Shown in pieces: positions 1 to 64,000 of a stretch of DNA of 64,000 nt (its first letter is position 1; each line of letters starts with the position of its first letter). The stretch is from NCBI GenBank assembly GCA_977017645.1, contig OZ360220.1, forward strand, positions 30,504,001 through 30,568,000, in the 5' to 3' direction. The position numbers and the translations under genes were made by a program. The notes beneath the pieces were generated by a model. That model was not told the DNA's origin. It saw only the letters and a program-made list of their open reading frames with translations, and did no database searches. The stretch is from Torpedo marmorata. Taxonomy: Eukaryota.

Positions 1-9
1 CCTCAATGG

Positions 10-2329
10 TACATAGAACATAGAACAGTACAGCACAGTACAGGCCCTTTGGCCCACAATGTTGTGCCGACATTTAGAACCTGCCTCCCACATTACCCTA
101 CACTTTAAATTCATCCATATGCTTGTCTCGTAGTCTCTTGAATTTCACCAATGTACCTGCCTCCACCACTGACCCAGGTGGTGTATTCCACGTACCAACC
201 ACTCTCTGGGTAAAAAACCTTCCTCTAATATCTCCCTTGAACTTTCCACCCATTACCTTAAAGCCATGCCCTCTTGTATTGAGCAGTGGTGCCCTGGGAA
301 GGAGGTGCTGGCTGTCCACTCTATCTATTCCTCTTAATATCTTGTATACCTCTATCATGTCTCCTCTCATCCTCCTTCTCTCCAAAGAGTAAAGCCAAGC
401 TCCCTCAATCTCTGCTCATAATGCATACTCTCTAAACCAGGTATCATCCTGGTAAATCTCCTCTGCACCCTTTCCAACGCTTCCAGCTCTTTCCTATAAT
501 GAGGCGACCAGAACTGGACACAGTTCTCCAAGTGTGGTTTAACCAGAGTTTTGTAGAGCTGCATCAGCTCACAGCTCTTAAATTCAATCCCTCGACTTAT
601 GAAAGCTAACACCCCATAAGCTTTCTTAACTACCCTGTCTACCTGTGAGGCAACTTTCAGGGAACTGTGGACGTGGACCCCCAGATCCCTCTGCTCTTCC
701 ACACTACCAAGAATCCTGCCATTAACTTTGTACTCTGCCTTGGAGTTTGTCCTTCCAAAGTATATCGCCTCACACTTCTCCGGATTGAGCATCTGCCACT
801 TCTCAGCCCAGCTCTGCATCCTATCAATGTCCCTCTGCAATCTTCTACACTGCTCTACACTATCCACGACACCACCAACCTTTGTGTCGTCTGCAAACTT
901 TCCAACCCACCCTTCTACTCCCTCATCCAAGTCATTAATAAAAAAAATCACAAAAAGCAGAGGTCCCAGAACCGATCCTTGTGGGACACCACTAGTCACA
1001 GCCCTCCAATCTGAATGTACTCCCTCCACCACAACCCTCTGCTTTCTACAGGCAAGCCAATTCTGAATCCACATGGCCAAGCTTCCCTGGATCCCATGCC
1101 TTCTGACTTTCTGAATAAGCCTACCATGTGGAACCTTGTCAAATGCCTTAATAGAATCCATGTAGACCACATCCACTGCACTACCCTCATCAATATGTCT
1201 GGTCATCTCCTCAGGCTTGTGAGTCATGATCTGCCCTTCACAAAGCCATGCTGACTGTCCCTGATCAGACCATGATACTCTAAATGCCCATAGATCCTAT
1301 CTCTAAGAATCCTTTCCAACAGCTTGCCCACCACAGACGTAAGGCTCACTGGTCTATAATTACCTGGACTTTCCCTACTACCTTTTTTGAACAAGGGGAC
1401 AACATTTGCCACCCTCCAATCCTCCAGTACCATTCCCATGGATAACGAGGACACAAAAATCCTCGCTAGAGGCTCAGCAATCTCCCTCACCTCGTGGAGC
1501 ATCCTGGGGAATATTCTGTCAGGCCCCGGTGACTTATCTGTCCTAATGCATTTTAACTGCTCCAACACATCCTCTCTCTTAATATCAACATGCTCTAGAA
1601 CATTAACCCCACCCATATTGTCCTCATCGTCATCAAGGTCCCTCTCCTTGGTGAATACTGAAGAGAAGTTTTCATTGAGGACCTCACCCACTTCCACAGC
1701 CTCCAGGCACATCTTCCCACCTTTATCTCTTATCGGTCCTACCTTCACTCCTGTCATCCTTCACATGTGAAGAATGCCTTGGGGTTTTCCTTAACCCTAC
1801 TTGCCAAGGCCATCTCATGTCCCCTTCTTCCTCTCCTCAACCCCCTCTTAAGCTCCTTTCTTGCTACCCGATATTCCTCAAGAGACCTATCTGATCCTTG
1901 CTGCCTAAACCTCATGTATGCTGCCTCCTTCCACCTGACTAGATTTTCCACCTCTCTTTTCAACCATGGTTCCTTCACCCCACCATTCTTTCTCTGCCTC
2001 AACGGGACAAATTTATTCCTAACAACCTGCAAGAGATCCCTAAACATCGACCACATCTCTATAGTACATTTCCCTGCAAAGATGTCATCCCAATTCACAC
2101 CCGCAAGTTCTAGCCTTATAGCCTCATAATTTGCCCTTCCCCAATTAAATATTTTCCTGTCTTCTCCGACTCTATCCTTGTCCATGACAATGTTAAAGGC
2201 CAGGGAGCGGTGGTCACTGTCCCCCAAATGTTCACCCACTGAGAGATCTGTGACCTGACCCGGTTCATTACCTAATACTAGATCTAATATGGCATTCCCC
2301 CTAGTCGGCCTGTCAACATACTGTGACAG
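10..2329 (-). mobile_element. CR1 LINE (HER1-like), 3' part: ORF2 endonuclease C-term/RT/C-terminal domain and 3' tail; frameshifted
   Basis: ORFs 98-385, 367-1227, 1224-1757 and 1754-2239 carry CR1 RT motifs (KAFDKVPH, GVPQGSVLGPLLF, KFADDTK, NYRPVSLTSVVGK, RFFTQRVV). Short-repeat tail acatagaacatagaac at ~11-27. Confidence 0.95.
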
Positions 2330-5300
2330 TTAATAGATATTTGCAGAAAGTTGAATCCAAGAGAAAAAGATTATTCTTTTTATTCTTTTAGACATGACTC
2401 TTATTCTAGAATAGATATGTTTTTATTGTCCTCACAATTAGAAGACAGGGTGACTCAAGCACAATACAAAGCAAGAATAATTTCTGATCACTCCTCATGT
2501 ATAATTCCAGAAAAAGAAAAAACTATATATAGGTGGAGATTTAATTCTTCTTTATTGAAAAGAATGGATTTTTGTCATTATATAAGAGAAATTCAAGAAT
2601 TTTTACAGATTAATTCTAACTCGATTGATAATAAATTTATTATTTGGGAAGTTAAGAAGGAATATGTTCAGGAAGTGGATAATTTGGAGAAGGAGACTGA
2701 GTTTTTGGAGAAGGATTTGCCAAAAAAAGAGATCAGAAGAGGAAAAATTTAATCGAAAAAAAATTGTATTATAATACGTTACAAACATATAAAATGGAAA
2801 AATTAATTGAAAGAACTAAGCAAAGATATTATGAATTGGGAGAAAGTGCGCATAAAGTGTTGGCGTGGCAATTAAAGAAAGAACAAACTTCTAGAACTAT
2901 AAGTGCTACAAAAAAGAATTCAAGGAAAATAACATAAACCTCGAGAAATAAATGATTCCTTTAAATAAATCTATATAAATCTCAAACTGATAAAGATGAT
3001 TCTAAAATTATTGAATTTCTATCTAAAATTAAGTTACCTAGATTAAATACTCAAAGTAAAGAACTTTTAGATTTGTCATTTACGATGAGGGAAGTTAATG
3101 ATGTTCTTAGTTCTTTAACGAGTGGAAAATCTCCGGGGGAGGATGGTTTCCCATCAGAATTTTATAAGGAGTTTAAGGATTTATTGATACCTCCATACAT
3201 GGAGGTGTTAAAACAAATAACGGAAACTCATTCTCTACCGGAAACATTTTCAAATGCAATAATCACAGTTATACCAAAAAAAGATAGAGATGTATTGAAA
3301 ACAGAATCATATAGACCAATTTCATTGTTAAATGTGGATTATAAGATAATGGCGAAAATTTTAGCAAATAGAGTGGCTAAATATTTACCAGACTTAATCC
3401 ATGTAGATCAAGCAGGTTTTATTAAGAATAAATATTCAAAAGATAATATAGCGAGATTAATTAGTTTAATAAATGTGGCACAAAAGAAAGAGGAATTAGC
3501 ATTAGTATTAACATTAGATGCCGAAAAGGCTTTTGACAGATTAGAGTGGAATTATTTATTTAAAGTACTGGAAAAATTTGGTTTTGGAACTATACTTATT
3601 AATTGGATTAAAACTATATATAAAGAACCTTCTGCCAGAGTGGTGACAAATGGACAAATTTCTTCAAAATTTTCTTTGACTGGGTCAACCAGACAAGGAT
3701 GTCCTTTGTCGCCAGCATTGTTTATTTTAGCAATAGAACCTTTAGCAGAATTAATTAGACAAGATATTAAGATTGTAGGTATTAAGGTTGGAAATGAAGA
3801 GCATAAAATTAGTTTATTTGCAGATGACGTATTGATTTATATGATAAAACCTATTACTTCTTTAATACAATTGAATGTTTTATTGAAAGAATATGGGGAA
3901 ATATCTGGTTATAAGATTAATTCTGATAAAAGTGAAATTATGGCATTGACACAAGGGGACTATAATAAATGTAAAGAAATTACACAATTTAAATAGTCAA
4001 ATGAAGGAATTAAATATTTGGGAATAAAGATAGATACAAAATTTACCATTATTTATGAATATTAAAAAAGATTTAGAAAGTTGGAAGGATTTACCTATAA
4101 CTTTAATAGGAACGGTAAATTGTATTAAAATGAATGTTTTTCCAAGAATTCAATATCTTTTTCAATCAATTCCTTATGAAATTCCTCAAAAATTCTTTAA
4201 AGATTTAAATTTAATTATTAGGAATTTTTTGTGGAAAGGAAAGTTGGCTAGAGTAGGTATGGAGAAATTAACCTGCAATTATGAAATGGGTGGTTTACAA
4301 CTTCCCAATTTTCAAAATTATTATAAGGCAGCTCAATTAAAATTTATTAGTGAAATGTTTGATTTAGGAAAATCTTCTGCTTGGATTAAATAGAATTAAA
4401 TAATATAGGAGAAGATTTGAAAGAAGAAGTTATTTATAAATGGAATTCTAAATTATTATTAACAAGAGGAAAAAATTCTCCTATTTTTAAACATTTGTTA
4501 GATATATGGAATAGAGTGGATAGGGAGATAGGGTTAATTTCTCGAAAAATGCCTTTATATCAAAATAAACTTATTCCATTTACTGTTGATAATCAATTAT
4601 TTAAAATTTGGTTCCAAAAGGGAATTAAGAAAATAAATGATTGTTTTGAAGCTAGTAAATTTATTACTTTTCAAAGAATGAAAGAAAAGTTTAATGTATT
4701 AAACAATACACTTTTTGCTTATTATCAAATTAGAGCATTTTTAGTTGAAAGGTTGGGTTATAGTTTGACTTTACCAAGACAAAGTGAACTGGAATTATTA
4801 GTTACTAATGGAGGTGTAAATAAATTTATTTCTCAAATGTATAGATTGTTACAGAGAAAAATGCCTAAATTTGGAATTCATAAATCAAGATTAAAATGGG
4901 AATCAGATCTCAATGTAACAATAGATGAAGAACATTGAAAAGGATTATGTAAACAAAGTATGACGAATATTATTAACGTTAGATATAGATTAGTGCAATA
5001 TAATTTTTTTAAAATATTTTATTTTAAATTTTGAATTTTCTCACAGTAGTACAACATACGTAATATACATTATTAATTCCAGTAAATAAAAAACATAATT
5101 TGTATTACAGTGTATCTAACCCATCCCTTAACCCACCCTCTATAATGTTGCTACCCCACCCTCCACCTCCCTTTAATTCCCTCCCCTTACTAAAAACTAA
5201 AAGAAAAGAACAGAAAAGCAGGCATTGGTATTACTTATTAAAAAAACATCTGCACGGATCGCTGCTGGGTCCACAGCTCGACGCGTGGCATTCAACAATA

Positions 5301-6290
5301 TTTATTCTTTAAATTTGAGAGAGTCAACAGGGTCTAGGATGTAGAGCAACACATTTAAATGTTCATACCTAATGATTGGATATATGGACGCCAAATTTGC
5401 AAAAATATCCCATATTTGTTTCTCATATTAAATGTTATTTTTTCCAATGGAATACAACTCCGCATCTCTATATTCCATCTAGCCATGCCTAAATTTGTAT
5501 CTGATTTCCAAGTTACTGCTATACACTTCCTTGCTACTGCTAAAGCAATTTTTACAAATTTCAATTGATATGTAGATAACTTCAACTTTGGTCTAGTTCC
5601 TTCCACATTCCCTAATAAAAATAAATCAGGATTCTGTGGAAATGTAATTTTTTTCATCAATTATATCTAACACCTAAGAAATTAAAGAAATTTAATCCGA
5701 CATTATCTGGTTTATGTTTTAGATGTAATAGAGAGGAAGGTTCTTTTGTACACTCTATGTGGCTTTGTCCAAAGATATATGATTTTTGGTTGAAAGTTAA
5801 AAAGATTTTAGACGAAGTATTAAGTATTACACTCCCAATGGATCCTATGATATTTTTGTTTGGAGATATTAAAAGAATTAGTATTAAGATAAAATTAAAT
5901 ATGTATCAAATAGAATTTTTGCGAATTGCTTTAGCTGTTTCTAAGAAATGCATTGCTATTACATGGAAATCTGATGTAGATTTAGGGTTAGAAAGATGGC
6001 ATGCAGAACTTCGTTCGTGTATACCACTTGAAAAAATAACTTATAATTTACGTAATAAATATCATTTATTTTTGAAAATATGGAGCCCATATATAAAAAC
6101 TATTGGTTTAAGGAATTTCTTTCTTTCTTTCTTTCTTATTAGAATAGTAGGGTTGGGAGGGTTAGGGAGGGGAGGGAGGGAGGGGGTGAAAATATATCAC
6201 ATGTATTTTGATAATTTTGCATTTTATAATATGTATTATTGAGTGATTAAAATTTTTTTAATAAAATATTTTAAAAAAACAAAACAAAAA
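2330..6290 (+). mobile_element. 5'-truncated L1-clade LINE (AT-rich family) inserted into the CR1
   Basis: ORF2 fragments ([36 protein letters not shown]). AATAAA and A-rich tail at ~6260-6290. 15-bp TSD aacatactgtgacag at 2315-2329 and 6291-6305. Confidence 0.95.
5011..5644 (-). mobile_element. 3' end of a second L1 subfamily inserted antisense into the L1
   Basis: ORF 5355-5660 is an L1 ORF2 C-terminus (IALAVARKCIAVTWKSD, SCIPLEKIT) with a different 3' UTR. Duplicated taattttttt at 5001-5010 and 5645-5654. Host L1 resumes after 5655. Confidence 0.85.
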
Positions 6291-6659
6291 AACATACTGT
6301 GACAGGAATCCGTCCTGGACACACTTAAATTCTGTCCTGTCTAAACCTTTGGTACTAAGCAGGTGCCAGTCATTATTAGGGAAGTTGAAGTCACCCATGA
6401 TAACAACCCTGTTATTTTTGCACCTTTCCAAAATCTGCCTCCCAATCTGCTCCTCGGTATCCCTGCTGCTACCAGGGGGCCAAAAGAATACTCCCAATAG
6501 AGTAACTGCTTCCTTCCTGTTCCTAACTTCCACCCATACTGACTCAATAGAGGATCTGATACATTACCCACCCTTTCTGCAGCTGTAATAGTATCCCTGA
6601 CCAGTAATGCCACCCCTCCTCCCCTTCCCCCCCACCCTCTCTATCCCTTTTAAAACACT
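6291..6659 (-). mobile_element. CR1 ORF2 endonuclease segment (continuation of the element at 10-2329)
   Basis: ORF 6258-6533 contains VVIMGDFNFPN; contiguous with 2329 once the L1 is removed. Confidence 0.9.
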
Positions 6660-7469
6660 AGCCCCTTTTACACAGCGCTTGAAATCCAGGTTTTATCTGC
6701 CTTTCGAGCTCTGTGTGAAAAAATCGAAGGCGGATTGGGGGGGGTCTAGACTTACCCGTCTTCGATCCGCCAAGGTAGGTACTCTCAGCGGTGGAGCGTA
6801 TCGATGCAGGATATATCTAAAACGGTCGACCCGTGTTGCCGGGTCTAAAAGGCAAGGGAAGATGACATCACGATGTTAGGTCCAGAAAAGGTTCATAGTC
6901 AGTAGCGAGTAGAGCAGTGGACACTACTAGGCGCATAGTGTGCGAATGTCGGCACCGCCTGTGTGAATCAGATTCGGTGGGTCTGGACACAAGGGCTTGC
7001 AATCACACGTAGCTTTTATTAACACACAACAATTTGTACAAGAGCGTGGGAAAATGTAAATGGGAATAAAGCACACACGCACACAATTTATAAAGGTGCG
7101 TTGGAAAATGTTACGGTGTAGCGCGTCGCTACGGCTATAGCTCTGCGCGTCGAGTTGGTCGTCGCTCTAGTTCTGGAGCTCAAGAGGGAGATGCACACCC
7201 TCCGAGCGTCAAGACAGAACTGCCTATTCTGCCGTTGGCTCTGCCTTTTATAGGCGGGCCGAGCCTGACTGTTGCGTCACTGATGGGGCGTGGACTAAGG
7301 CGCGACGCCCAGGATTGGTCGGGCCACAATCCATCCTTAGGGATTGGCCCATTCCCTCCTGTTGTGGCCTACGTGCCGCCTGCGCAATCGCCGTGTTCGA
7401 ACACGGCTCCCTTTGTCGGCCTGCGGAGTAGGTCGCGGGCCGCTACATGACCCCCCCCCAGAACCGGCG

Positions 7470-10400
7470 ATCTGTGCGGTGGCCTTGTCCTTGGGAGGCC
7501 GCCCCCTGCGGCATGGTATAGGGTGAGTGACCGGTTGGCCAGGGTCCAGGTGTGCTGGCTTGAGTCGGTCAACCGCGACCGTTTCCTCCCTGGCGCCAAC
7601 ATCTATGACACAAGTGGAGCCGTTGTGTCTGATAACCCAGTACGGCCCTTCGTACGGTCGTTGGAGTGGTGGCCGATGTGCCCCTCGCCTTATAAACACA
7701 TGCCTGCAGTCCTTCAAGTTCCTTGGAACTTAAGTTTTAGGCTGGCCGTGCGCCCTGGGCTGTGCCGGGGCCAGCGTACCCAGTCGTTGCTGCAGACGAG
7801 TCAGGGCTACCTCTGGAGTCTCCTCCGTGTTCCGGGCGTCAGCCAGGAATTCATCCGGGATGACCAGGGGTGCGCCATAGACCATCTCCGCTGCAGACAC
7901 GTCAAAATCGTCTTTGGGCGCGGTGCGGATGCCCAGGAGAACCCAAGGCAGTTCATCAGCCCAGTGCGGTCTTGTGAGCCGAGCCATGGGGGCCACCTTG
8001 AGGTGCCTGTGAAACCTCTCCACCAACGCTTTGGCCTGAGGATGGTATGCCGTAGTGTGATGGAGTTGTGTTCCCAGGGTGTTGGCCAAAGCTGGAGGTG
8101 AACTGGGCACCTCTGTCCGATGTAAGGTGCTCAGGGACTCCAAACCACGCCACCCAGGTGTTTAGCAAGGCCCTGGCACACGACTCTGCGGATGTTTCCA
8201 CAAGCGGGACTGCTTCCGGCCACCTAGTCAGATGATCCATCATGGTCAATAGGTATCAAGCACCTCTTGACACTGGCAGTGGGCCTACAATGTCCACATG
8301 CACATGGCTGAACCTCCGTTATGCCGGCTCGAATGATTGGAGAAGGGCTTTAATGTGCGTCTGCACCTTTGACACCTGGCAATGCGTGCAGGTCTTGGCC
8401 CACTGACCAACCTCTTTACGGAGACCATGCCATACGAACCGGCTGGCCACCATCTTAACCGTAGTTCTGATGGCTGGGTGCGCCAGGTTGTGGATCGTGT
8501 CAAAAGCCCGTTTTCACGCTGCGGGTATGATGGGTCTAGGCGTACCAGTCGAGGTGTCGCACAAAAGCGTCTGCTTTCCTGGGCTGATGCGAACATCCTC
8601 CAGGAGGAGACCGGTTACCGCCGTCCGGTATGCAGGTATGCCGAGGTCTGCTCGTTGTGCCTCAGCCAGGGCTGCGTAGTCGATGCCTGGGGCGAGGGCA
8701 TGTATTGCCAGTATGGCTGGCCGTAATAGCACGTCGGCCACCACATTCGACTTCCTGGCAATGTGTGCGATGTCCGTGGAGAACTCAGACACGTAGGACA
8801 GGTACCTTTGCTGCCTGGCTGACCATGGGTCCGACACCTTGCCGAAAACAAAGGTGAGAGGCTTGCGGTCCGTGAATATTTTGAACCTCCTGCCCTCCAG
8901 GAAGTATCGGAAATGTCGGACCGCCAGGTATAGAGCTAAGAGCTCCCGATCAAAAGCACTGTACTTGAGCTCCGGTGGGCGGAGGTGCTTGCTGAAAAAG
9001 GCCAGCGGCTGCCATTGTCCAGCGATCAGCTGCTCAAGTACTCCCCCGACCGCTGTGTTAGAGGCGTCCACAGTGAGGGCTGCCGGGGCGTCTGTCCTAG
9101 GATGCACCAGAAGGGTGGCGTTTGCCAGGGCGTCTTTGGCAGTTTGGAAAGCCTCTGATGCCTCCTGCGTCCATTCGATCTCCTTCCTTGGGCCTGCCAT
9201 GAGGGAGAATAAGGGCTGCATGATGCCAGCTGCTGTCGGTATGAAACGATGATAAAAGTTCATCATACCGACAAACTCCTGCAGGCCCTTTATCGTTGCG
9301 GGCTTCGCAAATGACCGGATGGCCTCCACCTTTTCGGGTAGTGGCCTGGCCCCATCCCTGTTAATACGGTGCCCCAGGAAATCGATGAACTCCCGCCCGA
9401 ACTGGCACTTGGCAGGGTTGATTATCAACCCGAACTCCTTCAGGTGGGTGCACACCTGTCTTATATGGATGGCATGTTCAGTACGATTGCGGCTGGCTAT
9501 CAGTATGTCGTCCAAATGAAGGAAGGTGAACTTGAGATCCCGGCCCACCGCGTCCATCAACCTCTGGAAGGTTTGAGCTGCGTTCTTCAGGCCGAACGGC
9601 ATTCGAAGAAACTCAAACAGACCAAAGGGGGTGATAATGGCAGTCTTGGCGATGTCTTCCGGCTGGAACGGGATCTGGTGATAGCCCCTAACGAGGTCCA
9701 CCTTTGAGAATATCCGTGCCCCCTGTAGGTTAGTGGTGAAGTCCTGGATGTGGGGCACCGGATATCTGTCCGGTGTGGTGGCCTCATTGAGACAGCGGTA
9801 ATCCCCGCATGGTCTCCAGCCCCCTGCTGCCTTGGGCACCATGTGGAGTGGGGAGGCCCAGGGGCTGTCAGAACACCGCACGATACCCAGCTCTTCCATC
9901 TTCCGGAACTCTTCTTTGGTGAGATTGAGCTTCTCGGGAGGAAGGCGGCGTGCCCTGGCGTGAAGGGGAAGTCCCGACGTCATGATATGATGCCTAACCC
10001 CGTGCCCAGGTTCCGCCGAGGAAAAATGTGGCGTCATGATGGCAGGGAATTCAGCCCTAATCCGTGCCATCTCATTGTCCATAGCTGCTACCAAGTGCAG
10101 GCAGGTGGCAGTGAGCTCAGTCCCACTCAGGGAAAGAGTCTGAAAAGTTGTGGCATGCACCAATCTTCGCCCCTTAATATCCACTGGTAGGGAATTGGCC
10201 CTAAGGTAATCTGAGCCCAGGAGCGGCTGCCGCACCGCCGGCAGCATGAACTTCCAGGTAAAATGATTATCCCCAAAACGGAGGGGGATGGTGCGGGTGC
10301 CGAAAGTGCGAATATCTGAATTATTGGCCGCTCTCAGGCCCTGTCCAACCCTGCTGCTGCGGATGTCGGAGCTGGAAGGGGGAAAAACACGGACTTCGGC

Positions 10401-10556
10401 CCCAGTATCGACCAGGAACCAGCGGCCCGACAGGGCGTCCTGTGCATGGAGTAGGTTATGATGCAGGCCGACCACCGCAACCATCAACGGCGGCCGGCGC
10501 TGGCGTTTCCGTGAAACGCGCAGGGGGAACGGCATCGACGGGCCTCGGAACCCCAC
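7470..10556 (-). pseudogene. pol: Gypsy pol: protease-RT-RNase H (ORF 8514-10556) and frameshifted integrase
   Basis: FLVDTGA protease; [18 protein letters not shown] and HLDDIL RT; TVDAS and [10 protein letters not shown] RNase H; integrase pieces TSDRGAQF, HPQAKALVERFHR, PYEGPY. Confidence 0.93.
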
Positions 10557-11177
10557 CGCTGGTGGTAGAAACAGTACTCCTCACCGGTGGGCTGACTTTT
10601 CGGGGGGCCGCCTAATCGTTCACCCCGGATGAGACGTGGACACTTGCTCCATTGTCGCACAGTCGTCTTTCTTCGCTGCCCAGAGCACGTCTGCTTGGGC
10701 AGCTACCTTCCTGGGGTCGCTGAAATCCTCTTCCGCGAGCAACAGCCAGATGTTCTCTGGCAATCGCTCCAGGAAGATCTGCTCAAACAGCAGGCAAGGT
10801 CTGTGGTCATCCGTTAAGGTGAGCATGTCGCTCATGAGGACGGAAGGGGCCCTGTCCCCCAAGCCGTCCATATGCCTCGAGAGCCCAAAAGTGCAGGACA
10901 ACAGCTCCTTGATGGCCACATACCTCCCCTGCTCTGGAGGACGCCGCAGGAAGTCCATAATCCTAGCCGCCGTCTCCTGCTCGAGGGCGCTTACCACGTG
11001 GTAATAGCGGGCAGTGTCGTCGGAGATCCTTCGAAGGGCGAACTGTGCTTCGGCTTGCTCGAACCATACCAGCGGCTGCGATGTCCAGAAGCTCGGCAGC
11101 TTCAACGAAACCACGTTGATTGAAGACTGTTCCATCTTCAGGTCCAAATCGCTGTTTGGACCAGTCGGGGTCACCAC
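10490..11177 (-). pseudogene. gag: Gypsy gag (frameshifted) with CHCC zinc knuckle
   Basis: ORF 10620-11177 contains KLPSFWTSQPLVWFEQAEAQF. A downstream frame reads [18 protein letters not shown], followed by a ggaaac slippery-like site at ~10505. Confidence 0.85.
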
Positions 11178-12129
11178 TGTAGCGTGTCGCTACGGCTATA
11201 GCTCTGCACATCGAGTTGGTCGTCGCACACCCTCTGAGCATCAAGACAGAACTGCCTATTCTGCCATCAGCTCTGCCTTTTATAGGCGGGCCGAGCCTGA
11301 CTGCTGCGTCACTGATGGGGCGTGGCCTAAGGCGCAACGCCCAGGATTGGTCAGGCCACGATCCATCCTTAGGGATTGGCCCGTTCCCTCCTTGCCGTTG
11401 TGGCCTATGGGAACGGGCCATCCGAATCACGTGCCGCCTGCGCGATCGCCATGTTCGAACACGGCTCCCTGTGTCGGCCTGCGGAGTAGGTCGCGGGCCG
11501 CTACAACGGGAATAAAACGCGCAAAATTTATAAAAGAGTGTGGGAAAATGTTAAACAGTACACAATTACTGCTCCTACGTCTTATGGTCTTATAAAAGTG
11601 TGATAAAGAGGTGCTGAATACAATTCGCCTTAGCCTGCCCTTGTAACTGCCGATTGAAGTTGGCAGGAAAAGCATATCTCATGCATTAGTTCAGATTACA
11701 ATTTGATTACCTATCATATCAACAATGGAACATTTATAAACACTTAATACGCTGGCACGCATTTGTTGGCAGACAGCTACAGTTGCTATAATGCAAAACC
11801 TTTCTGTAACCTTCTTTATAAATTGTGTGCGTGTGTTTTATTCCAGTTAACATTTTCACACGCTCTTCTATAATTGTTGTGTGTTAATAAAAGCTACGTG
11901 TGATTGCAAATCCTTGTGTCCAGACCCACCGAATCCGATTCTTTTCTCAACACAACACAACGTCACACTAGCCACCAACGCTGCTGTGCTACACATCCCG
12001 CCTCTTTTGCTGCTGTGTAAAAGGACTCACGGACCCGGCTTTTTTCTGTTCTGTGTGAACAAGCAACCCGGCTTCCAGAGACGGGTCATGTATACAGCAA
12101 TAATGCGGGTTTTTAGTGCAAAAGGGGCT

Positions 12130-14200
12130 ACTGAAATCCAGGAATATTCAGAATCCATTCCTGACCTGGTGCCAGCCAAGTCTCTGTAATGGGCACTACA
12201 TCATAGTTCCATGTATGTATCCAAGCTCTCAGTTCATCACCCTGATGCTTCTTGCATTCAAGTACATGCACTTTAGCCCTTCTACCTTACTACTTTCATA
12301 CCCTATATTCTGCTTCTTCTTCCTCAAAGCATCTCTAAATGATTGATCTGGCTTTACTCCATGCACTTCTTCCACTGACCTACCGCTCCGGGTTCCATCC
12401 CCTTTGCTAACTAGTTTAAACCCTCCCGAACCACACTACCAAACCTGCCCGCAAGGACCTGCTCCCCCTCGAGTTCAGGTGTAAGCCATCCATCTGTACA
12501 GGTCCCACCTTCCCCTTAAGAGATCCCAATGATCCAAAAATCTAAAATCTTGACTCCTGCACCAACTTCTCAGCCACGCATTCACCTGCCATCTCCTCCA
12601 ATTCTTACCGTCACTATCACGTATCGCAGGCAGCAATCCTGAGAATGCTACCCTTGAGGTCCTGTTCTTCAGCCTTCTGCCTAGCTCCCTAAACTCACTC
12701 TTCAGGACCTCGTCCCTTTTCCTACCTATGTCGCTGCTTTCCCTCTCGCACCAGAATGCCGTGGACCCGATCAGAGATATCTCGGACCCTGGCTCCCGGG
12801 AGGCAACATACCATGCGGGTGTCTTTCTCATGCCCACAGAATCTCCTGTCGGCCCGTTGAGGGAGCCAACGGTGGTTTTATTTAAGATCCCACGACCACG
12901 GGGTCTGCGCCCAAGATGGCAGTGCCTTTTACCCGGCAGCAGCCACGATGGGCTGCAGACTACGGGGAAGAGGAGGACTGGAGCAGGGCACCAGAGGATG
13001 GGAAGATCACCCTCCGTCTGAGAAGGAGAAGCGGAGGAGACAACCCACAGGACGGTGACCAGGGCAGCGGACCAGTGAGGGGCTCTGAGGCTGAAGGACC
13101 AGTGCATGCAGCGGGCTGCTGGCGACTCGAGGCGAGGAACCCGCGGAGGCTGTGGGCTGCTGGAGACTGCTGTCAGGGGACTCACGCCGGGCTGCGGACT
13201 GCTGGAGGCTGGCTCGAAATGGCTGGAGGAGTACCAGGTATCGGAACCGGGAAGCGAGGGGGTGCCGAGGGCGCCCTGACCGTGTTGGAGGTTCGGATCT
13301 GGAGCTCGGGTTGCCGATGGTTTGAACTGGACTGTGTGTGGCTGCGGAAGCACTGGAGGCGAATCTACGGACACTTGGTGACTCTGGGGGGACTCTATTT
13401 TGCTTCTCTTTCTCTGACTGTAAGGAATGTAAGAGGCGCTTAGACAATTTCTGCCGGTGGCGAATCTGTCTGCCTTGCAGCAGGCAAAAAGAAATTTCAT
13501 GGAATATAACACTGTTTTATTACTATGACAATAAATTGAATCTTGAACTTTCGAGTCCCCTATGACTACAGCTCTCCTCTTCTCTGTCCCACCCTTCTGC
13601 ACCACAGGGCCAGGCTCAGTGCCGGAGGCCCTGCCACCGAGGCTCCCTCCTGGTAGATCATCCCTCCCAAAAGTATCCAGGACAATGTACATATTATCCA
13701 GGTAAATGGCCACAGGGGTGCTCTGCACTACCTGCCTGCTCCCCTTCGCTTTCCCCTCTCTGTCACCCAACTACCTGCTTCTGGCAGCCTAGGTGTGACT
13801 ACCTCCCTGTAGCTCTGATCTATGACTGCTTCATTCTCCCTTATGAGCCGAAGGTCTTCCAGCTGCTGCTCCAGATTCCTAACACAGTCTTCCAGTTCGC
13901 CCATCTGCATGCACTTCTGGCAGATGTGGCTCTCCGGGAGAGGGGAGTTACCCCAGGACTGCCAAATCTCACATGTGAGGCCCATCACTGACTCAGGAGT
14001 TATTTTAAACGCTCTAACTATGCCCTCACCTAGCATGCCAGATACTCACCTCAGACTCTGCTCGCCTAAATCTCTTGAGCCAAAGCCTCAACTCCCCACT
14101 CCTACTCTGACCCACTCACATGATGGCCGCTCCGCTTATACCGCCCACCAATTTAAAGCAGCCGGGTCTCGCAGTCTCTCACTCAAGTCCCTTACACTCA
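12130..14200 (-). mobile_element. CR1 5' region: ORF2 start, ORF1 (zinc finger/leucine zipper plus SGNH esterase) and 5' UTR
   Basis: ORF 13728-14036 has HICQKCMQ...VRNLEQQLEDLRLIRE. RRAVVIGDS and NAWLRSWCRSQDFRFLDHW are esterase motifs. Confidence 0.85.
12848..13548 (+). mobile_element. GC-rich non-autonomous retroposon, copy A (5'-truncated), inside CR1 ORF1
   Basis: Homologous to copies B-E; ends tgacaataaattgaatcttgaac. Confidence 0.8.
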
Positions 14201-14213
14201 AAAGACTACCGCA

Positions 14214-14815
14214 GCACCGACCCGTGGAAGGCCGCGGGGTCGCCGCATCACCGAACCATGGAAGGCAGTGGGGTCGCCGCATCACCAACCCGTGGAGTCG
14301 CCGCGTCACCGACCCGGGGAAGGCCGCGGGGTCGCCGCATCACCGACCCGGGGAAGGCCACGGGGTCGCTGCATCACCGACCCGTGGAAGACCGTGGGGT
14401 CGCTGCATCACCGACCCGTGGAAGACCGCGGGGTCGCTGCATCACCGACCCGTGGAAGGCCGCGGGGTCGCTGCATCACCGACCCGCGGAAGGCCGCGGG
14501 ATCGCCGCACCACCGATCCTGGGAAGGCCACGGGGTCACTGCATCACCGATTCTGAGAAGGCCACGGGGTCGCCGCATCACCGACCCGTGGAAGGCCACG
14601 GGATCGCCGCATCACCGACCCGTGGAAGGCCACGGGATCGCTGCATCACCGACCCGTGGAAGGCCGCGGGGTCGCTGCATCACCGATCCTGAGAAGGCCA
14701 CGGGGTCGCCGCATCACCGACCCAGGGAAGGCCACGGGGTCACTGCATCACTGACCCAGGGAAGGCCACGGGGTTGCCGCGTCACCAACCCGTGGAAAGC
14801 CGCAGTGTCCACCGA
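14214..14815. repeat. GC-rich 34-bp minisatellite, ~17 units
   Basis: Unit caccgacccgtggaaggccgcggggtcgctgcat, head-to-tail with no spacers. Confidence 0.95.
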
Positions 14816-14849
14816 CCTGCGTCACACACACCTACTCAGTACATGAAAG

Positions 14850-15055
14850 CATCGAGCCCGTGCCGCCAAAATACCCCAATTAACCTACAACCCCAGTAGG
14901 TTTTTGAATGGTGGGATGAAACTGGAGCACCCGAAGGAAACCCATGCAGACAAGGGGAGAACATACAAACTCTTTATAGACAGCGCTGGATTCGAACTTG
15001 GGTTGCTGGTGCTGTAATAGCGTTGCGCTCACCGCTACGCTAACCGTGCCTCCCT
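14850..15055 (-). mobile_element. tRNA-derived V-SINE (HE1-like)
   Basis: Reverse-complement tRNA-like head (B-box gttcgaatcc) and V-domain ttctcccc...tgggtttcc. Confidence 0.85.
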
Positions 15056-15167
15056 AAAGATGCTTCTGCAGATGCAACAGAGGATCACTCGACTGTTCTT
15101 GAGATAAGAAAGGTGTATGGGGAGAAAATAAATCTTGAGAAATATTTATTATTTCAAAAGAATAAAA

Positions 15168-16015
15168 AGATCAAGATTCAATTTATTGTCATGTAATAAA
15201 ACAGTGTCATATTACACGAAATTGCTTTTGTCTGTTATAAGGCAGACATATTCACCATCGGCAGAAATTGCCTGAAACGCCTCTTACAGGCAGAGAAAGA
15301 GAAGCAAAAGAGAGTTCCCCACTGAGTCACCGAGTGTCCGTGGATTCGCCTCCAGCGCTCCCGCAGCCCCACAGAGTCCAGTCCAAATCATCGGAAACCC
15401 GAGCTCCAGATTCGAACCTCTGATAGATATTATTAGGAACACTTGAACGCCCTCGGCACTCTCTAGCATCCCGGTTCCGATACCTGGTACCCCTTCGGCC
15501 AGTTTCGAGCCAGTCTCCAGCAGCCCGTAGCCTGGTGCGAGTCCCTTGATCGCAATGTCCAGCAGCCCGCAGCATCCGTGGGTTCCTCGCCTCGAGTCAC
15601 CAGCAGCCCCGCTGCCTGTGTGGGTCCTTCAGCCACAGAACCCCTCACTAGTCCGCCGCCGTGGTCAACGTACCGTGGGTCGTCTCCTCTGCTTCTCCTC
15701 AGACTGGGGGGGGTGGTCTCCACATTTTATGGTGCCCTGCGCCAGTCCTCCGCTTCTCTGGAGTCTGCAACCCCTCGTGGCTGCTGCCAATCATAGGTGC
15801 CGCCATCTTGGGCCCAGACCCCGCGGTCATGGGATTTTAAATAAAGTACCGTCGGCTCCTTTAACGGGCTGCTCAAAGCCTGTACGGAATTGACGGCAGT
15901 CAAACTGGGCGGTTGGACCCTGCGGGAGCACTGTGTCGCTGCTCCCCGCTCTCCGTGGGTCCGCACCAGCGGCAGCGCTGGTGTTAGAGCAGCTCCAGCA
16001 GCGCCGCCATTTTTT
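15168..16015 (-). mobile_element. GC-rich non-autonomous retroposon, copy B (full-length)
   Basis: 5' aaaatggcggcgc head at ~16012; 3' tgacaataaattgaatcttga tail at ~15170. Confidence 0.8.
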
Positions 16016-16239
16016 TTTTTTTTTAAAAGGTGATCTCATTGAACAGTAGCTATCTCCCTCAACCAGAGAATCTCCAAACACATCATGATTTCAGCTATTA
16101 CAATGAAGAAATTGCTGCACACATAGTTGTGGACCATTGCAATCCTTTGTCCCAGAGACCACAGGTTCCATAGTTGCTGGGGTTGAGATTGATAGAGTTT
16201 TGGACTTGGGAAATGTTAGGTGAGATAAAAAATAGATGA

Positions 16240-16520
16240 CTTGGGTTAAGGATGAAAGGGGAAAAGTTTAAAGGGAACATTAGGGGGAGCTTCTTCACGC
16301 AAAGAGTGGCGGGAGTGTGGAACGAGCTGCCAGCTGAATTGGTGAATGCAGGCTCAATTTTGACATTTAAGATAAACTTGGACAGATACATGGACGGGAG
16401 GGGTATGGAGGGATATGGTCTGGATGCAGGTCAGTGGGACGAGGCAGAATGATATTTTGACACAGACAAGAAGCATCGAAGGGCCTCTTTCTGTGCTGCA
16501 GTGTTCTATGATTCTATGGA
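16240..16520 (+). mobile_element. CR1 3' fragment
   Basis: ORF 16252-16452 FKGNIRGSFFTQRVAGVWNELP, followed by the tail. Confidence 0.85.
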
Positions 16521-16682
16521 TGGGAGAAACAAACCACGATCACACTGAATGGCAGAGTGGGTTGATGAGATGCATCTTCCATTCACTCATGTCCTTGGAG
16601 ACAAAGCAATTCTTGTCACCAACGCCCAGATCCCCTAAAAAATTAATTCATGTAATTTAAAAAATAGCAGAGGTATAACAAT

Positions 16683-17765
16683 GCAATACACAAATGTGCT
16701 GGAGAAACTCAGCAGGTCACACAGCATCCATAAGAAATAAAGGGTAATCAATGTTTTGGGCCTGGGCCCTTCGTCAGGTATAAGCAAAAATAGGCAGGCA
16801 CTTGAATAAAAAGGTGGGATGAGGGGCAAGGAGGGGAGTGGGGAAGGGGCAGGGGAAGGAGCACAGGCTAACAGGTTAGAGGTCATAGGTGATGCAGGTG
16901 GGAGGGTAGGAGAGAAAAAAGCTGAGAAATGATGGGGGAGAGGGTAGCACTCTGATAGAAGGAAGGGAAGGGGTGGGGAGCTGGAGGAAATGATACAGAG
17001 GGATCGGGAAAGAGAGAGACTGGGGTATAAAATCACAAACTGTGTGCTACAACCTGCTGAGTTTTTCCAACACTTCTGTACACTGCGACAACTATTGCTG
17101 CCCTTTACATTGGTGCTTCAGCATTTGTAAGACCACTGTGACATCAAATGTTCACACCAGGAGCTGGAGTTAAACATGAAAGTCTGCAGACGCTGTGATT
17201 GTAGTAAAAACACAGATGCTGGAGGAACTCAGCCTCCCCCTAACAGACCCGAAACATTGGTAATATACCTTTACTTCCTATGGACGCTGTGAGACCCCCC
17301 CCCGAGTTCTTCCAGCATCTCCATGTTTTTACACCAGGAGCTGGGTTTGCTCTTAAATCTGGAGTTTATTGTCTGGGAGCGCTCTTCTCCTTTCCCAGGG
17401 CAGACCGTATCATTTATTCCTCTCAGCAGCACCATCTAGTGCTTGTATTTCACACTTTACATGCTCTGCACAGCATCTTTTGCATTAAAATGCCTAGTCA
17501 TGCCGAGTCAGGCCCTTCGGCCCACAGAGACTCCCCAACCATCATTTACACTAATGCCACTTTAGTCTCCCCTCAACCACCTCTACATTCTAACACTCAC
17601 CAGCACTCTCGAGGCTAATTACAGCCATGATTTGGGAGCCTGCCTCCATTTTGTCATACCTTGATGAAGGGCTCAAGCCCAAAACATCGGTTATGTATCT
17701 TTATCTTTGCTCCTAAAGTACACAGTTTGACCTGCTGCGTTTCTCCAGCGTTGTGTTTTTACTAA
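16683..17765. mobile_element. Cluster of Penelope pseudo-LTR fragments with hammerhead-like cores
   Basis: Recurrent acctgctgagtttctccagc motif. ctgacga-gggc/gccc-aaaac on the minus strand at 16753-16777; ttgatga-gggc/gccc at 17661. Insert 17168-17330 has a 14-bp TSD acaccaggagctgg. Confidence 0.75.
17427..17444 (-). promoter_or_regulatory. Candidate CTCF site
   Basis: Minus strand agcactagatggtgctg resembles the CTCF core CCACYAGRKGGCRS and lies in non-repeat sequence. Confidence 0.35.
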
Positions 17766-17984
17766 CTTAATCCCATTTTTTCTTTTCTCCACACATTCTC
17801 ATCAACAACCCATTCACACAATAGGGGACATTTACAATGGATTTAAGAAAAGAGAGGGTTATGGGTGTGAGGGGGGTAAAAATTAGATTGTTGTGGAGTA
17901 AGTTTACACAGGTCGACACAACATCATGGGCTGAAGGGGCTGTACTCTGCTGTAATGTTCTATGTTTAACCTAACAATTCATAC

Positions 17985-18125
17985 ATCTTTGGGATGTGGG
18001 AGGAAACCGGAGGCCCTGGAAGGAACCTACATGGTCCCAGGGAGAACCTGCAAACTCCACGCAGAAAGCACCTGAGGTCAGGGTTGAACCCGGGTCACTG
18101 GTGCCGCTGCGCCACTCTGCTGCCC
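17985..18125 (-). mobile_element. V-SINE, degenerate
   Basis: gtgggaggaaaccggag...ggagaac...caaactccac is the reverse-complement V-domain. Confidence 0.7.
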
Positions 18126-18128
18126 ATT

Positions 18129-21100
18129 ATTTTTCTTTTTTTAAAAATATTTTATTTAAAATTTTTAAATCACAAAATACATAAAATAAAATATAAAATT
18201 ATCAAAATACATGTGATACATTTTCACCCCCCCTCCCTCCCTCCCTTCCCTCCCACCCCTATTAATCAACTAAAATAAAAAAGAAAGAAAAAGATAAAAT
18301 AAGGAGAATGTCAATCTAAAAAAAAAACAACTATAAACTGATTTTATTGTGGAAGATAGGTTCGCCAGTCAGATCTGATATCCAGAGATCTTCAAATCCT
18401 TAAACCAACAATTTTTATATATGGGCTCCATATTTTCAAAAAGAAATGATATTTATTACGTAAATTATAAGTAATTTTTTCAAGTGGTATACATGAACGA
18501 AGTTCTGCATGCCATCTTTCTAACCCTAAATCTACATCAGATTTCCATGTAATAGCAATGCATTTCTTAGAAACAGCTAAAGCAATTCGCAAAAATTCTA
18601 TTTGATACATATTTAATTTCATCTTAATACTAATTCTTTTAATATCTCCAAACAAAAATATCATAGGATCCAATGGAAGATCAATACTTTATCTAAAAAG
18701 TTTTTAACTTTCAACCAAAAATCATATATCTTTGGACAAAACCATGTAGAATGTACAAAAGAACCTTCCTCTCTATTACATCTAAAACATAAACCTGATA
18801 ATGTCGAATTAAATTTCTTTAATTTTTTAGGCGTTAAATATAATTGATGAAAGAAATTATATTGGACTAATCTATATCTAACGTTAATCATCTTCATCAT
18901 ACTTAGTTTACATAATTCTTTCCAATGTTCTTCATCTATTGTTACATTCAAATCTGATTCCCATTTTAATCTTGATTTATGAATTCCTACTTTAGGGATT
19001 TTTCTCTGAAACAATCTGTACATTTGAGAAATAAATTTATTTACACCTCCATTAGTAACTAATAATTCTAGTTCACTCTGTCTTGGTAGAGTCAAACTAT
19101 AACCTAACTTCCCAACTAAAAATGCTCTAATTTGATAATAAGCAAAAAGTATATTGTTCAATACATTAAACTTATCTTTCATTCTTTGAAAAGTAATAAA
19201 TTTATTTTCTTAATTCCCTTTTGGAACCAAATTTTAAATAATTGATTATCAACAGTAAATGGAATAAGTTTATTTTGATATAAAGGCATTTTTCGAGAAA
19301 TCGACCCTTTCCCTCCTATCTCCCTATCCACTCTATTCCATATTTCTAACAAATGTTTAAAAATAGGAGAATTCTTCCCTCTTGTTAATAATAATTTAGA
19401 ATTCTATTTATAAATAACTTCTTTCAAATCTTCTCCTATATTATTTAGTTCTATTCTAATCCAAGCAGAAGACTTACCTAAATCAAACATTTCATTAACA
19501 AATTTTAATTGAGCTGCTTTATAATAATTTTGAAAATTAAGAAGTTGTAAACCACCCATTTCAGAATTCCAAGTTAACTTCTCCATACCTACTCGAGCCA
19601 ACTTTCCTTTCCACAAAAACTTCCTAATAATTAAATTTAAATCCTTAAAGAATTTCGAAGGGATTTCGTAAGGAATTGATTGAAAAAATATTGAATTCTT
19701 GGAAAGACATTCATTTTAATACAGTTTACCCTTCCTATTAAAGTTATAGGTAAATCCTTCCAACTTTCTAAATCTTTTTTAATTTTCATAAATAATGGTA
19801 AATAATTTAATTTATATAAATTAGCTAATTTTGTATCAATCTTTATTCCCAAATATTTAATTCCTTCCTTTGACCATTTAAATTGTGTAATTTCTTTACA
19901 TTTACTATAATCCCCTTGTGTCAATGCCATAATTTCACTTTTATCAGAATTAATCTTATAACCAGATATTTCCCCATATTCTTTCAATTGTATTAAAGAA
20001 GTAATAGGTTCTGTCTTATAAATCAATACATCATCTGCAAATAAACTAATTTTATGCTCTTCTCTTCCAACTTTAATACCTACAATCTTAGTATCTTGTC
20101 TAATTAATTCTGCTAAAGGTTCTATTGCTAAAATAAACAATGCAGGCGACAAAGGACATCCTTGTCTAGTTGACCTAGTCAAAGAAAATTTGGAAGAAAT
20201 TTGTCCATTTGTCACCACTTTAGCAGATGGTTCTTTATATATAGTTTTAATCCAATTAATAAATGTAGTTCCAAAACCAAATTTCCCCTATACCTTAAAT
20301 AAATAATTCCACTCTAATCTGTCAAAAGCCTTTTCAGCATCTAATGTTAATACTAATGCTAGGTCATCTTTTTTTTCCACATTAATTAAACTAATTAATC
20401 TAGCTATATTATCTTTTGAGTATCTATTCTTAATAAAACCAGTTTGATCTACATGGATTAAATCTGGTAAATAATTAGCCACTCTATTTGCTAAAATTTT
20501 TGCCATTGTCATATAATCCACATTTAACAATGAAATTGGTCTATATGATACTGTTTTCAACACATCTCTATCTTTTTTAGGAATAACTGTAATTATTGCA
20601 TTCAAAAATGTTTCCGGTAACAAATGAGTTTCCGTTATTTGTTTTAACACATCCATATATGGAGGTATCAATAAATCTTTAAACTCTTTATAAAATTCTG
20701 ATGGGAAACCATCCTCCCCTGGAGATTTACCACTCATTAAAGAACTAAGAACATCATTAACTTCCCTCATTGAAAAAGACAAATCTAAAAGTTCTTTACT
20801 TTGAATATTTAATCTAGGTAACTTAATTTTAGATAGGAATTCATTAATTTTAGAATCATCTTTATCAATTTGAGATTTATATAAGTTCAAATAAAAATCC
20901 TTAAAAGAATCATTTATTTCTCGAGGTTTATATGTTATTTTCTTGGAATTCTTTTTTATAGCATTTATAGTTCTAGAAGTTTGATCTTTCTTTAATTGCC
21001 ATGCCAAAACTTTATGTGCTCTTTCTCACAATTCATAATATCTTTGCTTAGTTCTTTCAATTAATTTTTCAATTTTATATGTTTGTAACATATTATAATG

Positions 21101-23919
21101 CAATTTTTTCCCAATTAAATTTTTCCTCTTTTCTTCTGATCTCTTTTTTTGCAAGTCCTTCTCCAAGAATTCAATCTCCCTCTCCAAATTATCCACCTCC
21201 CGAACATATTCCTTCTTAACTTTTGCTGAATAACTTATTATTTGGCCTCTTAAATAAGCCTTTAAAGCTTCCCAAATAATAAATTTATTATCAATCGAAT
21301 TAGAATTAATCTGTAAAAATTCTTGAATTTTTCTTATATAATTACAAAAATCCATTCTTTTTAATAAAGAGGAATTAAATCTCCACCTATATATAGTTTT
21401 TTCTTTTTCTGGAATTTTTCAAGACATTAATAAATCAGAAATTATTCTTGCTTTATAATGTGCTTGTGTTACCCTATCTTGTACTTGTGAGGACAATAAA
21501 AACATATCTATCCTAGAATATGAATCATGTCTAAAAGAATAAAAAGAATAATCTTTTTCTCTTGGATTCAACTTTCTCCAAATATCTATTAAATTTAAAT
21601 CTTTCATCAAAATTCTTTTAGCAATTTTAGTTTTAACAACTGATTTCGATATTTTATCCATTATCGGATCTAAACAACAATTAAAATCCCCACCAATTAA
21701 AATATTGTCATTAGCTTCTGACAAATGCATAAAAGAATCTTGAATGAATTGTTCATCTTCCATATTTGGTACATATATATTCATAAGTGTCCACATTTCT
21801 GAATATATCTGACAATGTATTAAAACATATCTACCTTCCACATCTATAACCACAGATTGTATTTTAAAAGGTAACTTTTTATTAACTAATATAGCAACTC
21901 CTCTTGCTTTAGAATTAAATGAAGATGTAACCACTTGACCAACCCATTCTCTCTTCAACTTCTGATGTTCTAAATCTGTCAAATGTGTCTCTTGTAAAAA
22001 AGCTATATCTACATTTAACTTTTTAATATACGCTAAAGTTTTCTTCCTTTTAATCGGGTAATTTAGCCCATTTATATTAATACTTACTACATTTATTGAT
22101 TTACTATCCACCATTACTAATTCTTAATAACTCTCTCTCCATCAGATCCACCAGCACCCTCTTCCACATTCGTAATCTATTTGACATCTCCTTAAAAAGA
22201 GAAAGAAAGACAAAGAAAATAAAAAAGAAACAAAACCCCACTGTATACAATACTGGCAAAATTACCCCAGTATTACCCCCCTCCGTTAATCGGGAAGTGG
22301 CCCTCGCCACTAAAGTGGTGTGCGGCTAGGAAGGAGAAAACAAAAAGTCCACCCCCCCCCAACAGATTTTACACAACTTTTATTATCATATCTTCATTTA
22401 GCTTCTTCAAGGTCCTTATGAACTTGGTCGTCATCAATCTCGATCCCGGCCTCATCCTCTTTTTCTGGTTTGATGGCGTAGGTTGGAGACGTGGAAATAC
22501 ACCTCTCTCCACAGATTTAATCAAAAACTGTTTATAAGAAACTTTATTTAGTTTTAAAATAAGTTAAGAGTGTTTAGTAAAGGCTTAAGAATGGCTACAA
22601 GAAAAACAAAAGAACAAAAGGCAAGGAAGTAGTGCTTCAACAAAGTTTATTTCAAGAGGAAGACCAGCCTACCTGCTTGATGGAGCCTCATGTTCAAGTT
22701 TCTCTCCCTTCCAGGAACACTCGGACGAGGGCGGCTAGAGCGATTGAAGCGCTGGCGCTGCCGTCCCGGGGAGCTGGGGAAGATGGCGCTGGTGCTCGAA
22801 GGAAGACGACAAAACTACAAATTTCAAGTGAGCAACCGCGCATGCACGAAACGGTGCGCATGCACGATAGACAACGGGAGCTGTCAGCTAAGGCTGATGG
22901 CAAAGGAGACGTCCCACAATCATTACAATATGATGTGGGACTTGAAACTTCATCAGATTCAGAAGATAAAAAGAGAGAGAAGAAAGAAGTAATGGAGGAG
23001 GAAATAGAAGAAATGGAGGGAGAGGCTGAAGAATCAAGTGGAGAAGAGATTGAAGTATCGGTAGCTCAACAAATACTTAAGGCTATTGATAACTTAACAA
23101 AGAAGATGTCAAAGATGGAACATCATTTGGAACTTAGACTTAATGGAATTGAAGAAGAAATGAAAGCTAACAAGCAAGATATGAGAAGACAGATAAATAC
23201 TGTGAATATAGTAAAAGAAATTGAAAAGGAGGTTAAAGAACATTATGAAGAAATGGTGGATTATAAAGATAGAGTTGATAAAGTAGAAGATTCATTTACA
23301 GGTTGGGAGCAGCAAAGAAATTAACTTACAAAAGATGGATGAATTGGACAATCAGAGTCGGAGGAACAACATTAAAATTGTGGGATTACCTGAAAATTTC
23401 AAAGGGTATGATACGACTGCATTCTTTCAAAAATGGATTCCAGATGCTCTGGGTATTGATAATTTTCCGTATGAACTGGAGTTAGAGAGAGCACATAGAG
23501 TTGGTAGGGGAAACCGTATCTTGGTCAAAGGCCACGTTCAGTTTTAGTTAAATGTCTTTGATATCCGGATAAAGAGAAGGTATTGAAATTAGCTATTCAA
23601 AACGCTAAGTCGCAGAATGGTCCATTGATGGTTCAGAAGAATCGAGTTTTCTTTTATCCTGATTTAAGTTCAGTTATAGTTAAAAAACGAAAGGAATTTA
23701 GTCCAGCAAAAGCGATTTTTTGGAATAAGAGATAAGTTTTCGTTTAGATATCCTGTGGTTTTGAAGGTTCAGTCTACAGGGAATCAATCTTGTTTTTTTA
23801 CGGATTGTCAACAAGCTTTCCAACATGCAAATTCTCTTCCGTATTTGAAGAAAGATCAAGATTTGATGGGACATCACCAAGTTCAAGATATTTCACCGTT
23901 GCAAGTTTCTTTGCCAAGT
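18129..23919 (-). mobile_element. Near full-length L1 with inverted 5' segment (ORF2 on minus 18392-22114; 5' UTR/ORF1 on plus ~22516-23919)
   Basis: Endonuclease start SININGLN...AFLQETHL, RT motifs and poly-T end at 18129. ORF1 motifs on the opposite strand (coiled coil, DNQSRRNNIKIVGLPE, LELERAHRV). 13-bp TSD tctgctgcccatt at 18116-18128 and 23920-23932 brackets both parts. Confidence 0.9.
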
Positions 23920-24397
23920 TCTGCTGCCCATTTCTAAAACTGATGTTTCAATCTAGATTTTATTTCAAAACTTGAAGTTCGACAGTTGCTCAGTGTGAGA
24001 GGAACCACAGGTTGAGACATTTGGGGCACGAGCTTGACTGAGGAACTAATGTGTAAAGTTACCATCCGCAGGATTATGACTGAACACCTCTAAATTGGAA
24101 TCCAGCCCAGCAACTAACCATGGTACCTCCCATGCTCCTCCCAGTGCCACAGATCAAGATTCAGTTCAGCTCATCCCCATTGAGAAAGCATGCTTTCACC
24201 ATTGGGCTCCCATACCCAAATGCCTGACAGAAGCAGGAAGCCATGGTGAATTTTCCAGCTACTGTTCAGGCCACACTTTTGGAAGGACTGATAGTCCTGG
24301 GGAAAGTGCAGCAAAGATTCCAAGGATCGGAGACTTCACATTATACTGAAGAGGCCAGTGTTGCTCTCGCTGGATGAAGGAAATTAAGAGATTTGAT

Positions 24398-25015
24398 GGA
24401 GAATCAGAATTTGTCATGAACATGTCACAAAATTTATTGTTTTTCAGCAGCATTAGTGTAAATATTGCTATAAATTACATTTAAAAATAAATGAATTAGT
24501 GCAAAAAACAAGAAAAAGTAAGGTAGTGTCTGTGGTTCATTGTCTATTCAGAAATCTGATGGCAGAGGGGAAGAAGCTGTTTTTGTGCCACTGGGTCTTC
24601 ACCTTCAGGCTCCTGTACCTTTTTCCCGATGGTAGCAGTGTGAAGAGGGCTTGGCCTGGGTGGTGAGGGTCCTTGAGTATTGAGGCTGCTTTCTTAAGAC
24701 ACCGCCTCATGTAGATGTCCTCGATGGTGTGAACACTGATGCCCATGATGGCACTGGCCGAGTTCACCACTCTCTGTAGTTTTTTCCTGTCCTGTGCATT
24801 GGCACCTCCATACCAGACAGTGATGCAACCAGTCAGAATGCTCTCCACCATACACTTGTAGAAATTTGCAAGAGTCTTTGGTGACATACCGAATCTCCTC
24901 AAACTCCTCATGAAGTATAGCTACTGGTGAGCCTTCTTCATGATAGCATCAACATGGAGGGACCTGGACAGATCTTCAGAAATGTTGACACCCAGGAATA
25001 TGAAGTTATTTACCC
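24398..25015 (-). mobile_element. Rex1/Babar-type LINE 3' fragment
   Basis: ORF 24537-24911 contains FYKCMVESILTGCITVWYG, HPGQALFTLLPSGKRY and SFFPSAIRFLN. Confidence 0.85.
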
Positions 25016-25019
25016 TTTC

Positions 25020-26530
25020 TCAAGAGGTGGACAAGGCTGTTATTGCACCCTTCACATTCGGATTCACCTGTAGTGCTTCTCAGATCACTGTTCTCAGTGC
25101 ATCCCAAGTTCTATACACCAGCACATGCGTGTTCTTGACTTGGCTCTCCAAACCACCAAGTACTCCAGCTCACAATTTGGCGAGATCTGCAGTTCCACAT
25201 CATCTTTTGCCATTTTTGATTCTTTTTTCATTTTCAAGCATGAAAGATTGCAACTATCAAATTCTAATACTCCTCTGGATCTCTCTCTGAAACTGGCCCC
25301 ATCTCTCCCCCTCCTCATTTTCCCCCTTGCCATGCCTTCACTAAGCCTGTGATCTTGCATGATCTCAAGCTATCCGTCCTCAGCAAAAGCTTGATTTCCC
25401 TCCATCACCATCGCAATGAATTCTGAAGTCACTCCTTCCTCCGTCTTCACCATGCCTATATCTTTGGCCTGGACTGTTCAGTCTGGATAGTGACCCTTTT
25501 TCCAATCAGATCACTGACTTTCTGAAGGCTTCCACTGCACTCACTCGTTCTAACCTACTCACTGCCCACCACCAAACTTGCACATCTCTGCTCACTGAAC
25601 CAACCCCAACATTTGCAACAAGGGGCGGCAAGGTTAGCGTACCAGTTAACGCAACGCTGTTACAGCGCCAGCGACTGAGTTTCGAATCCGGCGCTGTCTG
25701 TACGGAGTTTGTACGTTCTCCCCGTGTCTGCGTGGGTTTCCTCTGCGTGCTCTGGTTTCCTCCCACCGTTCAAAACGTTCTGGGGGTTGTAGGTCAATTG
25801 GGTGTAATTGGGCGGCACGGGCTCGTGGGCCGAAGGGGCCTGTTACTGTGCTGTATGTCTAAATAAATTTAAAAAAATAAAACTGTTGAGTATGCAGTAC
25901 TGTTGTTGTTTGACAAGCTGACGTCTATCTGATAGAACATGGTCACCTGCCCTGCCACCCCCTCGTACCTCCTGAACCACAATCCCATCATCAAATGGCA
26001 GAGCATTAGTGTTGGGGTTTCAGTCATTGGCTTTGTTTACTCGATATTTTTTCCATCACAGCTCACTTTACATCTTCCCCAAGATCTACAAAATTCAGCC
26101 TATGCTTGTCCCGAGAACTCGGTTTTACATATGAAGATTCTCTTCTTTCTTTAGTCTGGCCCCTTCCCACTTACAACCATGACAGATTTGATACCCTCAG
26201 CCACTTTCCAAGTCCCAATCAGCTTATTTTGACCATGGATGTTCAATCCCTCCACACCGAAATAGCTAGAGAACTCTTCAATTCTTCCTGAAATAAAATG
26301 GCAACCGGTCCCCTCCACTAGAACCAGTCCTCACCTGGCTGAAGTCATCTTCACATTGACCAGCCTCCTTTAACTCCATCCCTTCCAAATCAGAAGCATA
26401 GCTGTTAGAACATGCATGGGTTCAAACTATACTCACTTCTTCTAGTTTATGTGGAATAGCTTCTGTTTCAACCTAACTTGGATCCCTCACTCATCCCTTT
26501 TTTAAATGCATTAATTACCACCTCGGTGCA
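25020..26530 (+). mobile_element. Highly decayed Penelope-like element (RT remnant), interrupted by a SINE
   Basis: ILTMDVQSLHT at ~26230 matches the Penelope RT motif FTMDVQSLYT of the copy at 53504-55024. Confidence 0.55.
25621..25865 (+). mobile_element. V-SINE (HE1-like), full-length
   Basis: ggggcggc head, B-box, V-domain ggagtttgtacgttctccccgtgtctgcgtgggtttcc, tail ctgtatgtctaaataaa. Confidence 0.9.
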
Positions 26531-26534
26531 GCTT

Positions 26535-27610
26535 CATTGTGTATATGGATTTCAGCAAGCCATTTGATAAGGTTTCGCATGGTAGGATGCTCTGGAAGGT
26601 TAGGTTGCATGTGATCCAAGGAGAGACAGCAGAATGGATAGAAAATTGGTTTCATGGAGGCAAGCAGAAGGTGATGGATGAAAGTTATTTTTCAGCCTGG
26701 AGGCCTGTGAGTAATTGTGTGCCTCAGGGTTTGGCCCATTGGTGTTTGACATCTATATCAATGATTTAGATGAAAACGTACATGGCGTAATTAGCAGGTC
26801 AGTGGGTGTCAATACGATGTCTGGTATTATAGATAGTGAAGACAGTTGCCAAAAATTGCAGCAGGATCTAGATTGGTTGAGCAGAGGAATGGTTGATGGA
26901 ATTTAATACAGAGAAATGTGATATGTGGCACTTTGTGAGGACTAATGTGGGTAGAGCCTACCCAGTGAAAGGTAGGGATCTGGGAGTACAGGTACATACT
27001 ACTTTGAAAGTGGAATCACAGGGAGATAGTGATAGGTTGGTCAAAAAGGCTTTCAGCACATTGGTGATTCACTAGAATGATACCAGGAATGAAAGAGTTA
27101 GTACACGAGGAATGATTGTCAACTCTGGGACTGTACTCGTTGGAGTACAGAAGGATGCGGGGTGGGAACCTCAGAGACGGTTCGAATGCTGAAAGGCCTG
27201 GACAGAGTAGGGGATTCTCTGACAAGAGGGCATAATTTCAGGATAAAAGGGCGTCAATTTAAAACAGAGATGCAGAAAAATTTCTTTAGTCAGAGGGTCG
27301 TGAGTCTGTGGAACTTGTTGCCACAGGCGGCTGTGGAAGCGAGGTCGTTGGGTGTATTTAAGGCAGAGATTGACAGGTATTTGATTAGTGAGGGCATCAT
27401 GAGTCACGGGGAGAAAGCCGGGGAGTGGGGCTGAGTGGGAGGATAGATCAGCTCATGATTAGAATGGCGGAGCAGACTTGATGGGCCAATGGGCCTAGTT
27501 CTGCTCCTATATTTTGTGATCGGCGTTTATCAGTCAGAGTACTGAGTATAGAAGTTGGGAGGTCACATTGTAGTTGCACAAGATGTTGATCAAGCCCCAT
27601 TTGGAGGATT
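26535..27610 (+). mobile_element. Decayed CR1 RT fragments, including a nested younger CR1 3' end (~27060-27520)
   Basis: YMDFSKPFDKVSHG, YINDLD and NFFSQRVVSLWNLLP motifs. Confidence 0.8.
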
Positions 27611-27611
27611 G

Positions 27612-28500
27612 TGCAATAAACAAGAGTGCTGAAGAAACTCAGCAGGTCATGCACCATTCATAGAACGTAAAAAGCAATGATTCAGGCCTGAGCCTTTTGT
27701 CAGCAATGTGGAAAACAGGTAACATCTTGAATAAAAAATGGAGGGGGGGGGGAGGCAGAAGGGGAAGGAGCATAGATTAACAGGCAAGAGGTGACAGGTG
27801 GATACAGGTGGAAGGGTAGGGGAGAAGCTGAGAAATTATGGTGGGAAGAGAGCAGCAGACTTGGAAGGTGAAGAAAGGAAAGGGGGTGGGGAGCTGGAGG
27901 AAAGGAGACAGAGGGGTGGGGAAAGAGAGACTGGGGGAAGGGGGTTGGGTTGAGAAATAGAAGTAGATGTTAATGCGATCTGGTTGGAGACTGCCGAGAC
28001 GAAATACAAGATGTTGTTTCTTCAATTTACGGGTGCCCTCCAATGGTTACGTGAGGCCATGGAGAGACATGTCGGTGTGGCAATGGTGTGTAGAATTATA
28101 ATGGGTGGCCACTGTGTCCTTGCTGTCGCAGCAGACAGAGCAAATGTGCTCACCGAAACTATCTCCCAGTCTACGTCTAGTCTCCCCGATGTAGAGAGGC
28201 TATATCAGGAGCACCAGATGCAGTAAATGACCCCTACAGATACGCAAGTGAAGTGTTGCTTTACTTGGAAGGACTGTTTGGCGCCCCAAATAGTGGTAAA
28301 GGAGGATGTGTAGGTGAAAGTGTAGTTCTTATTGTGGTCACAGAGGTAGGTACAAAGTGGGTGATTGCAGTGAAGGGATGAGTGGATGAGGGAGTCTCAG
28401 AAGGAACAATCCCTGTGGAAAGCAGAGGGGAAGCTGCTGGTGGGATCCCATTGTAGGTCGTGGAGATTGCAGAGAATAATATGTTGGATGTGGAGGCTCG
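27612..28500 (-). mobile_element. Penelope-like 3' fragment (GIY-YIG region and pLTR)
   Basis: TRKLKKQHLVFRLGSLQPD in ORF 27777-28043; homologous to 52851-53760. Confidence 0.8.
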
Positions 28501-28636
28501 AGTATCAGGTTCAGCTTTGGTGACCGTACTACAGGAAAGATGTTGTCAAGCTGGAGAAAGTGCAGAGATTTACAAGGATGTTGCCTGGACTTAATGGCCT
28601 GAGCTAAAGGGAGAGGTTGAGCAGGCTAGGGCTTTA

Positions 28637-29412
28637 TCAAGGTTCAAGCTTCCTTTTATTGTCACGTAACAATACATTAAAAATGTACCTTAATCTTTGT
28701 CTGCCGTAAGGCAAACAAAGTTGCCATGAGCCCAGCACCCCTAACAATAGGAGAAAAAAAAGCAAAAGAGAGTCCCTTCAGAGTCACTGAGTGTCCGTGG
28801 ATTCGCCTCCAGCGCTCCCGCAGCCTCTGCAGCCGCACAGACTCCAGTTCAAACCATCGGCAGCCGAGCTCCAGATCCAAACCTATGACACGGTCAGGAA
28901 GCCTTCAGCGCCCGAGGCCCTTTGGGAGCCCTTCTTGCCCTCAAGCACCCTCTCGAATCCCAGTTCCAATACTTGGTTCCCATGAGCCAGTCTCCAGCAG
29001 CCCACAGTCTGTGCAGGTGCCCTGACAGCAAGTCACCCGCAGCCTGTGTAGGTTCCTCAGCCGCTGAACCCTTCGCTGGTTTGCTGCCATGGTCACCGCC
29101 CTGTAGTGTCATCTCCCATGTTTCTCCTTCTCAAGTGGGGGGGGGGGGGGAGGACGTGATCTCGCTGTTTCTGGTACCCTGCTGCTCCCCTGGAGTCTGT
29201 AATCCCTCGTGGCAGCTGCCGAGAACAGGCGCCGCCATCTTGGGCACAGACCTTGTGATTGCAGGATTTTACTTACAAACACCATCCTTTCACAGGCTGT
29301 TTAAAGCCTGTAATGGAGCCTTCGGCATTAGCACCGAGCGGTTGAACCCTTCAGAGCATCGCTGTGTCTCCGCTCTCCCGGGTCTGCACCAGCAGCAGCA
29401 CCGCCATTTTTT
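28637..29412 (-). mobile_element. GC-rich non-autonomous retroposon, copy C, inside a CR1 3' fragment
   Basis: Same head (aaaatggcgg), internal aagatggcgg and tgacaataaa tail as copies B and E. Confidence 0.75.
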
Positions 29413-29829
29413 TTTGGCGTGCAGGGGGACGAGGGGTGATCTTCAAGATATTCAAAACCATGAGAGGAATAGATCAGGTGAACGCAGAGTCTTTTGCCCA
29501 GAGTAGAGGAAATTGGTAATCAGAGGATCAAAGGACATAGTTTAAGGTGAGGAGAGGGGGTGGTGGTGGGAAAGAGATTCAATGAGAACTTGAGGGGTAA
29601 CTTTTTTTTTTTTATTTTATTTTTTTTATAAACTACACAGAGGGTGGTGAGTGTATGGAACTGGCTGCCAGAGGAGGTGGTTGAGGCAGGTACTATATTG
29701 AAATATTTGGCCAGATACATGAATAAGTTTAAAGGGATATGGGCCAAACACAGGCAGGTAGGTCTGGCCAGGACCTTCTTGGCCTAGCCAGGACGTGGCT
29801 GGCACATTTTGGGCCATATCTCCACACTG

Positions 29830-31525
29830 TGTGACTTTAGCACACCTGAAGAAGGATATTCACTCACTATACCTAACCAAAGGATTTTTTTCGTTCAGAA
29901 TGATCCTCTGGAATAAAAGCTATGGTTTAGCACCTAGTTTCTTGGCAAAACTTTAATTAAAAATGCTGACGAGAGGTGGCATCCTGTATAACTAATGAAT
30001 TATTTTTGAACAATTCACCTCAGAAAGCAACAGAAGAACGTTGGTGGCAGAACCTGGAGGCAAGCCGTGAACACAAGGTCCAGCTCCTTAAACTTGGCGG
30101 CAAAGCAAGTCAGAGAGTGTCCTGACATCATGGTGGAGAAAGCTGACAACGTTGACCTAAAGAAAGACACACAACTAAATCTTGCCATACTTTTAAAGCA
30201 GCAGTGTTACATCATGAATATCAAGATACAATGAGATACCCAATAAAAATAATTTTAGTTTCTAAAAATTTGTATCCAATTCTGATGCTTGCTTTTTTTA
30301 AAAAAAGGATGCAAGTCTCACCACAAGGAAGCAGATGTAATTGTTGTCTCTTGGTCTAGGTGTTGGTGAAATAAAGTGTTGAGAGGTGATTAGACATCCA
30401 ACATTTATTCCAACTCGTATCTGAAGCTTAATTTTAATTGATCTGCAAAAATTTACTCGCAAAGAATCAAGTAAAGTCAAACCTTTTGTGAGCAACTGAA
30501 GAATTCATGAGTATTAACTTTTTATCCTGGGACATGTTCACTATATTATTACCAAAAGATGTTAACTCTGGGTTCCATAAACATCGACACAATATTGTTG
30601 CTTCTGACTTTGTTTTCCTTGCATAAAAGCAGAAAGTGTTGCATTCCGCCAATCTTTAATGATGAATTTTGCATTAATTCATTAGTCACAATGCACTGAA
30701 ATGTAAAGAACAGTAACTTCACTAAAAGAGTGTTGTTTAGCAGATAGTATTTACCGTATATACTCATGCAATAGTCGAGTTTTGGGGACCAATTTTTCGG
30801 GTCATATTGGGGGGGGGTGGACTTTTACACGGATACTACTTTTGACTGCTGTAAGTACTGTACCTGCATCGTTCAAGGCGTCGGGAGCTCGGATGGGTGG
30901 GCAGCTGGGGCGAGGATCTGCTGTTGGGCGTCAGGAGCTCGGATGGGCAGGCAGCCAGAGCAAGAATCCGCGGTCGGGACGTCAGGAGCTCCAGTGGGCG
31001 GTGTCCGGGGCGAGGATCCGCGGTTGGGGCGTCAGGAGCTCGGATGGGCAGGCGATCAGGAGCTCGGATGGTCGGGTGGTCAGGGCTAAAAATAGGGGGG
31101 GTCAACTTTTACAATGGATCGACTATTACACGAGTATATACGGTAAATATGGACAATGTGTATATTGTCCATCACATTTTGAATTAACTCCTTGCATACG
31201 AAGGATGTCCATGTACAAAGTTAACAACAGATACAAATCATGAAGTAACATTCCGAACAAGGAGAATGATAATACACAAAGAAGGAAATCATAGGTATGT
31301 TTTCACTGGCAGAAGGAGTGTTAAACAGTTGTAAATATTAGGTGACTTGCAATTAGACAGAAGTGGGGAAGGAAGAGTTTTCTTCTTTTGCAGCAAACAT
31401 GAGCAGCACAAAGAGCATCTTGGCTTTTCTGTAGTGCCTTCACAAATTTCAGTGACAAATAATTCCTTCTGAAGTGCACACAAAAATATTTATTCATTAG
31501 AGTCATTTGTACAAGCAGCATCTTA
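29830..31525 (-). other. Unique (non-repeat) sequence with possible minus-strand exons or pseudo-exons
   Basis: AG/GT-bounded blocks at ~30019-30157 (ctttag/gtcaac ... gag/gtgaat) and ~30321-30695 (tttcag ... gtg/gtgaga). The larger block has stops in all three frames; no protein recognised. Confidence 0.25.
30754..31143. mobile_element. Tc1/mariner-type MITE with internal GC-rich tandem repeats
   Basis: TIRs ccgtatatactc...gagtatatacgg, TA on both sides, internal (gtcaggagctcggatggg) repeats. Confidence 0.85.
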
Positions 31526-31529
31526 ACAA

Positions 31530-31958
31530 AAAAATGGTGACGCTGCTGTAACGGCAGCACTGCTGCAGGTGTTGGACATGGGAGAGCGGAGACACAACGC
31601 TGCTCTGAAGGGTTCAACTGCCTGGTTTCTAATGCCGACGGCTTCGTACAGACTTTAAACGGCCTGATGGTGTTGCAAGTAAAATCCTGCAACCGCGGAG
31701 GTCTGTACCCAAGATGGCGGCGCCTGTGCTCGGCAGCGGCCACGAGGGGTTACAGACTCCAGGGGAGCAGCGGACTGGCGTAGGGCACCAGAAACGGAGA
31801 ACAGCCCCACTGAGGAGAGCTGAGGGCAAGAAGGACTCCCGATGGCTTCCTGATCATGTCGGACGTTTGGATCTGGAGCTCAGGTTGCCGATGAATCAAA
31901 CAGGAGTCTGCGTGGCTGCAGAGGCTGCGGGAAACGCTGGAGGCGGATCCACAGACAT
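31530..31958 (+). mobile_element. GC-rich non-autonomous retroposon, copy D (5' half), interrupted by the Harbinger-type end
   Basis: Homologous to copy C; sequence breaks at gacatt/agccc. Confidence 0.7.
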
Positions 31959-31959
31959 T

Positions 31960-32226
31960 AGCCCTTTTTACACTGAAAAGCTGCGTTACTGCCGTCTACA
32001 CGACCCGTCTCTGGAAGTCAGGTTGCTTGTTCGCATAGAACAGAAAAAAGCCGGCTCCGTGAGTCCTTTTACACAGCAAGCCGGCTTCCGGGAGCAAAAG
32101 AGGCGGGACGTGTAGTACAGCAGCGTCGGCATCTAGTGTGAAGTAAAACATACGCACCCGGAAGTGTCATTGCTTGTGCACTCAAAATGGCGGTGGAACA
32201 GCAGATGCGTTTGCTAGCCTTGTACA
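31960..32226. mobile_element. Second copy (one end) of the Harbinger-type element, running into the assembly gap
   Basis: 31960-~32140 is a diverged reverse complement of ~11960-12129. Preceded by ATT. Confidence 0.75.
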
Positions 32227-32326
32227 NNNNNNNNNNNNNNNNNNNNNNNNNNNNNNNNNNNNNNNNNNNNNNNNNNNNNNNNNNNNNNNNNNNNNNNNNN
32301 NNNNNNNNNNNNNNNNNNNNNNNNNN
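32227..32326. other. Assembly gap (100 N)
   Basis: Run of n. Confidence 1.
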
Positions 32327-32680
32327 CCTCCCCCCTCCTCCCCCCTCCTCCCCCCTCCTCCCCTCCTCCCCCCTTCCCCCTCCTCCCCCCTTCCCCCTCC
32401 TCCTCCCCCCCTTCCCACCTCCTCCCCCCCTTCCCCCCTCCTCCCCCCTTCCCCCCTCCTCCCCCCTTCCCCCCCCTTCCCCCCTCCCCCCCTTCCCCCC
32501 TTCCCCCCTCCCCCCCCTCCTCCTCCCCCCTCCCCCCCTCCCCCCACCCCCTTCCCTTACCTCCACCACCCCCCCCTACCTCCACCTCCACCCCCACCCC
32601 CACCCCCACCCCCACCTCCACCCCCACCCCCACCCCCACCCCCACCCCCACCACCTCCCACTCCCACTCCCACTACCTCC
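32327..32680. repeat. C-rich low-complexity tract (CCT/CCC and CACCCC repeats)
   Basis: Directly visible; gives spurious poly-Pro and poly-Gly ORFs. Confidence 0.95.
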
Positions 32681-32689
32681 TCCGTGCAA

Positions 32690-33360
32690 CCTGACTTCAG
32701 TCGGTACCGACCATTACCACATTACGCGCTCATTCCCCCTGACCTCCCCACTGCCCCCAGATGGGGGCTTAAACATGGTTCGTTGTGCCCTCAACCTCCC
32801 GGCCAGCGTCACTCACAGCGGGCGGGTAGACATCCTTTCACTCACTTATCCCCAACGCACCGCGGTGCCGGCTGGAAGTTGTAGTTGCCACCAAAGGCCA
32901 GAATTCACCGCGTTGACCTTTCTTTGACCTCCCCTTCGCCGACCGACGGTTGATGGACGGAACAAGCATCCAATTACCCGCCTCCAATCGGCGGGAAGAG
33001 TCGTTGAGAGAGGGTGGGTCTGACCACGGCCCGGTCACGTGAGAGCGCCGTCCTCCACCCATCATCCCCTTCATATACCTGGAGCTTAGTGGGGGCTTTC
33101 TCTTTGGAATGGTGACTGAATTTTATTGTTATTTTCTTATTCTTTCGGTTTAGTCATTGTTGTGTTTTAGTAATATTGGTGCGTGCTTGTGTCCCGGTTC
33201 AGGTGGAAGTGTTTAGCGGTGGTTTTCTGAGCCGTGTCCCGGTCAGGCCGGCTTGTCCTGCCCAGTCCTGGGTTGTTTGCTTCGCTGTCCTGACGGACGT
33301 CCTCAACCCGGGCCAGGCCTGAGTCGGTGTTTTCGCTGCCTTCACCCTTGTACACGAGGG
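32690..33360. promoter_or_regulatory. CpG-rich housekeeping-type promoter, possibly bidirectional
   Basis: Non-repeat, CpG-dense. ACTACAACTTCCAGC (ZNF143/THAP11-like; minus, 32871-32885), CCAAT at 32970 and 32984, GGCGGGAA (E2F-like) at 32990, GGTCACGTGA E-box at 33033-33042. Confidence 0.65.
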
Positions 33361-33787
33361 AATCTGGGGAGGGGGGTTGTCTTAACTCCTCCTTGTTCTC
33401 GTCCAGAGAGTAGTTCTTGTTAAACTGAGGTCGAGGTTCAAAAGCGAAAGAAAAATGTTGGAAGTATTCAGCAAGTTGTTCAGTGAAACGTAGATAGTCT
33501 CTTCCAGCATTGCAATTAATGTTTTAAGTCACGGGGTGCATATTTGTCATTATGCTGAAGGTTGGCTTCTTTGTTTTAAAAATATTTTCAGCTTTGAAAG
33601 TTTGTATGATTATATTCAAACGGTTTTTCTTTACTTTTAATGTTTCACTTTCAAAGATATGCTGTTATTAAATAGGATTGCTGTAGGAAAGTTGTGCACG
33701 TATACTCTAGAAATAAAATCTTTCTGAAAGAAAGGATGCATTCACTGTAAATCTATGTTTCACATATAATGCAACCATAAAGTAAAA

Positions 33788-34020
33788 CATCAGAATTTAT
33801 TGTCATGAAATTCGGTGTTTTGCGGCAGCATCATAGTGCAATTAACATTCATATTAACCATCTAACGACATTACTATAAAAAATTATAAACAATAGTGCA
33901 CGAAAAGTAAGGCAGTGTCTTTGGTTCATTGATTATTCAGGAATCTGATGGCAGCGGGGAAGAAGCTGTCCTTGTGCCGTTGAGTGCTCGTCTTCAGGCT
34001 CCTGTACCTTTTCCCCGATG
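33788..34020 (-). mobile_element. Rex1/Babar 3' end fragment
   Basis: Homologous to 24400-24630. Confidence 0.75.
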
Positions 34021-34091
34021 CACTGTGGTTGAAGTGAAAACACAATGCTGGAGAATGAAGGGCTCAAGCCTGAAACGTTGGTTATGTATAC

Positions 34092-35032
34092 AACACTACA
34101 ACACAGTTCAGGCCCTTTGGCCCTCGATGTTGTGCCGACACATTTTTTTTCAAAAAAAGTACTAAACCCTCCCTACCTCATAACCCTCTATTTTTCTTCC
34201 ATCCATGTGCCTGTCTAAGAATCTCTTAAATGCCCCTAATGTTTCAGCCTCCACCACCATCCCTGGCAAGGCATTCCAGGCAGCCACAACTATCTGTGAA
34301 AAACTTACCCCTGATGTCTTCCCTAAACTTCCCTCCCTTCACTTTGTACATATGTCCTCTGGTGTTTGCTATTCCTGCCCTGGGAAACAGGCGCTGGCTG
34401 TCCACCCTATCTATGCTTCTCATAATCTTGTAGACCTCTATCAAATCTCCTCTCATCCTCCTTCGCTCCAAAGAGAAAAGTCCCAGCTCTGCTAACCTTG
34501 CCTCATTAGACTTATTTTCCAATCCAGGCAACACCTTGGTAAATTTCCTCTGCACCCTCTCCATAGCTTCTACATCCTTCCTATAATGAGGTGACCAGAA
34601 CTGAACACAATACTCTTAAGTGTGGTCTCACCAGAGATTTGTAGAGTTGCAACATGAGCTCTCTACTATTGAACTCAATCCCCCATTAATGAAACACAGC
34701 ATCCCATAGGCCTTCTTAACTATCCTATCAACCTGTGCGGTAACCTTGAGGAATGTATGGATTTGGACCCCAAGGTCCCTCTGTTCATCCACACTCTTAA
34801 GTAACCGACCATTAACCCTGTACTCAGCCTTCTGGTTTGTCCTTCCAAAATGCATCACCTCACACTTATCTGGATGAACTCCATCTGCCACTTCTTTGCC
34901 CAACTCTGCATTCTGTCTACATCCTCTTGTAACCTTCGACAGCCTTCAGCTCCATCCACAACTCCTCCAACCTTCATATCATCTGCAAACTCACTGACCC
35001 ATCTTTCCGCCCCTTCATCCAGGTCATTTATA
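34092..35032 (-). mobile_element. CR1 3' fragment inserted in a short Penelope pLTR (34021-34090 and 35033-35100)
   Basis: ORFs 34244-34564, 34628-34903 and 34855-35088 are CR1 RT C-terminal pieces. The flanks join into gaagggctcaagcctgaaacgttggttatgtat/ctttatctttgc. Confidence 0.85.
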
Positions 35033-35779
35033 ATCTTTATCTTTGCAATATAAAGTATACCGTTTAACCTGCTGAGTTTCTCCACCATTGTGTTTTAACA
35101 TGTAACCATAAAATCGGGTCCAAATCAGAAACTGGTGTAACAATTAGTTAAAAGCAAAAAGGGATCCACTCAGTCCGGTGTTCACATTTTGAAAGAGCTA
35201 TTTTCTTGAGTTCAGCTTGGGAAGATGCTGTGTATGGACCAGATTCCTTTTAAAAGTTTTTCTTTCATAGGTAATATACTTAAATTTAGTGCTATTGAAC
35301 ATTCTTCCAATGCCTCCAAATGCCATCTGATTACTGTTCTCACTCTATTTGAATATTAATTTATTTTTCCATTGTTTTTTTTCCCAAAGTGCATAGCTTT
35401 TTTTTTACTCTTCCCAACTGCTTGCCCAAAATAGGCTCAGTCGGCTGAATGGCCATCCTTTGTAACCCAGTATCTGCAGACTTTCTTGTTTTACTCTAAT
35501 TAATTAATTATTCTTGTTTCATTGTTTACCAGTTATAAAACAGCCTGCTCCCTGATTGGTTCCCCAATGTGTTGGTCCAAGAAACTATCATGATAACACT
35601 CTGAATTTTGTCTTCAAGCCTACCCTTGCCAATCTGATTGATCTAATTTTGACGATAATAAGTTTTTTTATTATTATTACACTACTTTTCTTACAAATCA
35701 CATTATTTATTGATGTGTACCTTTCTACAGTATAGTAAGTGTGAAGAAGCAGGGAGGGATAAAAATCACTGGTAGTAGT

Positions 35780-36880
35780 GAAAGTAAAAACAGAAATGCT
35801 GGAAGAACTCAGTAGGTCTCGCAGCGTCCATAGGAGGTAAAGATGTTTTTTAATTGTTACTAATTTGGGCCTGAACCCTTATTCAAGGTTTGAGCAAAAG
35901 CAGGCAGGTTCGTGAAAAAAAGAAATGACAGGGGGTGGAGTACAGACCAACAGACAAAAGGTGTTAATGGGATATGGAGAAGAGGCCAGGAGAGAGGAAA
36001 GGTGAGAATTGATTGGGGGAGAGGGGTAGTTTTGGCTCTGTGAATGCAGAACTAGGAAGGGAATGGGGCGGGGAATTGAAATGGGTTGGCCACTGGGAGA
36101 TTCCCGCTATTGCAGCGGACAGAGCCGAGGTGCTCAATGAAGTGATCTCCCAGTCTGCGCCCAGTGTCTCTGATGTAGAGGAGACCACAACAGGAGCACC
36201 CCTGCAGATTCACAAGTGAAGTGTTGCTTCACTTAAAAGGACTGTTTGAGGCTCTGAATGGTGGTGAGGGACGATGTGTGGGTGCAAGTGGAGCACCTCC
36301 TGCGGTCACGGGTAAGTGCCAAGGCAATTGGTTGGAAGATGGAGTTGACGAGGAAGTCACGGAAAGAGCGATCCCTCCAGAAGGCAGAGAGGGGAAGAGC
36401 AGGGAAGATGTATGGTGGTGGGATCACATAGTAGGTGGCAGAAATATTGGATGCGGAGGCTGGTGGGGTGGTAGGTGAGGACAAGGGAATCCTGTCCTTG
36501 TTGCTCATGGGGGTGGAGGGGGCCAAGGCAGATGAGCAGGAAATGGAGGAGATGTGGGTAAGGCAGTAGAGGGGAAGCCACATTTTTGGAAGGAGGACAT
36601 CTCGGATGACCTGGACTGGAAGACCTCTGGAGCAGATACGACAGAGATGGGGAATTGAGAGAAAGGAATAGAATCCTTGCAGAGGACTGGGTGTGAAGAA
36701 GTGTAGTCGAGGTAGTTGTGGGAGTCGGTGGATTTGAAGAAGATATCTGCCGAAAGTTTGCCTTCTGAGAAGGAGACGCAGAGATCGAGAAAGGGGACGG
36801 TGTTGCTAGAGATGGAGCAACTAAATTTGAGGCCGGGGTGAAAGTTGGCAGAAAATTGGATAAAGTAGAGAACAGGCCTT
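35780..36880 (-). mobile_element. Penelope-like element 3' fragment
   Basis: VPFLDLCVS, DSHNYLDYTSSHP and CKDSIPFSQ in ORF 36505-36894; pLTR at 35780-35890. Confidence 0.85.
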
Positions 36881-37061
36881 GTATCTCCACCCAAACAGGT
36901 TCTGCATCATGAATGTCTGAGTTAATATTGTTCTTCACCACAGCACTGCCTCCGTTTCCTTCTTTCCAAACTCTTCAGTGCCCCTGAATGTTCAATTCTC
37001 AGCCTGTCACCTTAGTCATGTCTGCAATGGTTGCCAGATCATACCTATATATTTCTATTTT

Positions 37062-38045
37062 GAACATAGAAATCTGCAGCACAGTACAGGCCCTTCATCC
37101 CACAGTGTTGTGCCAACCTAATAACTACTCTTACAATGCCTAGAATTTCCCTACTGCATCACCCTCCATTTTCCTCAGTTCATGTACCTATCTAAGTTTC
37201 TTAAAAGATCCTGCCACCATCACTGTTACTGGTAGCACATTCCATGCACCCACCATTTTCTGTGTGGAAAAACCTACCTCTTACATTCCCCCTGTACTTT
37301 CAAACACCTTAAAACTATGCCACCTCGTGTTAGTCATTTCGGACCTGTGGATAAACCTCTGGCCATCCACACGATCAATACCTCTCGACATCTTGTACTC
37401 CTCTATCAGGTCACCCCTCATCCTCTCTTGTTCCAAGGAGAAAAGACCAAGTTCATTCAACCTATCCTCATAAGGCATGTTCTCCAATCCAGGCAGCATC
37501 CTTGTTGATCTACTCTGTACCTTCTCAAGAGCATCCACATCCTTTCTGCAGTGAGGTGACCAGAACTGAACACAATATTCCAGCTGGGGTTTAACTAAGG
37601 TCTTGTGTAACTGCAACATTACCTCACGGCTGTTGAACTCAATCCCATGGTTAATGAAGGCCAACAGACCATACGCCTTCTTTACAGCACTATCAACCTG
37701 TACAGCAACTTTGAGTGTCCTATGGACACAGACCCCAATATCTTTTAGTTCATCCACACTGCTCAGAGTCTTCCCATTAACATTGTATTCTGCCTTAAAT
37801 TTGACCTACTGAAATGAACTACTTCACACTTCTCTGGGTTAAACGCCATCTGCCACTTCTCAGCCCAGCTCTGCATCCTATCAATGTCCCTCTGTAAGCT
37901 CTGGCAACCCTCCAGTCTATCCACAACACCAACCTTCGTGTCACCTGCAGACTTACTAACCCACCCTTCCACTTACTCATCCAGGTAATTTTTTTAAAAA
38001 TTACAAGAGAAGGGGTATCAGAACAGATCCCTGCAGAACACCAGG
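37062..38045 (-). mobile_element. CR1 3' fragment
   Basis: ORF 37281-37757 contains LEYCVQFWSPH and RMRGDLIE. Confidence 0.88.
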
Positions 38046-38935
38046 GATGTTCTGCTGTCTTGCCTTGTGATAAATGCTGCATATCTTCAGATAAAAACCC
38101 CGAAATGTTGTCTTGTAATTGTCCCTTCCTGTGATTTGTTAGCACAGTCTTGTGCTTGTGTTGAGTTGTGGAGCACAGAAACTGGTCCAAGTCAACCATT
38201 ATACCCATCTCTACTGTTCACATTTACCAGTACTTGGTCCATAGCTTTCAGTGCTTTGGTTAATCCAGTGCTTGTCTTGCGACTTCATTGTTGAGTACCT
38301 GCTGCTGTTGTCCATTGTTCCTCTGTGTTCAATTTCCAATCACCCTCTAAGTGAAAAATTCTCCTCAGATCCCCTTTAAAACTTTTGTTTCTTACCCCAA
38401 AGCTACGCCATCAAGTTTTGGGCACCTCTGATATGGGGAATAGTTTCTTGTCAATACTATTTCCCTCTTAATTTTGTGTACTTCTTCCAGGTCCTCTCTT
38501 AGACTCGTCACTAGGGAAAGCAAACCCAACCCATCTGAGTCCCTCCTCATAACTGATGTATCTCAGACAACACTCTGGTGAATCTCCGTGGCCAGCGCAT
38601 CGTGTCCTTCCTATGGTGTGACCATCAGAACGGCATGCAGTGGTCTGACTGTGGCTCAGCCAATGCTATGGAATGTTGCGCCATAACTTCCCTCCTTTTA
38701 TATTCCACATCCAGGCTATCCAAATGCCTCCTTCACCTTGTCTGTCTATGACGCCACTTTCCAGGATAATTGTACACCAAGGTCGCCTGTTTCTCAGTAC
38801 TTCCTAGGGTAACACCATTCAGTGTCTTTCTCCTACCCTTGTTTGTCCTCCTGCTTATCAATATTAATTCCATCTGCCATTATTTGCCCATTTTACCAAT
38901 TGATCAGTATTATCAAATCATGTTATCATTTAGAC

Positions 38936-39310
38936 CAGTGGTTTTCAAACTGCCCCCCTAAACTCACATTCCACTTTAAGTAATCCCTATGCCATAAGTG
39001 CTCTGTGATTGGAAAGGGATTGCTTAAGGTGGTATGTGAGTGGGAAGGGAAGGTTGAGAACCACTGCTCTGGACCCAATTGTTACTGAAATATTTTGCTT
39101 GAGAAAAATTGTCATTGGCCCATTTCCTTTGGAGTTATGAAACCGTGCACATAACGAGTCAATTAGGTACGATTAAAACAGTGGTTCTCAGTCTTTTTCT
39201 TCCCACTCACATACCACCTTAAGCAATCCCTTACTAATCACAGAGCACTTATGGCATAGGGATTGCTTAAGGTGGAATGTGAGTTTCGGGGGGCAGTTTG
39301 AAAACCCCTG
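38936..39310. mobile_element. hAT (Buster/Charlie-type) MITE built from two inverted ~130-bp mini-units
   Basis: TIRs cagtggttttcaaactg/cagtttgaaaacccctg. 8-bp TSD atttagac/gtttagac with central TA. Internal ends gagaaccactg (~39066) and cagtggttctc (~39179). Confidence 0.85.
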
Positions 39311-40604
39311 GTTTAGACCATCCTCATTATCACCACCATCAATTTTCATGTCATCTGCGAAGTCACCGACCATGCCTGCTATGTTCGTGTCCAAATTGTT
39401 AGAGGGCCCAGCATTAGCCTCTGTGGTATACCACTGGTCAGGCTTCCAATTGCAAAACAATCCTGTTTCTACCCTTGCTAGCACTTGGCACAGGAAATAA
39501 TCCAGACGTAGAACCTTTAAGGTTATATGACTGGATTATTTTGTTCACTCATTTAGTGTTGCAAGGCCTCATTCCTCGTGTCTCCTTGTTGTTAGTGCAA
39601 AGTGAACACATCCTCTAGTTGTTTACCCTCCTTTTGCAACCGTGTTGTTACATCCTTTACCCTGACTCCGGGGAGGCAACTCTGTGTTTGCATCCAGAAG
39701 CACTTATGCATTCCCATTCCTATTTAGCCTCCTGGGGCTGAGTGGAGAGCCTGTGAGATTACATCTGCTGTGGAGCGATTGTGGCAGTAGGTGAATTGCA
39801 GTGGGTCCAGATCTTTACTTGGGTACGAGTTTATTCTGGCCATGACCAACCTCTCAAAGCATTTCATCGCAGTAGACTGGAGTGCTACTGGGAGTTACAT
39901 GGGTAGGAAAGGCTTAGAGGGATATAAGGCCAAACACAGGCAAATGGCAGTTGCTCAGGAAGGCAACTTGGTCAGCATGGATGTGTGGGGCTCGATGACG
40001 ATGAATGATTTAGCAGATTGAGACATCTTCACTGGAATGATGAACAATGAGAGGTAATGTTGAAAGATCCAGAAAGTAGAAACTGAGAGGATGCTCCCCA
40101 CATGAGGGAATCCACAACCAGAGAGTAGTTTTAGAATGCAGTGTCACCCTTAAAATGAAGATGAGTTTTGTTCTACAAGAGGATTATCTCCAGTTAATCT
40201 TTGGAATTCTCTCATGCGAGATTTATGGATACTAAGTCTTTGAATGCATTGAAGGTTGAGACAGGTAGACATGGGTGAGCCGAGGAACAGGTAAAAAAAT
40301 GGAGTTGAGGCCCAGATCAGATCAGCTGTGATCTTATTGAATAGCAAAGTACTCCAGACCTTCTACTATTTGTGTGAAAATATATTTTCTAATTCCTTGC
40401 TGAAAGTCTCTTTAATTTTAGTTGTTTAAATGATTGAATTTGTATTTCATTAAATTATCAGAAATTTTGTTAATTTTTTTAATTTCCTCTTGTCTGAGCA
40501 ATGAAAGCATAGACTCAGAACTGCAGATACTTCTCCTTTGTCTTACTTTGGTCTTTTTAAATTTTTTAAATAATTTTAAAAAAAAATAAAAAATAAAAAT
40601 TTTT

Positions 40605-40835
40605 TTTAGACATACAGGCCCTTTCGGCCCACGAACCCACGCCACCTAATTACACCCAATTGACCTGCAACCCCGTACATTTTGAACGATGGGAGGAAAC
40701 CGGAGCACCCCGTGGAAGCCCCACGCAGACACGGGGAGAACGTACAAACTCCTTACACAGCGCGGGATTCGAACCCCGGTCCAGATCGCTGGCGCCGTAA
40801 CAGCGTTGTGCTAACCGCTACACTAATCGTGCCTT
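40605..40835 (-). mobile_element. V-SINE
   Basis: Reverse complement of the SINE at 25621. Confidence 0.88.
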
Positions 40836-41045
40836 TGTATGGATCAACCTATTTTATCAAATCTTACAGGTTATGTTTTATATTGGCTTATCAAAATAAT
40901 CAGTAGTGCATTACCTTGTTTATGCTGCTTACTGATCTTTCTGCTACTTTTAATGCTCCTGCTATGTTTAAAAAAAAAACAGGAGGTGATGCAAGTAAAA
41001 AGAGGAGAAAAAAGGATGCAAATTACAAGAAAAGAATTAGGAATG

Positions 41046-43186
41046 CAAATATCGCAAAAATTTTTGTTATCAAGATCAACACGACAGGGATGTCCTTTGT
41101 CACCTGCTTTGTTTGTTTTGGTAATAGAACCTTTAGCAGAAATGATTAGAGAAGATATAAATATAATGGGAATAAAAGTGGGTAGGGAAGAACATAAGAT
41201 TAGTCTATTTGCAGATGATGTATTAATATATATGACGAAATCTGTTACATCACTTCAGCAATTGGCCACTATATTGATAGAATATGGTGAGATATCAGGT
41301 TATAAAATTAATTCAGATAAAAGTGAGATTTTAGCTTTATCTCAAGGGGATTACACTAGATGTAAAGAAGTTACGGACTTTAAATGGACCACAGAAAGTA
41401 TTAAATATTTGGGAGTTAAAATTGACACAAAATTAGAGAATTTGTATAAATTAAATTATATTCCTTTATTTACGAAAATAAAAAAAGACTTAGAGCTTTG
41501 GAAAGATTTACCTATAACTTTGATGGGAAGAGTAAATTGTATTAAAATGAATGTTTTTCCAAGAATTCAATATCTTTTTCAATCGATTCCTTATGGTATT
41601 CCAAATAAATTTTTTAAAGATTTAAAATTTATTATTAGGAAATTTTTATGGAAAGGGAAGTTGGCAAGAGTAAGTATAGATAAATTAACATGGAATTATG
41701 AGATGGGAGGGTTACAACTTCCCAATTTTCAGTATTATTATAAAGTGGCTCAATTAAAATTTATTAATGAATTCTTTGATTTAAATAAATCTTCTGCTTG
41801 GATTAATATAGAATTGAATAATATGGGAGAAATACATAAAGAAGATATTATTTATAAATGGAATTCTAAATTATTATTACTTAAAAAGAAAAATACACCA
41901 ATTATTAAACATCTGTTGGAAATTTGGTCACAAGTAGACAAAGAGATAGGTCAAAAAGGATTAATTTCTTTAAATACACCAATATATCAGAATCCGCTTT
42001 TACCATTTTCTATGGATAATCAGTTACTTAAGCTATGGTTTTTAAAGGGAATTAAGACTTTAAAAGATTGTTTTGAAGCAGGTAGATTTATTACTTTTCA
42101 GAGGTTAAAAGAAAAATTTAATATATTAGATAATACAATGTTAGTTTATTTTCAAGTTAAAGCTTTTTTGATTGAGAGATTAGGGAATGAATTAACAGTA
42201 CCAAGACAAAATGAATTGGAATTATTAATTACTAAAGTCAATGTTAATAAATTTATATCACAAATGTATAAGTTGTTTCAAAGAAAGATGTCTAAAGTAG
42301 GAGTGCATAAGTCTAGATTGAAATGGGAATTAGATTTGAATGTTAATATAGATGAAAATCATTGGAAAGATTTATGTAAATTAAGTATGACAAAAGTCAT
42401 TAACGTGAGATATTGATTAGGACAATATAATTTTTTTCATCAATTGTATTTGACACCTAAAAAATTGAAGAAATTTAATCCAGCGTTATCAGATATGTGT
42501 TTTAGATGTAAAACTGAAATAGGATCTTTTGTACACTGTACATGGTCATGTCCAAAAATTCAAGATTTTTGGTTGAAAGTTAAGAATTTTTTAGAAAGAA
42601 TTTTTAATGTTGAAATTGCAATGGATCCACTGTTATTTTTATTTGGAGACATTAAAAAATTTAGTATTAGACATAGATTAAATATGTATCAACTAGAATT
42701 TTTACGTATAGTATTAGCAGTTTCAAAAAAATGTATAGCTATTACTTGGAAATCGGATGTTGATTTAAATTTAGAGCGATGGCATGCAGAGTTACGATCA
42801 TGTATACCACTAGAAAAAATTACTTATAATTTACGAAATAAATATCATTTCTTTTTGAAAATTTGGGGCCCATATATGAGGATTATGGGTTTAACATTGT
42901 AAATTCTCTGGATGTCAGATCCGCTGGCGAAACAACCTCTAAGATATATTAATTTTTAAGTTTATCAACTCCTCATTCTATTTTTCTATCTTTTCTTTCT
43001 TTTTTCTTTTATTACTTTATTTTATTTTAAGTTTAGATTAAGGGGATATAGGGGTTAGGGAGGGGAGGGTGGGAAGGGGGGGGAGAAAATGTAATCACAT
43101 GTATTTTTTAATTATATGCAAAACTATTTTATGTAATGTGTGATTTAAAAATTTAAATAAAATATTTAAAAAAAAAAAAAAAAAAA
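41046..43186 (+). mobile_element. 5'-truncated young L1 copy
   Basis: ORF2 RT/C-term nearly intact (one stop at 42414-42416). Pure poly-A. TSD aaaagaattaggaatg at 41030-41045 and 43187-43202. Confidence 0.93.
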
Positions 43187-43422
43187 AAAAGAATTAGGAA
43201 TGATACCAAGGGAGAGATGGAGGCTGGGGGGAGTGATGAAAGTCGTGGAATGATTAGCAAGTATACAGTGATGTGGGTTAGAAACAACTTTACAATTGGC
43301 GTGCCTCCTTCCTGAAGCTAACTGCCGAACTTGTAATGAAGAACTCTACTCCTCCAGTGAACCAGAGAGGTAATTAAATCCTGCAGAAAGTCAAGGTACA
43401 TCACCAGAGATGGAACAGATGG

Positions 43423-43456
<34 letters not shown>

Positions 43457-44537
43457 GGAGAGAGAGAGAGTTGGATTAAAGCGTTTTAACATCTTCATAT
43501 CAGTTCGTACCTGCAGGTAATTGCACCAGGTTGCTCGGTGTAATTGCTTTTACTTTTTTGCAATGTTTTGCTCTAGTATTGCCATTGATGATTAGGGTTA
43601 GCGTGAGTATTACTTCTGTGATTGATATGGGATAAGTTGTAATACAACAGGGTCACAGTCCAAAAAAAAAAGTAACAAATAGAGGGCTAAAGGTTTTGCA
43701 TTTATATGCACGCAGCATAAGAAATAAAGTGGATGACCTTGTAGTACAGCTACAGATTGGCAGGTATGATGTTGTGGCCATCATGGAGTTGTGGCTAAAG
43801 GATGGATGTCATTGAGAGCTGAATGTTCAAGAATACACTATCGAAAAGATAGACAAGCAGAGGGAATGACGTGGCTCTGTTGGTAAGGGATAATATTAAA
43901 TCATTAGAAAGAGGTGACATATGATCAGAGGGTATGGAATCATTGTGGGTTGAGTTAAGAAATGGCAAGGATAAAAAGGACACTGTTGGCAGTAACATAC
44001 AGACCTCCAAACTGTAGCCAGGATGTGGGCAACAAATTACAGCAGCAAATAGAAAAGGCGTGTCAGAAGGGCAATGTTATGGTAGTTATTGGGAAAACCA
44101 GGTTGGGACTGGATCGCAAAGAGAATTTGTAGAATGCCTACGAGATGGCTTTTCAGAGCAGCTTGTTGATGAGCCAACAAGTGGATTGGATGTTGTGTAA
44201 TGCACCAGAGGTGATTAGATAGTTCCGTGTAAATGAATCATTAGGTGGCAGTGATCACAATGTGATTGAGTTCAATTTGAGATTCAACCAGGAGAAATTA
44301 AAGTCAGCAGTGTCGGTATTTCAATGGAACAAAGGGAATTACAGTGGCATGAGAGAGGAACTAGCCATAGTAGATTGGAAGGAGGCACTAATAGGGAAGA
44401 CATAATAGAGTAGAATAGAGTTTCTGCAAGAAATGAGGAAAGTGCAGAATAAATACGTACCAAAAAAGGAAATATTTGGAAAGAAGAATGTCACAACTGT
44501 GGCTGAGAAGGGAGGTCAAAGCCAATGTGAAAGCAAG

Positions 44538-45620
44538 AGGGCGGCACGGTTGGCGTAGTGGTTAGCACAATGCTGCTACAGCGCCAGCGATCGGGACCGG
44601 GGTTTGAATCCCGTGCTGTCTGTATTGTTATGGACCATGACTGACCATTTGGACTGCAGACGGTCAGCAGGAAGGATGAAGTCTTTTGGAGTACACACTG
44701 GGACCTGATACTGAAAGAGTTAACTTGCCCAGGACTTGTACTCACAGAGAGAGAGAGAGACTGTGGAGAGATACTTTATTGCACTTTTGCAAAAGCAGGT
44801 GCAAACCTCTGCAAAAAGCATTCAGTTTGGAGTTGCAAAGGCTAGAGAACACAGCAAAATCCAGGCTTGTGCATCCCAGGGAAAAAGGCTGGGAGAATAG
44901 CACATAGCCTCCTGTCTCAGCAAAATCCTGAGTTAAAGCAACTTTTGTGGAGAACAGGTGTGAGATCAGCGAGACCAGCTGTGAGATCAATCAGTGGTAT
45001 ACTGATTTGGAGTCGCAATCCTCGTGAATCTCTTCCAAAAGGGAAAGTCATCAGAGAAGAAAAGCAAGCCAAGTATTCGTAAGCATAAACAGTCATTGTC
45101 TCTCTCCAACGTTCATTAAGAAGTCCTTCTTGCCAGCACACAGAGCTGAATTTGGATCCTGAACATAGAGAGTGAATTTTTGTGGACTATTTTTTTTTTT
45201 GACTGACTTGTTTTTATGACTGACCTGGGGTTTTTGGGGAAAGTTTTTTCCATTTTTACATGAGGGTTGGGCACAGACTGTAATGGTCTGGGCTTTACAC
45301 ACACACACACACACACATTTTAGATAAGAATAGTGTTTATAGTGGGGTTAATTGTTGTTAAATTATATGTTTAATTGTCTTTAATAAATATAAATTTCAA
45401 TTTTACCCCTTTTGCATTGCGTCTTCTGTCGTTGCTGGTTTGATTTTGTAACAGTATGGAGTTGGTATGTTCTCCCCGTGTCTACGTGGGTTTCCCAGGG
45501 GACTCCGGTTTCCTCCCACCGTTTGAAACGTTCCGGGCGTTGTAGGTTAATTGGGTGTAATTGGGCGGCATGGGCTCGTGGGTCAAAATGGCCTGTTACC
45601 ATACTGTATGTCTAAATTTA
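44538..45620 (+). mobile_element. V-SINE split by a solo LTR
   Basis: tRNA head at 44538-44625; V-domain resumes at 45454. Confidence 0.85.
44626..45453 (+). mobile_element. Solo LTR, copy 1
   Basis: tgtta...taaca termini; 4-bp TSD GTAT (44622-44625, 45454-45457); AATAAA near the end; homologous to 58021-58922. Confidence 0.85.
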
Positions 45621-48435
45621 AAAAATTATACAAGGAAGCAAAAACTTGTGGGAAGATAGAGGATTGAAAAGTTTTTTTAAAACTTGCAGAAGGTAACAAA
45701 AGAACTCATAAGGAGGGAAAAGATGAAGTATGAAAGTAGGCTAGCAAATAATATCAGAGGATACAAAAAGCTTCAAGTATATAAAGAGTAAAAGAGGTGA
45801 GAGTAGATATCAGACCACTAGAAAATGTCGCTGGAGAAATAATGGGAGACAAGGAGATGGCAGAGGAACTAAATGAGTATTTTACATCAGTCTTCACTGT
45901 GGAAGACAGTGTGCCAAATGTTGAAGGGTGTCGAAAGTGAGTGCAGTTATAATTTCAAGGGAGAAGGTGCTCAGAAAGGTGAATGGTCTAAGGGTGGATA
46001 AGTCTCCCGGACCAGATGGATTGCACCATCGGGTTCTGAAAGAGGTAGTGGTAGAGATTGTGGAGGCATTGGTAATGATCTTTCAGCAATCAATAGATTC
46101 TGGTATGGTCCCGGAGGACTGGAAAAGCACAAATGTCACCCCAGTATTCAGGAACAGAGGGAGGCAGCAGAAAGGAAATTATAGACTGGTTCGCCTGATG
46201 TCAGTGGTTGGGAAGGTGTTGGAGTGGAGTGTCAAGGATGAGGTTACGGAGAACTTGAAGGCACATGAAAAGATAGGCCAAAGCCAGCATGGTTTCCTTG
46301 AGAGAAAATCTTCCTTGACAGAATTATTGGAATTCTTTGAAGTGACAAGCAGGCAAGAAAAAGGAGGTGCAGTGGATGTTATGTATTTGGATTTTAAGGC
46401 CTTTGACAAGGTGCTGCACATGAGACTACTTAAGATAAGAGCCCATGGTATAACAGGAAACCTACTATGTGGGTAGACCATTGGCTGATTGGCAGGAAGC
46501 ATAGTTGGAATAAAAGGATCATATTCTGGTTGGCTGCTAGTTGTTAGTGGTGTTCCATAGGGATCGGTGTTGGGGCTGCTTCTTTAATGTTGTATATTAA
46601 TGTAGATTATGGAATGAATGGCTTTGTGACCAGGTTTTCAGATGATACGAAGATAGATGGAGGAGAAGTTTGTGTTGAGGAAACAGTTAAGCTACAGAAA
46701 AACTTGGATTAGAAGAATGGGCAGAGAAGTGGCAAATGAAATGCAATGTTGGAAAGTGTAAGGTCCTGAACTTTGGTAGAAAAAATAAATGGGCAGACAA
46801 TTTTCTAAACGGGGAGAAAATTGAAAATTCCCAGATGCAAAGGGACCTGGGAGTCCTTGTGCTGAATAGTCTGAAGGTAAACTTGCATATTGAGCAATGC
46901 TTGCATTCATTTTGAGGAATAGACTATAAGAGCGGGGATGTGATGTTGAGGCATTATAAGGCACTGCCACTTTTGAGCTCCTTGTTTTAGAAGGGATGTG
47001 CTGATGTTGGAGAGAGTTCAGAGAGAGTTCAGAGGAGGTTCGTGAAGTTGATTCCAGAAATGAAAGGGTTATTACATGAGTGTTTGACAGCTCTTGGCCT
47101 GTATTCCTTGGAATTGGGAGAATGAGTGAGGATCTCATTGAAACATTTCGAATGTTGAAAGGCATGGACAGAGTAGATGTAGAAAGGTTGTTTCCCACGG
47201 TGGGAGAGTCAAGGACAAGAGGGAACAACTTCAGGATTGAAGGGTGTTTGCTTAGAACAGAGATGCGAAGGAATTTCTTCAGCCAGAGGGTGGTAAATCT
47301 GTGGAATTTGTTGCCACAGGCGGTTGTGGAGACCAGGTCATTGGGTGTATTCAAGGCAGAGATTGATAGGTTCTTGATCAGCCAGGGCATCAAAGGTTAT
47401 GGGGAGAAGCCGAGCAGTGGGGCTGAGTGGGTAATGGATCAAGCTCATGTTTAAATGGCAGGGCAGAATCGATGGGCTGAATAGCCTATTTCTGCTCCTA
47501 TGTCTTATGGAATCAAAAGCTGGATAAAATTGGAAATTTAAAAATTGATAGGGTTGCTGATGTGGATGCCATGTACCTGAAAAGAGACAACATGGCTCTG
47601 CATGTTTCTTGCCCTTATCTTCAAAAGTTAATGTAATGGTCAAAGGTCAAATTTATTGTCAGAATGCATGCATGACATCACATACAACCCTGAGATTCTT
47701 TTTTTCTTGCGGCCAGGCAGAATTTCTACTTAACAGGAACTATAAAACTGTACTCAAGGAAAAGATACATACAAAAGAGTGAAATGTAAACAAAGAAAGA
47801 AGTGTAAACTGTGCAATACAGAAAAAAATAAATATTCACTCTTAAATAATGAGCAAAGTAAGATTTTCTAAATGATTCTGAGTCTGTTGAGTCTGTGGTG
47901 GAGTGGTATCAACTGCTCCTAAACCTGGTGGTACAAGACTTGTAGCACCTGTACCACTTTCCTGATGGCAGCAGCAAGAACAGAGCGTGTGCTGGGTCCT
48001 GTGGATCATTGATGATTGCTGCTGCTCTCCAACAGCAGCATTCTATGCAGATTTTCTCAAATGTGGGGAGGGTTTTGCCTGTGATGTACTGGTCTGTGTC
48101 TGCTAACTTTTGCAGGGCTTTACGCTCAGGGGTTTTGGTGCCCCCATACCAGGCCGTGATGCAGCCGGTCAGCACACTTTCCACGACACATCTGTAGAAG
48201 TTTAAAGCTTGCCAAGGTTTCCGATATAATACCGAACCTCCGCAAACTCTTGAAGTTGAGGCACTGACGTACTTTCTCCACAATGACATTATTGTGATAA
48301 GTCGAGGTCAGGTCCTCAGAGATGGTGACCCCCAGGAATTTAAATTTGCTCGCTCTCTCCACCTCTGATTCCCCCAATGATCACTGGATCCTACACCTCT
48401 GGTTTTCCTTTCCTCAAGTTTACAATCAGCTCCTT

Positions 48436-48685
48436 GGGCCGCACAGTTGGCGTAGCAGTTAGCGCAATGTCTTTCCAGCGGCAGCGATCGGGACCAGGGT
48501 TCGAATCCCGCGCTGTCTGTATTAAGTTTGTACGTTCTCCCCGTGTCTGCGTGGGTTTTCCCCAGGGGCTCCGTTTTCCTCCCACCGTTCGAAACGTACC
48601 TGGGGTGTAGGTTAATTGGGTGTAAATTGGGCTGCACGGACTTGTGGGCCGAAATGGCCTGTTACCGTGGTGTATGTATGTCTGT
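48436..48685 (+). mobile_element. V-SINE
   Basis: tRNA head, B-box gttcgaatcc and V-domain. Confidence 0.88.
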
Positions 48686-48856
48686 CTTGGTTTTAGTATC
48701 ATTGAGTCAGAGGTTGTTGTTAGTACACCATTCAGCCAAGTTTTCAATGTCTGCTGACTCATCGACCCTTTTTATACAACCCACTGCTGTGGTATCGTCA
48801 GCAAATTTATAAATGGTGGTGTTGTAGTACCGAGCCCCATAGTTATAGATGTAAAG

Positions 48857-51800
48857 CAGGGGCCCCCAAACTTTTTAGACCATTGACCCCTTCATGGAAT
48901 CCTTGATCCCTCATCGACCCCCAGGCATGTACAAATAAATAAATAGATAAATAAATAAGTAGACATGCAGTTTCCGTATGCATTAGTGAGGGAAACTGCA
49001 TACCAAACCCTGTGAGACTGTTGTTCTGTATCCCCTCCCCCTGTGAATATCTCATGAAATATAGGGAAGGAAAAACTGTTTACTGTCATTGTGGAAATCA
49101 TGAGAAATGTACAAAATATTGAATATAATGTTGGAATTCAACATAAAAGTGTTCAAACTTACCGAAATAAGTGGAAATACAGCATGATGAATGAATATAT
49201 CACATGAAATATAGGGAAATACACAGAGGAGAATCTGTTTGCTGCCATTTGGCGCAGATGTCATGACTATGACATCATTCAAATCCCTCTTACCAAACAC
49301 TCCTAGCAAACAGACAGAAAGAGAGAGAGAGGAAAGTCTGTTTGCTGTCATTTGGCGTAGGTATAATAATCGATCTATGTTCCAGTTTTGGTAACAATTG
49401 GTCCCATAGTGTCGGAGGAGTTTCGTGACAGACGACGACAGACAGACAAACTGAACTTCCAGGATCCCTATACTATACACGCGCGCTACATTTTCATTAC
49501 CCCCAGTTTCGATACCAAACCTAACATCAATAATAATAATAATGAGAGAAAAACTTCATAAATAACGTAGGTAAAATTAAATACATCAAAAATAAAATTA
49601 ACATACCTTTTTATTGAATTGGTTGACATCATTAATGGGAAGGATGTGTTTGATGAGCATTAGCAAGGGAATTGATATTTGGTTGGAGATTGGTGAGTTT
49701 TAGTTGTAAGTCACCACACTTCCAGATTCAGTCCGTTCCTCTGCTTTGTTATAACCGCATTTGCGTGGCTAAAACTAGCTTCAACCATGTACGAACTTGG
49801 GAATGCAAGTAAAAATGGCTCAACCGCTGCACTAAGCTTGGGGTATTTAGTAGCAGTATTTACATTGCTCCAATAGTCACTGAGGCTTTTACTTTTGAAC
49901 AATGATTTAGCTTTGAGATCCACACACATCAACGAGTTCATCTTCTAAGTGAGATTCAATGTCTGCATTTTCCATTTCCAAATCAAACGGTGTAACAATC
50001 CAGTCAGGTACGTGCATTTTCTCCAGGTCCTCGAAACGTACTTTAAAGTCTTCCCTTAATTTTTCAAGGTGCTTTATGTATATCTCCAGATCACAGTCTG
50101 AAATGTTTTCATCTTCCAATTGCCGTAAGTTTGAAAAATACTTAAAATCTCTACGTGCCAATGAAGATTTAAATAGGCCTATTTTGACTTGGAAACCTAT
50201 TAGGATTGTTCGGGCTTGAATAATTGTAACATCTTTACATTGCAGACGTTTGTGTACTTCATTACATTTTGAATATAGGTCTGCAAATAGAACAGATGGT
50301 TCTTACACTTTTTCAACTCGTCACATAGTGATGGGTCCATATCCGTTCACAGTTGAGTCATACAGGTCAACAAGTCTTTGCAAGCTGTCACCTTGATAAC
50401 CACCTAACCTCAGTGTGCAAAAGTAATTGATTCAAAGTTTCATCATTTTTTTCACACATCATTGCAAACAGTCGTGAATTGAGAGGATGTGCTTTAATTT
50501 TATTGACTGACCTGATACACACTTTTAAGGCATTATGCAGTTCACCACTGAGTTTCTTGGCTGCAAGATGGTGTCTGTGTAATACACAGTGAACAGTACG
50601 TACATTGGGAACCTTTTCCTTGAGTTAGGCGGCAAATCCTCTGTAACGGCCAACCATTGCTGGTGCACCGTCGGGAGCCACTGCAGTAATATTCCCAAGG
50701 GGAACATTGTGTTTCTTCAAATAATCCTCCAAACAAAAACTCGTCAACAATGCACTTTAGGCTTGGACTATAATACCTCACATAGGCCATGAGAATATTT
50801 GAACTGCCGAAAGTTGCTTCATTGAGTTGGATGGAAAACTTGCAATGTTGAAGCTCAGATGCCAAGGTTTTCTCCACATCGGCCATCTCATCAATGCGTC
50901 GTTGCACTGTATTTGCACTTAATGGCATGAATTTTAGAATAGGTTGAGAGTCTTCATAACATTTTCAATCACATCTTTAATTGCTGCTATTATGATCTCC
51001 TCACCAATGGTATACGATTTTCCTTTCTTTGCTATATTAAGGGCGATACTGTATGATGCCTTCAGTCCTCCTTCATTATCAGCACTGGCAGGTGCTTTAA
51101 AAACTGTCTTTAAATTTGGTCGATTTCTGATTTTTTTTCTTTCAGCGCTTTTATAAAAAAAAAAAAAAAAAATCAAGAACTTTGTTTTTCTTATCAGTGA
51201 ATTCTTTCGAGGTGGTCTTTCATCTTCACAGGTTTCATGGCATCTTTACTGAAAGTCTTTTCACATAACAGGTACATAGGCATTGTTTCAATAGTAAACG
51301 AAGGTACGAATCCAAATTTCAAATACTCTTGTGAATATTGTTGGCACTTATTCTTAGCATTAGCGGCCGCCATTATGCTTACTAGAAATGTGGCAAATTT
51401 ACACAGTAAATGCACAGCTATCAGTTCACTGACACCACTCCGATAGCTATGGCTGTCTCTGGACCAGTTGGCGCCGTTGGACAGGAAATCATGCGGCCGG
51501 GATACTCAGCCAAGCATTGCCACAACCCAGATTTTCGTTACATACTTGAAATGTTTTAAAATGTTGCAAGACTACAGTGCTAATGATGAATAATATAGTT
51601 AATACGTTTATCGAGTATTTTAAAAAAAAAAATAGAGCATATAAGAAAATCCAAGTCAATTCATCCATGTGGAAACAAGTATTACAACAGTCCATTGTCT
51701 TGTGATTCCAACTAATAATAAATTATTATAAACTATATTATTATCATTATGTTTCAGTAAACAGAATATAAAATAGACAATAAAAACGAATATAAATCAG

Positions 51801-51982
51801 AAATGTGTATCGGCAAGTTGTATTTTATGTATTTTTATTTATTATATGAATGTCAGCTTTCGACCCCAAAAGTTCAATCGACCCCCCCCTCCCCGTGTTT
51901 ATTGACCCCCAGGCATTTATCGACCCCTTGGATTGTCCCATCGACCCCTAGGGGTCAATATCGATCACTTTGGAGACCCCTG
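48857..51982 (-). mobile_element. hAT Buster-family DNA transposon with frameshifted transposase (~49650-51375)
   Basis: TIRs caggggcccccaaa/tttggagacccctg. 8-bp TSD atgtaaag/gtgtaaag. Subterminal tcgacccc repeats. Motifs QYSQEYLKFGF, PLSANTVQRRIDEMA, FSIQLNEAT, FPSSYMVEASFS (ZBED5/SCAND3-like). Confidence 0.9.
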
Positions 51983-52309
51983 GTGTAAAGCAAGTAGAGC
52001 AGGGGGCTAAGTTCACAGCCCTGCGGTGCTCCGGAGCTGATGGAGATTGTGGAGGAGATGTTCTTGCACTGATTGGGGTCTGGATGTTAGGAAATCCAAG
52101 ATCCAATTACACAGTGGGATGAGGGGATTTGATGGATGGGAGATCAAGTTAGTGCAAATGTTGTTTGGTTCGCAGAAGTTTTCTCAGTGGATTGGTGCTT
52201 GAAGCTGGACTCTCATTGGTATAAGATGCCTTGCACTGTTTGACATTATACCCTGCACTTTTGTTTTATTATAATGCTGTCCCCTGCACCTTTGTTTTTA
52301 TTCTTCCGT

Positions 52310-52725
52310 TACCATACCATTACCAACTGGATGGTATTAACATTAACTTCTCCAGTTTCCGCTAGCCTACTCTCCGATCTCCCTCCCTTCCCTTTCCCCT
52401 TGTCTTTCCTCCAGCCCTCCACCCCTTCCCTCTCCATTCACAGAGCCATCGCTCCTCCCCCTGCTTGCTGGTGTGCTCTCCCTCCTTTATCCACCTATTA
52501 CCTCCTGCCTTTGGGATCATTCTCCTCCCCCCCACCATTTTGTTCGGGTGCCTGCCGACTTTTTTTCATAACTTGATGAAGGGCTCATGCCTGAAGCATT
52601 GGTTATGTATCTTTATCTTTGCTACATAAAGTACAGTACACTGTTTGACCTGCTGAGTTTCTCAAGCATTGTGTTTTTACTTCAACCACGGTGTCTGCAG
52701 ACTTTCGTGTTTTACACCTGTTATA
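52310..52725 (+). mobile_element. Penelope 3' end/pLTR inserted in a Rex1 tail
   Basis: ttgatgaagggctcatgcctgaag...acctgctgagtttctc; homologous to 52851-53230 in reverse. Confidence 0.75.
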
Positions 52726-52850
52726 CTGTCTATTTGTCTTGCCTTGATAGTATGCACAACAAACATCTCTACGCGTAACAATAAACAATCCAGTTCAATA
52801 TATTTCCAAGTCAGGGCGGTGTGGGTCTTGGAGGGCTACTTCCAGATGGT

Positions 52851-54987
52851 AAAGTAAAACACGAAAATCTGTAGACACCGTGATTGAAGTAAAAAACACA
52901 AATGCTAGAGAAACTCAGCAGGTCAAACAGTGTCTTTTATGTAGCAAAGGTAGAAATACATAACCGACGTTTCGGGATTGAGCTCTTCATAAAAGTATGA
53001 GAAAATGCCGGTAGGCGTCCGAACAAAAGAGTGAGGGGGGAAGGGGGGTGGCAAAGGCAGGAGATGATAGGTGGAGAAAGGAGGGAGGGGACAGCAGCAA
53101 AGGGGGAGGATGGATGGCTGGGTAGGTGGAGAAAAACAGGAAGGACAGGTGAGGGGGGGGGGGGAAGGGAACGACAAGCAGGTTTAGTGGAAAGCAGAAA
53201 AGTCAATGTTAATGCCATCTGGCTGGAGAGTGCCGAGACGGGAAATGAGATGTTGTTCCTCCAATTTGCGGGTAGTCTGGGTGGGATAGTACATAAGGCC
53301 ATGGACAGACATGTGAGTGTGGGAGTGTGACCCGGAATTGAAATGGTTGGCTACTGGGAGGTCGCTGTTGTTGCGGACGGAGAGGAGGTGCTCAGCAAAG
53401 CGGTCTCCCAATCTAGGACCGGTCTCTCCGATGTAGAGAAAGCCACAAAGGGAGCACCGGATGCAGTAAATAAGTTCTCTGGATGTACAAGTGAAGTGTA
53501 GTTTCACTTGGAAGGCCTGTTTGGGGCCCTGGACCGTGGTGAGGGGGGAGGTGTGGGCGCAGGTGTTGCCCCTCCTGCGGGCACAGGGGAAGGTGCCGGG
53601 GGTGCGATGGGTGGGGAAAGATGAGTGCACGATGAATCGCGGAGGGAGCGGTCCCTACGTAAGGCCGAGAGGGGAGGAGAAGGAAAAATGTGTCTGGTGG
53701 TGGGATCCTGTAGTAAGTGCGGGAAATTCCGGCAGATAATGTGTTGGATGCGGAGGCTGGTGGGGTGGTAGGTGAGGATGAGGGGGATTCTATGTTTGTT
53801 GCGTCTGGGGGCAGAGGGGGCCAGGGCAGATGAGTGGGAAATGGAGGAGATGCGGGTGAGGGCTGAGTTGATGGTGGTGGAGGGGAAGCCACGTTTGTGG
53901 AAAAAGGCAGACATTTCAGAAGATCTGGACTGGAACACCTCATCTTGGGAACAGATGTGGCGGAGACGGAGAAATTGAGAGAAGGGGATGGAATCCTTGC
54001 AGGGGACAGGGTGTGAGGAAGTGTAGTCCAGATAGTTGTGGGAGTTGGAGGGTTTGTAGTAAATGTTGGTGGAAAGCTTGTCTCCTGAGATGGAGACACA
54101 GAGATCCAGGAAGGGGAGAGTGTTATCGGAGATGGACCAGGTGAGTTTGAGATCGTGGTGGAAGTTAGATGCGAAGTGGATGAAGTTGACAAGCTCTTCG
54201 CGGGTGCATGAGGCAGCCCCGATGTAGTCGTCGATATAACGGAGGAAGAGATGAGGGGTCTTGCCTGTGTAGGTTTGCTGCATGGATTGCTCCACAAAGC
54301 CCACAAACAGGCAGGCGTAGCTGGGACCTATGCGAGTACCCATGGCTACTCCTTTGATTTGGAGGAAGTGGGATGAGTTGAAGAAGTTATTGAGAGTGAG
54401 GACAAGTTCTGCCAGGCGGAGGAGGGAGGTGGTAGATGGTGACTGGTCGGGTCTTTGGTCCAGGAAGAAGCGAAGTGCTTTCAGACCTTCTGTGTGGGGG
54501 ATAGAGGTATAAAGGGATTGGACATCCATGGTAAAGATGATGTGGTCTGGTTCAGGGAATCTGAAGTCATTGAGGAGATGGAGGGCATATGAGGTGTCGC
54601 GGATGTAGGTGGGGAGGGATTGGACCAGGGGAGAAAAGATGGAGTCAACGAAAGATGAAACGAGTTCAGTGGGGCAGGAGCAGACAGAAACAATGGGTCT
54701 GCCCGGATGGTTGGGTTTGTGTATCTTGGGTAGAAGGTAGAAACGGGCAGTGCAGGGGTGGGGGTGAATGAGGTTGGTGGCCGTGGAGGGGAGGTGACCG
54801 TAGGTGATGAGGTCGGTGATGGTGTTGGAGACAGTGGCTTGATGTGCAGAGGTGAGGTCCTGTGGGAGGGGTCGGTAGGAGGAGGTGTCTGAGAGTTGTC
54901 GACTGGCCTCGGCAAGGTAGAGGTCAGTGCGCCAGACCACAACCGCACCGCCCTTGTCTGCAGGTTTGATGGTGAGGTAAGTTTTTA
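52851..54987 (-). mobile_element. Penelope-like element: RT, GIY-YIG endonuclease and pLTR
   Basis: TIKPADKGGAVVV, FYLLPKIHK, FTMDVQSLYT, GVAMGT and RYIDD in ORF 53504-55024; LIYCIRC...LYIGET in ORF 53184-53630. 13-bp TSD acttccagatggt at 52838-52850 and 54988-55000. Confidence 0.93.
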
Positions 54988-55897
54988 ACTTCCAGATGGT
55001 GGTGTTCCTAAGCTTTTGCCACACTTGTCTCTAGCTGGTGAAGGTGGTGAGTTTGGAAGATGCTGTCTAAGGAGATTTGGTGAGTAGGTGCAGTGCATCC
55101 TGCAGATCAGCCATTCTCGGCCTATTTTGGCTATGGACTCTGCTCAAAGTTTATAGGCCCCCTTCCCTGTGAAGCAGTCAAGTTATGGTTTCTTCTGTAC
55201 TTCTCGTCTTCCGAATACATTAAAAAAAAAAGAAATATTTGTTACATGAGGTGAAAAGGAAATAATCTTTCACTTAAATGTGCTGTTGTCCTGGGGGTGG
55301 GGGGGGGGTGCGGTCCATAGCACCCCATTGACAATTGCTGCTAGAGATGGTACTGACTGCAGCTACTGTGGAAAGGACTTGAAAAGACATTGATTGGAAC
55401 TTTTTTAAATGAATATTTAACAGGGAAAAGGTAAAAATATTAGATTAATTATTTGGTATGAAAGGAAATGTTTGGAGGGATGTGCAAAATTAATTGTGAA
55501 AATATAAAGATTTTAAAATTTGTTTGTTTGTTGTCACGTGCTGAGATACAATGCAAAAACTTTAATTTCGTGTGCTATCCAGGTTAGTCAACCCGTACAT
55601 AATACAGCAGGTGGTGCAAGAATAATACAAAAGTGTAGGGATAGTATCACAAAAAAATGCACTGTATCATGTTAAAGATAAAAGTGCAGTCAAACAGTGA
55701 AGGACATCATTTTGTGCTAATGGGAGGTCCATTCAAGAGTTTGATAACACCAGGAAAGAAACTGTCCTTGAATCGGAGGTGTGTGTTTTCAAACTCGAGT
55801 ATCTTCAGCCTGATGGTAGGGGGGAAGAAGAGAGTATAACCAGGGTGGGATGTTTCCTTGACACGTTGGCTGCTTTCCTGAGGCAGTGGGAGATAAT

Positions 55898-57460
55898 CCA
55901 TATATGCCGTTGTATAGGATGACCGATTTCAGATTTATTGTCAGAGTACATACATGATGTCACACACAACCCTGAGATTCTTTTTCCTGCGGGCGCGGCA
56001 GAATTACCACTAATTGGTAGTGCAAAAAGTAAACTCTACACAGCGTAAACATGTAAACAATCAAAAGAACTGCTAACAGGTAACATATAAAACTGACTGC
56101 AATACAGAGAGAGCAAAGAAAAATCAAAGTGCATGAGTAAGAGTCCTTAAATGAGTCTGATTTGACTTTGTGTATAGGATGACCCAGAATTTCCACCTAA
56201 AATGTTGGTTTAGAGCGATACCCTTTTGTATAAGACGACACCCCCATCAAAATCTGGATCTTACCGCTGAACAGATCACAATATTTTAATAACAAAGGAT
56301 CATTTAAAGATTTAAATTTTATTTGGATATTTTAAAATACACTACTATCGACTCCTGTAACAGGATGTTTAAAGCCTGTACAGAGCCGACAGCAGTCGGA
56401 CCGGGCAGATGGACCCCGCAGAGGAGCGGTGAGACTTCGCAAATAACTAACAGGGCATGGGCCAGATTGCGCCTGAGCCGGCAGGAAGATTCAAGATCAA
56501 GATTCAAGATTCAATTTATTGTCATAGCAATAAGACAGTGTCATATACCACAAAATTTCTTTTTGCCTGCTGCAAGGCAGACAGATTCGCCATCGGCAGA
56601 AATTGCCTAAGCGCCTCTAACATTCCTTACAGTCAGAGAAAGAGAAGCAAAAGAGAGTCCCCCCAGAGTCACCGAGTGTCCATAGATTCGCCTCCAGCGC
56701 TTCCGCAGCCACACAGAGTCCAGTCCAAACGATCGGCATCCCGAGCTCCAGATCCGAACCTCCAACACGGTCAGGTCGCCCTCGGCACCCCCTCACATCC
56801 TGGTTCCGATACCTGGTACTCCTCCAGCCAGTTCGAGCCAACCTCCAGCAGTCCGCAGCCCATCGTGAGTCCCCCGACAACAGTCTCCAGCAGCCCACAG
56901 CCTCCGCGGGTTCTTCGCCTCGAGTCGCCAGCAGCCCGCCGCATGCACTGGTCCTTCAGCCTCAGAACCCCTCACCGGTCCGCCGCTGTGCTCACCGTCC
57001 CGTGGATCGTCTCCTCCGCTTCTCCTCAGACGGGGGTGATCTTCCTGTCCACTGGTGCCCTGCTCCAGTCCCCCGCTTGCCCGGAGTCTGCAGCCCCTCG
57101 TGGCTGCTGCCGATTAATAGGCGCTGCCATCTTGGGCGCAGACCCCGCTGTCGTGGGATCTCAAATAAAACCACCGTCGGCTCCTTTAACGGGTCGTTCA
57201 AAGCCTGTGCGGAACCGACGGCAGTCGACTGGGCGGCTGGACCCCGCGGGAGCGCTGTATCTACGCTCCCACGCTCCCTGCGGGTCCGCACCAGCGGCAG
57301 CGCTGCCGCTACAGCGGCTTCGGCAGCGCCGCCATCTTCAGTATGGCGGCGGTGTTGAAACTACGTCAAGGTTAAAATTTTAGACCCTTTGTATAGGACA
57401 ACCCTGATTTTAAGATGAAATTTTAAAGTTTCAGATCGTCCTATACAACGGCATATACGG
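55898..57460. mobile_element. Tc1/mariner-type MITE (inserted in a Rex1 fragment ~55520-57630) with nested Rex1 tail and retroposon
   Basis: TIRs ccatatatgccgttgtataggatga/tcgtcctatacaacggcatatacgg followed by TA; internal tttgtatagga repeats. Confidence 0.75.
56487..57340 (-). mobile_element. GC-rich non-autonomous retroposon, copy E (full-length)
   Basis: Head aagatggcggcgc at ~57338; tail tgacaataaattgaatcttgaatcttga at ~56490. Confidence 0.82.
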
Positions 57461-57669
57461 TAGATGGAATCGATAGAAGGAAGTTTTGACCTGAGCTACA
57501 TTCACAACTCTGCAGTTTCTTGCTGTCTTGGGTAGAGTAGTTCTCCTACCAAGCTGTGATGCATCCAGACAAGATGCTTTCCCTCGTGAATCTTTTAAAA
57601 TTGGTAAGGGTCCCTGGGGATGTGTTCAGTGAGGAGCGAGACTTGACAATTTACTAAATTGAAGATTTT

Positions 57670-60600
57670 TAAAAAAAAATATTTTATTTAAAATTTTTAA
57701 ATCACAAAATACATAAAATGGAATATAAAATTATCAAATTATTTGTGATACAATTTCACCCCCCCTCCCTCCCTCCCCAACCCTCCCAACCCCACTAATC
57801 TAATAAAAAATAAAAAAAATTAAAAAAAATAGAAAAAGAAGAAGAAAAAAGAAAGAAAAAGATAGAGTAAGGGGAATGCCAATCTATAAACTAATTCTAT
57901 TATGGAGGTCAAGTATGCCAGCAGATCCGATATCTAGAGATCTTCAAATCCTTAAACCAACAGCTTTCATATATGGGCTCCAAATTTTTTAAAAAGATAA
58001 GTAATTTTTTCAAGTGGTATTGTTACAGAATCAAACCAGCAACGACAGAAGACGCAATGCAAAAGGGGTAAAAATTGAAATTATTATTTATTAAACACAA
58101 GTAAACATATAATTTCACAACAATTAACCCCACTATAAACGTCTATAAACTCTATTCTTATCTAAAAGGTGTATGTGTGTGTGTGTAAAGCCCAGACCAT
58201 TACAGTCTGTGCCCGACCCTTATGTAAAAAAAATGGAAAAACTTTCCCCAAAAACCCCAGGTCAGTCATAAAAAAACAAGTCAGTCAAAAAAAAAAGATA
58301 AACAGTCCACAAGATTCACTCTAAGTTCAGGCTTCACTTCAGCTCTGGGTCTGGTAGAAGTACTTCTGAATGAACGTTGGAGAGAGACAATGACTGATTA
58401 TGCTTACAAATACTTGTTTTCTTCTCTGATGACGTCCCCTTCTTGTAGGTTCATAAGGATTGCAAGTTCCAGATCAGTATACCACTGATTTAGGCGTATG
58501 CTTGAATCTCACAGCTAGTCTCGCTGATCTCACGCCTGTTCTCCACAGAAATAGCTTTTTCTCAGAATTTTTCTCTGACACAGGAGGCCATGTGCTATTT
58601 TGCCAGATTTTCTCTGACTGCACACAAACCTGGATACTGGCTGTGTTCTGTAGCCTTGCAACTCACAACTGTGTCTGCTTTGCAGAGATCTGCCCCTGCT
58701 TTTTGCAGAAGTGAAACAAATGTATCTTGTTCAGCCTGTCTCTGTCTCTCTCTGGTCTCTGTCTGGGTACACCAGAAGTGTGCAACATTGTATCTTGTCT
58801 GGGTACACCAAGTAGCTGGGGAAGTTAACCCTTTCAGTACCTGGCCCCAGTGTATACTCCAAAAGAATTCATCCTTCCTGCTAACCGTCCGCAGTCCAAA
58901 TGGTCAGTCATGGTCCATAACAGTATACATGAACGAAGTTCTGCATGCCATCTTTCTAATTCTAAATCAGATTTCCAAGTAATAGCAATGCACTTCTTTG
59001 AAACAGCTAAAGCAATTCGCAAAAATTCTATTTGATACATATTTAGTTTCACCTTAATACTAAATTTTCTAAATATCTCCAAACAAAAATATCATAGGAT
59101 CCATTGGAAATGTAATCTTAAATACTTTATCTAAAAAAATTTTAACTTTCAACCAAAAATCATAAACTTTTGGACAAAACCATGTAGAATGTACAAAAGA
59201 CCCTTCCTCTTTATTAAATCTAAAACATAAACCTGATAATGTCGGATTAAATTTCTTTAATTTTTTAGGTATTAAATATATTTGATGAAAAAAATTGTAT
59301 TGTACTAGTCTATATCTAACATTAATAATCTTCGTCATACTTAATTTACATAATTCATTCCAATGATTTTCATCTATTCTTACATTCAAATCTAATTCCC
59401 ATTTTAATCTTGATTTATGCAAACCTACTTTAGGCATTTTCCTCTGAAACAATTTATACATTTGAGAAATAAATTTATTAACATCTCCATTAGTAACTAA
59501 TAATTCTAATTCATTTTGTCTTGGTAAAATCAAAGCATAACCTAATTTCTCAATCCGAAAAGCTCTAATTTGATAATAAGCAAAAAGTGTATGATCTAAT
59601 ATATTAAATTTATCTTTCATTCTTTGAAACGTAATAAATTTCCCAGCTTCAAAACAATCATTAATCTTCTTAATTCGTTTTTGAAACCAAATTTTAAATA
59701 ATTGATTATTAATAGTAAATGGAATAAGTCCATTTTGATATAAAGGCATCCTTGAAGAAATCAATCCTTTTCCTCCTATTTCTTTATCCGTCTTATTCCA
59801 TATTTCTAACAAATGTTTAAAAATAGGCGAATTTTTCCTTCTTGTTGATATTAATTTAGAATCCTATTTATAAATAATTTCTTCTTTGGAATCTTCTCCT
59901 ATATTATTTAGCTCTATTTTAATCCAAGCAGAAGATTTAGTTGAATCAAAAAATTCATTAACAAATTTTAGTTGAGCTGCTTTATAATAATTTTGAAAAT
60001 TAGGAAGTTGTAAACCACCCATTTCAGAATTCCAAGTTAATTTTTCGATACCTACTCTTGCTAACTTTCCTTTCCATAAAAATTTTCTAATAATTGAATT
60101 TAAATCTTTAAAAAAATTTTGAGGAATTCCATAAGGGATTGATTGAAAAAGATATTGAATTCTTGGAAAAACATTCATTTTAATACAATTTACTCTTCCC
60201 ATTAAAGTTATAGGTAAGTCTTTCCAATTTTCTAAATCTTTCTTTATTTTCACAAATAATGGTAGATAATTTAATGTGTATAAATTAGCCAATTTTGTAT
60301 CAACCCTTATTCCCAAATATTTAATTCCTTCCTTTGCCCATTTAAATTGTGTAATTTCTTTACATCTACTATAATCCCCTTGTGATAATGCCATAATTTC
60401 ACTTTTATCAGAATTAATTTTATATCCAGATATTTTCCCATACTCTCTCAATAAAACAGACAATTGTACTAAAGATGTAGTGGATTTTGTCATATATATC
60501 AATACATCATCTGCAAACAAACTAATTTTATGTTCTTCCATTCCAACTTTAATACCAACTATTTTAGGATCTTTTCTAACTAATTCTGCCAAAGGTTCTA

Positions 60601-62432
60601 TCGCCAAAATAAATAATGCTGGTGACAAAGGACATCCTTGTCTAGTAGATCGACTCAAAGGAAATCTTGAAGAAATCTGTCCATTTGTAACTACTTTAGA
60701 AGATGGTTCTTTATATATAGTTTTAATCCGATTAATAAATGTATTTCCAAAACCAAATTTCTCCAGTACCTTAAATAAAAAATTCCATTCTAATCTATCA
60801 AAAGCCTTTTCAGCGTCTAAAGTTAAAACTAATGGTAAATCTTCCTTCTTTTTATGTAAATTAATTAAACTAATCAATCTAGCTATATTATCTTTTGAAT
60901 ATCTATTTTTAATAAAGCCAGCTTGATCTACATGAATTAAATCTGGTAAATAATTAGCCATTCTATTTGCTAAAATTTTTGCCATTATCTTGTAATCTAC
61001 ATTTAATAATGAAATAGGTCTATAAGATTCAGTTTTCAATACATCTCTATCTTTCTTTGGTATAACTGTAATTATTGCATTTTAAAAAGTATCTGGTAAT
61101 AAGTGAGTTTCCGTAATTTGATTCAATACTTCCATATATGGAGGTATTAATAAATCTTTAAACTCTTTATAAAATTCTGATGGAAATCCATCTTCACCTG
61201 GAGATTTACCACTCTTTAACGAAATAAGAACTTCATTAACTTCCCTCATTGAAAAAGGTAAATCTAAAGATTCTCTACTTTGAGTATTCAATTTAGATAA
61301 AATAATTTTAGATAAAAATCTAGTAATTTTAGAATCATCTTGATCAATCTGAGATTTATATAAATTCAAATAATAATCTTTAAAAGAGTCATTTATTTCT
61401 CGAGGTTTATAAGTTATTTCTCTAGAGTTTTTCCTTATAGCATTTATAGTTCTAGAAGTTTGATCTTTTTTTAATTGCCATGCCAAAACTTTGAGCTCTT
61501 TCCCCTAGTTCATAATATCTTTGTTTAGTTCTTTCAATTAATTTTTCCATTTTAAATGTTTGTAATAAATTGTAATGTAATTTCTTCCAAATTAAACGGT
61601 TCCTTTTTTGAATTGATCTGTTTTTTTGTAAATCTTTTTCCAAACATTCAATCTCCTTCTCAAGTTTTTCTACTTCCCTAAGATAATCTTCATAATTTTT
61701 GCTGAATAACTTATTATTTGACCTCTTAAATAAGCTTTTAAAGCTTTCCAAATAATAAATTTATTATCAGTAGAATTAGAATTTATTTGTAAAAATTCCT
61801 GAATTTCCCTTATATAGTCACAAAAATCTTTTCTTTTTAATAAAGAAGAATTAAATCTCCAGCTATATACAGTTTTTTTCTTTTTCCGGAATTATACAAG
61901 ATATTAATAAAGGTGAATGATCAGAAATTATTCTCGCTTTATACGATGCTTGTGTTATTCTATCTTGAACCTGTGAGGACAATAAAAATAAATCTATCCT
62001 TGAATATGAATCATGCCTGAAAGAATAAAAAGAATAATCTTTCTCTCTAGGATTCAATTTTCTCCAAATATCTATTAAATTTAAATCTTTCATCAAAGTA
62101 AGAACTCTTTTAGCAATTTTAGTTTTAACAAGTGATCTTGAAGTTTTATCCATTATTGGATCTAAACAACAGTTGAAATCCCCCCCAATTAAAATATTCT
62201 CATTAGCTTCTGACAAATGTAAAAAAGAATCTTGAATAAACTGTTCATCATCTGCATTTGGCACATACAAGTTCATAAGTGTCCAGAGTTCTGAATAAAT
62301 CTGGCAATGTATCAAAACATATCGACCTGCCACATCTATAACTACCGATTGTATCTTAAAAGGTAATTTTTTATTAATTAATATAGCTACCCCTCTTGCT
62401 TTCGAATTAAAAGAAGAAGCCACCACTTGACC
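57670..62432 (-). mobile_element. 5'-truncated L1 with a nested solo LTR
   Basis: ORF2 pieces at 59069-62426 (EN, RT, C-term). 16-bp TSD ctaaattgaagatttt at 57654-57669 and 62433-62448. Confidence 0.95.
58021..58922 (-). mobile_element. Solo LTR, copy 2
   Basis: Reverse-complement homolog of 44626-45453; TSD GTAT (58017-58020, 58923-58926). Confidence 0.85.
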
Positions 62433-62549
62433 CTAAATTGAAGATTTTGGCACGTGTTTTTAAAAAGGCAAAAGTTTTGTTTTAATTATTTGGAACATAG
62501 TTTGCAAAGATTATTTATTCATGTACAAAACAATTGTTTGTTCATAGTG

Positions 62550-62775
62550 CAGTAAAATCCCTGTTATCTGGAATTCAAGCAACCGGTAGCCTCAAGCAAC
62601 CGGCAAAAAAAAAAAATCGAGGAAAATAAATGGGTAAAAAAATACGGAAGTTTAAAATCGGCGCGCCTCGCCATTAGTTCTCCATTTGTGTAATGCGCAG
62701 TCTCAAGCATCCAGGAAATTCACTTATCCGGCTTTTACCAATCCCTGTAGGTGCCAGATACTGGGGATTGTACTG
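62550..62775. mobile_element. Tigger/pogo-like MITE
   Basis: TIRs cagtaaaatccctgttatctgg/ccagatactggggattgtactg; TG/TA flanks. Confidence 0.78.
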
Positions 62776-63081
62776 TATAATTTTGAATCCCCTATTAAAA
62801 GGTTGGCACATAAGACGTGGGATTGTTTTCACTGTTGAAAAGAAAACTTTTGAGTTAAGATTTAGAGTTTTGATACTGTGATTAGACTTTCCAACCTATG
62901 GAAATTTGATAATTTAAAATTGTTACAAAAATCTCTTGTACGTGGCAAACACGAGAAATAGAAACAAGAGTATGCCATTCACCCCCTCGTGTCTCCTGCA
63001 CATTTCATTATGATCATGGCTGATCTTTTACCTCAGTGTCACTTTATTGCAATAAGCCCATACCACCTGATTCCTTTAATA

Positions 63082-63643
63082 CAGTGAAACCCCGATTTAA
63101 CGCAAATTCAGATATAACGCGACCGCTTCCGGATCCGGGGCTTGTGGCAGGCCAGCGAGTGGTGGAGTGCGGCGCCGCGGAACTCCGGCAGCCAGTTGTC
63201 TCACAGGTCAGCCGGAGACGCGGACACCGGCGGCCGCTGTCGAAGCAGAGAGCCGGGCTAGTCCGCAGCAGCCAGTGCAGGCGACAGTAGCAGCACAGCA
63301 GGTTGTTGTCCAGGCGCAGCACGGCCAGGCTGCGCACCGGCAGCAGTGCGCTCTCTTCCAGCGTGGCCAGCTCCCTCAGCTTGTACAGCTGCCGAAGGTT
63401 CTGCTCCTGCAGGGAGCTGATGCCCAGGTAATGCAGCCGGAGTGTGGCCAGGTTGTGTAGGTAGAACAGGGATTCGGCTGAAATGGAGGTGAGGCAGGTT
63501 TAACAAGTTGCCGAAAGCACCAGGTTCCACGCTGCTGATTATGATCTTGCTGTATATGTGTAACCCCGATTTAGCGCAACACCGCTTTTTTCGCGATGCC
63601 ATTTTATGGACCCAAACGATCGCGTTATAACGGGGTTTCACTG
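63082..63643. mobile_element. Tc1/mariner (pogo/Tigger-like) MITE carrying captured gene fragments (Pack-TIR)
   Basis: TIRs cagtgaaaccccgatttaacgc/gcgttataacggggtttcactg. TA TSD at 63080-63081 and 63644-63645. The flanks rejoin as a CR1 3' remnant. Confidence 0.88.
63123..63545 (-). pseudogene. LINGO3: Captured, internally deleted LINGO-family (LINGO3-like) LRR/LRRCT fragments
   Basis: Translations: IISSVEPGAFGNLLNL; LTSISAESLFYLHNLATLRLHYLGISSLQEQNLRQLYKLREL; LATLEESALLPVRSLAVLRLDNNLLCCYCRLHWLL; PPVSASPADL*DNWLPEFRGAALHHSLACHKPRIRKR. These are collinear with recalled LINGO LRRs and the LRRCT. Paralog assignment is tentative. Confidence 0.72.
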
Positions 63644-63714
63644 TATCTAAAAATCAATAGATCTTCCCTTGGATATATCCTCCCTAGCTTCAAATTTTTC
63701 TAATTCAATTAAAT

Positions 63715-64000
63715 CTAAACCTCTTAAAACTATTTCAGGGAACCAGACAGGGTTGTCCTCTAAGTCCACTCTTATTTAATTTGGCTTTGGAGCCACTAGC
63801 GTTGGCTTTTTGGCAATCAGCTAATATTTCAGGAATCTCTAGAGCTGGGATTATCCATTAAGTATCTCTTTATGATGATGATCATCTATATATATCCAAT
63901 CCTGACCGTTCAATTCCAAGGATCTTATCACTTATCAATCAATTTGGTCAATTCGCAGGTACAAATTGAATTTGCAGAAGAGTGAATTATTCCCTTTGGA
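63715..64000 (+). mobile_element. Decayed L1 RT fragment (different family)
   Basis: [21 protein letters not shown]...VSLYDDD. Confidence 0.8.

Follow-up and report, generated by a model that had tools for sequence, protein, structure and literature searches.

Near the right edge of the 64,000-nt stretch of the Torpedo marmorata genome analysed here (the window), a small island of coding-like DNA lies between the inverted ends of what looks like a DNA transposon. A sequence-only reading of the window had taken it for a miniature inverted-repeat element (MITE) of the pogo/Tigger type that holds fragments of a LINGO gene. The locus raises the question of where this DNA came from, how it got between the transposon ends, and whether it has travelled with them. 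We consider it very probable (roughly 0.85) that the element belongs to a family of about 460 copies with an interior pieced together from the LINGO3 exon, and that this interior was likely copied in once during the repair of an excision gap, the product then likely being spread in trans by the family's transposase.

Structure of the element and its LINGO3 pieces

The element is 562 bp long (63082-63643) and has a TA on either side. Its outer inverted arms (63079-63103 and 63622-63646; 25 nt, 92% complementary) comprise the terminal inverted repeats (TIRs) plus the TA, and a third TIR-like repeat is located within the right end. The GC content reaches 0.62-0.68 across 63100-63499, against 0.23-0.40 in the surroundings. 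These features agree with the earlier description of imperfect TIRs with a TA target-site duplication (TSD), enclosing a GC-rich, coding-like interior in AT-rich DNA. Sequence comparison confirms the element as a non-autonomous pogo (Tigger-like) DNA transposon whose cargo consists of three pieces from the coding exon of the host's LINGO3 gene (Table 1).

Table 1. Features of the LINGO3-carrying element and its insertion site (positions within the window)
Feature	Position	Strand	Basis
TA target-site duplication, left	63080..63081	+	Sequence; flanks rejoin here into a repeat that is intact elsewhere
Left (transposase 5') end: 22-bp TIR plus subterminal sequence	63082..63122	+	
LINGO3 piece 3: last LRR plus LRR C-cap, donor aa ~344-429	63119..63371	-	92.5% to donor, 254 nt; PDB 2id5 308-351
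LINGO3 piece 2: LRRs, donor aa ~200-243	63367..63494	-	96.1% to donor, 128 nt; PDB 2id5 164-204
LINGO3 piece 1: one LRR, donor aa ~100-120	63494..63552	-	Donor alignment
9-nt filler between right end and cargo	63553..63561	-	Absent from donor and, at that place, from the transposase-bearing element
Right (transposase 3') end: inner TIR-like subterminal repeat plus 22-bp TIR	63562..63643	+	Same end in transposase-bearing copies
TA target-site duplication, right	63644..63645	+	Sequence
Older CR1-type LINE tail fragment interrupted by the element	62954..63681	-	Approximate limits; alignment to L044

Rejoined at one TA, the flanks form a repeat that is uninterrupted in two other loci (L044 and L006; 69-70% identity over the junction). 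In four loci (L129, L136, L037 and L042) this repeat lies directly downstream of a reverse-transcriptase coding sequence that we take to be CR1-like, consistent with the proposed insertion inside a CR1 tail. Elsewhere the window presumably consists mostly of frames from LINEs and other retroelements. At 62550-62775 lies another small element of a different kind, with 22-nt inverted arms (82% complementary), a CAGT start and a TA on the right. It is likely another pogo-type MITE, inserted beside an L1-like endonuclease frame.

The predicted LINGO origin was borne out at the protein level and narrowed at the DNA level. Searched against PDB sequences, the two longer minus-strand pieces matched human LINGO1 chain 2id5_A best (residues 308-351, E 5.6e-4; residues 164-204, E 2.6e-5). 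The donor was sought with the LINGO C-terminal part that is missing from the cargo, and five LINGO-like frames were found in the 6.2-Gb genome. One of them, the LINGO3 ORF at G000:C54:33605158-33607014, is 99% identical to the family majority and 88-97% identical to single copies. Among the best 120 listed relatives of its protein, every name showing a number is LINGO3, many names ending before the number. The other LINGO paralogues were rejected as donor, the best reaching 69% over piece 3. The fifth, divergent frame (L065, G000:C2729:62645-65839) sits on a small contig and is 38% identical to shark LINGO3; the other four lie on large contigs. The coding part of the donor is a single exon, and no element end was found within ~10 kb on either side of it (~23 kb around).

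Against the donor, the three pieces of the window copy show 88% (69 nt), 96% (128 nt) and 93% (254 nt) identity. The column majority of 18 long copies agrees with the donor at 312/314, 127/128 and 18/18 positions and exactly over the 59-nt piece 1. Three joined minus-strand segments had been proposed, and three pieces there are, with other limits: piece 1 spans 63494-63552 rather than 63495-63545, and piece 3 spans 63119-63371. The final LRR and LRRCT do match LINGO, but their supposed KPRIR ending lies in another frame because of a 1-bp deletion in piece 3, which is typical of the short subfamily.

Compared with the donor, 242 bp (~81 codons) are skipped between pieces 1 and 2, which join out of frame with 1 shared nt, and 309 bp (103 codons) between pieces 2 and 3, which join in frame with 5 shared nt. 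The estimated loss of about 80 and 100 codons was thus close. Beyond what the sequence-only reading held, we found a longer, ancestral form of the element, which has 92 bp more and a fourth LINGO3 piece, and we found that the same ends also carry other cargos. The pieces of the long form correspond to donor aa ~100-120, 200-243, 344-449 and 460-466; piece 3, which here reaches donor aa 449, is 98-99% identical to the donor in the long-form majority. The third donor gap measures 37 bp with 3 shared nt, and the join to the left end has 2 shared nt. The filler is 11 nt in part of the long subfamily. At the deletion joint of the short form, the last 4 nt of the left end are common to piece 3, which is the microhomology of the short-subfamily deletion. 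The captured piece 3 has a GC content of 0.76 and a CpG observed/expected ratio (o/e) of 0.99, against 0.59-0.61 and 0.62-0.63 in the skipped parts, and the GMIP cargo described below is likewise GC-rich.

Copies, transposase-bearing partner and sequence decay

A genome search with the cargo gave at least 500 candidates, 40 of which were scored at 90-93% besides the window copy. A 24-nt pattern across junction 2, allowing up to 2 mismatches, matched 460 times (229+231; control 0, 0+0) and recovered 37/37 copies found by other routes. The pattern across the short-form joint matched 86 times; the short form of the window copy is a minority subfamily of ~86 copies. The 71 fetched loci with the junction reduced to 63 copies distinct by flanks, most repeats being one locus fetched twice. 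After dropping 4 copies without one TIR, 59 with both TIRs were scored. TA is present on both sides in 51 of them and all left flanks differ; the 8 copies without a perfect TA pair putatively reflect later mutation. Junction 1 occurs in 59/59, junction 2 in 58/59, junction 3 in 35/59 and the short joint in 19/59, and an 11-bp tandem duplication at junction 2 is found in 28/64 copies, in both forms. With the same junctions in nearly all copies, the family has a single founder structure; it also has a single donor.

The matches, distinct flanks and paired TAs bear out the proposal that the element transposed together with its cargo. Cargo copies are many, rather than one amid abundant empty MITEs, and no plain two-ends-only element is dominant in either of the 30-locus end samples described below. 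Duplication does occur in this genome: one GMIP-cargo insertion with identical flanks makes up 15/30 fetched loci, and L013 and L014 of the LINGO family share flanks. However, the LINGO copies lie on many contigs with distinct flank pairs, so segmental duplication is refuted for them, and contigs from independent public runs span the junctions. The chance that the copies arose by segmental duplication or by an assembly artefact is negligible.

These public runs, under three organism labels and of guessed kinds, were aligned to one long copy, no piece spanning the whole element. Presumed-DNA contigs of organism C bridge the end-cargo joint, junction 1 and junction 2 at ~87% identity, whereas those of organism A are mostly at 90-99%. 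The greater divergence of organism C suggests another species; if it is one, the capture would be older than that split.

Typically 530-720 bp long, the copies are short, non-coding and numerous, with TIRs and TSDs, as MITEs are, though atypically GC-rich and gene-derived. Both termini of one TIR element surround non-TE host sequence; the donor locus is identifiable and has no flanking element ends; the copies have their own TSDs, and they are neither retrocopies (no poly(A)) nor segmental duplicates. The window element is a multicopy Pack-TIR, a known kind of element. Tan et al. operationally required a cargo of 80-120% of the donor span, compared with ~510 nt of a 1098-nt span here (long form); the requirement serves as a filter for detection and carries no biological meaning.

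Of 30 loci sharing the exact right end, one proved to be a 1897-bp element with transposase remains. Searching with the interior of this partner gave 145 candidates, 40 of them scored at 88-95% identity. Twenty copies were fetched and 18 read by script; they are mostly 1.84-1.92 kb long, with a divergence of 5.1%, close to that of the cargo copies (4.1%). The family's transposase is broken except for a near-full-length pogo frame of 543 aa (L171:933-2564, minus strand), which shows CENP-B_N, HTH_Tnp_Tc5 and DDE_1 domains, all above the Pfam cut-off, and a DD34D triad with 34 residues between the last two aspartates. No intact transposase was found among the 18 copies read, the best stopping ~14 codons before the C-terminus of L066.

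With a TA TSD, short TIRs, these domains and a DDxD triad, the family agrees with the pogo superfamily, for which PMC7386202 gives a TA TSD and DD29-56D. The frame also lies within the Tigger size range, a single ORF of 300-685 aa (PMC9219625). By its ends, domains and size the family is placed in pogo and is Tigger-like, and the ends are of the type that the sequence-only reading had named. Because the ends are shared and the divergence of partner and cargo copies is similar, mobilisation of the cargo copies in trans by the partner transposase is likely.

In samples that lean toward young copies (BLAST best hits; exact matches listed first), the mean divergence from the majority is 4.1%, with 6.0% for the window copy, and amounts to 11-12% at CpG sites against 2.2% at other sites. 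Non-CpG changes at codon positions 1, 2 and 3 number 154/6613, 125/6515 and 167/6586 (2.3, 1.9 and 2.5%), second positions changing slightly less than first and third. We infer from this pattern silenced, unselected (neutral, methylated) DNA. A coding function was rejected: junction 1 shifts the frame, there is no signal peptide or start piece, and the codon positions are nearly even. They are likely to be passengers in decay and not functional genes.

Other cargos and the origin of the captured DNA

The left end occurs 1870 times at ≤2 mismatches, with the short LINGO form not counted, and the exact 27-nt right end 287 times. We sorted the first 30 loci of each end; these two samples consist of exact matches from the first contigs, have a few loci in common and are biased toward young forms. 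The right-end loci comprised 14 C-type, 9 LINGO, 2 GMIP, 2 D-type, 1 E-type and 2 transposase-derived elements. Of the left-end loci, 15 were E-type, 7 of these having a long foldback arm, and the others were 6 D, 3 C, 2 LINGO, 2 GMIP and 2 transposase-derived elements. Besides LINGO3, the cargos thus include a GMIP exon and at least three others, one with a LINGO3 remnant. In neither sample did an element combine coding pieces from two different genes.

The C-type cargo is an AT-rich stretch, mostly with a 21-bp GC minisatellite. LINGO3 junction 3 is kept beside the left end in 5/14 C-type elements, so the LINGO3 element served as the chassis for a later cargo swap, that is, serial replacement. 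In C- and D-types (L031-L060), a complete TIR plus TA inside the right end closes it off as an 88-bp mini-element, after which foreign DNA follows. Only two flanks were seen after it, and no free-standing 88-bp mini-element was present among 30 loci. It looks as if repair had jumped to the end of another copy and read on into its flank. No genomic source of the non-coding cargos was found; an ordinary copy with a later insertion at C76:37.09 Mb was rejected as the source of the 550-bp cargo.

Near-perfect foldbacks of ~100-115 bp per arm lie within the first 300 nt of L140, L146 and L150. Six of the 30 left-end loci have a complete foldback; as RNA, the predicted energies are -187 to -208 kcal/mol, values that carry no shuffle control. 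By this folding model, the subfamily is a possible source of hairpin RNA.

The GMIP cargo (L099, L039) consists of the start of the gene's last coding exon plus 34 nt of intron, including the splice acceptor. Its donor lies at G000:C77:2690012-2690568, with 17 differences in 451 from the majority and no element ends in the 10 kb around it, so that neither this locus nor the LINGO3 donor shows where capture took place. The best named match of the GMIP cargo is from Narcine bancroftii (74%). The cargo search gave 103 candidates. A cluster at G000:C45:22.5-29.4 Mb (L111-L128), where a GMIP-cargo insertion recurs with identical flanks every ~0.2-0.7 Mb, was rejected as donor, being the single insertion duplicated together with its flanks. 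The cluster forms a large tandem array of segmentally duplicated DNA, and one more copy lies on C44. If located within introns, GMIP-cargo copies might putatively be spliced as additional exons.

Whatever the cargo, both ends are cut off at about the same points, close to the termini, as expected from abortive gap repair after excision. We propose that an excised element would leave a gap, and that repair would copy the two ends (~70 bp left, ~80 bp right) and build the interior by switching templates along LINGO3, with jumps of 242, 309 and 37 bp at short words in common. For the transposase the ends alone would suffice, so the cargo would ride along, and the family transposase acting in trans would spread the product. 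Repeated repair would make the short form and exchange one cargo for another, one derived type retaining a LINGO3 stub. We expect the copies to behave as selfish passengers that yield no protein. With random breakpoints in the LINGO3 exon, shared words at the internal joints have a chance of 0.010 for ≥5 nt, 0.072 for ≥3 nt and 0.48 for ≥1 nt. Against this proposal, junction 1 has a single shared nt, no more than chance would give, and the scheme does not account for the 9-11 nt filler.

Searching the genome with the skipped 242- and 309-bp parts returned the donor and two paralogues only (3/3 candidates each), and no copy retaining either part; both gaps are therefore older than the copy burst. 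The order of events before the burst bears on a second scenario, in which ~1.1 kb of LINGO3 was taken whole and three stretches were lost by microhomology end-joining in successive masters. One-step discontinuous copying is indistinguishable from such contiguous capture with pre-burst deletions. In favour of trimming, the family still deletes at short shared words after capture, as the short form lost 92 bp at 4 nt, and shorter elements may move better. However, no copy with either large skipped part survives, whereas the step from long to short left both forms numerous. We regard trimming after contiguous capture as a reasonable but less probable alternative.

A LINGO3 transcript fragment could also have been retroposed into an empty element that then moved. 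The genome is full of LINEs, and retroposition into Helitrons is described for bats (PMC4224331). On the other hand, the cargo has no poly(A) and no TSD of its own, its pieces derive from the interior of a single coding exon, and the joints are not GT-AG and show shared words. The GMIP cargo keeps its stretch of intron with the acceptor, so it was taken as DNA. Retroposition is thus very improbable.

Possible consequences for LINGO3 and relation to known systems

The copies may affect the gene they came from. Transcription from the left end or from host introns could yield antisense or small RNA that damps LINGO3 and is kept by selection. In favour of such a trans-regulator, the LINGO3 cargo lies antisense to the transposase direction, copies are still ~93-96% identical to the donor, and in maize donor genes map more siRNA and methylation (10.1101/777037). 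On the other hand, the copies decay at CpG like silenced neutral DNA, the captured donor parts differ from the majority at ~3 of 519 nt and show no loss of CpG (o/e 0.90 against 0.79 for the rest of the donor), and the GMIP cargo has the opposite orientation, in sense. We find selected regulation quite unlikely. Of two presumed-RNA runs, one, its type guessed and with DNA possibly present, has contigs bridging the end-cargo joint and junction 3, which we do not take as evidence of expression.

A wider speculation, hardly less doubtful, is that of a vertebrate Pack-MULE equivalent: a pogo family in rays that swaps cargo and whose ~460 antisense LINGO3 copies feed piRNA or siRNA targeting or methylating the single LINGO3 gene. 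If true, transposon silencing would be in conflict with a nerve gene. The family offers a test bed for whether the silencing of a gene-carrying transposon spills onto the donor gene. With donors, junctions and transposase partner all identified, it is also a natural data set on how abortive gap repair builds new elements. In practical terms, masking with repeat libraries built on this genome would hide parts of LINGO3 and GMIP, and the short reads of both genes will mis-map.

In animals, gene-fragment capture by cut-and-paste transposons is regarded as rare and, where it occurs, as almost always single-copy. The survey of Tan et al. (2021, PMC8277862) reports 370 Pack-TIRs in 100 animal genomes; four of them are multicopy, the example given has three copies, and elephant shark has 0. 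The LINGO3 family shares with these elements, among which TcMariner/Tigger cases occur, the TIR ends around host DNA, an identifiable donor, distinct TSDs and breakpoint microhomology. It differs in its ~460 copies, in the replacement of >90% of the transposon, in a cargo of 3-4 discontinuous pieces and in several cargos per pair of ends. Single-copy animal Pack-TIRs keep most of the transposon, with small internal gaps (median 4.6%), whereas the breakpoints of the LINGO3 family lie near the termini (PMC8277862). Part of this contrast is one of method, as the filters of Tan et al. (80-120% length to donor, unique best hit) would likely miss the family, with its deleted, high-copy cargo. LINGO and GMIP are absent from the supplements of PMC8277862 searched. 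Our literature search returned no published description of the LINGO3-cargo family, for which a Repbase or Dfam consensus entry may exist.

The available portions of the pogo/Tigger accounts (PMC7386202, PMC9219625) describe the same TA TSD, short TIR, single ORF of 300-685 aa and CENP-B_N/HTH/DDD architecture, also in cartilaginous fish, but, unlike the LINGO3 family, no gene-carrying derivatives. In plants, Pack-MULE and Pack-CACTA (Pack-TYPE) elements likewise are non-autonomous ends that shuffle GC-rich gene fragments from several donors; the LINGO3 element belongs to another superfamily (pogo, TA TSD) and a vertebrate host. The family is thus a plant-like outcome in a vertebrate, with hundreds of coding-fragment copies, at least two donor genes and visible serial cargo replacement. 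High-copy gene capture in vertebrates is already published for bat Helitrons: these vertebrate DNA elements also captured gene fragments, sometimes serially, and raised their copy numbers to between tens and thousands (Thomas et al. 2014, PMC4224331). Those elements are rolling-circle transposons without TIRs or TSDs, whereas the LINGO3 element is a cut-and-paste transposon with TIRs and a TA duplication.
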